DNA of 64,000 bases from Octopus vulgaris (lineage: Eukaryota). Positions within the stretch are counted from its first letter, which is position 1; each line of letters opens with the position of its first letter. A program made the translations under genes and the position numbers. This document shows positions 1-64,000 of this stretch, piece after piece. The DNA lies in the NCBI GenBank assembly GCA_951406725.2, contig OX597823.1, positions 62,868,001 to 62,932,000 on the forward strand, read 5' to 3'. The notes under the pieces were generated by a model. The model did no database searches, was not told the origin of the DNA, and worked only from the letters and a program-made list of their open reading frames with translations.

Positions 1-450
1 TGCTGTGTGTGTTCTTTACTTTTGAATATCCCGACGGCATTCAAAATGAACTTATAAGCCAGTATACATTCATATCAAGTTGAGTAAAAAGTAATGTTTC
101 GAACCATGAAGAATTTGTACCGAATTTTTACAGAGCTGGCAGAAACATTAGCACACCAGGTGAAATGCTTAGTGGTATTTCGTCTGCCGCTATGTTCTGA
201 GTTCAAATTCCATCAAGGTCGACTTAACCTTTCATCCTTTCGGGATCGATTAAATAAGTACCAGTTTTGCACCAAGGTCGATGTAATCGACTTAATCCCT
301 TTGTCTGGTACTTAATCTGTTTGTGTCTTTCAGCAGACCTACTAAGTTATGAGCATGGCAGCAATGCAACAACCTATTGTCAGGCAATGAGAGATGAACA
401 CAAAGAAGCACAAACATAGACACGCACACACACACACACACACGCACGCA

Positions 451-497
<47 letters not shown>

Positions 498-1404
498 CTA
501 AACAGTTTTTATGTCTATCAAATTTCACTCAGAGGACAGGATATTGGTCAGCCAAGTACTTTAGCTGTAGAAAACACATACCCAAAGTGCAGTGCAGTTT
601 GACTGAACTGAACCTGCAACTATGTGGTTATGAAGCAAACTCTCTAACCCCTCAGCTATGCTTGCACCAACAGTTATATTGTAACATAGTTTCTCTCATG
701 GTGGCTGTAATAGACAATTGTGTAAAATAGTTACAAATATCGAACACCTTATTTTGTTGCTGGTTTTGGTCAGTGCATTCTGACCATGCTGGAGCACCAT
801 CCTTTAGCAATCATATTACTTAGTCAAATATAATGCTTATTTATTTATGTTGTTTTAAATTAATCATGCATTATCTTCTATCTTCAAAATTTATGAAGTA
901 TTTATCACATTACACTGTGTGCATTCCTTACTTTGGGATGTCCCTGTGACATTCAAAATGAACTTATCGTGAGCCAGCACAAATTTAAATAAGTATTATT
1001 ACCGCTATTGATAATATTAATAATGATAATAATGAGGTGGCTAACAAGTTAAAATATTAACTAAATTCAAATTCAATAGGGTATTTAAATACCACTTGCT
1101 CTAAATGGAGCCATCACTCCACAACCACCAATTGCTCACTATTAAAATACACATGGCCAATGCAATAAAGATAACAGAAACAGGCTTACCTTGCGTGGAA
1201 TACAGAAGTAAGGAATGTGTATATTTCAGGATCAATTGATTTTGCTTCTTGTACGAAAAATCATACTTTAAACTCATCAGCTGAAAGCAACACTATAACA
1301 TCTATTTCTGAAATATTCATCACATTACGGTGTGTGCATTCTTTACTTTTGAATGTCCCCACAGCATTCAGAATGAACTTATCATGAGCCAGTATACATA
1401 CATA

Positions 1405-2677
1405 TCAAGTTGAGTAAAAAGTAATGTTTTGAACTATGAAGAATTTGTACCGGATTTTTGCAGTTTTGAATTTTTTGAAACATTTTTTTTGCAATTGTCT
1501 GATAATATAGACATAGACCTGCCCAAATGCATCTATAAATTAACATTGATGTTTTTTTCACCATTGTTTCAATCATCTGAAGTAGGACTGTCAAAGTGAT
1601 ATACTCAAGTAAATTTTGCTATTCAGCTTCAAAAAAGGACGTAAAGCAGCTGAAACTGCATGCGATATCAATGAAACATTTGGTGAGGAAATAACCAGTG
1701 AGTGGTCAGCTCAAAAATGGTTTAAACGATTTCGCAGTGGAGACCTGAGCCTTGAAGATCGTGAGCATAGTGGACACTTGTCTGTCATTGATGACGGTCA
1801 ATCAAAGCCTGTCATTGATAAAGATCTATATACTATATGAAACCACTTGAGAACTGGCAAAAGAACTTCAAGTTAGCCAGAAAACTGCCTGCAACCATTT
1901 GCATGTGATTGGAAAATCAAAAAATGCTTGACAAATGATTTTCATTCATGATTTGAATGAAAATCAGAAACTGTGCAGATATGAAATTTGCTCATTGCTT
2001 CTTCTCCATAACCAGACCAATCCATTTCTTGACCATATTGTAACTTGCAATGAAAAGTGGATTCTGTACAATAATAAAAAGCATTCTTTGCAGTGGTTGG
2101 ACCAAAATGAAGCACCAAAAACTGTTCCTAAAACTGAGCTCTTCAAAAATAAAGGTTATGGTGACTGTTTGGTGGTGTACTGCTGAACTCATCCACTATA
2201 ACTTCTTAAGATCTGGAAAAACGATTACTGCAAAGACATATTGCCATGAAATTGCCAAAATGAATGAAAAATTGCTACTCCTCCATCCCAGACTTGCCAA
2301 CAGAAGAGGGCCATTCATTCTCTATGATAATGCTTGACCACACATTTCACTAATGATGCTGCAGAAATTGAGGGAACTTGGCTACGAAGTTCTTCCCCAC
2401 CCAGCTTATTCCCCAGACCTTTCTACCGACTTTTTCAAGCACCTTGATGGTTTCCTGCCAGAGGAGTTAAAAAATTAAACCAACGTTAAAGGTGCATTCA
2501 AAGAGTTCATCAGCTCCAGAACTCCAAATGTTTGTGTTACCAGAATAAACACACTCGTTGGCAAAAATGTGTTGATTGTAATGATACTTATTTTGATGAT
2601 TAAAATTTCTGCATTGTTGAAATATGTTGTGATAAATTTCATGTTTCAAAACATTGCTTACTTTTTACACAACCTGA
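1405..2677 (+). mobile_element. Full-length degraded mariner transposon (about 1.27 kb)
   Basis: Imperfect TIRs tcaagttgagtaaaaagtaa / ttactttttacacaacctga with TA on both sides. Broken transposase: KGRKAAETA, WFKRFRSG, VTCNEKW, KVMVTVWW, YDNA, HPAYSPDL. Confidence 0.93.
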
Positions 2678-2686
2678 TATATATAT

Positions 2687-2721
2687 GTTTCTGATGAAGA
2701 GCTCCGCTCAAAACGTAAAAC
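2687..2721 (+). ncRNA. Minimal hammerhead-like motif (G12A) in a short TA-flanked repeat unit
   Basis: gttt-CTGATGA-a-gagc[tcc]gctc-AAAA-CGT-A-aaac. Confidence 0.5.
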
Positions 2722-2818
2722 CCTCCTTCTTCCCTTCCTTCCTGAGCATCCAATAATACTATACTTGTTCCACGTCCTCGCGTTGTTGTATTTTCTCTTG
2801 GTGTTTTCATGTTTGGAT

Positions 2819-2871
<53 letters not shown>

Positions 2872-2884
2872 GTATGTATATATA

Positions 2885-3095
2885 TATAAGACTTGGCAAT
2901 GACGCCCTAGTTTTGCGCCACTTCTGCTCTACTGGTCATTCACTACAACATCTGTCTGTGACTGAACTGTCTTTGCACAGAAGCCATCCACACTTCTGCC
3001 TTCGCCATGGACAGGATTTAATCTTCTCTTTTTGCTCCTTTTCACCACATGGGCTCAACTCCCCTCCTGTCTTCAGTTGGCCTCCCCTCTTCATT
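2885..3095 (+). mobile_element. Penelope-like element, GIY-YIG C-terminal fragment
   Basis: RHFCSTGHSLQHLSV...QDLIFSF...PHGLN; homologous to 26900-27075. Confidence 0.7.
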
Positions 3096-3269
3096 ACCTC
3101 CTCTCAAAACTTTTTCTGGTATATTTAAAAAATATTTTAAAGTGAAAATGACTTTAAAAATTTGGTAAATATTTCATAAAAGACCTGTTTGTAACCTCGG
3201 TGTGAAAGCTTTTTTCCATAGGGTTTTTTTGAGTGCATTCGACATTTTATGCAACTGAAACCTGAAAGC

Positions 3270-3625
3270 AGTTTTGGTACAAACTTGGCAGATGTGCATC
3301 TCATACCTAAATCTTCAGTGATAATGGGTTGACCTGAACTGTAACTAATCTGTACATCTTCTGATAACTCACGGATGGTGATTCAATGATTTCTCCTCAC
3401 AGCTGCCTGCACATCTGCAACGTTTTTGTCAGTTCTACTGGTTGCGAGTCTCCCAGAACGTTCGTCACTATCAACATTTTTTCGGCCCTCTTGGAAACGT
3501 CTGAACCACTCGTATACTTGTGTGCAGCTTATATACTCCTCTCCATGCACTTTCTGCAACTTTGCATTGGTCTCTGATCAGATATCACTATGACAAGTTT
3601 CTCTATCATGGTCAATCTGACGATC
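3270..3625 (-). mobile_element. Mariner transposase N-terminal fragment
   Basis: Minus strand reads VYEWFRRFQEGR...DERSGR...ITIREL...AKFVPKLL. Confidence 0.8.
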
Positions 3626-4502
3626 ACACGCTACACATGTTCCTTCCAAGCACTGCTGTAAACAGTGGAAGTGAGCTAGAATGTTAAAACTTAGTGTGTA
3701 TGCACAGCAGAGTCCAAGGTCAATCTGTGCCAAGCAACGTCACTGTGTGTGCTTCAGCTTCTTTACTATGGCAACAGTCCAGATACTTGTTGAGACCTCG
3801 TACATATATATATATTTATCATTGTTTTATGCCTGCTTACTATACTAGCACAGGTAGGTCTGGTTGTGACAGCCCAAGTTAATTCATATTTGGAGATAAT
3901 TCTCTGCTAGATGAGTCATAAGAATGAGTCTCTTCCATACCTTTCATTTATTTTAAGAGTGCACGCATGCACACACACATACACACACACTGAGTAGTAC
4001 TAGAATTTCCATGTGGCAGGCTTCATAATTGTTAAGATATTCCTCTCAATGTGAAACAATCAGTAGCCCTGTTAACCCATAAATAAAGAATATTTATTCA
4101 CCACTTCAGTCTTGAGTACGCATTCCCACTGTTTGATATTAGCATACACACACACACACACACAAAGTAGTGGGGTTTAGCTCACAGGTGACCTAAATGA
4201 TTAGGTGCGCTAGGTAAGTGCTGTAATATGGATTACTAAGACTCCAAGATTATAGCTATGATGGTAGTTTTGGAGCCATTGCAGATTTCTGATGCAGCGG
4301 ATATATAATTGTTAAGGAGGACAGCAAACATTAAGGCAAGGCAAACATCTCAAGTCGTTTCCAATATTATTATAGGAAGAAATTCAAAATCTTTTCTGGG
4401 ATATCCTAGAAACAGCTGTAAGACTTTGAATTTCTTCCTATAATAATATTGTATATGACTTGAGATGTTTGCCTTGCCTTAATGTTTGCTGTTCTGTTTA
4501 AC

Positions 4503-4548
<46 letters not shown>

Positions 4549-4722
4549 GAGAATTCACAAAAAAACAATAAGACGAAGACAGGTGGTGTAGACAACAAAC
4601 AGATGTATTAGTTTAAAGTTCGGGAAGTGAAAAAGTCTTAACGTTTCGAGCCTAGGCTCTTCCCCCAGAAAGGAACACAGAAAGAAAATAAAGAATGTGT
4701 AGTAGTTAGTGACCTATCATGG

Positions 4723-4765
<43 letters not shown>

Positions 4766-5220
4766 GGTTTGGAGATGATGTACAAGTATTTTATATTAGA
4801 AGAAATGAGGTACTCAGAAATTCGGAGAGTTTTATATTTACAGATATTTATTTGTATATTACATGTTTTTATACATCATATAAATTGTATCATATATCAT
4901 ATTATTGCTTTCGTCCATTCTGGTGGATTTTTCAAATTGAACTGTTCAATTTGAAAAATATGTACATATATTTCTTATAAAATATATATATACTAAATTA
5001 TGTCACAACATAGTGATTAACCCTTTCCTCTTGTTTTCATTTGTTCACTTGTTTGCTAATATTCAATATAATATTCAACTAATCGTCTGATTAGACAAGA
5101 GCAGACTTCGTATCATATGTAGTCCTATTTGTTGATATCGTTTCACAGATTTGTTGACATTTTTCTTTTTCTATCTGAATTCACCTTTTATTTAAAGCTT
5201 TAAATGTTTTGTCTTTCCAG

Positions 5221-5384
5221 AATCTTCCGTTCATGAAATCCATGACAGCAGTGGCTTCATGGATGCATTAACCAGTGCTGGTCCAACAACAGGGTTATTT
5301 CGGCGAAAAAAGAAAGTACCTCCAGTTGCTAGCAAAACTAGTCAACCATCGGGAGTTGGGCAAAAACTACCCCAACCTCCTTGT
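5221..5384 (+). CDS. PPP1R10: PNUTS exon ([30 protein letters not shown]...QPPC)
   Basis: tttccag acceptor at 5220, gtaagt donor at 5385; phase 1 in, phase 0 out. Confidence 0.92.
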
Positions 5385-8300
5385 GTAAGTATTTCTTGTA
5401 ATTATGTCATCGCCCTCATTTTTCTTCTGCTTTCCATGCTGGCATGGGTTGGACAGGTCATCACAGTCTGAATTAGTTCTTGTTTGGAGTTTGTGGAACC
5501 ATGCCTCTCTCATCCATTTGTTTTTAGTTTTCTACATGGTTTCTACAGCTTGGTGTCCTTCCTAATACTAAACACTTTACAGAGCGTACTGGACTTTTTT
5601 TGTGGCACCAGTGTTATATGTTCATGTGTGTAACGTGTTTTTTCCCCTGCTAGTATGAGTTAGAGAGGAAGTTATTTGAAACTGGATTTTACACCTGAAT
5701 GCTCTCGCTTCTTGTAGCCAGCCCTTATCGGTTTTCCAAGTAAGCGATTATCCTCAAACTAAATCCCAAAGGTTCAGTTTCATTTGAGGACCAGAAATTT
5801 CTTCAATTCCAAGCAATTGTCTGTTGATAGTCTACAAGACACAAATCTTCCTTCACATTGACATATTGTTCTCATAGTTGCTCCTGCTGTTACCTACCAT
5901 GCCTCAATATTATAGAATGTGTTGAATGAAGGGCTATCAGCTTGGCTAAGATCCATTCATTGACACACTAGAACCGCACCAATGTATTATAAGCCTTCAT
6001 CTCTTGTAACTCTACTGTAACAGTTCCTACTCCTCTTTACTAGTGTGTACCTCCTTCATCGATGTAAGCACAAAATGATATCTTTTAAATTCTTGTAGTG
6101 TTTTCTTTATGTAAATCTCCCAATTTTGTAAAAAACTGGAAAGTTGATGAAAATACAGTTAGTCCAATATAGAAAGATGCATAAATTTGGACAAAACTTG
6201 GAGTCTCCCCACATCCTCATCGAGCTACCTACTTTTTCCCTCCGTTTCTTCCTGTCATCTTCACCATTCAACCTTTAAATTTCCCTGCATTATGATTTGA
6301 AATGTTAGATTTTTATCTTTCCACCCAGGAGATAGAGGCCAGGTTTATCCAATTTTTGCTTCCATCACTGGTTGCATATTTTTTGTGAACTACATCTGCC
6401 AGCATTATGAAGTAACTCCAAGTCCCCAGAAACAGCTGTCGGATATGTAACACCAAACATTCTCATGAAACAAGACCTCTTTCATCAGTTTTCCAGGGCA
6501 TGTAGTTTTGATAGTCTTTTGTAACTGCCTGAGCAATTGGCATAGTACTCTCCATGATACTATGGCCCTTTTGAAGGTAGTCAATAAACACAGTGCCTTT
6601 TGTATCTCCAAAAAACTAAGGCCATCACTTTCCACACATGGAACGACCTTGGCCTTTTTTGGAGTAGGTGAGGAGGGATGTTTCACTCAAAGTGATGAAC
6701 CCAACATGCATCCTAGGTTAGGAAACATTCAAGGAAACCAGCTGGACCTGCCTCAGACAATGTCAGATTTTCCTGTGATGTGATCAGCTTTGTGTGCCTT
6801 TGATCAGGTATCAGAAGACATGGCACCCACTGAGTAGAAACCTTCATCATGCCAAGTTCGTTGTACAGAATATTCTCAACTCTTTCACAGGATATGCTAA
6901 TAGCATTGGCTATTTGACTTATAGTCAATCACCTGTCATCCATCTGCATGTGTAGAACCTGACCACTGTTTTCTCTGATGGTGCCAGTTGCAGGATATAC
7001 AGACCTTGGGTCATCCTTGAAACTTTCTATTCCCCGTTAGATTCAGCTGCTCACTTTTACACTGTTAATAAAGCTGGAGTATCATCCTGCAATGTAGCAA
7101 CCATGTCAGCATGAATGTCCTTAGGGGCCAATCCCTTTCCCTGCAAGTACTTGATAACATTACAGTGCCAAATTTTGTTGATTTTCAAGAGAAGTCGTTA
7201 CTAGTTACTTTTGAACTTTTGAAGAATTCTTTGAACAGTCATATGAAACAATGCAGTTATTTAATAAGATGAGTTGAAATTGATGCATGCATGATTTCAC
7301 AGGTCTAGCATCACTCTTTCATTGTCAGCTTATAAACTTTTCAGCTCACCCTTGTGTGTGTGTGTGATCAGTATCATTTTTATGTCCTTCTTTCCTGGAT
7401 TTGATCGGTCTTTTCGAGTTCAGCTACTCACCACTTCTGATCCATTGTCTTCTCTTTTGAGAAGAGCAGCTTTCTGAGATCAGGTTTCATTACTTCATCC
7501 CACTTCTCTATCTGCCTCTCTCTCTGCTCTCCCTTTATATATATATATATATATATATATTAGTTCTAAATTTCTGAACGAGAGACATGCAGCAACAGTA
7601 CTATAGAGTAAAGTTTATTTGCCAACGTAAAGTGGCAGTCCTGATTAGGACGAATGTTACTACTATTTAGCCCTAGGAAAACACCTTCTTCAATATATAT
7701 GTATATATTGTAATAAGACAGTCCATTGAGGGTGGGTGAAAAGGAAAAGCTAATGAAATTTCGCAGTGTACAGTTTGTACAGGGGAGATAACTTCGTGTC
7801 CTTAAAGAGCAATAGGTGTGTCCTAAATTTTACTTTTAAGACTGGTGGTGGCCATCTGACTTTTACTAGCCTCAATGCGAAATTCAGCATAGTCAATGTT
7901 AGATATAGCACACTTCATCTTTCACAAACTAACTCTCTCATTTTACCCCTCTGCCTTTCTGTGTCTCTGTCTTACACTAACTAACTCACACTCTCTTTCT
8001 CTATTGCTAGCTGTTTCATTGTAGTCACACTCTCTTACTAACTACCTTTCTCTAGTAGTTCTCTAATGCAAGATGCTTTGTTCATACTACTCTTTTGAGA
8101 AAGAACGAGTATCTCTAACTTACACCCTCTATTTTTTTTTATACACTGGTATGTAAGCCAATGAAAGAGCTTCCCTCATTCCCTTGATTGTTGTTATTTG
8201 ACCTTCTAGAAATAGCAGCCAAAATTCATTTGCAAAAAGAAAATGGGTACAACACCTTGGAAAATTTAGTTCTACATATATTGTCTAAAAAATAGATGGC

Positions 8301-11300
8301 TGGAATTCTGTTGGTCATAAGCATATTTGATGAAGACCGACTTGGTACTAAACAGCAATACTTTGAATTCCTGAGCTAAATTTTACAAAATCATCTGAAA
8401 ATTTATAAACCAGTCACAGTGGGGTGGGCGCTAAATGAAGAAAATAAATATTTTCCTTCTTGTATGTATTCTTATTTTTTTAATGGAAATTTTTGGATCT
8501 TTTTGTTTTATTCTTTCTGTAGTTTTATCGTGAAACATTGGAGACAACAGAAGATGTGAAAGCTGAGTCAGAGAGTTCTCCGAGTGAAGAGAAAAATGGT
8601 GATTCCAATAATGATGTTGAAATGAAAGAAGAAGGTGTCGATTCTGTTTCTTTAAATATCTTGTTTACTATTTTCTTCTATGTCTTTCTCATGTCTCCTT
8701 TTTTCACTGTCTGTCTGTGTGTCCTGTTGCTTTTTTTTCTCTCAATGTCATGTGGACAGATACCAATATCTGAGGGTCCTGAAGTTCCTTTGTAGGCTAT
8801 TGTTGGACCCCTTTATAGGCTTTGTGGTATGACAAGGGCCAATCATCTTAACCGAATTTCCCGTCTCTCTAACTGGGGCTTTTAGCAGAATGTACTGCAT
8901 AGCACTCACTCAAATCAAAATTATGAGTTAACATGACAATCTATTGGTTACTACCAGTGTTGCCCTCCCAGGGATATGCAATACTATGTTTTGCAATCTG
9001 TGTTTTAGGGTGTACAAGGGACGACAGGTTTTAGCTATGTTTTCATATCATTAATCTCCCTTGCCTGGTAACATTCTTGGGTGAACTGAAAATTATTTAT
9101 TCCCCACAATTAGGTGCACTGGAGTATCTAGAATTATCTGGCCTAGAGTTAAAATTGCTATTTGTGTTTTGAGTTCTTGGATGGTTGTTTTAATCCATCG
9201 CCTAGTTCAACACTACCACCTGGATGCTTTTGTGGAGTTCACACTACTGCAAATGATTGGGCCAGGGCTCTGGGTTTAAACATAACTACCTCCTTTACTT
9301 TTATCCATTTTGGAGGCCCTGTAAATATAGGCATTGCTCTTTCCTTCCTGAATTTCACTTAAGCATTCTGATACTAATAACTTGTTATCACTTCATGTTT
9401 GAAGCTCTGATGAAGCTAATGGGTGATATTCTTGCACTCATAAGAGTGCATTACATCTTATAGCAGAAACAGCTGTAAGCTAGTGAAGTTCATAACATAA
9501 TTATTCCTTTTTTGTCTTCAAATTTTGGCACCAGCCTAGTAATTTTGGAGGAACGAGTAAGTTGATTACATTGACTCCAGTACTCAACTGGTACTTATTT
9601 TTTCAACTTCTCAGCAGGGTTAAAATTTTGTTTTTTTGCATATTTGTAATTTCCGACATCTAAAACGTAGGAATTTGAAAAAAAACGTTTCCAAAAAATG
9701 CATTTTTCAAGGAGCGTTGCGAAACTGTATTAGCCCCTCCCCTTCTCTTTTTGTCCCTTGTTTTACTCTCCTATTTATTCTGCTTGTTTTCTCCTCTCTC
9801 TATATGTTTCTCAGTCTCTTTCTGTCTCTCTCACTGCCTACCTCTAACATCTACCTCTCTTTTACTCTTCTCTCACTATATATATACCTTTCTTCCTTCC
9901 TCCCTTCCCTATCTATCCTCTCTCTCTCTCTACTTTCTATCCATCCCATTCTTCCTATCTAACATGTCTGTCTTATATTTTAAGTAAACGAAGAGTCACC
10001 ATCCAGTCGAGATGGAATCAGCGGAGAACAACCAGAAAACTCCAATGATAGCAGTTCAGCAGTGCAGGCAGCTTTAGTTCGTCGCAAGCCAAAGAAGAGT
10101 GTGACGTGGGCGGATGATGGGAAGAATGACGAAACACACCTGCGACAGATATTTTATTTTGAGCTGGATGAGACAGAGCGAGGTAAGCTGAACTGCTGTT
10201 TGTTTTATCGATGTGTGGTTGTGTGGTCAGAAGTTTGCTTAGCAACCACAAGGTTTTGGGTTCAGCCCTACTGTGTGGCACTTCAAGTGTCTTCTGCTAT
10301 AGCCCCAGGCCAACCAAAGACTTGTGAATTGATTTGGTTGACAGAAACTGAAAGAAGCTATGTGTGTATGTCTTTATGTATGTGTTTGCCCCTCACCACC
10401 TCTTGACAACTGGTGTTTGTTTGTTTACATCCCTGTAACTTAGCAGTTTGGCAAGAAGTGACTGATAGAATAAGTACTAGGCCTGATAAAGTTAAGCGCT
10501 GGGGTTGATTTGTTTGTCTAAACCCTTCAAGGCAGTGCCCCAGCATGGCCACAGTCCAATGACTGAAACAAATAAATGATAAAAGATAAAAGATATTCTC
10601 TTATTGAATTGGTTTTATTGATGGAAAATCTAATGAAGAATTAGTCAGTTCTTACCTTTCTTTGTTCTTTGTCTTTGATCTTGTTTATTTCTTCTATTTG
10701 CAGAAAATGTAAATCGACCCAAAGATTTTGATGCGATGAAGAAAGAAGAGATGTTAATGGACAGAAGGGTAAGTTGTGTTTGTTTATCATTAAATTTCTG
10801 ACAAAGTTTTTCGCTGTAAGTACTTCAGGTAGAGGATAAATGATATCAATAGGGTAAATAATGCCATTTTATTTAGATTAATACTGATTTCTTACATAGG
10901 CACAAGGTAAAAACATTTTAAAGAGAGTAGTTCATTTACTCTTTAGTATCCACATCCGGCCCAAATATTCTACCAGTTTTATGTTCACACTGGCCAGATC
11001 CAACCTCTCACACCTATCCTATAGTATCATTTTAAAAATATACAATCACATTATTGAAATCTTGAAGCATGATTAATTCAAAACAATGTGAATAAATAAT
11101 CATTACATTTGACAGAGTAATCTGAATGCTAAAGGATTAAAAGTTGTTTTTTTTATGCAGGCATCTGGCAACTCTGATGTTATTTTCTTTCTGTTTTCTA
11201 GGCTGTGAAACGTTTATGTCATGATACAATGAAAGAACAGATGACTGTAAGTATTATTATATTGTATTAAATATTTAAATGTGAAATAAAGATTTATTAT

Positions 11301-13094
11301 TTTAAACTGATTTTAAAATAAAGTTGACACACTTGCTGATGAAGGGACGCAAAAAACTGGGCGTAGATTAAAATTTGTTATAAAATTCATGTTGACCGAG
11401 GCTCTAAGCTTTGCCTTATGGTTTGTCAATCTGGTTACATGAGCCGTTAGGCAAAACTTAACCCTTTCATTACTGTATTTATTTTGAGATGCTCTGTGTT
11501 TCTTTCAATTACTTTAAATATAACAAAGAATTTAGTAAAATGACTTCGTTATCATTCAGCTAGTGTTAGGAACATGAATTGTGACTAAAGTTTGGTGGAA
11601 GATTTTAATTCAAAACTTATGGAAACAAGACGTTTGTATGATGGAGCCAGAGCCGGATTCAGCTGGGTTGGTATTGAAAGGGTTAAAGTCCTAATCAGCA
11701 TGGATTTTATATTAGATATTTATCATTTCTGTACTGCTCACCACAATAACTCTAAGCACCTTTTCAAACTCCACCCGTCTAACACCCGTGGACATATTTA
11801 CAAAGTCAGAAAACAGCACAGCTCCCATGACTTTAGGAAACATTTTTTCACGCTGAGAGTTGCTGAAGCATGGAACAAACTGCCGGCATCAGTTGCTAGT
11901 TGTCGGAGAACTGCATCCTTCAAAACTTCTATGCTTTCTGAGATTCGCCAACACTACACCTGATTTCCTCCCCTCCATACACACACAAGCATGTATCTGA
12001 CTCATACATTGTTCGCTTTCCAGACATTTGTACATTACTGCATATACTTTATACGTACTTTCTGACAAGTTGTGGTGCACCTGAGCACTGTATACAATAA
12101 TTTCATTATTATTTTTTTTTTATTATACACACACACATATCAGTGTACTTCTAAACAAATGATATCGTTCTTCATCTTTCCTTGACCCCATGCACCCTAA
12201 CATTATCCACTGAGAACATAAATGCCTCGCTGTAGCTATGCATTGGTTCTGTTAATGATCTCGAAACATTCCTTAATAAGAGTATGAGATCTTATTTTCC
12301 TCAACAGCGCAATCATACAATCATGGCACGTCAATGTAGCAACAATTTTGTACTACACTCTCTTTAATCATAAGCATCACACAGTTAAAACCTCCTACGT
12401 TACTACAAATAATTTCTTAGTTCATTATCCAAAAGGATGCTATTGGGCTAAAATACTCTTTTTACTAATATGTTAAGACTCCTGGTCCAAAGACCTGCTG
12501 TTTTGTTTCTCTGTTTCTTTTATTCAGACTCTGATTATTGCTGCTTACTCTGAACCAGTAAACTACATATCATCTCTGCTCTAGCCTGGCCAGCACATCT
12601 TTCTCTCTCTCCATCTTTCGTCATCCCTACACGGCTCTACTTCATTTACGCAAATCTTAACATTTTAACAATTACTCTGCCTCAGCCAGCCGGCAGAATT
12701 TCAAAAACACCATCTTCATAAGTGTGTGAGGAACCACAAAGATCTTATGTGCTCTTCCTCCTCCTCCTGATTAATTAATTAATAATGGGAAAATGCTAGC
12801 CCAGTTTCTAATAATGAGCTAATTGATTGCCTTTGTGTTTGGTAGAAATAAGAGCTGTTTAAATTTGGTTGATTTGAATGTCATAATTGTTAGTAGAAAT
12901 AAACAAGATTTTGTCCACTCTGTTAGTAGAACACTAGGAGAGTTGTTGTCATCTTCTTTAGTAAGATCTAAATGCTTAACTGCTGGGAGGAATAAATGAC
13001 ATAATTGTCCATATTGCCAGTAGAAACAGGAGAAATATTTCTATCTTCTCTGGTAGAAATTGTTATTACTGCTGCTATAACAAGTGATCAATTT

Positions 13095-13141
<47 letters not shown>

Positions 13142-16100
13142 TTCTTTTCTTTTCTTTTCTTTTCTTTTCTTTTCTTTTCTTTTCTCTCTTTCTCTTTTCT
13201 TTTCTTTTCTTTTCTTTTCTTTTCTTTTCTCTTTCTCTTTCTCTTTTCTTTTCTTTTCTTTTCTTTTCTTTTCTTTTCTTTTCTTTTCTCTTCTCTTCTC
13301 TTCTCTTCTCTTCTCTTCTCTTCTCTTCTCTTCTCTTCTCTTCTCTTCTCTTCTCTTCTCTTCTCTTCTCTTCTCTTCTCTTCTCTTCTCTTCTCTTCTC
13401 TTCTCTCCTCTCCTCTCCTCTCCCCTCCCCTCCCCTCCCCTCCCCTCCCCTCATAGTTGGAATGGCTTTAATCATGTCTGCTCATTTAGAATTGACTGTG
13501 TTAAGCAACAATATCAGACGTCTTTGTTGTCCAGCTTATCATTGTTATTAGAAAGGGCAATACTATTGTTTCTTTCAAATGTGATATGTCTTCTACTGCC
13601 CCACCCCCACTTTTTGAGAAGATATCATTATTTTTAAATTTAAGTCACAGATTGTGTGCAAGGATGACACGCAAATTCGTGAGGTGTTCTGTATTTAAGG
13701 CACAAGAGTGGCTGTGTGGTAAGTAGCTTGCTTACCAACCACATGGTTCTAGGTTCAGTCTGACTGCGTGGCACCTTGGGCAAGTGTCTTCTACTATAGC
13801 CTCTAGCCGACCAAAACCTTGTGAGTGGATTTGGTAGACGGAAACTGAAATAAGCCTGTCGTATATATGTGTATATATATATATATATGTGTGTGTATAT
13901 GTTTGTGTGTCTGTGTTTCTGTGTTTGTCCCCCCAGCTTGACAACCAATGCTGGTGTGTTTACGTCCCCGTAACTTAGCGGTTCGGCAAAAGCGACTGAT
14001 AGAATAAGTACTAGGCTTACAAAGAATAAGTACTAGGCTTACAAAGTACAAGTACTAGGCTTACAAAGAATAAGACCTGGGGTCGATTTGTTCAACTAAA
14101 GGTGGTGCTCCAGCATGGCCACAGTCAAATGACTGAAACAAGTAAAAGAGTATTAAAAAAAAAAAAATTTAAGCTTATTAACAAGAACCCATTTCAGAAA
14201 TTTTGATTGGTATATTTGTCATTTTGATTGTCTTGTACTTGCAGTGGCAAAAACTATTGCCTTTTGAAGGCGCCACACTGACAGAGAATGGCTGCAACAG
14301 TCTGGAGAAAGATGTTCAAAAGCAGAGGGAGCAAGGTGTACTTCAAGCCCTATATTTTTCAAAGCATATGTAAGTAAATTTCCATTCCTTCACATCAATA
14401 AAATTTGCATTTTTTAACAAGGACAATGCTATTCCTTTCTTGTAAATATATAGCAATGTTGTGTTTGCTGTCATGTCGGTCCATGTCGGCCGTGACCAAC
14501 TAGGCCTACGACATACAGGTAGTAGGCTGAATGACTAGGCATGACTCACTGTCATTCATGCATGCATACATACATACATACATACCTACATACATACATA
14601 GTTAATCCAAACATGAAAGCACAAAAAAACACAACAACGCGAGGACGTGGAACAAATATAGTATTATTGGACGCTCAGGAAGGAAGGGAAGAAGGAGGGT
14701 TTAACTTTTCGAGCGGAGCTCTTCGTCGGAAACATAGGAGAAGGGAAGACAGAGGAAAAAAAATTGCCAACGGTACACACGCGGTCACATTTTGAATACA
14801 TACATGCATACATACACACATGCATACATACATACATACATACACATATATACATACATACAAACACACTTTCATACATACACACATACATACATACATA
14901 CACATATATACATACATACATACATACATACACATATATACATACATACATACATTATTAGTTGATTGTTCGATTGTTCTGAAGAAAAAAAGCACGCTCT
15001 AAAAGAGAATTTGAGCATTTACACTTTTACATTGTTGAGTAGTATATTTCTAGTCATGGCATTATAACTGGTTAGAAAGTTATTCGTTTTGCATCTACTA
15101 TTGCACAGTAATAATAGATGTGAAACGAATAGTTACTTTCTGATAGGTTATATTTCATAACAAGAGGAATATACTACTTAACAACATAGAAATGCGCGTA
15201 CCTGTGCATATCAAGAGTTACTTCCCCTACTGTCCATCCTCTGTCAGCATGGGAAAATAAAAGACTTAAAGTAATTAAATGAACAATCCTCTCTCTCTCT
15301 CTCTCTCTCTTTCTCTACTAGGTTACCAGATGGACCAAGTGAACCAGATTTAGAACCTGTTGAACAGGAAGAGCATAAAGTAATTCCTCTGGAAGATGTA
15401 AGTATATAATTACCAAAGTTTAGCTCCAATGTCAGTATATGTATAGAACAATATTATAGGACTAATTCAGTTTACCGACCCCCCCTTGTCTCATAGTGCA
15501 GTACATGCCACCCCCATGTCACAGTCAGTTACAGTTATGAACTTAAAGATACAAGGGGTGTTCATTAAAGATTTCTCCTGACGCACTTCCGGTTATTGCA
15601 GGAAATAGAACTTGTACAGGTATAAGCATACATGTCTCTACAGGTCACATTGTAAATTGCAGCTTTCCACTAGTATTCATTTGTCTTTTATGGCTACTAA
15701 GGTGTTATAATGGAGGCAGTTAAATGCAGATCAGTGATCAGGTTTTTATACTTGAAAGGTTATACACCAAAAGAGACTTTTGATGAGATGAAAGAAGTTT
15801 ATGGTGACAATATTCCATTATATGATGTAGTCAAGCACTGGCATTGCCATTTCAAATGTGGCTGGACATCGGTGGAAACTGCTCCTATTCCTGGATGACC
15901 ATATTACCATATTCCGCCATTGACAATGACACCATCCATAAAGTGGAAGCTGGTATTTTGGAGGATCATTGCTTGACTATTCAGCAACTAGCCCAAGAAG
16001 TGAAGATAAGTGTAGGGTCCATGGAAAAATATCCTTCATTACCATTTGCACATGCGGAAGTTGCCTGCATGATGGATTCCCCAGATGTTCACACTTTTTC

Positions 16101-18563
16101 AGAAGCAGGAACAAGTCAATTGCTCCCAGGCTCTTTTGGCAATGTGCCAAGAAAACAAGGAGGACTTTTTTGGCAGACTTATCACATAGCATGAAACATG
16201 GGTCCATCACTATGATTCTGAGACTGAAGTCTAGTTGAAGCAATGGAAGCATAACTCACCACCTCTAAAGAAACCTCATGTCCAATCCTCAGCAGGCAAG
16301 GTGATGCTTACAGTCTTTTGGGACCAGTGCAGAGTAGTGATGATGGATTTTCTGGCAGAGGGCACCACAATTAATGGGGCATATTATGCATCCCTACTGC
16401 AGAAATTGCGGGACACCACCAAAGTAGAGAGGTGTAACATACTGACCAAAGTAGTTTGCATCGAAGACAACTCCTTAGTTTGCAATGCAGATGTTGCTCA
16501 GATGAATGCATATTCCTGTGGCTATGAAACCCTTCCTCACCCACTTACTCTCCCGACCTTGCATCATCTGACTTCCTCCTCTTTCCAACCATGAAGTCCT
16601 TTTTGAAGGGGAAGCACTTTTCAGATGATGATGAACTTATTTCTGAGGTAAAGTCTTGGCTACAGAATCAACCTACTGACTTCTACAGACAGGGTCTTCA
16701 CAGATGCATAAAGGGATGGGAGAAGTGTGTCACCATTAGTGGTGGCTATGTAGGGAAGGACTAATACTTATGTCAAGTTTCATTTATTCCAGTCCTTGGG
16801 AAGTGGGTAAAGGGAAATTTCTAATGAACACCCCTTGTATGCACTCTTAGAATTTAATCTTAATACTGTTTTGTTAAAGTAGGTGTGTGTAATGTCATTA
16901 CTTTAACATTCACAAGCATCAGGGATAGGTCTCTCCATTTGGAGAATGCTGCCCTCCTTTCTCCTTCCCACCAATCTCAGGGATCTTGTAAAGGATTATG
17001 GGGATTGCTCAGTCATCATGGTCATGATCAGTGGAGGCATATGGCTTATTGGTTAAGGTGTTGGACTCATGATTGTAAGACTGTGTGTTTGATTCCTGGA
17101 CCAGGCAATGTGTTGTGTTCTTGAGCAAAACATTTCATTTCGCATTGCTCCAGTCCACTCAGCTGGCAAAAATGAATAATCCTTGTGCAAGTCTCTTCTG
17201 CTGTAACCTCAGACTGACTTAAAACTTGTGATTGAATTTGATAGGTGGAAGTTGTTATCATCATGTGTGTGTCAGTGCTTGTGCCTCCTAAAAAGAGAGG
17301 CTATTCATGCTGATCATGTTTTACTTCTTTGACCTGTTCTATGTTCAAACCATCCAGATCCAGCCTATCACACCTACTCTATAATGTAGCTTCAACATTT
17401 TGATGATGTGATGATCATCAAAATTTTGAAGCTACAAAATAACGCATGATAATTAACAACAATGTGAATGTGAAAACCTTACATTTAGCAGAATAATCTG
17501 AATGCTAAAGGGTTGAAGAAGTAAAAGGAATACGCTACTTATGTCTTATCTCTCTTTCTCTGTCTCTCTTATAGTCTCTCTGTCTGTTTTCCGTTTGTCT
17601 GTCTCTCCTTTTTTCTTTCTTAGTCTTCTCTTCGTTTGATATTTCACTTACTGTGTGTATTCTGGGCCTTTCTTTCATATCTGTGTTTCTCCCACTTCTT
17701 ATATTTTTTACTAGGAGCACGCATCAGTTGGCGAGGAACAAGAATACTCCTATGATCACACGCAAGAAATTGTGGCCCCACTGGAAGGAATGGATCAAGG
17801 AGCTTCACCTGGGGTCAATTTGCCACCAGAACTAGCCAACTTGATGGCCTCTCTCCAGCCACAGATTCAACCACCACCACAACAGGAAAACACTGCAATG
17901 ATGGATCATACTCCAAGTCCTGTAGTGGCTAATGTCCAGAATTTGCTCTTCTCTTTGATGGGAAACTCGGGTAATGATTATGGCAAACAGGATGAAATGA
18001 CCGAGAAGTTGAAGCAAATTTTGGAACCTCTGAAAAATCAACTTCCTGGTTTGTAAAATATTTTATGGTGTTTCTGTATGTGATGATGTGTTTGTTGTTG
18101 TTTAATATGGCATAGCTGTGTGGTTAAGAAGGTTGCTTAAAAAAAAAAAATCAGGTGATTCTGACTTAGTTCAATTTCATTGTATGGCCCCTTAGGCAAA
18201 CGTTTTCTATCCCTAAATTAGGATTGAAAAATGGCATTTGGTAGCTGGAAATCTCGTTCTGTGTGTGTGTGTTTGTGTGTTTGTTTGTTTGTTTATATAA
18301 ATATATATCAGAGGCAAATATGCATGTAAACAAACTAAATGTAACAGATTGGGTTTGATATACAATATATATATATATATATGTGTGTATGTGTGTACAC
18401 ATATAAACAAAGAAAGCAAAGACAGAAGATTTTCAGGCAATGAATATTTAAGTATAGATATATAGATATTTATATATTAATAGTTCAAACTTATTTAGAG
18501 TACAAATGACAGAGAAAAGTAAAGGGGAGGAGGTTAGGTGTTAGAAGTTCAACAGCTATTTAT

Positions 18564-18641
<78 letters not shown>

Positions 18642-19278
18642 TAGCTATATAGATATATACCTACCCATATGCATACTGGTAAAAATTCAGTTAAAATGAA
18701 ATTGAATGGATATGAAAAGAAATTCTTAATGAAAATGTTGTTATAATGGAGTACAGACATGGCTGTGTGGTTGAAAAGTTCACTTCTTAGCCATCTAGCT
18801 TCAGATTCTGTCCCATTGCACGGCACCTTGGGTAAGCAGGATGTAATGGCTGAGAAGTTGAACCCAATTTTCGAACCACTGAGAAACTAATTATAGTTCC
18901 AGTCCAACCTTGTGAGGGAATTTGGAAGATGGTAATTGAAAGAGGCTTGTATAGTATGTATATATCATGACCATAATCATGATCATCCTCATCATTTAAC
19001 TTTCACTTTTCCATGCTTGATGGGTCAGATGGAATTTGTTGAGGCAGATTTTTCCTTATAAGAATTGTAGGGTAGCAGCTATTAGCTAATTTCTTGATCT
19101 GTGAACGAATACAGCCACTATGTTATAAAGATTATACAGTATGCAAAATGATGGTTAATGCGGTTTGATTTATAGATATGGGAGACAACTCCAGGTCTGC
19201 TTTACTTTTATTGATGGCCGCCAGTGTATGTAAATATTAAGTAAAAAGATGTGGCGTTAAAAAGATACAACTGGATCA

Positions 19279-19320
<42 letters not shown>

Positions 19321-19585
19321 GACCAAAGTGTACGTACGCCGCTATATTTTATATATAAAAAATACATATATATATATATATATATATCATCATCATCATC
19401 ATCGTTTAACGTCCGTTTTCCGTGCTAGCACGGGTTGGACGGTTCAACTGGGGGTCTGGGAAGCCAGGAGGCTGCACCAGGTCTGATCTGGCAGTGTTTC
19501 TACAGCTGGATGCTCTTCCTAACGCCAACCATATATATGGTTATATATATATATATGCGGACGTTAAACGATGATGATGATGATG

Positions 19586-19629
<44 letters not shown>

Positions 19630-22600
19630 AAAAGAGAACTGTTTATAAACTTATGTTCTCTTTGAAATGTAAAGGTTTCTTTTAGGGGAAATGAAAAATT
19701 GGAAATCCAAACATGTTCTATACTAAGCAGTAGAGTGCTTTCCATCTCTGACAGACTTTACACGGGTCATAGGGAAACTGTGGCCTGCAAGACGTTTTGA
19801 ATGGCTTGCCTAAACGAAAAATTACCTGGAATTGTTTTAATAATATGGACTGCCTGATGATGAGCTGTGTTTAGTGTATCCCACTTTTTAGAAAAAGGGT
19901 TTCCCATGCCTGCTTTACACCTCTCAGTCTCTATTACTGTTTGTCATTACGCCTAGGTGCTTCTACTCCAGTTTCAGTTTTCCTTATTTTCTGTTTGTCA
20001 CCATCTTTCATAAAGTGTTTGTCACATTTTCAGTACATTTCTGATATGATTTTTTCCTTCCATTTTCCAGGTTTAGGTGGTGGCCCAATGCAGCCTCCTC
20101 AAGACTATCCCCCAGAGTATATAGATAACTGGCATGACGGTTCACTAGACTGTCCACCACCAGGTGCTAGATGTCCTAATCCGGGTCTTCAAGGAATGCC
20201 TGGTCCACCCGGCCCATTTGGCCCTTGTCCTCCAGGGCCTGGTCTAGGGCCTGGACCTGGAGGACATGGTCCTGGACTAGGCCCTGGTCCTGGTCCTGGA
20301 CCAGGCCCTGGGTTTGGACCTGGACCTGGTTTTGGACCAGGACCTGGTCATGGACCGGGACCAGGATGTGGACCTGGCCCAGGACATGGACATGGGCCGG
20401 GCCCAGGATGTGGTCCAGGTCCTGGTCCAGGACCCGGACCATGTCAAGACCAAGGCCCTGGTCATATGAGAGGAAATCGCTCAGGTCGTAACTATCCACC
20501 TCGTAATAATAGATCAATGCCTCAGGGAATGCGAGGACGACAAGGACGTAATGGAAGAGGTACGTACTTATAATTTTTTTAGTGAATTATTATTATTATT
20601 ATTATCAAGGCTGTGAGTTGGCAGAGTTGTTGGCATGCTGGACAAAATACTTGGCAGCATTTCATCTGTCTTTAGTTTCTGAGTTCAAATTCCGTTGAGG
20701 TCAGCTTTGCCTTGCATCTTTTCAGGGTCAATAAATTAAGTAGCAGTAAAATTACTGGGTTTGATGTAATCAACTAGTCCGCTCCCACCAAATTTCAGGC
20801 CTTGTGCCTTTAGTAGAAAGAATTATTATTATTAGCATAATGTAGTGAGCTGGCAGAAGCGTTAACTCAGACAAAATGCTCAGTGGCATTCCATCTGCCT
20901 TTATGTTCTGAATTCACAATCCATTGTGGTTGATTTTGCCTTACATCTTTTTGGGGTTAATAAAATGAATATGTTAAGTAACTGGCTTGTTCCCTCCAAA
21001 AATTTCAGGCCTTGTGCCTATAGCAGAAAGGACTACTACTGCTGCTGCTACAATCATTATTATGTTAAGTTGAAATATCTCTGAGGTCATGTTTGTCTTT
21101 TGTCTTTCTGTGGGTAACAGAATAAAGTTCTTGTGTAGCATGTCCAGGCATGGCTGTGTGGTTAAGAAGCTTGCTTAATGACTACATGGTTCTAGGTTTG
21201 ATCTCACTCTATGTCACCATAGGCAAGTGTCTTCTATCAAAGCCTTGGTTTATGGCTCATAACTTGGGAGTTGAATTTAGTGCACAGAAACAGTGGAGAA
21301 TTTCCTACTTTGCACTAACCCATCTGTCAAAGTTAGATAAGTATGCAGCACAAAGCTCTCACTTCTGTACCTTTACAGCTAAATAAAAGGATATATTTGC
21401 TGTTGAATGTTGAGTTCTGTCTCCTATGTTTGTACCACGAAGCCTATATTTCATCATCATTATTATCATTTAACATCTGTTTTCCATGATTGCATGGATT
21501 GGATGGCTTGACAAGAACTGGCATGGCCAGTGGCCACACCAGGTTCCCATACTCTGTTTTGGCTTAGTTTCTATAGCTTGATGCCCTTCCTAATAACACA
21601 CATGCACACATACATACATACACACACGCACGCACAAAAACACATTTATTTATTTGTGTGTGTGTGACAACATAACTGGTAACATTTGTTGAAATTTCCT
21701 AACTCTGCTAGAGAATTACATTTTGGGTAACTGTGTCTGTGAAATATTCAGTCAATTGCCAGTTCAAGGGTCTTTACCTTTTGACAAACAGATTTAAAAA
21801 ATAATTTTTTGTAACTAAACACTTTCAAACTTCGGACACTAGTAGGTGTCATATAAAACGTGTTTTACTCTTAGTATTTTTGAGAAAAACTTATATTTAC
21901 AAAGTAATTTCATGTTAAAGTAGGCCTATTTCGGTAATTTCAACCAATGAATGACGTGTATTCAGCTGAATAAAATTACTGCCATTGTTTGTCAACAAGA
22001 ACCTCCGGCAGTGTATTTTTCGTTATATGCTAACATAAGATTTTCTCAAAAATGCTAAGAGTAAAACATGTTTTATATGACACATTCTACTAGTGTCCGA
22101 AATACAAAAAAATATTTTTAAAATCTGTACGTCAAAAGGTTAAGATCCCCCAGTTCAGATGTTGGTTATTCAGTGGATTAAATGACCGAAACCTCATCAT
22201 TGAATGACAGTGATCCACTGTGTAGTCTTCAGAGAAATTTGTCACGTATATATGTGTGTTTTTTCTTGTCTCCTTGCCTTGACATCGATTACTAATTGTA
22301 ATCAAACTTTACCATCATACATGTGATATCATTTGTTTGCAATCGTCAATGAAAACTTGTCTGGCCATCATGCTGTTTGTGTTTGAAGGACCACAGGGAG
22401 ATAAAAAAAAAAGCCCAGTTGTGGATAATAAGTTTTGTAGGTCTATTATCTTTATGTTCTGTTAATAAAAGTATCTGGATCCAAATAAACTATATTGCTA
22501 ACAGTTTTGTTTCAACCAAATTGCTTTCTTTAAAAGTACAAATAAATCAAAAATAATAACAGCTTTTTTTCTTTTCTTCTGCTTTTTTTTTTACAGATTT

Positions 22601-22697
22601 GCCCAAAATTTGCCGGCATTTTACTTCACCAAATGGCTGTCGATACGGAAGCAATTGTGCATTCCTACATCCTGGTATTGATGGCCCACCATTATAG
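5221..22697 (+). CDS. PPP1R10: Protein phosphatase 1 regulatory subunit 10 (PNUTS), 3' part: 10 coding exons, about 568 aa visible, 5' exons outside the window
   Basis: Manual splicing of ten AG/GT-bounded exons gives 1709 nt with every phase compatible, ending at TAG 22695-22697. Motifs match PNUTS as recalled: SGFMDAL...RRKKK, KKSVTW...[23 protein letters not shown]...[18 protein letters not shown] finger followed by HPGIDGPPL. Confidence 0.96.
6385..7353 (-). mobile_element. Degraded mariner lacking its 3' end
   Basis: TIR-like start gggtgagctgaaaagttt; [40 protein letters not shown]. Confidence 0.85.
8523..8634 (+). CDS. PPP1R10: PNUTS exon ([12 protein letters not shown]...EMKEE)
   Basis: tctgtag acceptor; donor G|GTGTCG is weak but gives phase 1, which matches the next exon. 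Confidence 0.8.
9390..9489 (+). ncRNA. Type I hammerhead ribozyme motif with intact core, in a PNUTS intron, sense strand
   Basis: CTGATGA 9407-13, GAAA 9466-69, palindromic helix III ACAGCTGT, GUA site at 9477, helix I agct/agct plus acttcat/gtgaagt, helix II gcta/tagc. Confidence 0.75.
9985..10182 (+). CDS. PPP1R10: PNUTS exon carrying the PP1-binding RVxF motif (KSVTW at 10095-10109)
   Basis: ttttaag acceptor, G|gtaagc donor; translates ...[34 protein letters not shown]. Confidence 0.95.
10704..10768 (+). CDS. PPP1R10: PNUTS exon ([22 protein letters not shown])
   Basis: tttgcag acceptor, gtaagt donor; 65 nt, phase 1 to phase 0. Confidence 0.93.
11202..11246 (+). CDS. PPP1R10: PNUTS 45-nt exon ([15 protein letters not shown])
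   Basis: ttttctag acceptor, gtaagt donor; phase 0-0; resembles ARRLSHDNMEEKV of human PNUTS (recalled). Confidence 0.92.
11705..12112 (+). mobile_element. CR1-like LINE 3' end
   Basis: [34 protein letters not shown], followed by a 3' UTR and an (att)n tail. Confidence 0.8.
13092..13452. repeat. About 360-bp pure polypyrimidine compound repeat
   Basis: (TTTC)n, (TTTTC)n, (TTCTC)n, (TCCTC)n, (TCCCC)n. Confidence 0.95.
13706..14150 (+). mobile_element. tRNA-derived SINE family B (internal microsatellite). Other copies at about 10222-10580, 31903-33035, 40980-41065, 54100-54560(-), 57425-57850(-)
   Basis: Recurrent gagtggctgtgtggtaag...ggttcagtc head, cttgggcaagtgtc core and gactgaaacaagtaaaagag end. 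Confidence 0.85.
14245..14369 (+). CDS. PPP1R10: PNUTS exon (WQKLLPF...[15 protein letters not shown])
   Basis: cttgcag acceptor, gtaagt donor; phase 0 to phase 2. Confidence 0.93.
14699..14733 (-). ncRNA. Degenerate minimal hammerhead, same family as 2687
   Basis: gttt-CCGACGA-a-gagc[tcc]gctc-GAAA-AGT-T-aaac. Confidence 0.45.
15322..15397 (+). CDS. PPP1R10: PNUTS exon ([25 protein letters not shown])
   Basis: Polypyrimidine tract plus ctag acceptor, gtaagt donor; phase 2 to phase 0. Confidence 0.93.
15552..16837 (+). mobile_element. Full-length degraded mariner (1286 bp) in a PNUTS intron
   Basis: TIRs caaggggtgttcatta / taatgaacaccccttg with TA target duplication. Transposase fragments: [36 protein letters not shown]-like; frameshifts and stops. 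Confidence 0.95.
17715..18048 (+). CDS. PPP1R10: PNUTS exon (EHASVGEEQ...[11 protein letters not shown]...[14 protein letters not shown])
   Basis: ttactag acceptor, G|gtttgt donor; open frame that includes ORF 17772..18056. Confidence 0.9.
20071..20559 (+). CDS. PPP1R10: PNUTS exon with (Gly-Pro)n tract and RG-rich segment
   Basis: tttccag acceptor, G|gtacgt donor; lies within ORF 19941..20573; phase 1-1. Confidence 0.93.
21831..22101. mobile_element. MITE-like inverted-repeat element
   Basis: About 70-bp arms (ttcggacactagtag...gagaaaa and its reverse complement); related sequence at about 34290-34420. Confidence 0.55.
22597..22697 (+). CDS. PPP1R10: PNUTS last coding exon with CCCH zinc finger (C-x8-C-x5-C-x3-H)
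   Basis: tttacag acceptor; [33 protein letters not shown] then TAG. Confidence 0.96.
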
Positions 22698-22743
22698 CAA
22701 GAAGCGAGCTTTCAGAGAACCATGTCTCATTTTTTTTTTTTGA

Positions 22744-22774
22744 GGGTCAGGGTGGGGATGGGTGGGTTATGGGG
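22744..22774 (+). other. Putative G-quadruplex in the PNUTS 3' UTR
   Basis: GGGtcaGGGtGGGGatGGGtGGGttatGGGG: six G-runs with loops of 1-4 nt. Confidence 0.55.
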
Positions 22775-23744
22775 TTGTTCCTATGCCTGTACATAAGATA
22801 CTGCATTTCATCCTGCCATCATGTGGTGTGTGTTTGTGTGTGTGAAGGGCATCCCTTACATTGTGGGTTGGTGGGGTGGTCTTATTTTTTTTTTTTAGTT
22901 TTTTTTTCATTATCATCATTCATCTTTCTAAATTCACCCTATCCTGAATCCCCATGTGTGTACAAACTGGACCTGTCTGAGACAAGGGCAATTCAACAAC
23001 CTTCACACATACACGCACGCACGCACACACATACATACACACATATACACACATACACACACTCTCTCTCTCTCTGTGTCTTTCTTGCTCTCTTCTCTCC
23101 CACTCATTCTCTCTCCCTTCTTTCTGTCTCATCTCATGAGGAACTTGATAAGTAAAAGGAAAAAAAAAAAATAACAAAAACAAAAAGAATCAAAGAAAAA
23201 AGTATGAAAGAAAGGAAAAGAGAGAAAAAAGTTTTGTACAATACAAATGATTTACTTCAGTTTGTTCTGTTGTTTTTTGTTTTTTTTTAAATATTTTTAA
23301 AAAAATGTTTTTAAATGTGCTTGTGGAAAATCCAGAAATTTGTGTGTGTGAACAAACCAACCAAACAACCAACCTATATCAGTTGGAAAGAGGGATTGGC
23401 TCTGTTTAGGTTTATTGTTGTTGTTTAACTCCAGTTCAACTCAGAACAAATCTATAATCACCCATTATATTAAGATGGTAGGGTGTGATTTGAGGGAGGT
23501 TTTGGCTGCTATCTCTAACAGGTCGAGTGACTGCATAGAGGCTTTTCAATGGCTTCTTGCAGTGATAGCGGTTGTAGTAGAAGGTAATGACAGTACTAGT
23601 ATGATGTTAATTACTCCATTAACATTCAGATTATTCTGTCAAATGTGATGCTTATGTATTCACATTGTTTTGAATTAATCATGCATTATATGAAAGCTTC
23701 AAAATTTTGATGATGTGATTGTATATTTCTAGAATAACACCATT

Positions 23745-24170
23745 CGAGTGTGATTGTTACCAGCATTGCCTTACTGGCACTTGAGCCCTGTGCTAGTAGG
23801 TTGCTAAGAGCACCATCCGAGTGTGATCGTTGCCAGAGCGGCTAACTGGCTTCCGTGCTGATGGCACGTAAAAGGCACCATTCGAGCGTGATCGTTACCA
23901 GCATCGCCTTACTGGCATGTGTAAAAAGATTCGAGTGAGGTCGTTGCCAGTACCGTCTGACTGGGCCCTGTGCCAGTGGTATGTAAAAGCACCCACTACA
24001 CTCCCGGAGTGGTTGGCGTTAGGAAGGGCATTCAGCTGTAGAAACTCTACCAGATCAAGATTGGAGCCTGGTGCGGCCATCTGGTTCGCCAGTCCTCAGT
24101 CAAAATCGTCCAACTCATGCTAGCATGGAAAGCGGACGTTAAACGATGATAATAATAATGATGATGATTG
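23745..24170 (+). mobile_element. SINE-like element with internal degenerate repeats and a (gat)n tail. Related tails at 19387-19530(-) and 21455-21595(-)
   Basis: tggttggcgttaggaagggcat...ggacgttaaacgatgat. Confidence 0.7.
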
Positions 24171-24974
24171 TAGGGTAGGTGTAAGAGGCAAGATCTGGAC
24201 AGTTTGAGCATAAATCAAGTAAAATGTTTGAGCTGGATATGGCCAGTTTAAATGCTAAAGGTTTAACACTTACCATGGATCTGTAGAAATATGTGCAGGC
24301 TGGAGCAAGATTTTTTATTTTTTTGTGCAGATCATTATTTGGTTATGTGTATCTCCTCTCTTTACACTACCAGTGTTTATTGAAGGGAAAAATTATTTGA
24401 TTTGGGCCAACATGGTTTAGCACTAGTGTCATTGTGGGTGTTACTGTTGCAATGCATCGCTGGAAATAGGTGCTGCATAGGATCTTATCTGTCCTTCCCC
24501 AACAATCAGTCCTCTAATCCATCTCCATGTTTTGATATTTATTTTGTTTGTTAACCTTAAACAGAAAGAAACCCATTGTATATAGGTACATGTATATGTA
24601 TGTGTGTGTTTATATGTTTGTCGCTTGACAACTAATGTTGGTGTGTTTATGTCCGCGTATCATAGTGGTTTGGCAAAAGAAGAATGATAGAATAAGTACT
24701 ATGCTTACAAAAATAAGTCCTGGGATCAATTTGCTCAACTAAAGGGGGTGACTGAAACAAGTAAAAGAATACATATAATCATATATATATATATGTGTGT
24801 ATATTCAAAGGAATTCCAACTCTGTTTTTTATGTTTTATTTATATTCTTTATAATATTAATGTAGAATATATAGAATATATAGTAAAATGAAATGAAATA
24901 TAGTAATATGAAATAAAACATAAAAAACAGAGTTGGAATTCCTTTGAATAATATATATCCCTCTTTACACAATC

Positions 24975-25390
24975 ATACAAGCCCTTTATAAATATATATA
25001 TATATGTGAGCATATATATATGTGAGCATATATATATGTATGTATATGTATATATATATATGTATATGTATGTGTATATGTATGTATATATGTATGTGTA
25101 TATGTATGTATATATGTATATGTATGTATGTATATATATATAGGTATATATGTATGTATAAATAGGTATATATATATACATATATGTATATATATGTATA
25201 TATATACATATATATATGTATATATATAGGTATATATTATATATGTATATATATATATAGGTATATATTATATAGGTATATATTATATATGTATATATAT
25301 ATATATAGGTATATATTATATAGGTATATATATATGTGTATATATTATATATGTATATATATATATAGGTATATATTATATAGGTATATA

Positions 25391-25434
<44 letters not shown>

Positions 25435-25890
25435 TATACATATATGTATATATTATATAGGTATATATTATATAGGTATATATTATATAGGTATATATAT
25501 ATATAGGTATATATTATATAGGTATATATTATATAGGTATATATTATATAGGTATATATTATATAGGTATATATTATATAGGTATATATTATATAGGTAT
25601 ATATATATATATAGGTATATATGTATATATATAGGTATATATATATATAGGTATACATTATATACGTATATAGGTATATATATATAGGTATACATTATAT
25701 ACGTATATATGTATATATATAGGTATATATATAGGTATATATATATATATATATAGGTATATATATAGGTATACATTATATAGGTATATATATAGGTATA
25801 CATTATATACGTATATATATATATATATACATATATAAACATATATTATGTAGGTATATACTACATATGTATATATACATACATATATAT
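24975..25890. repeat. TA-rich compound repeat with a tataggtatatatta-type unit
   Basis: Visible tandem units. Confidence 0.9.
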
Positions 25891-25896
25891 TTATTT

Positions 25897-26284
25897 TTAT
25901 ATATAAAAGTGAGGTTGTGTGCTGTCTGTCTCCTACGATTTAGATTCCTAACTACTCCCACATTTTGCGGTGCAGTTTAACCAAAACCGGGTATCTTATA
26001 GTCGTGATTCATATCGAGCCCTTCTGGGTATTAGCGCGCGTCTACGATGAGCCTACGATTTAAAAAATAATTTACCATCAATTTTTCCCATTTTTAATGC
26101 ATTTTTGGCATATATAAGGGAAGTAACTCTAAAAATTTATTAAATCTCAGAACGTAAAAGGCTACAGTAACACCTCCCCTTTGTGGTTAGCCATATTGAA
26201 ATGGCTATTATACTTTACATCTCTAAAAATGCTTATATAGTTATTTCCCTTATAAACCCGAGCAACGCCCGGCGATACTGCTAG
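25897..26284 (+). mobile_element. Non-autonomous Helitron-like element
   Basis: Begins tatatataaaa; ends with the cccgagcaacgcccgg hairpin followed by CTAG|T. Confidence 0.65.
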
Positions 26285-26303
26285 TATATATATATACATA
26301 TAC

Positions 26304-26341
<38 letters not shown>

Positions 26342-26384
26342 GTGTGTATATACATTTATATATGTATATATACGTTTATATATC

Positions 26385-27075
26385 GTCACTTCATCCTTCG
26401 TGGATATCCTCTCACCACTATTCACACTGCCGTTACCAGCGCACGTTCCGTGGACCGTGCATCTACTCCCTCGCTCCATCTCCTGTTTCCCCTCACCTAC
26501 CACCCCACCACCCTACCTCTCCAACGCAACATTTTCCGAGCCTTCCGGCGACTCCAGTCCGACTTCTCTACTTTGCACATCTTTTCTAACTGACCCCTCC
26601 CCTCCTTCAATCGAGTCCACAACCGACGAGACCTCTTGGTCCACAGCTTCTTGCCTAGACCAACCTCCCAATCCAGCTCGTTCCCTTCTCCCTCTCACGC
26701 TGCCGCACTTGCCCTTACTTCTCCAACACCACCCTCCTCACCGGCACTCCTCATCGATGCTATCATATCACCGACTCCTTCACTTGCATTCGTAGCAATG
26801 TCATCTAATGCATCCCCTGCTCTCTCTGCCCTTCTCTATACATCGGGCAAACGGAACACTGCTTGGCCAATCGGTTCGCGGAACACCCCCGAAACATCCA
26901 ACACGGCAGTGACACCCCGGTCTCACGCCATTTCCGCTCTACTGCTCACTCTTTGCAACACCTGTCTGTGTTCGGGCTGTCCTTGCACAGGGGCCATCCG
27001 GACTCTCGTCTTCGCCATGAACAGGGATTAATCTTCTCTCTTCGCTACTTTGCACCGCATGGGCTCAACTTTCCT
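26385..27075 (+). mobile_element. Penelope-like element: RT thumb plus GIY-YIG fragment
   Basis: RGYP..., PLTYHP...LQSD, YIGQTEH.LANRFAEH...PVSRHF...EQGLIFSL...PHGLN. Confidence 0.85.
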
Positions 27076-27574
27076 CCCCTCTCCTTTCTTCCTCTCACAC
27101 GTACTTCCTCCCTCCCACCTCTCTCCTCTCTTGATCCGACTCCTCTTCACTCCTACCCTCCTTCTCCCTTCTCGTCACTCCTACCCACCGCCCTTCCCCC
27201 TCTCCCTTGATCATCACCCCTCCCTCGTAACTCCATCCTACACAATCCAACCTTACTTTTCCTATTCATCCCACCCCACCCCACCCCATCCATTACACCC
27301 ACTCTCACATGCCCCACCTCTACCCCACCCTGAGTCTAACCCACACCCCACCTTTGCTTTCCCTATAATCGCCTCCCCCACATCCCAACACCACCATACA
27401 CAAGATCACATCACACCACCACGCACACACTATCACTGACCACTTCCCAGCACCCACACCATCATCCACACACACATGCACACACCTACACATGCACACA
27501 CGCACACGTTAAGGACACCATATATATATATATATATATATATGTGTATATATATATATATATATATCACTTCT

Positions 27575-28410
27575 TAATTTGAACGGAGGCAATGCAAGCG
27601 GAAACTAGAGGAACATAATTAAGAGCCACACTCGAAGATCCAATCGATACATATATTCATATATTCTTCCACATTTACAAATTCTAGATATAAAGATATA
27701 AAAATATATATAAATAGATATAAGTCGGTGTTATACACAAAACATAGTGAATTTACATTTTAAAAGTTGAGTTCCATCTTCGGATCATTTCAGAGACGTG
27801 CCCATATCAAAACTGACACTCCCCTCATCAAGATGTTTTTACACACACTAAACAAAAACAAATACAAAGATACTCATATACAATTACATACCAGACATTT
27901 GTAATACAAATTACATATGTAATCCAATTACAAACCAGCCATTCGTAATTACAAATGGCTAGTATGTAATTGTATATTAATGTTTTTGTAATGTTTTTGT
28001 ATAGTGTGTAAAAAACATCTTGCTGAGAGGAGAGTTAATTTTGATAATATGAAATATATCATATTACTTGGCACGTCTCTGAAACGGCCCCTAGATGGAA
28101 CTCTAAATTTTAAAATTTTGCTGTTATTTTTCGGAGTTTTTTTTAATACGTTCTTTTAATGTTTCATCATCCCAAATTTTTATTATACCAATATTTTATA
28201 ACTTTTAAAGTGTAAATTCTTTGTGTTTTATGTAATAACACCGACTTATATCTATTTATATCTATTTTTATATCTTTATATCTAGAATCTATACATCCGT
28301 TTTGTAAATGTGGAAGAATATATGAATATATGTATCAATTTGATCTTCGAGTGTGGATCTTAATTATGCTCCTCTAGTTTCCTCTTGCATTTCCTCCATT
28401 CAGATTATTA
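27575..28410. repeat. About 840-bp imperfect foldback
   Basis: Arms align in reverse complement (e.g. taagtcggtgttat / ataacaccgactta). Confidence 0.85.
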
Positions 28411-28500
28411 AACGAAATATAGCTCACTTGGAGCACTACAACTCCTGTCTGTATTTTTTGCGAGTATTGTTAATACTAGCAGTCTCAAAATAAAGCTGTG

Positions 28501-28551
<51 letters not shown>

Positions 28552-28623
28552 CACATACATACGTATATATACAATTACATATATGTATGTATATATATAT
28601 ATACATATACACACGCATATATA

Positions 28624-28655
<32 letters not shown>

Positions 28656-28684
28656 GCCCATACTCGATAACGAGGGGGCAGCCA

Positions 28685-28741
<57 letters not shown>

Positions 28742-28799
28742 TGCCCCCTCGTTATCGAGTATGGCCATTGCACGAAGCTTAATCAATGTTGTTATCGTG

Positions 28800-29234
28800 C
28801 AATGCCTGTGCAAGGAGATTTTTTTTAAAGTGAGGAAAGGCTGTGCACTGAGTCAATCCCACTCACTAAGCAACAGCAGCCATAATCCTAGAAGAAGAAC
28901 GAGTCAACATCATCGGTAACCACTGAGCCGCAGGTTTTATGTCGGAGTTATTCCAGTTACCTGAGTTACCTTCTCCTAGAAGGATGCCCTAACAAAGGCT
29001 AGGAGTCCTTCACTCCCAAGTGTTTAACCGCGCGATCGGGTATTCAGTCCGATTATTTCTATGTCCCCGCGCATGAAACAGCCATAATACATTTATTGGA
29101 TGGCCGTTGACTCTCAAGACTTCCCCCGCCCTTTGACGGGTTTTGTTTTCCATCCCGCAGGGTGTCCAATAATCACCCTCCGCACCAAGCAAGCTTGGTG
29201 GGGTTGCCGGTTTAGTCGCCGACGACCCGACCAT
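28800..29234 (-). mobile_element. Possible RTE-type LINE 5' region
   Basis: tagcctttgttagggcatccttctaggagaaggtaactc resembles RTE-associated UTR sequence (from memory); no ORF. Confidence 0.3.
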
Positions 29235-29559
29235 ATATATATATATATATATACATACATATACGTACATATATAAACATATATTCATATACATATATGT
29301 ATATATGTTTCTATATATGTATGTATGTATATATGTATTTGTATGTATATATATATATGTATTTGTATGTATATGTATTGTATATATGTATTTGTATGTA
29401 TATATATGTATGTATATATATATATGTATATGTGTGTATATATATGTATATATATATGAATATGTATGTATATGTGTGTATATATATGTATGTGTGTATA
29501 TATATATATGAATATGTATATATATATATACATACATATATATATATATATACATACAA

Positions 29560-29594
<35 letters not shown>

Positions 29595-30559
29595 CATACA
29601 AATACATATATACATACATACATATATAGAAACATACATACATATATGTATATGAATATATGTTTATATATGTACGTATATGTATGTATATATATATGGT
29701 CGGGTCGTCGGCGACTAAACCGGCAACCCCACCAAGCTTGTATACAAAATCAAGGACGGAGAAAAAAAAACGGAGAAATGGTACACAAATACAAATGCAA
29801 ACAACAGGACATTAACAATAGGTGTCTTTCGACTAAGGACGAATTAAATTAAGCTGGCGTGTGTGGAAATGATGCCTTACATCATGGACATAAGAGATGA
29901 CAGGAACGGAATGGAAAGGAATATAGATGTTGCACGGATGACATATATATATGTGTGTGTGTGTGCGTGTATAATATATACACATTTCGTTTTGGGATTT
30001 GGTTTGCAAGATTCTTTATATAAGTTCGCGTGTTGAAACATATTCTGTTGTGTCTGGGGAGAGTCATTTTCTTTTTGTGCCTTATAATGTAAGACACCGG
30101 TAAAATTTCCACTTATTTTTAATTTTTATTTTTATAAAATAAATAAGTGGAAATTTTACCGGTGAGTGTATTAAATTATAAGGCAAAAAAAAAATGACTC
30201 ACCCCAGACACAACAGTATATATATATATAGACAAACATATACATGCATGCATATATTTATATATGTGTGTGTATGTGCATTGCGCGCGTGTTTGAGTGT
30301 GTGTGTATAACCATATATATATATTATATATGTGTGTGTTATATATATTATATATATGGTTATACACACACACCCAAACGCGGGTTATACACACACACCC
30401 AAACGCGGGTTATACACACACACCCAAACGCGGGTTATACACACACACCCAAACGCGCGCGCAATGCACATACACACACATATATAAATATATGCATGCA
30501 TGTATATGTTTGTCTATTTTCCCAGTGTTGCTCATGCTAATTATCCCATTGATGGGATC

Positions 30560-30938
30560 CTAAGAGATGTTACCACTCCGGGTCAAAATACACATGGGAA
30601 CAATATTAGATAAGAAGTGGTTCCATACTCCTCACGACCTTAGAACTCGCGAAGCAGAGCCCACTACTGAATGCAGTTTAAAACCGTACTCAATACTGGG
30701 CGTGGAAGGACTCTTTGTTCTAGTTAAAACTTCTAGGAGCATTGCAGAACGAATAAATGAACATCTGAGACAATATGACGACAAAAAAACAGTCCTCCAT
30801 ACCAACATGCCACAATGGAGGCAACTTGGGTCAAGTTGACATCCGCATCTTATCCAAGCACCCAGAAGACCCAACACTCAGACAAATACGGGAGTATGTC
30901 CTAATAAATGAAACCTCCCCAATACTAAATAGGAAATA
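30560..30938 (+). mobile_element. Penelope-like GIY-YIG fragment
   Basis: TSRSIAERINEHL...IRILSKHPEDPTLRQIREYVLINETSPILNRKY; clear homology to 59000-59220 from about 30720. Confidence 0.75.
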
Positions 30939-31769
30939 CAGTCAACTCTCGCTACTATGTCACCCTGCGGGACTGAGCCAAAATGGCATAGTACCGAGGG
31001 TCTGTTATCTAAACACTACATAACTAAAAATTTACTGAACATACGAATAAAAATTCATAGGGTAGGAAGTAAGGCCAATAAGAAGTTCAATGCAATGGTA
31101 AAAAGAAGACATCCAAGTTTATTAAGTTCAGATTGCTTTTAGTTAATCCCGAAGCTCTCAAAAATTGTCGGCTGACGCATCTTCTTTCGGCGGATTTCAT
31201 TTATTTCGTTGTCTAGCCTATCACACGCCTGCATGACGCTGGGTTTTCCGCTGCTCTGCTGCTGCATAAACTTTCGGATAGTGCTCCATGCTCTCTGGGC
31301 GTCTGCAAACGAAACGTATTCCTCTTCCACAATTACCTCGTCGTCTTCACTTTCCACCGGCTCTTCGTTATGTTTTACCTCCTTTGCTATTTCTTCTAGA
31401 GTGAAACATGTCGGACAATACAAGGGGCGGTAACTTATATCAGATATTACTAAGATACGAGGGGCCCGACAATAACGTTTTTCGCAGCATCGATAATCTC
31501 CTTCTTTTCCTTCAGCGAAAACTCAGTCCGCTTGCGTTTCTGAGCTGACATTGTGTGCTACTTTCTGAACTTTTCCACAAGATTACAAATACGAAATGTA
31601 CAAAATTTCGAAAAGTTGCGTGCGCTTCAGTTTACAAGTGGCGTAGTAGCGAGAGTTGAGGGTGACATAGTAAAAATTTTTTGTTTATTATTTGGACGGG
31701 ACCGCGCAAAACTGGCATAGTAGCGAGAGTGGCATAGTAGCGAGGTGGCATAGTAGCGAGAGTTGACTG
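30939..31769 (-). mobile_element. Internally deleted pogo/Tigger-like element (831 bp)
   Basis: TIRs cagtcaactctcgcta / tagcgagagttgactg with TA duplication. Keeps the N-terminus MSAQKRKRTEFSLKEKKEII (ATG at 31551) and the C-terminus ...KKMRQPTIFESF; no DDE domain. Confidence 0.88.
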
Positions 31770-32064
31770 TATACATAGTAGATATCATACTTCCATACCC
31801 ACAGTTTACACAGGTAGAGTAGAATAGTTAGTGGACTGTTATGTAGATAGATGTATGTATGTGTGTGTGTATGCACATGTATTTTTTTTTGTATGTAAGC
31901 ATACAGGAGTGGCTGTGTGGTAAGTAGCTTGCTAACCAACCACATGGTTCCGGGTTCACTCCCACTGCGTGGCTTCTTGGGCAAGTGTCTGCTATAGCCC
32001 CGGGCCAACCAATGCCTTGTGAGTGGATTTGGTAGACGGAAACTAAAAGAAGCCTGTCGTATAT

Positions 32065-32803
32065 TGTGGACAACAACATAAGCTGGGCCACTCATATAAA
32101 CACCAAAGTTGACATGGCCCGCAGAATGTGTTCCTGGATTCTCAGAACTTTCCAGTCGAGAGATATCCACACCATTATCCTTCTCTTCTCCACTTTTGCC
32201 CGACCCCACCTTGAATACTGTTGTCCACTGTGGTCTCCCCACACAATACAAAGTATCATAAAAGTTGAAGCACCTCAAAGAGCAATCACAAAAAAGATAG
32301 ATGGCATGACAGGCCTCGACTATTGGGGTCGACTAGAAAAGCTAAAACTTTATTCTCTCCAACGTCGTCGTGAGCGCTACATCATCTGCATGATGTGGAA
32401 AATATTCCATCAGCATTGCCCAAATGATGTTGGCATCACCTTTAAGGTACATCCAAGGCTTGGGCACCGTGCCATCCGCCCAAAACAAAAATCGCACTCT
32501 CATCTCATAACAACAATACGGCACAATTATTTCACCTCAATTGGCCCCGCTCTCTTTAACATTACACCAAAACACATTAAAACAGAAACTGACCCTATAG
32601 GGTTCAAGAAGTCTTTGGACAGATTCCTTCAAGAAATCCCGGATAAACGCCCTACACCCGGATATGTCTCTGTAAACAATAACTCTCTACTTGAGTGGGC
32701 CATAGTGCCCAAATTCTGACTTGAAAGACTTCACCAGGTGGTGCTATTAAGTTAGACATGGCCTGGGCCAATAATGGCCGAAACCTATCAAAGTATCAAA
32801 GTA
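32065..32803 (+). mobile_element. 5'-truncated CR1-like LINE with an uninterrupted 217-aa RT C-terminus
   Basis: RPHLEYC..LWSP, LYSLQRRRERY, GPALFN; (atcaaagt)n tail. Confidence 0.9.
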
Positions 32804-33447
32804 TATATGTATATATATATATATGCGTGTTTGTGTGTCTGTGTTTGTCCCTCTAGCATTGCTTGACAACCCATGCTGGTGTGTTTATGTCCCCGTAACT
32901 TAGCGGTTCGGCAAAAGAGACCAATAGAATAAGTACTGGGCTTACAAAGAATAAGTCCCGGGGTCGATTTGCTCGACTAAAGGCGGTGCTCCAGCATGGC
33001 CGCAGTCAAATGACTGAAACAAGTAAAAGAGTAATATGGATATGAAAATAAACAGATCAACATATAGACAGATAGGTACATAGGTTATAAGAACAGACAA
33101 GCACACATACGCAAATGGAGACTGAAACACATGACCATACACACGCACACACACACTTTACTCCAGACAAGGACACATATGGAGTCACGGATCCACACAT
33201 AGAGATGCACATCCATACATACAAACATGGTACATAGTTGCATAACACACACAAGGAACCAGAGGTGCATACATACACAAACACGCTCACGCACACACAT
33301 ACACAGAAAATACACAAACACGGACATGCAAGCACATGAATATGTAGGATACATACATACAGATGCACACACATACATACATATATACATATGCATACAC
33401 ACACATATATACATACATACACACACATACATACATGCATGCATAGG

Positions 33448-33478
<31 letters not shown>

Positions 33479-34799
33479 ACCCACACACATGCGCACAAAC
33501 AAACAAAAAGGAACGCAGTGTAAATAACGGACGGAGTCAAGACTATTGAACGAAATTTTAGGAAAATAAAAATAAGAAATAAGTGGAAATTTTACCGGTG
33601 CGTGTGTTACATTATAAGGCACAAAAAGAAAATGATTCTCCCCAGACACAACAGAATATACACACATATTTTATAAGTATATATATATATAATACATACA
33701 CATATTTTATACGTATATATGTGATATATATATACATATATATTATATACATACATACGTGTATATATATATATATATACGTATACGAGCAAAACGCCCC
33801 CCACCGTCCAATGGACGGTGCTGAGTTGTCAAACATTTAAACCAAATTTTCTCAAAACAACTTGTCCGACCGTCCCATAGGCCTCCCCTTTGAGAAACAC
33901 TGATTTAACCTAAATTTGAGACACCAGCAAAAGAAGCAATAAAGATAGACTTTTTTCTATTCCAAAGAAAAACGATTTTATTCACACAAATATGCAACCG
34001 AAGAGTTTAAAGTACCAGTAATGATAAGGCTGTTGACTGGGAGAACACAAACATTGTTTAAACAGTAAGTTTGGCAGGAAAGAAACGTGCCTTTAAGCAG
34101 TACAAAAACAAACAAAAAAATGGAAGGTGCAGTTACGTACAGGCTGACCGAAGAATAGCAGGACAAAAACGATGCATGCAAATGGGTTAGCTGGATGTAA
34201 ATCTAGATGGAAAAGCATGATGAATTTATGAGAACGTACCTGGGATATTTTCCTTTTGAACGGCAGTTTTCAACACAATTTCTAGTTAACTAAACACTTT
34301 TAAACTTCGTATACTGGTAGAATGTGTTTATAAAACATCGTTTTTTCTTGACTTTATTGAGAAAATTCTATAGTTTGTAAGATATTTCCACTTTAAAATC
34401 GAGCATTTCGGAAATTTTAACCAATCGCTGGAGTCCATTTGGGGTGAAAGCATTCGTGCTGTATGAATATGTCCCTCCTTTAAGAAACAGATGGGGTTTA
34501 TTTACATTTGCGAAGAAAAAAATATACCCTTCCCCCACCCATAACCCTAACCCCACCCCTAACTCTAACCCTAAAACAGATTGAAATGCAATAGATCGAT
34601 ACTAGGGTTATAATTATGGGTGACATTTTCATTTGAAAACGCTAGAAAAAAAATCCAATTTTCCGTAGCGGTGTCGTATGAAATTGTCACCCATAATTAT
34701 AACCTTTGTATCGATCTATTGCATTTCAATGTTTTAGGGTTTGGGTTAGTTAGAGTTTCCCGGTTTCTGTGGCGTATGTGTTCTTAACTAATTTTAAAC

Positions 34800-35031
34800 T
34801 ATCTTACTTTACGGGATGTTCAAGGGCATGAAAAAGCTAATGGAGCGCACAAATGCACGTTCCCACGGCTTTATCGATCGCATTCTCACCTGGAATCGAT
34901 TTTTGTAATTTTTTCAAGACTTATATACCGTCGATATCTACATATCAAATTTGAGCGCAATCGGATGGAGGATGCCCGAGATCCCAGAAGACACACAAGC
35001 AGACAGACAGAACGGATTTTATATAATAGAT
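34800..35031 (-). mobile_element. Helitron/DINE-like short element
   Basis: Minus strand starts atctattatataaaa...tctgtctgtc; internal aaatttgagcgcaatcgg. Confidence 0.4.
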
Positions 35032-35306
35032 ATTATATGCTTATATATACATATTTATTTATGCGCCCTTTTCAAGCCTAGCCAGGCTCATGGACCCGGT
35101 TTCCCGGTTTCTGTGGCGTATGTGTTCTTTTTGTGCTTTACAATGTAACACACTCACCGGTAAAATTTCCACTTATTTCATATTTTTATTCTCTTAAAAT
35201 TCTCGTTGCGTCTTGCAACCTTTTCAATATGCGTCTTGCAGCCTTTTCAATAGTCTTGACTATTGAAAAGGTTGCAAGACGCATATTGAAAAGGTTGCAA
35301 GATGCA

Positions 35307-35342
35307 TATTGAAAAGGTTGCAAGACGCAACGAAAATTTTAG
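35307..35342 (+). ncRNA. Minimal hammerhead-like motif (U3-A8 core)
   Basis: ta-TTGAAAA-g-gttgc[aagac]gcaac-GAAA-ATT-T-ta. Helix I is only 2-3 bp. A mirror copy lies on the minus strand at about 35190-35228. Confidence 0.45.
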
Positions 35343-35490
35343 GAGAATAAAAATATGAAATAAGTGGAAATTTTACCGGTGAGTGTGTTACATTGTAAGG
35401 CACAAAAAGAAAATGACTCTCCCCAGACAACAGAATATGCTTCAACATACGAACTCATATAAAGAATCTTGCAAACCACATCCAAAAACG

Positions 35491-35536
<46 letters not shown>

Positions 35537-35556
35537 GAATGGAGTTGAACGACGAA

Positions 35557-35674
35557 TTAACAAAATTCCTTTATTTTCGACATATGTTTCGAAGGCTGCA
35601 TATTCCTAATTGCGAAGGAATAAGGAGTATATTATGCCGCTTTCTCATCAGGAAAAGCAAGGAACTTATGTCAA
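35557..35674 (-). ncRNA. Type I hammerhead ribozyme motif with intact core and GUC site
   Basis: Minus strand: ttttc-CTGATGA-g...c-GAAA-CATATG-TC-gaaaa. G10.1-C11.1 is present, helices I and II are long, helix III is the palindrome ACATATGT. Confidence 0.85.
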
Positions 35675-35730
35675 CATCAAGATGCACAAAAAACTTTTAG
35701 ATGACTGCTCACACGGAGCCCATAGCGATA

Positions 35731-35785
<55 letters not shown>

Positions 35786-35884
35786 CGTGTATATACATAC
35801 ATATATACGTGTATTTTTTGTAGTTTCAGCTCAGAGCTGTGGCCATGCTGGAGCACCGCCGTTTTGCTACACTGTTATTACTGA

Positions 35885-36756
35885 GATCCTCCTCTAATAT
35901 GTGGGACTTGGTGAAGAATGGAGTTTGATGTTGCTACCCTCATTTGTACTTCTTGCCGTGAGGTGGGTTCGCCTGGGACTCTCGACTGGAAAAGGTCCAG
36001 CGTTTATTTAAAAAGCGCCTCAGGCTCTCTGGGAAAATATTAAAAAGCTGTGGGCCCCTGAAATCCACGCTGTTGTAGTAACTGGTCCTGAAGCGCGATG
36101 GCATTGCTGGGATCTTTGGCACTGTGCAATGTCGACCCGTTCTGTCATTTGTGTAGCTGTCAATGCCAAAATTTGGCACAATTCCTTCCAGAATCTTCCA
36201 GATGTATATTCTTGCATACCTCTCCCGCCTTCGTTCCAGTGAGTAGAGTCTGAGCTGTTTCAGCCTTTCCTAGTAGGTGAGCTGTTGCAAAGAGACAATC
36301 TTCTTTGTGAAGCCTCGCTCATGTCGATACCCAGGTCCCTCACTGATTTAGGCTCTGGGATTGTAAGTTCCTGTGGACCAGTGTACCCTGTAAGTTCATA
36401 TTCAGTTTTGGACGCTGGTAGCGCAAGGCTTGTAACTTTTGAGCATTGAACTGCATATTATTATCCTCAGCCCATCTGTAAATTGAGTCCAACTCCTGCT
36501 GCAGATGTGCAACATCACTGGGGTTCTGTATTTCCTGCGAAACGTTCGTATCGTCTGCGCAGCTAGCAAGGGTGGCTATCCGGGCAGTTGAGGAACACCG
36601 CTCACTATTTGTGTTTTCATTGAGGTGGCTCCATTGGCTACTACTGACTGACTTCTATCTTTCAGAAAGTCATACCATGGCCCACTTTGTCAAAAGCTTT
36701 TGCAAAATCAAGGTGTATATATACTATAAATACATATATATTATATACGTGTGTAC

Positions 36757-36805
<49 letters not shown>

Positions 36806-37440
36806 ATAAAATAGTGTACATTTAAACACAAGAGAAAACTACCTTTAACAGTCTTGTGTATGGGTGTACATGGCTTAGTTTCGTTTGTAGCCATGATAAC
36901 TGATGCGTTATCGTTTGTGTGATACTTAAAAAATGTTGCTGCTCAGCTATTGCAGTTCGCACCGCATCTGCGTACAACTTTTCGGCAGTCTTTTTTTGTT
37001 GGTGTGCACCAGGGTGTGGACTTTCCTAGGCGTGGGTGCCTATCCTGGTTGCCGGGTGGAAAGTGGTAACTGCTGTGCATTCTATCTTGCCTAAGTCTCC
37101 ATGCCAGCAGGCTCCTTTTATGTAGAATTTGCAGGTTGCGTTTATGGGTTTAGCCTCAGGTTTGAACCCTGCTACACCTGTCTTGCGGCTGGCTCCTCTC
37201 GTCAAGCTTCCACGTTGGGAGAGAGAGAGTTGGAGCCGCTTTTCTTGAGAGCTTTGAGATTATTTTCTTGCTCCTCTTCAGTTTCCCTTTACTGCATTTA
37301 CCCTCATTGGTGGGTATAGAGCTGGTAGCTCTGGGCCTTTCGCTTGGGGCATTGGTTTTGGTGCTTTCCATGCAAACAATTTTCTCAGGCAAATGAGCAT
37401 TTTTAAATTTAAAAATGGTGTCTAACTTGTCCAGATACAT
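35885..37440 (-). mobile_element. Rearranged CR1-like LINE (ORF1-like region plus deleted ORF2)
   Basis: AKAFDKVGHG at about 36690; GPQLFNIFPESLR; upstream CKFYIKGACWHG motif; interrupted by (TA)n. Confidence 0.65.
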
Positions 37441-37618
37441 ATATACATACATAGTCATTCAGATTACGTCATTCAGATTATTGAGCTAGCATAGTGGCTG
37501 TGTATATGTGAACGCATAAGTAATAAACGCAAGTAATAAAAGGCATAATAGGTATTAGTTTGAAGTGGTCTGAGTGCCAAAATAAAGAAAGTAGGTATTA
37601 GTTTGAAGTTGATGGGGT

Positions 37619-37706
<88 letters not shown>

Positions 37707-38320
37707 TGAAACAGCCAAGTGTGTGTGTGTAATTGTAGAATTGCGAAAGATTTGTATGATCATGTGTGTTTTCTTGAGCATAGTGTCTCTATATTTGAAA
37801 GTAAACTGAGTTGGCAGTTCATTGCGTGCGATATGAAAGTTTCAAGGGAGCAAATATGTTGTCTTTCGTTTCGTAGGAAAGAGAGCGTTCTTCTGGCGTG
37901 CAAGAGAAGCTCAAAACGGAGAGAAGCCGGATATTATGGTTTGCTGCTCCAAAATCTGAATGTGAAATGCAAATAGTATTTTGTTATCGAGTTTGATATT
38001 CTTAAAGTGCTCAGAGGCTATTTCGACTAGTTTTCTACAAGTTTGTCTGCGGTTCATCGATCTGCCTACTAAGCGGTTTAAGCAGTATGTATGTTTCTCG
38101 GTGGTACTGATAAAACAGACCTTTTTATCTGTACCTACAATATATATTGCTTGAAAAATGTTTGCTGATCGGTTTACATTGAAAAACTAATCAGACATTA
38201 ACCGACGGATTTACAAAGAAACTTAGGGACATGCTAATAATGATATACCGGATGACGGATTAAGTCTATCTCCCAAGCAAGCGACAGCGGTTTCTAAACT
38301 GCGTCATCTTATTCTCCATT

Positions 38321-38390
<70 letters not shown>

Positions 38391-38461
38391 AGATATAAAT
38401 AAAAATGGAGAATTATACATCCCCAAATACTTGTTAATTACGGTAGTATGTACGAGGTGGA

Positions 38462-38820
38462 AGGCGGCGAGCTGGACGAATTATTAGCACGCCGGGCGAA
38501 ATACTTAGCGGTATTTCGCATGCCGCTACGTTCTGAGTTCAAATTTCGAGGTCGATTAAATAAGTACTAGTTAGGCCCTGGGGTCGATATAATCGACTTA
38601 ATCCGTTTGTCTGTCCTTGTTTGTCCCGTCTGTGTTCAGTCCCTTGTGGGTAGTAAAGGAATAGGTATTTCGTCTGTTTTTACGTTCTGAGTTCAAATTC
38701 CGCCGAGGTCGACTTTGCCTTTCATCCTTTCGGGGTCGATAAATTGCGTACTGGGGTCGATCTAATCGACTGGCCCCGTCCCCCAAAATTTCGGGCCTTG
38801 TGCCTAGAGTAGAAAAGAGT
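38462..38820 (+). mobile_element. SINE family A. Other copies at about 132-330, 20605-21030, 41345-41525, 42120-42345(-), 50263-50450
   Basis: Recurrent ggcgagctggcagaa...gagttcaaattccgccgaggtcgactttgcc. Confidence 0.85.
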
Positions 38821-38823
38821 ATA

Positions 38824-39100
38824 TACGAAGTGGTATCAAAAGGTTCTCAGACTACATATGCTGGAAAAAAAACGAAATATTTACCTAAACTTTAACAGCA
38901 TCTTCGAAATAGTTATTTTGTGCAGTAATACACCGGTCCCAGCGTACCTGCCACTTTTGGAATTTGGCCTGGAAGTCGTTTTCCGTAAGCAGGTCGAAGA
39001 CCTTCTGCGATTCAATCTGGATCTTGATAACGGTGTCAAAACAGCGACCTTTGAGCTGTATTTTCATCTTGGGGGAGGAAATGGAAGTCCGCAGGCAATA
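38824..39100 (-). mobile_element. Mariner 3' fragment
   Basis: LKGRCFDTV...FQKWQVRWDRCI...YFE; terminal tacgaagtggtatcaaaag. Confidence 0.8.
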
Positions 39101-39672
39101 AATCCGGCGAAAAGGGCGGATGAGAGACGAGATGGAGGTTTAATTTGAGGGAATTTTGGCTGATAATTTCCGCAGGTCGTCCGACAATGTACAGGCTACT
39201 TCACAGAAGTGGAAGTGGATAGAAGAATCGGGAGAAAGGAGAGTGGAAGAGATAAGCGAATGAACACAGGATAAAGATCCTCCCCGAGTCATATAGACTC
39301 ATAGACCCATAAGGACCGGTTTCCTGGTTTCTGTGGCGTATAAATTCCCTCGTGGGCGGGACGCCGAACAGTCGCAAGATTACTCATTTTTGCCAGCTGA
39401 GTGGACAGGAGCAACGTGAAACACAGTGTTTAGCTCAAGAATACAACGCATCTCCTGGACCAGAAATCGAAACTACAATCTTACGACTACAAGCCCGATA
39501 CTCTAACCACTAAGCCACATGCCTTCACTAATAAACAGAAGTTAAGGCAATTTTCTGACTATGCAAGATCTTAAGGCGGTTTTTATTTATTCTTTATAAT
39601 TTCAATTGCAGCGTGGAAGCCATTTAAGAAACACACAAAAACCGTTAGATTCACTTCAACATTTAAATTTAA

Positions 39673-39723
39673 TTTGCCAAAATATTTTCGTCGCTTTGAG
39701 ACCGCGACCTGTTCACTGACAAA
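39673..39723 (-). ncRNA. Variant hammerhead (G3-C8 core) in the left arm of the palindrome
   Basis: Mirror copy with a 7-bp helix I (tttgtca/tggcaaa). Confidence 0.6.
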
Positions 39724-39747
39724 ACTTCGTGCTGCATCTCGAAGTTG

Positions 39748-39794
39748 TGTCAGTGAACAGGTCGCGGTCTCAAAGCGACGAAAATATTTTGGCA
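39748..39794 (+). ncRNA. Variant hammerhead (G3-C8 core) in the right arm of a palindrome
   Basis: tgtca-GTGAACA-g-gtcgc[ggtctcaaa]gcgac-GAAA-ATATT-T-tggca. Confidence 0.6.
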
Positions 39795-41789
39795 AATTAA
39801 ATTTAAATGTTGAAGTGAATCTAACGGTTTTTGTGTGTTTCTTAAATGGCTTATAAACACCTTCCACGCTGCGATTGTTTTCGTTCCAGAACACGATCTC
39901 AGATCAGGTCACTTGCTATGCAAGTACATCTCCATTATAATTTCTTTTTGCAGAAAAGTAGATCTTCCGAGTTGTCAAAACGTTTTCCTGGAGCGGCACC
40001 GTGTGCTCTTGATCACTGCATCATCGCATATACCACTTGGCTTCATAGAAATGACTCTTCAACAAAAGCACTGTTAAGGATTTCTCAGCTACTCCCAAAA
40101 CTGCATATTCATTACGATTTATAAAACGACTAACTTCACCAAACGAAATTGCAAATGCTCATTTAATGAAACGCATACGTAAATGTAAATTTCAAATGCA
40201 ATACCCACATAAACACACACACACACACACGCACATACACGCATACATACATACGTATGTATGTATGTATGTATGTATGTATGTATGTATGTATGTATGT
40301 ATGTACTACGAAACCCTTTTCAAACGTCGCTAAAATCAACAGATTCAAAGTTTCCGCAATATAATCAGATACTTCCTTCTCTTCGTACATTTCGGAAATG
40401 GAATAAAAAGCAAAGAAAAATTATAAAAAGAACAAAAACCAGAAAAAAAGGAACATCATCATCTACACTAAAACGCACTTAGGTAATAAATGGCGGACCA
40501 AATCACGTACAAACCAACCACACCATATACTATTTGCATTTAACCCTTCGTAGGCCGGCAGGTTTGGAATTACATGAGTAAGTGCGTGATAGAGAACAAG
40601 AAATTTAGTACCTTATAAGTGTATATTTGTAATTATTAGCGTTTAATGGAGGGAAATTAAAATATAATTTATTAACTGAAAAAAAAAAAAAAACCTTCAT
40701 TGAAAGAAATCAACATTTTTAATAGTTTTATAAACTATACATATAGCACTAAATATAAAATAAAAAAAAATTATTTAGTATATCGGGTCATACCAGTACA
40801 TTAACGAAGAAAATTGATTTATAGTTCATCAGAATATTTGAAAAAAGAACAGAAAAAAATAATTTCACAGAAGGCCAATGGGGTCCAGTTAGACCCCAAT
40901 GACCATATTTTATGCTATAACATTCATATGATTGGAAATTTTTTATTCAAAATTTATAAGTGCATACTTAAACTATTGAGAGGCTGTGTGGTAAGTAGCT
41001 TGCTTACCAACCACATAGTTCCGGGTTCAGTCCCACTGCGTGGCACCTTGGGCAAGTGTCTTCTAAGGCCTATTACAGGAAAAGAAAAAGTTCTTGTTAT
41101 GCTTGTACAACTGAAATTTATGAAATTCAGTGTATTAAGAAACCAATAATGAACCCAGCATTTTCTAATTGCTGGCATGAAACTTATAAAACATCTAAAT
41201 ACTATAAGCATATAATATATCCCGATAAATATAACAAAAACCTTTCTTTTGTGTGTCCTCCAAACTGCCTTACATACGTGCCTAACTTTCGATTTTATAG
41301 ATCTATATATTCTAGAGTAAAACCAAATATTATTCCCGCAAAAATTTGAGCTGGTAGAAACGTTAGCACGCCGGGCAAAATTAGCGGTTTTTCGTCCGTC
41401 TTTCATGTTCCCTGAGTTCAAATTCCACCGAGGTCGACTTTGCCTTTCATCCTTTCCGGGTCGGTAAAATAAGTACTAGTTAGACACTGGTAACGATGTA
41501 ATCGACTCATCCCCACCTCCCTCAAACTGCCCCTGTGGAAAATAATAAAAATTACTAGCTGGACCCGTGAAAAATTCACGGAAAACATAAAAAATGTAAG
41601 CATCTATAAACAGTGTACTGGTACCATGAGAAATGTTTGCATATTATGACCGCCTGTCTTTACTTTCTCAGTTCAAATTCTTCCGAGAGCGACTTCACCT
41701 TTTGTCCTTTTGGAGTCGATAAATTATGTACCAGTTGTGTACTGGAGTCGATCTAATCAATTACAATTATATTTATTAGTATCGCAACC

Positions 41790-42120
41790 ATTATTTTAAC
41801 TAGTATAGTTACTATACATGGTAAATTATGTTTCTTAAATCGTTTAAACATATATTTTGTCCAGTGTTGACATCTCATAGCCTGTTCCTTTCTAGTGTTT
41901 ATAACAGTAAATTTAGAAGTGAAAATTAGGTACATTACTTCCTCACAAAGGTCATGTCTATTATCACCTATTCTATAAGGGTTTGGCTTTCTAATTATTT
42001 CCAAGCAATCGAGTATACTTTCGCTGGTAGTATTCATTTTGTTCCAATTTGCAAACGAACTTAAATGAGTGGCAAATCTCTGCTTAATATAACACGAGTT
42101 AGCTCCTATATATATTTCTT
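41790..42120 (-). mobile_element. Penelope-like GIY-YIG C-terminal fragment, distinct family
   Basis: IYIG...IKQRFATHLSSF...PNPY...DLCEE...INTRKE...RCQH, matching the Penelope C-terminal pattern. Confidence 0.7.
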
Positions 42121-42964
42121 TACTACCCACAGGGGGCTAAACACAGAGGGGACAAACAAGAACAGACAAACGGATTAAGTCGATTACATCGACTCCAGTG
42201 CGTAACTGGTACTAAATTTATCGACCCCGAAAGGATGAAAGGCAAAGTCGACCTCGGCGGAATATGAACTCGGAACGTAACGACAGACGAAATACGGCTA
42301 CGCATTTCGCCCGGCGTGCTAACGTTTCTGCCAGCTCGCCGCCTTCCTATATAGAAATGCAATGGAGATCGTGCTAGTGTTGTCGTTCATTGGTAGTGCT
42401 GTTATTCTAGTTTGCTGCTTATAGGGATTGGAAAACCGTTAAGCCACAGAACAAAACGTCTGGTGCCTATTTGTTGGAGCACATTATGCTCTGAGATCAA
42501 ACCCCTCTCAGGTCAACTTCGCCTTTTATCCCTCTGGAATCGATAAAATCAAGTTCCAGTGAAGCACTGAAGTCGATTTAATCGACCAACTTCCTCACCA
42601 CAAGTTTCAGGTTTTATGCCTATATTAGAAACTTTTGTTAATGGCTGTTATTATTGTTTCTCGACTCGTGAAAGATCTTAAGGACATCAATAGCAATCTT
42701 ACAAACTCAGCTATTTTCTCTCATGCAGGTCTCTGAAGTGGTTTATGGCTCACAATTTTGACTTTTGACGTCAGTTACTCACCAAATGTGTCGTTGTTAA
42801 AACTCTTCAACCCTATTTACAGCCACCCGACAATCCCTGCCTCCTCTCAGTGTTCAGAAGAAGTGTCTTGTCCGAAACACTACAACTCTTTCCCTTTCCC
42901 TCCCCCTCTGTCTCTCTTCCATCTTAAAACACGAACTTATTGTGAAATATCTTGTTAAACCTAC

Positions 42965-43670
<706 letters not shown>

Positions 43671-44212
43671 CTGCTTTTCCTAAAATTATAATCATTCAAA
43701 TTTACATCGCCTTTCTTTTGTCTCTAAATGGCAAATTCCCTGCCCTCTCCGCCTACTTATCAACTTCTCATACAACGGTTTTACTATTTAAACACACGTG
43801 GTCCCTCTAACGGCCATAGCTACTATAAGAAAAGTAGTCATTTCATCATAATCGGAAGTAAGATTATATATTTGAAATTGAAACGAAAGAATTACAAGGA
43901 AAAAGTTGCACAAATTTCACTTATAAAATTTTTAATTACTATTTCTTGCAGCTCGGGCGATTTTTGGCCGTATTGCTGAGCAATAAAAAAACTATTCGTT
44001 TTATGGTATCCAACCAAAGTTCACTCTTATGTTCAGCTATCACCTTTGTATGTATTTTAAATACAATTTCTGTTCAATTTCTCACTATCATCTGAAGATC
44101 AAAAGGAATATATTCGCTATAACAGTCCATGAAGTTTCAACTTCCAACAAAATATAAAACTCTATTCTTTATATTGAATCGTTTTTCTTTTCCCTTGCCC
44201 ACACTTGTTTAC

Positions 44213-44594
44213 GGAGTCGCAATGGCCCAGTGGTTAGGGCAGCGGACTCGCGGTCGTAGGATCGCGGATTCGATTCCCAGACCGGGCGTTGTGAGTGTTT
44301 ATTGAGCGAAAACACCTAAAGCTCCACGAGGCTCCGGCAGGGATGGTGGTGATCCCTGCTGTACTCTTTCACCACAACTTTCTCTCACTCTTACTTCCTG
44401 TTTCTGTTGTACCTGTACTTCAAAGGGCCGGCCTTGTCACTCTATGTGTCACGCTGAATATCTCCGAGAACTACGTTAAGGGTACACGTGTCTGTGGAGT
44501 GCTCAGCCACTTACACGTTAATTTCACGAGCAGGCTGTTCCGTTGATCGGATCAACCGGAACCCTCGTCGTCGTAACCGACGGAGTGCTTCCAC
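44213..44594 (+). mobile_element. tRNA-derived SINE family C. Near-identical copy at 53201-53583; variant with a different 3' half at 51236-51535
   Basis: A-box/B-box-like head tggcccagtggttagg...ggtttcgattccc; shared body. Confidence 0.85.
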
Positions 44595-44719
44595 TTGTTT
44601 ACACATGCACACACACACGCGCTCACTTGCGAACGTGTGTATGCATGCATGCATCCATCTCCCTTCCTCTCTCTCTCTCTCTCTGTATACACACGCACAC
44701 ACATACACACACACACACA

Positions 44720-44773
<54 letters not shown>

Positions 44774-45181
44774 GAATTACGAATTTATTTTCGGCAGTAT
44801 TAGGGTTGTCTCACGTGGGAAAAATTCTGGAGGGAGATATGAATTCACTTGTCTATATAAATGTGGATATGCTGATTAGCTTCTGTATGCCCCGATGTCG
44901 CCTGGTCGGAAATATGGAGGCATTTCTAGATTTATTTATCGGAATATTATGTTGATAAAGGAAATGAATCTTCGATTCTAATCCAGAAACGTGCGTCCAT
45001 AATTGACCGTGGACTGTTTGATTCGTTATTTTTCTTCGTCTTTTTGCCATAAAATGAGTTACAAATACTGTTGTCGATGGGGACATATTTTTGTAGTAAA
45101 AGAAATAACAGTCCTCTGGCTGCTATTTCTAATACTTTCGGTATGTGGTCTAGCAACTTGTTGCAAAGACCCTCATTGTTA

Positions 45182-45222
<41 letters not shown>

Positions 45223-45269
45223 ATGTATATGAGAACGAGAGATGACAAAGGAATAAATGATTACCTTAT

Positions 45270-45378
45270 GAACTTCATTAGCTTAAAGCTGTTTCTGCTA
45301 TAGGATGCAGTGGTCTCACAACTGAGTGCATGAATAACACCTTAGAGCTTCATCGGAGCCTCGAATATGAAGTTCAAT
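45270..45378 (-). ncRNA. Degenerate sister copy of the 9390 hammerhead
   Basis: ggct-CCGATGA-a-gct...tagc-a-GAAA-CAGCTT-TA-agct, flanked by tgaacttcat/atgaagttca. Confidence 0.55.
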
Positions 45379-46429
45379 TTATTTGGGAAAAAATTACATT
45401 TGTGCCTATATAGGGAACGGCCTCAATGGTGATAAAGTCAATACAGATGTATATAGGAAAAGTTTATGTCCCAAAATGGAAATATATGTGTATATACATA
45501 CGCACACAACTCTGAAAAATTTCAGTAACCAGGTCGCAGCTGGTACGGCGTAAAATTTTGACACCAAATAATAATTAAATGAAGTTAACAGTCTTTGTGT
45601 TTTTGAATGGCTAATGTGGGTCTTCTATGCTGTAATTGTTTTAGTTTCAACACAGTCTCAGATGAAATCAATAACCAGACAATAATGTACATCTCCAATA
45701 TATATTTCCGATGAAGTGCTATTCTCGAAACGTCACTCATATTTTTCTGACTAATACTTTCACTGAGCGTCAGTCTAATATATTCACTGTGTAAGTCCAA
45801 TTGACTTTTGATCTTTCTTGTTTTTTAAATTTTTAATTTGCCTACACACGCACAAACACACACACACACACGCACACACACACACATTTACCCACACAGT
45901 GAGAACTGTAATAGTTTTAGTGGTGATGATATTGGTAGGATGTTAGATAATCGAGGTGATGGTGGCGGTGGTAATAGTTTTGTTTTGGAAATGGTAAAGA
46001 GCTTTTGGTTAACAATTTATTAATTTTTGTGAATTGAAATTTATGAAAAAATATGGTATGATATAACACTTGCATCTTAGTGCAAGTAATTATTGTTGAG
46101 CAATTGTCGTCGCTGCTACCACTATTACGATGACAACCCACAACAAACTAACAATAACTGTCACAAACAACGAATAAATGCTATCGCCACCGCCAGCATT
46201 AGCTTCTGATTTGAGTTACTTCTCTTAGCGAGGGGCAAAATGTAGTTAGGAAAGTACTATTGTATTAATATACAGATATTCACCAAGAAATATTTGAAAT
46301 AGCAAATTGATTTTCCTGACTACAGACAGATATATCTCTATCTGTCTCTCTTCTTTGTTTGTTTCTTTCTTTTGTCCTTTTATTCGTTTCAGTCGTGTGG
46401 CTGCGGTCATGCTGGAGCACCACCGTGAT

Positions 46430-47900
46430 TTTGTACTTATATACACCATTCTTCTTTGGTTGATTATTTCAGGATGGTAGGATTTCCGCTCTTCCCTTGG
46501 TTGTCTGCCCAATTCGTGTATGAGAGAGCTTGATACTGCTGCCCTCATCCGTACCTCATGCCGGGCCATTGGCTCATCCGGTGTTGTTGAGAGGAGAATG
46601 TCCAGTTCCTTTTTGAAGACATTCACATCCACATTGTGTAGATTTCTTAATTTTTTTGTAGGGCATTGAAAATCTATGGGTCTTTGAACCCTAAGCTATT
46701 GGTCTTTTGGTACAATACAACGGCATCCAGTTCGGGTATTTGTATAAAACTCAATGCTGAAATTAGCTACTAGCCCTTTTAGAATTTTCCATATGTAGAT
46801 TATTACTTATCTGTTGCGTCTTAGCTTCGGGAGCAAAGTCGTAGTTTTCTCAGCTTCTCCCTGCAGCTCATGTACTGCACTGTTACAATCTTTTTAGTGT
46901 AGTGACGTTGGACCACTTCAAGCTCCGCGGTTAGTTCGGCATTATGTGGTGGCCATAGCTGAGAGTAGTAGTCCAGGCGGCTGAGAACAAAAGTCCTCCA
47001 CAGAGTCAACATGACTTCTTGGTTCCTTGTCTTGAAAGACCTTGGAATCCAGCCTTTCGGTTGTCTGCACTTTATTGCCATCTTGATAATGTGCATATGA
47101 AATGATGCATCGTTACACATACTGATCCCCATATCTCTCATTGTTGGTGACTCTGGGATTACGATGCCTTCGGGTCCTGTATACGCAGGCGGCAGTGCAT
47201 TTGTAAGCATATAGCGTACTGCTTGAAATGTTCCAGCATTAATCTGCATGTTGATTTCTTCAGCCCACTTGTATATTGCGTTTAGGTTCTGCTGCAAGCT
47301 TGCGACATTGTCTGGTTTCGATATTGCCTGTGATAATTATGTATCATCGACGTAGCCAGTGACAGTGGCTGTCCGAGTGACCATAGGCATGTCTAAGAGA
47401 GCTATTATAAATAGTAATGGCCCCAAGACAGTTCCTTGGGGGACGCCACTCAGAATTTATGTTTCCTCAGAGAGGAAGTCATGCAACAACTCCCCCAATT
47501 ACTAGCTGTGCCAAAGTCTCGCAGCTTGAGACATATTATGCCATGACCTACCTTATCAAAGGCCTTTACGAGGTCAAGATATATTACACTGACGTCTGAA
47601 TGGTCAAACATCTGTTTCAAAACTCAGTCATAGTGCCGTAAGAGCTGTGTATCGTGCAGTAAATAATTTTCTTCTAGGAGCATTATCAATTTCTTTCTGA
47701 TGATTCGTTCCATGACTTTACTGACATGTGAAGTTGGAGAGATTGGCCTGCAGTTTATAGGCTTTGCTCTACTTCCACCTTTGTGGATAGGGCATATAAT
47801 ATCTTCTCTTTTAGCTTTTTAGGAAGCTTACCACTTGCAAGGAAATTCTGGAAAAGCATCTCAAATGGTTTCACATAGCAGAGAGCAATTCGAGGGATAT
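46430..47900 (-). mobile_element. Degraded CR1-like LINE ORF2 (reverse transcriptase)
   Basis: KAFDKVGHG, GVPQGTVLGPLLF, YVDD, SRLDYYSQLW, VQRHYTKKI. Confidence 0.85.
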
Positions 47901-49084
47901 TTGGTTGCTATTCCTAGCAAATCGGGTGATTGCGTAGAGACTCTCCCACCCCACCGGAAATTTATACAAATGATTGTTTAACCTTTATAACAGCAGTGGT
48001 TTAAATAAGAGTATTGGTCATAGGAGAAAGTTAATCTGGTATTAATTTGCAAATATCGCCTCTTTAAGACTAATTAAAAAATAAAATACCTAACTGCTTC
48101 TTTTATGCCATCAAAATCAATGCTTCTTTTATCAATGCCAGTGGAATTCGAATCTAGAAAAAGGTAATCTTGAAAAAACAAAATGCAAGGTAGTGAGACG
48201 TCAATGTATGGTAAGGATTTTGAAGGATCATGTTAATAATCGTTATATCATCATGGAAAAACTTGGGAGTAGTCTCCAAGATAATTATAAAACTATAATA
48301 GGGGAATGACTTTAAAAATAATGTGATAATAATAATACCATAATTATGATGAGATAAGTTCGCACTTACCTAAACTATTCAACTAATCGACACATGTAAT
48401 TTTATCCCTTGTGATTAACTATAGCTATTTTATTGGGTAAGTACTACAGATTGGGGATAATTGTATTCTATAGCCAATTGATTACATTACATGATTTTCC
48501 CGCCACAAACTACTTTATTGACGTAGCTAGTGCAATCTTTTCTAAAAATGAATGAACGCTAAAAAATTTACATTTCTCTTCTATAAATCAATATAGAAAA
48601 ATTCGTTTAATAAATTTAATTTGTTCCTGAAGGCCATTCGTCACCCGAAATGTTCGTAAACCGAAACTGTTTTCCCCACTGGAAATTCAAGAGAAGGTAC
48701 GGCAAATTCGAACAGGAATTTACAATAAGCGAAAGACAATAACTGACACTTTCCCGTTGATATCCACGGTTTGTTGCCAATCGCTGTCGCCGGCTTGTAA
48801 GTTCGTTTGTAAACTGAGGTTTCACTCTGCTTTGAAAATGAAAACCACAAACGTCACTTGCTAAAAGTAATCTCTCTCGTCTGGACCACACCATGAACAC
48901 AGTTTCGATTCTTCTTTATGCCTACTTCAATTCAATAACGATAAAAAAGCTTTTGATAAATTGGTAAACCACGGACGTTTACATTTTGCTTCTATATTCA
49001 TGTGTCATTCTCACAGGCATCGCGAACCATGGGTTTCTGCATCTTCCTATTCCCCACACAACACTTTAACAATGGTTTCATATT

Positions 49085-49890
49085 TTGGCACAAGGCCAGC
49101 ATTTTGGGGGAAGGGTATAAGTCGATTACATTAACCCCGGGGTTCAACTGGCACTTATTTTATCGACCCAGAAAGGATGAACGGCAAATCTGAACTCGGC
49201 GGAATTTGGACGCAGAACGTAAAGACGGACGAAATGCCACTAAGAATTTTGCCCGGCGTGGTGACGATTCTGCCAGCTAGCCGCCTTCATTCATAATAAT
49301 AATCCTTTCTACAATAGGCACAAGGCCTGAAATTTTTTTTGGGGGAGGGGACTAATCGATTACATCGACCCAGTGTTTCACTGGTGCTTAATTTATCGAC
49401 CCTCGAAAGGATGAAAGGTAAAGTCGCCCTCGGCGGAATTTGAACTCAGAACGTAAAGTCGGACGAAATGCTGCTCAGCATTTCGCCCGGCGTGCTAATG
49501 TTTCTTATTTCTTTATTGCCCACAAAGGGCTAAACATAGAGGGAACAAACAAGGACAGACAAACGGATTAAGTCGATTACATCGACCCCTGTGCGTAACT
49601 GGTACTTAATTTATTGACCCCGAAAGGATGAAAGGCAAAGTCGACCTCGGCGGAATTTGAACTCAGAATATAGCAGTAGACGAAATACCTATTTCTTTAC
49701 TACCCACAAGGGGCTAAACACAGAGAGGACAAACAAGGACAGACAAACGGATCAAGTCGATTATATCGACCCCAGTGCGTAACTGGTACTTATTTAATCG
49801 ACCCCGAAAGGGTGAAAGACAAAGTCGACCTTGGCTGAATTTGAACTCAGAACGTAGCGGCGTGCTAACGTTTCTGCCAGCTCGCCGCCA
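49085..49890 (-). mobile_element. Head-to-tail cluster of SINE family A units
   Basis: Four to five partial units in the same orientation. Confidence 0.8.
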
Positions 49891-50713
49891 TACCTGGCAC
49901 ATTAAAAATGTCAACCTTTCTTAAGTTATTTGGTAAGACAATCGAATATCTTCTCTTTCCTCTTCCTTTTAACTTTCCCGGTTATCACAAAGAGCTCAGG
50001 ATTACCTTTTACCTTTTGATGGCCTTTGCTTGTCTGAGGACTTCTATGTTTGTCACTCTGTCTGCATAGGATATATTCGGCATTCGTCTAGCGAACCACA
50101 TCCCTGCAGTATTCTAAGTGTTTATTTGTTAATGTTCCTTGTTACACAACCATTTACCTTTATATAGGTCAACGTTTTCGATTGCTATGAGATTGAAACT
50201 ATGCTGTACTATAAAAAACAAAACAAAAACAAAAACAATAAAAAGGTGGGGATACATTAAAGTGGCGAGCTGGCAGGATCATTAGCATGCTGGGAAAATG
50301 CTTAGCGTTCTGATTTCAAAATACACCGAGATCGACTTTACCTTTCGTCCTTTCCGGGTAGATAAAATAAGTACCAGTTGTGTACTGGAGTCAATCTGAT
50401 CCACTTACCCCTTCTCCTGAACTTGTTAGCCTTGTGCCAAAATTTGAAACCAATATTTTGGATTGTTACTCAATGACGTAGAAGTAGGTTTTCAACGTCA
50501 CAAACTCTGACATAATCCTGCAGTGTGTGCCTGTGACGTGAACTTAAATTCACAAATTTACGGTTGTATTCCGTCCAGTCGGGTCAGATGGTGCCATATC
50601 CAGTTGTGACATTTGGAAAGTTAAAGTGACAACCCAAAGTGCCACCTTAAAAGAAAGTTCGTTTTCTTATTTTTTTTAGTATCCTTACTTATAAGTTCAA
50701 ATCCTTTAGGAAA

Positions 50714-50798
<85 letters not shown>

Positions 50799-51140
50799 GA
50801 CTGTCTCTCTGTCTGTCTGTCTGTCTATCAATCTATCTATCTGCTTTTCCTAAAATTATAATCATTCAAATTTACATCGCCTTTCTTTTGTCTCTAAATG
50901 GCAAATTCCCTGCCCTCTCCGCCTACTTATCAACTTCTCATACAACGGTTTTACTATTTAAACACACGTGGTCCCTCTAACGGCCATAGCTACTATAAGA
51001 AAAGTAGTCATTTCATCATAATCGGAAGCAAGATTATATATTTGAAATTGAAATGAAAGAATTACAAGGAAAAAGTTGCACAAATTTCACTTATTAAATT
51101 TTTAATTACTATTTCTTGCAGCTCGGGCGATTTTTGGCCG

Positions 51141-51193
<53 letters not shown>

Positions 51194-51532
51194 TGTGCGT
51201 GCGTGTGTGTGTGTATGTGTGTGTGTGTGTATTGTGGAGGCGCAATGGCCCAGTGGTTAGGGCAGCGGACTCGCGGTCGCAGGATCACGGTTTCGATTCC
51301 CAGACCGGGCGTTGTGAGTGCTCATTGAGCGAAAAGACCTACAGCTCCACGAAGCTTCGGCAGGGGGCGGTGGCGATCGCTGCTGTACTCTTCCGCCACA
51401 ACTTTCTCTTACTCTTTCCTCTGTTGGCCCGCTCGCTTAGCCAGCGGGGTGGCGTCATTTGAAGGCTAAAACAATGCGAAGCGCATTGTGACCAGCGATA
51501 TGTAGCAGCATCTGATGGCCTGGTCGGTCACG

Positions 51533-51580
<48 letters not shown>

Positions 51581-51917
51581 TATGAATATGAATATTACAA
51601 CTTCACAATTTACACTTCCGTACAAAGTATACGGCATTTTGTATCTTGTGAACAGAAGCAAGTGATTTAGTATTCGATGGTGATATGTAATATATTTAAT
51701 TAGTGTTATCTTGTTAAGCAGTTCATTAAATATAACAGCAACTATGATAGGCTGTAACATTAATTCACTTGTGTGTTTAGTGAACGTAACAAAATGTTTG
51801 AGAACATGATTTAGATGTGTGCAATGCACCGTGTATAATTTTATGTGGATTCGTTATTCCGTAGTTGCTGCAGTTTAGAGAATATGTATTTATGTGTAAA
51901 GGCATACCTTATATGTA

Positions 51918-52135
51918 TAAGGGTGTGCTGAAAAACTTCCTGGCTTTGGGTAAACGAAAATACAGAAGGATCAGTTAATAATGGTTTTATTCAACATATT
52001 CCCCTCTCAGCTTCATACACGTATTGCAGCAGTCCTTCAGGTTTTCTAAGCCCCGTAAGAGAACTCGGAAGGTTGAGCCTCCACCCAGGCCTTTTGCGGT
52101 ACCCTTAAAGCCAGGAACTTTTCAGCACCCCTAGC
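51918..52135. mobile_element. Mariner-derived MITE
   Basis: TIRs gggtgtgctgaaaaacttcctggcttt / aaagccaggaacttttcagcacccc. Confidence 0.75.
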
Positions 52136-52176
52136 AACCGTATGTGTGTGTGTGAAAGAGCAAGAGAGATATATAG

Positions 52177-52229
<53 letters not shown>

Positions 52230-52784
52230 GGCCCCAGAACATAATTTGGATCTTAAAGTGAAAAAATCCCATGATTTTCTTTTTTAAAGACTGGTACTTA
52301 TTCTATCGGTCTCTTTTACCGAACTACTAAGTTACGGGGCGTAAATAAACCAACACCGGTTGTCAAGCAGTGGTGGGCGAACAAACACAGAGACAAAGAC
52401 ACACGTGCACGCGCGTGCACACGCATACATACACACATATACACATAAGGTGGAGGAGGACTTTCCATCTACGTTTTTCTATAGTTGTGAAGTTCGAATG
52501 AAATTAACCCTTACCAACCCCTTAACTCCAGGACGAGATGAGTTACTCGAAGATTTTATCTAGTCCTGGTGGTCATTTAATTTGCAAGAAATGACAGCCA
52601 AATCAGCCTAGAACCACATACTACTGCCCTTAAAAAAAAAGAAAAAGAAAAAGGGAAAACACATTAGATAATTCAATCATATATGAATTGTGTCTGCGAA
52701 GCAGAAAACGCCAGATGGAATATGATCTTTCAACTTGGGTGGGTTCCATCAAAGTTAGTATTGGGGTCATCGTAGTCACCAACA

Positions 52785-53018
52785 CCACCACCACCACCAC
52801 CAACACCACCACCACCACCACCACCATCACCACAAGCACCACAACCACCATCATCACCCCCACCCCACCACCCCACCCCCACCACAACCACCGAAACCAC
52901 GACGACGACCATCACGACCATCACGACCACCACCACGACCACCACCACGACCACCACCACGACCACCACGACCACTACGACAACGACGACGACGACCACC
53001 ACCACCACCACCGCCGCC
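52785..53018. repeat. (CCA)n/(CGA)n trinucleotide array
   Basis: Visible tandem units. Confidence 0.9.
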
Positions 53019-56000
53019 GTAGTTATTTAACCCTTTTGTCAATCCCGTTCTAGGAGAACTATGATAGAAGCATTCCAGTCCCGTTTTTTGTTGCTTCTAT
53101 ACAAAGAAGCCATTTAATATATAATTCAATGCATCATTTTCTAAGCAAGTAGGCTGTGATTTAAAAAAAGATTTGGTTCCGTGTATGCTACTTTACTACA
53201 GGAGGTGCAATGGCCCAGTGGTTAGGGCAGCGGACTCGCGGTCGTAGGATCGCGGTTTCGATTCCCAGACCGGGCGTTGTGAGTGTTTATTGAGCGAAAA
53301 GACCTAAAGCTCCACGAGGCTCCGGCAGGGGATGGTGGTGATCCCTGCTGTACTCTTTCACCACAACTTTCTCTCACTCTTACTTCCTGTTTCTGTTGCA
53401 CCTGTATTTCAAAGGGCCGGCCTTGTCACTCTCTGTGTCACACTGAATATCCCCGAGAACTACGTTAAGGGTGCACGTGTCTGTGGAGTGCTCGGCCACT
53501 TACACGTTAATTTCACGAGCAGGCTGTTCCGTTGATTCGGATCAACCGGAACCCTCATCGTCGTAACCGACGGAGTGCTTCCATCCACTTTGCTACAGAT
53601 TGAGCAACGACAAAGTAGTGTTACCCTCATTGGTGTACTTCTCTCCTTTGTTTACTTATAACTTTCAGAAAAACAAATATATCTTTATGAATTTTTTTTA
53701 CAGATATTTATCAGATGGTGTAGATTACAATTATATACGAATTTGATACAAAAGAAAGGAAGAAAGAAAGAAAAAAGAGTAGTGACCGCGCACACACGCA
53801 CTGATACGTCACAATTTTTTTCGAAATTTCAAGCTTCACTTTTGTAGATGTATATGTGATGTTTGTCAGTATTTTTCCGTAAGTTCCAATGTAGGAGTAG
53901 ATGTGTGGTAAGTAGCTTGCTTACCAACCACATGGTTCTGGGTTCAGTCCCACTGAAAGGTATTTTTCTTTTATTTTTATATTTTTTACTTGCTTCAGTC
54001 ATTAGGCTGCGGCCATGCTAACACACTGCCTTGAAAGATTTTTAGTCGAGTAAATCGGCCCCTAGAACATAATTTGGATCTTAAAGTGAAAAGATCCCAT
54101 GATTTTCTTTTTTAAAGACTGGTACTTATTCTATCGGTCTCTTTTACCGAACTACTAAGTTACGGGGCGTAAATAAACCAACACCGGTTGTCAAGCAGTG
54201 GTGGGCGAACAAACACAGAGACAAAGACACACGTGCACGCGCGTGCACACGCATACATACACACATATTCAGTATTATCTCACTTTACGAGGACCCCGCT
54301 TTACAAGACCTCGGGTTTACGAGTTTTATTTTATAATAATTATAAAAGGTTATTCAGCCATTTTGTGTGTGTGGCAACGTCACAACCTGTGGCAAAACTG
54401 GTTCTGACGCATATACATACGACGGGCTTCTTCCAGTTTCCATTTACCAAAGCTACTCGCAAGGTTTTGGTCGGCTCGAGACTATAGCAGAAGACACTTG
54501 CTCAAGGTGCAACGCAGTGGGACTGAACTCCGGACCATGTGGTCGGGAAGGAAGCTTCTTACCACCTCACCACGCCAAAAAATACCCATTTTCTCTGAAA
54601 ATTATGAGGAAAAACTCCTCTGCCCCATCCTTCATAAAAGATTTTCACAACAGATTCTAATATAATTCCATTTTTTACATCTAAAAAATATTTGTAGAAA
54701 ATTTTATTAAAAATACCTAGTTTTTTTTTTTTTATCTGAAATTTAAGAGGAAATAATGTCGTGGGGATGGGAACATACGTGTAAGGTATGTCGGTATGTC
54801 GCCCCCATTAACTCACATTACTATGGGGTTTTGATATGATGACATGAATAAATCAGAAAAGTAGAGCGCTATATTTTCTTTTCGAAAAAAAAAAAAGAAG
54901 TGCTGAATTAAATGAAGCATGACGTGAGAAATGGACTTTATAGCACATCTCAGTCTGTCTTCGCTAGGGTCTTAGCTCAAGTTCCATGATGTGTTTTAAT
55001 TATATGAAAGATAGTTTGGCTTGACACGCAAACATAACCGAGTTTATGTTCTGTGATATTAGAGACCGATTTTATTATTTTCATATACGCGCTTACTTAT
55101 TATTCTCGTGTCGTCCAGCAGTAGATGTCAGTCATCTTCACTGTTGTTGTCGTTGTTGCTGTGGTAGATGACGATGATGTTGGATGAGAACAAGGCAGAG
55201 AATAGTCAAGGAATGGCGTCGATAAAAAAAAAATTGAAAGAAAATAGAATAGGAAATAAAAAGAATTAACATCTAAGAAAAGCTAATATAAAACTTTCAC
55301 ACAATTTCTATAAAACAAATATGAAATATACCAAAAAAACCGATTCACTAGAAAAAAAAATGTAAAGGACGAAATTCAGCTCATAGTGAAAATATGACGG
55401 ATACACATACATTCTGAATGTTATTTCAGTTATATACAATCCTGTTATCTCACATATACTTTACCTTCAAGACACTCCTTTTTATATATTGCAGAAATAA
55501 TTTTGTTTTCCGTACTTCAGTAATCTCTATACGCGTCGATGTGGTATTTGTTTATCATGAAACGAACGTCTCTGTTTATCAACGAATGCATTCCAAAATT
55601 TTCACATGAATTGAAAATGATTCTACAATAATGCATGGAGAAAAAACAAGAACAAAAAAAAAAAATTCTGTGTCTGAGATTTTCCTGAATAAAAACGAAG
55701 ATGCCAGGAGAAAGAGCTCTTTATCTTTTGCTTCTTTCATTCATTGAACTGCGACCAAGCTGGGGCACCGCCTTGACGGGTTTTAATCGAACAAATTGAT
55801 CTCAGTGCTTATGATTTTGTAAGGCCTGGCACTTATTTTATCGGAATCTTTTGCCGTAGTGCTAAGTTACAGAGATATAAACAAACACAGATTGTCAAGC
55901 GGTGTATCTTTATGTGTTGGTAAACACACGCACATATATACGATGGGCTTCCACACAAGCTCTACATGATGTGATAGATTATAGAAAAAATGTATAAGGA

Positions 56001-56034
56001 ACCTGGCACGTGTGTGGCCCAGTCTACCTTAGAT

Positions 56035-56410
56035 CAGTGGTTCCCAACCTTTTTGTGATCGCGTACCACTTAGAGGTTTCGTACAGACGCCGAGTACCAC
56101 CTGGTTCCAGATAAACTCAATTCGATCAGATATCAGTTTAATCACAAGTTAGAAAACACAAATGAACTAACAACAAAGAACACAACTCAATTTAATGCGA
56201 GGGCTGAATCTGTTTCTTCTCCACCAGCTGGTCAATGCGAGGCATAACCTTGCTCACAGCGCATCGGAAATCATGGCCGGGCGCAGCATGAAGGCTCCGG
56301 CTTTTCGACTTGGTGGCCAGTAACGCTGAGAACTCCTACTTACGCTCCCACGTAGAAGGGAAAATCAGTAGCTGGGGAACAGCGTGACGGGCTAGCGTCA
56401 GGTACAAGAA
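56035..56410 (-). mobile_element. hAT (Charlie/Buster-type) 3' end
   Basis: TIR cagtggttcccaacct preceded by an NNNTANNN site (ccttagat); LLIFPST...FSALLATKSK...HDFRCAVSKVMPRIDQLVEKKQIQPSH. Confidence 0.8.
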
Positions 56411-56819
56411 AGCCATGCTTAGCATTATTTGTGATGATATAGAGGAGGAGAGTTAAAAATATTTTAGCATAGGGGTGATATTCTGAAGGGGAGCATTTTA
56501 ACTAAAGAGTGTATCTTATGTAAGGCGATATTTTTTTCCTTTGTTCATAGGAAAAATAGAAAAATAGAAAAATAAAAGTGCTGTGTATTAAGTCTATGAA
56601 ATTGTGCATAAAGTATATAAAGTGCATTAACTAATCACTATATTCCAATTTCTTTCAGTTATCAGTGAGTAGTAGATGAGCGACTATCTTTCCATACAGA
56701 CACAACACAGGCTACGCTTTCAGGATTTTGGATAAAGTTTTGAAGTTGGGATAAACTCAGTAGCTTTACTATTAATTCCGTGAAATATTCACGGGTCCCG
56801 CTAGTCCTTAATATTCCCC

Positions 56820-57075
56820 TCCTCTCTCCCCTTCCTCCTATCCTATTCTCCCCTGCTCCTCCTCCTCTTCCCCGCCGCCTTCTAGCTCCTCCTCCTCCTC
56901 CCCTCCTCTTCTCGCCTCCTCCTCCTTCCCGCCTCCTCCTCCTCCCATCATCTTCCCCGCCTCCTCCTCCCCATCCACTTCCCCGCCTCCTCCTCCCCAT
57001 CCACTTCCCCTCCTCCTCCTCCACCTCCCATCCTCCTCCTCCTCCTCCTCCTCCTCCTCCTCCTCCTCCTTCTCC
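56820..57075. repeat. (CCT)n-rich polypyrimidine tract
   Basis: Visible tandem units. Confidence 0.9.
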
Positions 57076-57296
57076 TCATCGCATATAGCTTTTTCCTTCG
57101 TGTTTCGCATGCCAGTTACCAATTATCGTATATTTCAGGCGACTGTTTTCGATTGAACGTTGTAAAACCTGACTTGAGGTATAAAGGCATTCATATTTCT
57201 ATAAAGACGGATCAGAGCGGTAATCTATAAACTACACATCACAGATATATCTACAATATAGATCAATGGATCAATCGATGGACAGCTACATATACG

Positions 57297-57334
<38 letters not shown>

Positions 57335-57607
57335 ACACACACACACACACACTAACACAAGCAGACGTATCCGGCCTCGACCAGGTTATTTACGTGAATT
57401 AACTATATCTTTATCTTTCGTCTTTCACTCGTTTCAATCACAGGACTGTGGCCATGCTGAAGCAGCGCCTTGTTTGGTTTTGGTCGAACAAATCGATTCA
57501 TCCATTTATTTTCGAAGTCTGGTACTAATTCTATCGGTGTCTTTTGTCGAACCCCTAAGTTACAAACCGACACCAGTTGTCAAGCGGTGGGGGAGAACAG
57601 ACACAAA

Positions 57608-57717
<110 letters not shown>

Positions 57718-58179
57718 CGAAGGGCTTCTTTTAGGTTCGCTCTACCAAATCCACTCACAGAGCTTTGGTCGGCCCGGGGCTATTAGAGAAGGAACTTGCC
57801 TAATGTGCCACACAGCGGGACTGAACCCGAAATCATATGGCTGGGAAGCAAACTTCTGCGTTACAAAGATGCAAACGATCTTCAATCCTGAAATGTTGAT
57901 TCAGCCAGAATTTTTACAGATAAGCCGTCCAGGAGATGGTTCAAGTTGAACTCCAGCAAAATGTGTTTTACATACAAATATGGAGCATAAAATATAATTT
58001 GATTCCAGCATTTAAAAAAAAAATGTTTTCTGGGAAAATACTAAAAATACTTTTTCAAAAAATCACTTTTCTAATCGTTAACTCCCCACAGCATATAGTA
58101 ATGTATGGCGGTAAACCTATCGACTCTTAAATCCAGGAAGTTTTCAGTATCCCATCTTACACACAAACATACAAACATA

Positions 58180-58276
<97 letters not shown>

Positions 58277-58629
58277 ATATACATTTGAGGAGATGCTGAA
58301 AAGTTCCTGGCTATAAGGGTATCTCCCTCACACACACACACACGTCATGTGTGCTTGTGTATGCACATATGTATGTATGCATATATGTATGTGTGTGTGC
58401 ACGTATGCATGTAAGAATGTATTCTGCATATTCATGTGTTTGTGTGTACATGTTTGTGTGTTTGTATGTGTGTGTGTGCTTGTCTGTCAGTATTACCAAT
58501 GTATCTGTTTATATATAGACCCATTTACCTACCCATACATGTATGCATATATACATACATACATACATACATACATACATACATACATACATACATACAT
58601 ACATACATACATACATACATACATACAAT

Positions 58630-59226
58630 GTAGAGATAAATACTGGAATAGCTTACAGAGAGTTTGTGACAAAGCAAACAGAGTGAACACATGGTACAGG
58701 GCTGACAAATATCAAAGATTGGTATCTGTAGAGGCCATACCCAATAGGGAACTAGTCCGTAGATTTAGAAAAGCTCTGAAGTAGATCAAACGCAACATTA
58801 CTCAACATTATGATCGTTGAAAAGCCAGGGAGCTCCATCAGATCTCAGTTATGTAGGACGTGCCCCTTTGAAAATATCACATTCACTAATGAGAACTGAG
58901 TGGTATGTAAGATTAACCCTAGCATTAACGGTAGAATTAGAAATGTAGTCTACAGCATATGGTGCATAGAGGATGCTTGTAAGAAGAAAAACAGAGCATA
59001 CATTGAAGAGACATCTAGGAGTATTGCGGTGAGAATAAATGGACACCTGTGGCAAAAACAGACCGTCATACTCTACCAACATTACAAAGACCAACATGGA
59101 AGCACACTTGGCTGACATAACATACGCATTTTATCCAAGCATCCGAAGGACCCATCACTCAGACAAATACAGGAGTACGTCCTCATAAATGAAATGTCCC
59201 CCGTACTAAATAGGAAATACACGTAG
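58630..59226 (+). mobile_element. Penelope-like GIY-YIG endonuclease fragment
   Basis: RNVVYSIWC...YIEETSRSIAVRINGH...IRILSKHP...LINEMSPVLNRKYT then stop. Confidence 0.85.
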
Positions 59227-59469
59227 AAGGTGGTGATACCCGTTTACCTGGTGCCCCAGCATGGCCGCGGCCTTCGGGCTAAAACATTTTAAAGGAATTA
59301 AGGATTTAAGGTACATTTGCCTGTAGGCTGTTAAGCAGGCAAATGTGTATACACAAGGGTAGGTAAATGGGTATATAGGTAAACAGACAGATACCAGACA
59401 CGTGCCGCCAGTAATTACTCAGGGTAGGCTGTTGGTGACGTTTATGTAGTAAAATATCATGAAAAGATT

Positions 59470-61605
59470 TGTCAGTATATAAAAGGATGAAAATATTTAA
59501 AAAGTTTACTTCCTAATTATATTAGCCTATTTATACAGGAAATCCATTCTTCTCTCTTTCGTAGAAATTGAAAGTAGGGTCTTGCTCCATTTTGTTAAGT
59601 ATTTCCTTTTCAATGGATATTAAAGCAAGTAACAAAAGTCTTTGATTTGTCATTCTGTTCATAGTGTAGCTCTTAATTCTTTTCAAAACAGAAAACGATC
59701 TCTCCACAGAAACAATTGTAGCAGGAACTGTCAAAATTATTGGCAGCAAATTCACAGTTTCGGGGAACTTTTAGGTCAGTTTATTTTCAAATGTTAAATC
59801 AAGCAAATTTTTAACGGATTTATCTCGAAACACTTGTGCATTGTAAATTCCAGCTAAATCCGCTTTCAATCTTATGATGTCGAAAAACTTTCCATAGTTC
59901 TTTTCTAAACTTTGAAATGCATCCTTACCAATTTGGCAAGCAAGATCTTGAAATTTATCTTCATGAACTAATGAAATAAACTTGAAATTTTGAAATCAGC
60001 AAATCTTGCTTTCATGTTCTTCAGTGTGTCATCCAAAATTACACCAAATATTCCCATTCTTTCTTCTTTAACTGAACCTTTCGTATGAGATTTTGATTTA
60101 GTTATTTTCCCTGCACCATTCTTCAAACTTTACATACAAATCCTCGAAACTTCTGTGTAGATTCTCAAGTAAATTTATTGTTCCATTAATCCTCTCAATG
60201 CAGTATGAAATATTTATCATTTTGGTTTGTAGGACATTAAAAAGAGTGTCAGTTTTAATGAAAATATCATTATAAACCAACAGGAAAAAGTATGTTGAGT
60301 CTTGTTAGCCACTCATAAAACCCATTGCTTGTCACTAAAGTATCTGGATCCCACAACATAGGATTATTGTTCACATTGTTGAAGAGTTTGCAAAGGACAC
60401 CATGGTATTGTAAAATTGTCTGGATTAGTTTTGAATTCGAACTCCATCTCGTTGGTGCTGCCTTTGAAACGCGTTTTCTCACTGTTTCATCAAGAAGTTG
60501 CGTTCGTTTTGTAGAGTGATGGAAAATTGAAGCAAGTGCCTCACTGGTCTTGAAAACGCTTCTACATTCAGTTATGAATTTTGCTGACTGAAAACAAGAT
60601 TTAACTTATGAGCATAGCAGTGAGTAAATAAAGCTGCTGGTGCCTTTTCTCTTACTTTAAGTTGAACACCATTTAAATAGGATGCCATCACTAATGCCCC
60701 ATCGTACGTCTGTGCTACAAGCTTCTCACAACAGCCGTATTTATTCAAATTATTAAATATACGCTCTGTTACACCTCCAAACAGTCCTGACCTTAAGAAT
60801 GTCAAATCCTATAAAGACTTCTTTGATATCAGAGTCCTCAATACTGTAGAACACTGAGATGTTGATGAAATATCTGTCATTTCATCCACGACTATGGCAA
60901 TAAACAAGGCCTGTGCGACTTATTTAATATTATTTTCTACGATCGTGCCTACTGTTTCTATCAAGTCATTTTGTATCTTATTAGAAAGGCCAGAAAAAAA
61001 CTGATGAATTCTGTAAATGTTGTGCAAATTTGTCATCAAATTTTGCTGTATAGTTCAGCAACTCAACATAATTTCCGCGATTTAACGATGATTTCTGTTC
61101 ATTATCTCCGCGAAAATCAAGTTCCTGTTTAATCAAAAAACAAGTAGCACAAATCAATTCTAAAAAAATATATCTCTGTTCTCTTTAACCTTTTTATTGT
61201 GAACTTCAATGCTGACAGATTTCTGTTTATCTGAGAGCAAATCGATTCGTGTAGATTAAAATATTTTCAATGATATTTGGCTTTCATAATGTGCTGCTGA
61301 TCGTTCGTGTTTACTCAAAGCAGTGGGCAAATTATTTAAATCACAATATCATTCTTTTACCCACACACTTTCACTAGATACAAAAAATAGTAAACATGAG
61401 AAACAGAAGAGCCTTTTTGTTGACGTACAGCCACACAACCATTCTTTCTTGCTGTACCAAGCATTTTGAAATGTTCTAATAATTTTTGCCCTTTTCTGTT
61501 GTTTTAGGTTCTTAAGTTCTGGTGTTGTTTTCTACCATTTTTTATAATTTGTCTCCTTTCTTCATAAGCTAGTTTTGAAAATGTCTTAAGATAGTCACTC
61601 TCCAT
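59470..61605 (-). mobile_element. Near-complete degraded hAT transposase (TTF-finger/DUF4371, Tip100/ZMYM1-like)
   Basis: In order: WLC...LFCFSCLLF, FRGDNE...GNY, IVVDEMTD, QTYDGA...HCYAHKLNL, PTRWSS, VERSFSVLKRIK; several stops and frameshifts. Confidence 0.9.
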
Positions 61606-61857
61606 TGCTGGAAAGGGGAAAAATGGAAATAAATGGAAATGAACTAAAACTGAAAGTAAAACACACAGAAAATAAGCGAAACACAGGTGCGTAACTGAGC
61701 TAGAGGTAGATTTACTTCTGCTTTTATAGCACGCATAGAAAACGGTATTGTAGGAGTGTACACGGCACGTGTACTACAGTACTACTATGCGTAGCTTATA
61801 CTGAGATTTAAAAGCAGGGGATAATTATGCCTACTTAATCTAATATATATATGTATA

Positions 61858-61921
<64 letters not shown>

Positions 61922-62003
61922 TTTTTTCAATATGTGACCGCGTGTGTTTCGTAAGCGATTTTCTTTCACCGTCTTCCCTTCCTTGGACCTTTCATTTTTC
62001 TAT

Positions 62004-62038
62004 GTTTCTGACGAAGAGCTCCGCTAGAAACGTTAATT
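62004..62038 (+). ncRNA. Degenerate minimal hammerhead, same family as 2687
   Basis: gttt-CTGACGA-a-gagc[tcc]gcta-GAAA-CGT-T-aatt. Confidence 0.45.
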
Positions 62039-62093
62039 CATCCTGCTTTCTTTCCCTCGCGTTGTTGTGTTTTCTCTTTGTTGATGTTTGGAT

Positions 62094-62146
<53 letters not shown>

Positions 62147-62573
62147 TTTATGCATAGTAACCTTCATAATTTTATTGAATTAGGTGCATATATTGCCGTA
62201 AGAGGAAAAAGTTGCTATCTCTCTATTTTACTCAAGGTAGGCACTGCCTACATTGCCAACCAGGACGGCACGTCGCTAAGATATATAGGTAAGTAGATAA
62301 TAGATAGGTACATAGGTAATACGGACAGGCAAACACACACGCAAACACATACACACAAAAGGAGATGGAAACATATGACCGTATACGCACACATTCCACG
62401 CACACGCATACACACAAAGGCACATAGGGAGATAAACATCCACACATAACAGACGCACGTACATAGTCACACAAACTCATACGCATAGACACTCAAGCAT
62501 GCACACACAAGGAGACAGAGGTACACACACAAATGCACATACAAACACAAACACAAACACACACACAAACGCA

Positions 62574-62663
<90 letters not shown>

Positions 62664-62837
62664 AAGAAAAAGGCGTGTATGGTCACGGTCCAGCGCAAAC
62701 ATTAATTTGTTTAATACACGTTTGCGTTCAAGTGTGAAGTGTATGTATATACTATTAAATGTTCACGCTTCATCTACTTGGGGTCATCAGTAACTACACA
62801 CAATCATGTTGCATTAACACACACACACACGCACACT

Positions 62838-62870
<33 letters not shown>

Positions 62871-62884
62871 ACACACACACGCAC

Positions 62885-62919
<35 letters not shown>

Positions 62920-63539
62920 TACGCACGCACTGAATACTAAATGCTTACTAAATATACAACAGCTTCCGGATCTTCGGATCTCATCAAAAATTGACGACTA
63001 AAAGTTCCAGTTGCTCAGTCAACCGAATTAAATCTAAGACCTTCTTCAGTCGCGGTGGCTATGGTTGGCTGCACATTGAAAAATCTCCGTGATGTAGATC
63101 TGGGTAAGATTTATTTTTTAGCGGAAGACTCGCAGCTGCCCCCCGGTCTTCAGAGAAGTACCGAGGCAAAGGTTTGATACTGCTTGGCACCCGTATCGTT
63201 GCAAGTGTCGCTATCAGAATGCAAAACTGCCGGAGCAGATATTGCAAGAGCAGTCTGTATGATCGCCTAATAATTCTGCTAATGCCCTGCCCTGGATTGA
63301 TATTTTATTTTAACGACTCCGAAAGGTTCAAAGGCAAAGTTGTCGTCTGTAGAATTTGAAAGCAGGACACATGGAGTCGGAACAAACAATGCGAGACATT
63401 CTGTCTCAGTCACCTGAAATACTTAACTACCTACAACTGAGAACTTCCCTGTATTGAGCGAGCCTGTTGCTAAGCATTTGCGATATAAAGTATTAAAAAA
63501 AACCCTCTGTAGTATTCCACTGATATTTATACACATTAA

Positions 63540-64000
63540 GGCTGCGAGCTGGCAGAAACATTAAGCACGCCGGGCGAAATGCTTAGTAGTACTTCGTCTG
63601 TCTTCACGTTCTGAGTTCAAATTCCGCCGAGGTCGACTTTGCCTTTCATCTTTTCGGGGTCGATAAATTAAGTACCAGTTACGTACTGGGGTCGATGTCA
63701 TCGACTTAATCCATTTGTGTGTCTTTGTTTGTCCCTTCTATGTTTAGCTCCTTATGGGCAATAAAGAAATAAGAATTTCGTCTGTCTTAACGGTCTGAGT
63801 TCAAATTCCGCTGAGATCGACTTTGCCTTTCTTCCTTTTAAATGCGGCGAGCTGGCAGAATCGTTAGCACGCTGGGCGAAATGCTTAGAGGTATTTCGTC
63901 TGCCGCTACGTTCTGAGTTCAAATTCCGCCGAGGTCGACTTTGCCTTTCATCTTTTCGGGGTCGATTAAATAAGTACCAGTTACGCACTGGGGTCGATAT
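63540..64000 (+). mobile_element. Head-to-tail cluster of SINE family A units, runs off the window
   Basis: Three gagttcaaattccgc units. Confidence 0.8.

Follow-up and report, generated by a model that had tools for sequence, protein, structure and literature searches.

The window, that is, the whole 64-kb stretch of DNA that was analysed, contains a palindrome whose symmetry axis falls at 39734|39735. A repeat search of the window delineated two inverted arms of 118 nt each (39617-39734 and 39735-39852), separated by a spacer of 0 nt, together with a pair of outer arms (39603-39626 and 39854-39877). Base-by-base comparison of the inner 118-nt arms disclosed three mismatches (39732/39737, 39730/39739 and 39722/39747), and the identity of the two palindrome arms at this locus amounts to about 97-98.4%. 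The outer 17 nt of the arms could be paired at 15 of 17 positions only after allowing an 11-nt shift, indicating that the left arm lacks 11 nt after position 39620. An earlier note on this DNA had described near-identical arms of which the left one is 11 bp short, and these figures confirm it. The 10-nt central loop proposed there holds only approximately, as 6 of the 10 central bases are still self-complementary. Likewise, the palindrome placed at 39603-39877 is real, but its extent was not correctly drawn, the inserted unit being 39604-39934 and ending in a 57-nt tail.

The complete inserted unit spans 331 nt (plus strand) and is made up, in order, of an inverted monomer devoid of a tail (the left arm, 39604-39734, minus strand, bearing the 11-nt deletion; nhmmer model positions 1-143, E = 4.6e-36), a direct monomer reaching as far as the proximal end point (the right arm, 39735-39877, plus strand, whose end lies 88 nt 3' of the predicted hammerhead cut site), and the one-sided 57-nt tail (39878-39934, plus strand). 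A perfect 10-bp target-site duplication, TTATAATTTC, brackets this unit on the left (39594-39603) and on the right (39935-39944), the 10-mer being present only twice in the window. Both copies of TTATAATTTC abut exactly the limits of family homology with two copies from Logan contigs (L001 and L005), which begins with AATTGC and finishes with ...CATCTCCA. Given the duplication that surrounds it, the 331-nt unit is self-contained. The tail holds two small hairpins, GATCTCAGATC and CTTGCTATGCAAG, terminates in GTACATCTCCA, and is kept in L001, L005 and a solitary copy at 45.5 kb of the window; no left arm has one. Together with the family copies presented below, these observations establish the palindrome, its target-site duplication, its family membership and its monomer/dimer structure: the 331-bp unit is a recently inserted retroposon in which a ~197-nt element occurs twice, head to head, and its build is that of the ends of Penelope-like retrotransposons.

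The repeat family and the head-to-head dimer

The family sample comprised 7 arms from 4 loci, mostly decayed copies, namely the present palindrome, L001, L005 and the 45.5-kb monomer. The Logan copies were reached through a full HMMER scan with the translated palindrome ORF (P0001 and P0002, leading to L001-L005); a word-indexed search with the same translated ORF returned no family copies, and a profile search performed after the HMMER scan yielded no additional ones. In a metagenome scan, the helix-II 20-mer gave 0 matches, and a degenerate 20-base AT-rich pattern gave, among the matches listed, chance matches only and no family member.

L001 and L005 are two older palindromic copies that display the head-to-head structure in independent Logan assemblies, from at least 5 runs, with arms ~74-78% identical. 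In L001 the duplication is of 6 bp (TATGAC), with an identical register on the left. The solitary copy is an older, full-length monomer (45508-45697, plus strand; blastn 67% identity over 192 nt; nhmmer model positions 2-197 of 197, E = 9e-40) that sits in a TA/CA microsatellite. Its 3' end, TGTACATCTCCA, is the family 3' end, common to the four loci, while its 5' end falls at the position of the palindrome centre. A putative left arm upstream of this copy was rejected (alignment score of 33 versus a null of 27.6 +/- 4.6).

Some amplification procedures and long-read library protocols are known to generate spurious near-perfect palindromes, and a fold-back chimera arising in the library or the assembly would produce a structure of this kind. 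At this locus, however, a perfect target-site duplication flanks an asymmetric unit, and the head-to-head structure recurs at the two Logan loci, where the arms have diverged to an extent that is not what an artefact would produce. Such an origin is hardly credible. A DNA-transposon MITE, for instance a Mutator-like one (long TIRs, target-site duplications of 9-10 bp), could also account for the extended, nearly identical inverted repeats and the duplication of 10 bp, with the palindrome as the two TIRs. Yet, since the duplication encloses the one-sided 57-nt tail, the termini of the unit (AATTGCAG... and ...ACATCTCCA) are not inverted repeats; moreover, the solitary single-arm copy, which shares the 3' end, extends no further than the palindrome centre, and the duplication varies in length between copies (10 versus 6 bp), L001 carrying in addition 7 extra nt at one end. 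We consider a MITE very improbable.

Returning to the unit as a retroposon, the same dimer junction is found at three loci, from which it seems that the dimer itself propagated. The window copy and L001 have in common both the centre and a left/right asymmetry (CAGCAC versus CATCTC), which suggests that a palindromic master was copied whole; this is not the textbook route of a Penelope-like element (PLE).

The hammerhead-like motif of the arms

Each arm carries a minimal hammerhead-ribozyme (min-HHR) motif in which the C3-G8 core pair is swapped to G3-C8. In the right arm (39746-39796, plus strand; located by a descriptor match and by the fold of the isolated segment), the core from G3 to A9 reads GTGAACA (39753-39759) and is followed by an extra G (39760), by helix II, GTCGC/GCGAC (39761-39765/39775-39779), with loop 2 at 39766-39774, by GAAA for G12-A15.1 (39780-39783), by the palindromic AUAU (39784-39787), and by U16.1 (39788), U17 (39789) and U1.1 (39790), so that the predicted cut site is 39789|39790. 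The strands of helix I lie at 39746-39752 and 39790-39796. According to the descriptor search, the right-arm helix is of 5 bp and its left-arm counterpart of 7 bp, the left-arm motif occupying 39673-39723 on the minus strand (core 39716-39710; predicted cut 39680|39679). Base by base, the motif is as the earlier note had read it (GUGAACA, extra G, helix II, GAAA, the palindrome, the UUU site and helix I).

The invariant hammerhead core is matched at 11 of 13 positions, the exceptions being 3 and 8, where G and C replace C and G; a G3-C8 pair capable of Watson-Crick pairing is present in both arms at this locus as well as in the consensus of the 7 arms. The min-HHRs of PLEs, a comparison that the earlier note had not drawn, are characterised by one nucleotide left unpaired between A9 and G10.1, conservation of the G10.1-C11.1 pair, palindromic positions 15.2-16.2 and a short helix I (PMC4209133). 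Both arms have the type I topology and harbor the unpaired nucleotide, G10.1-C11.1 and the palindromic 15.2-16.2. Helix III (AAUAUU) has no loop and, as such, could form only between two molecules.

A min-HHR descriptor that left N3 and N8 free, and that was written after the candidate had been seen, matched twice in the 64 kb, both times in the palindrome arms, and not once in 400 simulated windows. Over 212 Mb of composition-matched simulated sequence it matched 7 times, which corresponds to 0.0042 per window for any N3/N8. With G-C at N3/N8, the chance rate is ~0.0002 per window (G-C making up 19 of 406 partial matches), while a rough extrapolation from the simulation gives ~0.1 per window if any two core mismatches are allowed. 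In 0.876 Mb of unrelated contigs there was a single match, a canonical CUGAUGA min-HHR (L062) of identical architecture (1 extra nt, 5-bp helix II, 4-nt palindrome and 7-bp helix I). The fit of the motif to the descriptor and its rarity are both demonstrated by these searches. Two partial-descriptor matches of the U3-A8 kind (35286 and 35309) were discarded; they fall in a 23-nt repeat and are devoid of the GAAA-UH-helix I part.

Rfam gave no match in the whole window at the gathering cut-off and, at E <= 10, no hammerhead match in 39400-40100 and none of any kind in the 69-nt arm segment alone. Standard searches do overlook the motif, as had been anticipated, and the absence of a match is uninformative, since the canonical-core control L062 was missed as well. 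Sub-threshold Rfam matches to miRNA precursors in 39400-40100 were rejected, being produced by the hairpin itself.

Within the family, the majority consensus (7 arms, 4 loci) retains the whole motif, including G3 and C8, so that the refuting condition named in the earlier note, a consensus without the core or the helices, did not arise. The idea that G3 and C8 are fixed was not upheld, G3 being found in 6/7 arms and C8 in 4/7. In older copies some invariant bases are gone (C8 in 3/7 arms, G12 in 3/7, and G5 in the 45.5-kb copy, whose core has decayed to GTAACCA...TAAA), and the youngest copy, that of the present locus, keeps the motif intact. Helix covariation was not detected in the 7 arms (74.7% of cells paired versus 75.0% in shuffles; score 0.150 versus 0.159), and hammerhead positions showed no excess conservation (34/37 identical versus 122/142 elsewhere; P = 0.42).

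These data bear on an alternative in which the element is a hairpin-forming, SINE-like non-autonomous retroposon, its likeness to a hammerhead being a coincidence of local inverted repeats (TGTCA...TGACA, GTCGC...GCGAC) and of A/T-rich strings (GAAA, ATATTTT) falling in hammerhead order. Consistent with such a coincidence, two of the 13 invariant core bases are off consensus and helix III is lacking, neither an Rfam match, nor covariation, nor excess conservation of the hammerhead positions was obtained, G5, C8 and G12 are freely lost in old copies, no PLE ORF lies nearby, and the candidate was presumably picked among many windows, with several kinds of deviation acceptable. On the other hand, the chance rates for any N3/N8 and for G-C are those given above, the two deviating bases are exactly the ones that are Watson-Crick paired in the active structure, several independent min-HHR-specific traits are present, and the cut-to-end distance and the one-sided tail fit PLE biochemistry; dead copies would, moreover, be expected to decay neutrally even with a real ribozyme. 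We regard this alternative as possible, albeit rather doubtful. Judged from its sequence, the motif probably represents a known class of ribozyme with a core variant that is new; we infer that it descends from a hammerhead and that its G3-C8 core could be catalytically competent. That it represents a competent hammerhead kept by a still-active PLE lineage appears unlikely.

Folding predictions were obtained for the isolated motif and for the entire palindrome. The minimum free energy (MFE) structure of an isolated left-arm 60-mer is the fold with helix I, helix II and an open core (-13.9 kcal/mol), and a domain-swapped dimer reaches -23.0 kcal/mol versus -24.6 kcal/mol for two monomers. A wobble pair between G3 and U17 is possible and occurs in the predicted MFE; such pairing may trap an inactive fold or disfavour the active one. 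G17 reportedly gave a G3-C8 variant higher activity than the natural C17 did (data not shown there; PMC3884650), which hints that G3 can mispair with N17. The segment 39590-39890 has a fold energy of -214.5 kcal/mol (z = -33). The earlier suggestion that the long hairpin competes with ribozyme folding is supported by the computed energies (-214.5 versus -12.3 kcal/mol), and a read-through RNA at this locus would form a near-perfect duplex of ~130 bp, which the earlier note had put forward as a candidate substrate for ADAR or Dicer. No second sense copy was found in cis at this locus, and the ribozyme would almost certainly be inert here.

A probable insertion in the style of Penelope-like elements

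Overall, we favour, as reasonably probable, a young non-autonomous short retroposon, inserted in the manner of a PLE, each arm of which carries the family's min-HHR-type hammerhead with a G3-C8 core. The monomer (39735-39934, ~197 nt) comprises a ~18-nt leader, the 45-nt type I motif, 88 nt to the proximal end and the 57-nt tail. Two such monomers stand head to head, joined at 39734|39735 through their 5' ends, with the 3' ends facing outward and a tail on one of them only. Such a layout has been described for PLE insertions, in which a GIY-YIG endonuclease/reverse transcriptase (RT) nicks both target strands and primes reverse transcription on both; the two alternative internal start sites lie downstream of the hammerhead, at a distance of ~90 nt and more. 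The motif, having no helix III of its own, is most likely the family's PLE min-HHR and would be active only where two sense copies form a dimer.

Mobilisation by a PLE is the presumed step in this scheme. The predicted cut site lies 88 nt from the proximal element end (39877 - 39789) and 145 nt from the distal one. PAc, a PLE of the green anole, cleaves and extends both strands in vitro, and its two start sites define the tail (PMC11167929). Counted from the beginning of its ORF, RT starts at 111-118 nt and the HHR cut falls at 26 nt, which places the RT start 85-92 nt 3' of the cut (PMC11167929). The 88 nt observed here fall within this range, although a single reference element makes for a weak comparison.

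No RT/GIY-YIG ORF was found between or beside the arms, nor within 10 kb, and Pfam was negative on the neighbouring ORFs. A GIY-YIG-like ORF (41753-42130, minus strand) was considered as a possible PLE remnant, but Pfam was negative on it even at E = 10. The ATG at 39846 is conserved, and no record was found for the ORF 39846-40124. A search with a LINE RT tail matched marine invertebrates (ctenophores and a stomatopod) at ~50% identity and the assembly GCA_024449705.1 at 67%. The view of the arms as an inverted pseudo-LTR pair is an analogy only, as no RT/GIY-YIG ORF accompanies them and the target-site duplication makes the 331-nt unit self-contained. The earlier proposal of a natural G3-C8 hammerhead variant in an inverted pair was partly supported: the anatomy of the motif and its family consensus were sustained, and its fixation and the pseudo-LTR status were not.

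Should the motif cleave, it would be, as far as the literature searched goes, the first natural G3-C8 hammerhead, and it would provide in-vivo support for positions 3 and 8 mattering as a pair, not as specific bases. Descriptor- and Rfam-based censuses would then under-count the ribozymes of retroelements, and the 197-nt monomer with its head-to-head dimer would offer a compact natural system for the role of hammerheads in PLEs. If it were, further, a competent hammerhead in an active lineage, CUGANGA searches would be systematically blind to one class of ribozymes in PLEs, core-swapped hammerheads might occur in some PLE clades or genomes for which canonical ones have been reported absent, and the head-to-head dimer would propagate itself as a hairpin retroposon and supply dsRNA pathways as well. 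Should the motif not cleave, the locus would still offer a clean case of a short non-autonomous element with a double-ended insertion of PLE style, and would count as ordinary repeat biology.

Comparison with known hammerheads and retroelements

As in known PLE insertions (PMC8557442, PMC11167929), the inverted copy directly adjoins the direct one, the extension is present at one end only, the hammerhead is situated close to the 3' end, the targets are AT-rich or microsatellite, and the target-site duplications are of variable length. In contrast, the tail measures 57 nt versus the 30-40 nt reported for PLEs, the copies (~130-197 nt; full length versus solitary monomer) are not randomly 5'-truncated, the dimer junction recurs in three loci, and the unit has no ORF.

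The motif resembles the min-HHRs of PLEs (Cervera & de la Pena 2014, PMC4209133) in its helix II of at least 5 bp and its helix I of 4-7 bp, in having no helix III hairpin of its own, the palindromic 15.2-16.2 pairing only with a second copy, and in occurring as solitary motifs or opposite-strand pairs; the published motif pairs lie on opposite strands, 100-700 bp apart (PMC4209133). It differs from them in that no RT/EN ORF is linked to this family, in that its N17 is a U, able to wobble-pair with G3, and in its G3-C8 core, C3-G8 and U3-A8 being the only natural pairs in the literature searched, where 3-8 covariation occurs as U3-A8 (PMC3088659, PMC4209133). Published PLE min-HHRs are poor cleavers even with canonical cores (PMC4209133).

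With the metazoan non-LTR retrozymes and the Sm-alpha-type elements of Schistosoma (PMC7229834), the present element shares a non-autonomous, AT-rich nature and a length within 170-400 nt, a type I hammerhead whose palindromic helix III is weak, and target-site duplications >4 bp; in a preprint (10.64898/2026.07.22.740005), elements of the retrozyme/Sm-alpha type are proposed to be PLE derivatives. Unlike retrozymes, which are direct tandem repeats giving circular RNAs after double cleavage, the copies are inverted, no direct tandem copies being found in the window or at the Logan loci, and the predicted cleavage site lies away from the ends of the element. Finally, engineered G3-C8 hammerheads have been reported, as relayed by later papers, to be active in vitro (Przybilski & Hammann 2007; Nelson & Uhlenbeck 2008; via PMC3884650 and PMC3088659); whereas these are laboratory mutants of extended hammerheads with tertiary contacts, their core Watson-Crick pair is exchanged at both bases, just as in the two arms described here.

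The palindromic unit and its family

The site holds a genuine palindrome that is far from random: an inverted-repeat search returned arms 39617-39734 and 39735-39852, with 97% complementarity and a spacer of 0 nt, and RNA folding of 39590-39890 yielded -214.5 kcal/mol (z = -33). Compared base by base, the inner arms show only 3 mismatches, two lying at most 5 nt from the axis between 39734 and 39735 and one at 39722/39747, and 15/17 of the outer nucleotides are paired once an 11-nt deletion of the left arm is allowed for. The earlier note had described 39603-39877 as two near-identical arms, the left one lacking 11 bp, each with a hammerhead-like string and an ATTAAA after helix I; the arm comparison bears out the first point, and the string was found as placed, identical in both arms. 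The ATTAAA, a variant polyadenylation hexamer, is likewise present in each arm straight after helix I (39796-39801, mirror 39668-39673), inside a conserved ATTTAAAT-rich block.

The ORF that crosses the palindrome was translated and searched against 1.8 billion protein representatives; the family came to light through two matching ORFs in Logan assemblies of runs SRR118693xx, both reading through palindromic copies. The contigs concerned represent two loci (L001-L004 and L005, respectively), and alignment of both with the window delimited the homology to 39604-39934, so that it takes in the palindrome and, on the right alone, a further 57 nt. This 331-nt unit is flanked by TTATAATTTC at 39594-39603 and 39935-39944, a target-site duplication whose 10-mer has no other occurrence in the 64 kb. 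In L001 the duplication is 6 bp (TATGAC), its left copy being in the register of the window copy and its right copy following 7 extra nt. Arm identity in L001 has fallen to about 74-78%; an artefact would not show such divergence, and an artefactual source of the palindrome was therefore excluded.

An arm-profile search of the window disclosed a fourth family copy, a solitary monomer at 45508-45697 covering model positions 2-197 of 197. Its 3' end, TGTACATCTCCA, is identical to that of the unit, the counterpart of its 5' end is the palindrome centre, and the sequence upstream of it holds no inverted partner. The basic element is therefore a monomer of ~197 nt whose ends are defined, and the unit is its head-to-head dimer with the 57-nt tail on one copy only. 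The unit probably arose by retroposition and not as a TIR transposon, since its termini are not inverted, the copies have a precise 3' end in common, and their target-site duplications vary in length. Since the palindrome centre is precisely where the solitary monomer stops, each dimer could have formed anew from two full-length cDNAs, one per opposite target strand. That the palindromic dimer itself may instead have become the source element is favoured by the agreement of the window copy and L001 both in the asymmetry of the central 6 nt (CAGCAC in the inverted arm, CATCTC or CAT in the direct arm) and in the side that bears the tail.

The hammerhead-like motif

In both arms the motif reads GUGAACA, an extra G, GUCGC and GCGAC around a 9-nt loop, GAAA, AUAU, two U residues, the predicted cut and UGGCAAA, which base-pairs back to the motif's 5' side. 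We used a descriptor modelled on the published minimal hammerhead of Penelope-like elements (PLEs), with N3 and N8 unconstrained. It required a helix I of 4 bp or more, N3-UGA-N-N8-A, at most one extra nt, a helix II of 4 bp or more with G10.1-C11.1 as its closing pair, GAAA, a palindrome of 0-6 nt and U-H. Its only 2 matches on both strands of the window were the two arms; there were none in 400 simulated windows, 7 in 212 Mb of simulated sequence (0.0042 per window, with G/C in about 5% of partial matches) and 1, with a canonical core, in 0.876 Mb of unrelated fetched contigs. Two partial "U3-A8" matches in 35220-35340, a stretch holding direct and inverted copies of a 23-nt unit (GCATATTGAAAAGGTTGCAAGAC), were rejected, the remainder of the hammerhead being absent.

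A chance positive control came from a metagenome contig (L062; JGI24700J35501_10923216) retrieved through an unrelated chance pattern match. It harbors at 2798-2845 (-) a canonical-core minimal hammerhead, CUGAUGA-U-GGCUC...GGGCC-GAAA-CAUG-UU-GUCUAUG, with exactly the architecture of the candidate. Rfam detected no hammerhead in the candidate, and none of its families detected this canonical motif at E <= 10; the minimal class is therefore outside Rfam coverage, and the negative result on the candidate is uninformative.

The whole motif, including G3 and C8, is kept in the consensus of seven arms from four loci. The expectation that the family keeps G3/C8 thus holds for the consensus but not for every old copy, C8 and G12 each being lost in 3 of the 7 arms and G5 in the 45.5-kb copy; as C11.1-G12 is a CpG, the G12 loss in L001 could be CpG decay. 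The seven arms showed no helix covariation (paired cells 74.7% vs 75.0% in shuffles), and between the young copy and the old-copy consensus, conservation at the hammerhead positions did not exceed that elsewhere in the element (p = 0.42). Because dead copies look the same, these results neither prove nor disprove function in a master element. The MFE structure of the isolated 60-mer comprises helix I and helix II with the core open; U17 can wobble-pair with G3, and the MFE extends helix I by that pair. This resembles the C3-G17 trap described in PMC3884650, which also states (data not shown there) that G17 gave a G3-C8 variant higher activity than the natural C17 did. A domain-swapped double hammerhead brings no energetic gain (-23.0 vs -24.6 kcal/mol for two monomers).

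A plus-strand transcript of the unit carries one antisense and one sense motif, perfectly pairing, and a second sense copy able to supply helix III is absent; ribozyme action at this locus is therefore very unlikely. Dicer or ADAR could plausibly act on the predicted duplex of ~130 bp.

Surrounding repeats and reading frames

The window is eukaryotic; its GC content is ~38%, and it contains long stretches of microsatellite as well as tRNA-like SINEs and the tails of LINE RTs. Repeat copies at 39378-39532 (-), 70 bp left of the unit, and 17027-17181 are 78% identical and have a tRNA-like head with A/B-box-like strings by eye; ARAGORN called no tRNA in them. A SINE-like short repeat of about 150-270 nt reaches a high copy number, the 64 kb holding no fewer than 10 copies with identities of 70-90% (38600-38822; near 174-261, 20659-21035, 41386-41758, 42113-42295, 49087-49856, 50306-50449 and 63309-63977). 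LINE RT C-terminal tails of the ...RPHLEYC..W.P... type lie at 32066-32719 (+) and 46821-47297 (-), and ctenophores and a mantis shrimp have homologues about 50% identical to them, with closer ones in GCA_024449705.1 (67%) and in a contig of a JGI metagenome (83%); Pfam was negative on both, since the RT domain proper is missing.

No RT/GIY-YIG ORF linked to the family was found within 10 kb of the unit. The ORF at 41753-42130 (-), 1.8 kb from the unit and with an upstream frame to ~42170, reads C-P-L-C ... Y-I-G-x-N ... R-F-A-T-H ... C-E-E and on visual inspection resembles the CCHH/GIY-YIG endonuclease of PLEs; Pfam gave no GIY-YIG match there even at E = 10. All copies have an ATG at one monomer position (AAATGG/AAATGT; in the window, 39846-39934 and 45604-45697), from which a frame free of stop codons extends to the 3' end of the element both in the young unit (MAYKHLPRCDCFRSRTRS..., the ORF running on to 40124) and in the 45.5-kb monomer (MANVGLLCCNCFSFNT...). 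The ORF of the anole element PAc begins within its hammerhead region, and the conserved ATG could be the start of a partner's ORF; the frame, of ~30 codons, could equally be due to chance.

Comparison with Penelope-like elements

Overall, the motif is probably a PLE-type minimal hammerhead, as predicted from sequence, with a natural G3-C8 swap, on a short, recently active head-to-head retroposon. The interpretation in the earlier note is partly supported: the descriptor results and the fit to PLEs speak for it, while the missing covariation and excess conservation and the core bases lost from old copies weaken the ribozyme claim. Its premise that compensatory 3-8 swaps are active in vitro agrees with Perreault et al. 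2011 (PMC3088659), who mention such activity of covarying variants as established earlier. PLE minimal hammerheads have an unpaired nucleotide between A9 and G10.1, a G10.1-C11.1 pair, a palindromic 15.2-16.2 segment and a short helix I, all of which the candidate shares; they also form opposite-strand motif pairs, as does the candidate, and show natural U3-A8 covariation (Cervera & de la Pena 2014, PMC4209133; U3-A8 also in PMC3088659), where the candidate has G3-C8; those published cleave poorly even with canonical cores (PMC4209133).

A PLE-type origin of the unit is favoured mainly on account of its agreement with PLE architecture, which no search had presupposed. PLE insertions are often directly abutted by a 5'-truncated copy in inverted orientation and carry a tail of 30-40 bp at just one end; their hammerheads lie close to the 3' ends, and microsatellites are preferred as targets (Craig et al. 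2021, PMC8557442). The unit's tail, also at one end only, is 57 nt, and the solitary monomer similarly lies within a TA/CA microsatellite. In PAc, studied in vitro in 2024, both target strands are cleaved and extended, and two adjacent internal RT start sites define the tail (PMC11167929). There, RT starts 111-118 nt and the hammerhead cuts 26 nt into the ORF, placing the RT start 85-92 nt 3' of the cut (PMC11167929); in agreement with this, the tail-less arm of the unit stops 88 nt past the predicted cut, while its counterpart with the tail extends another 57 nt.
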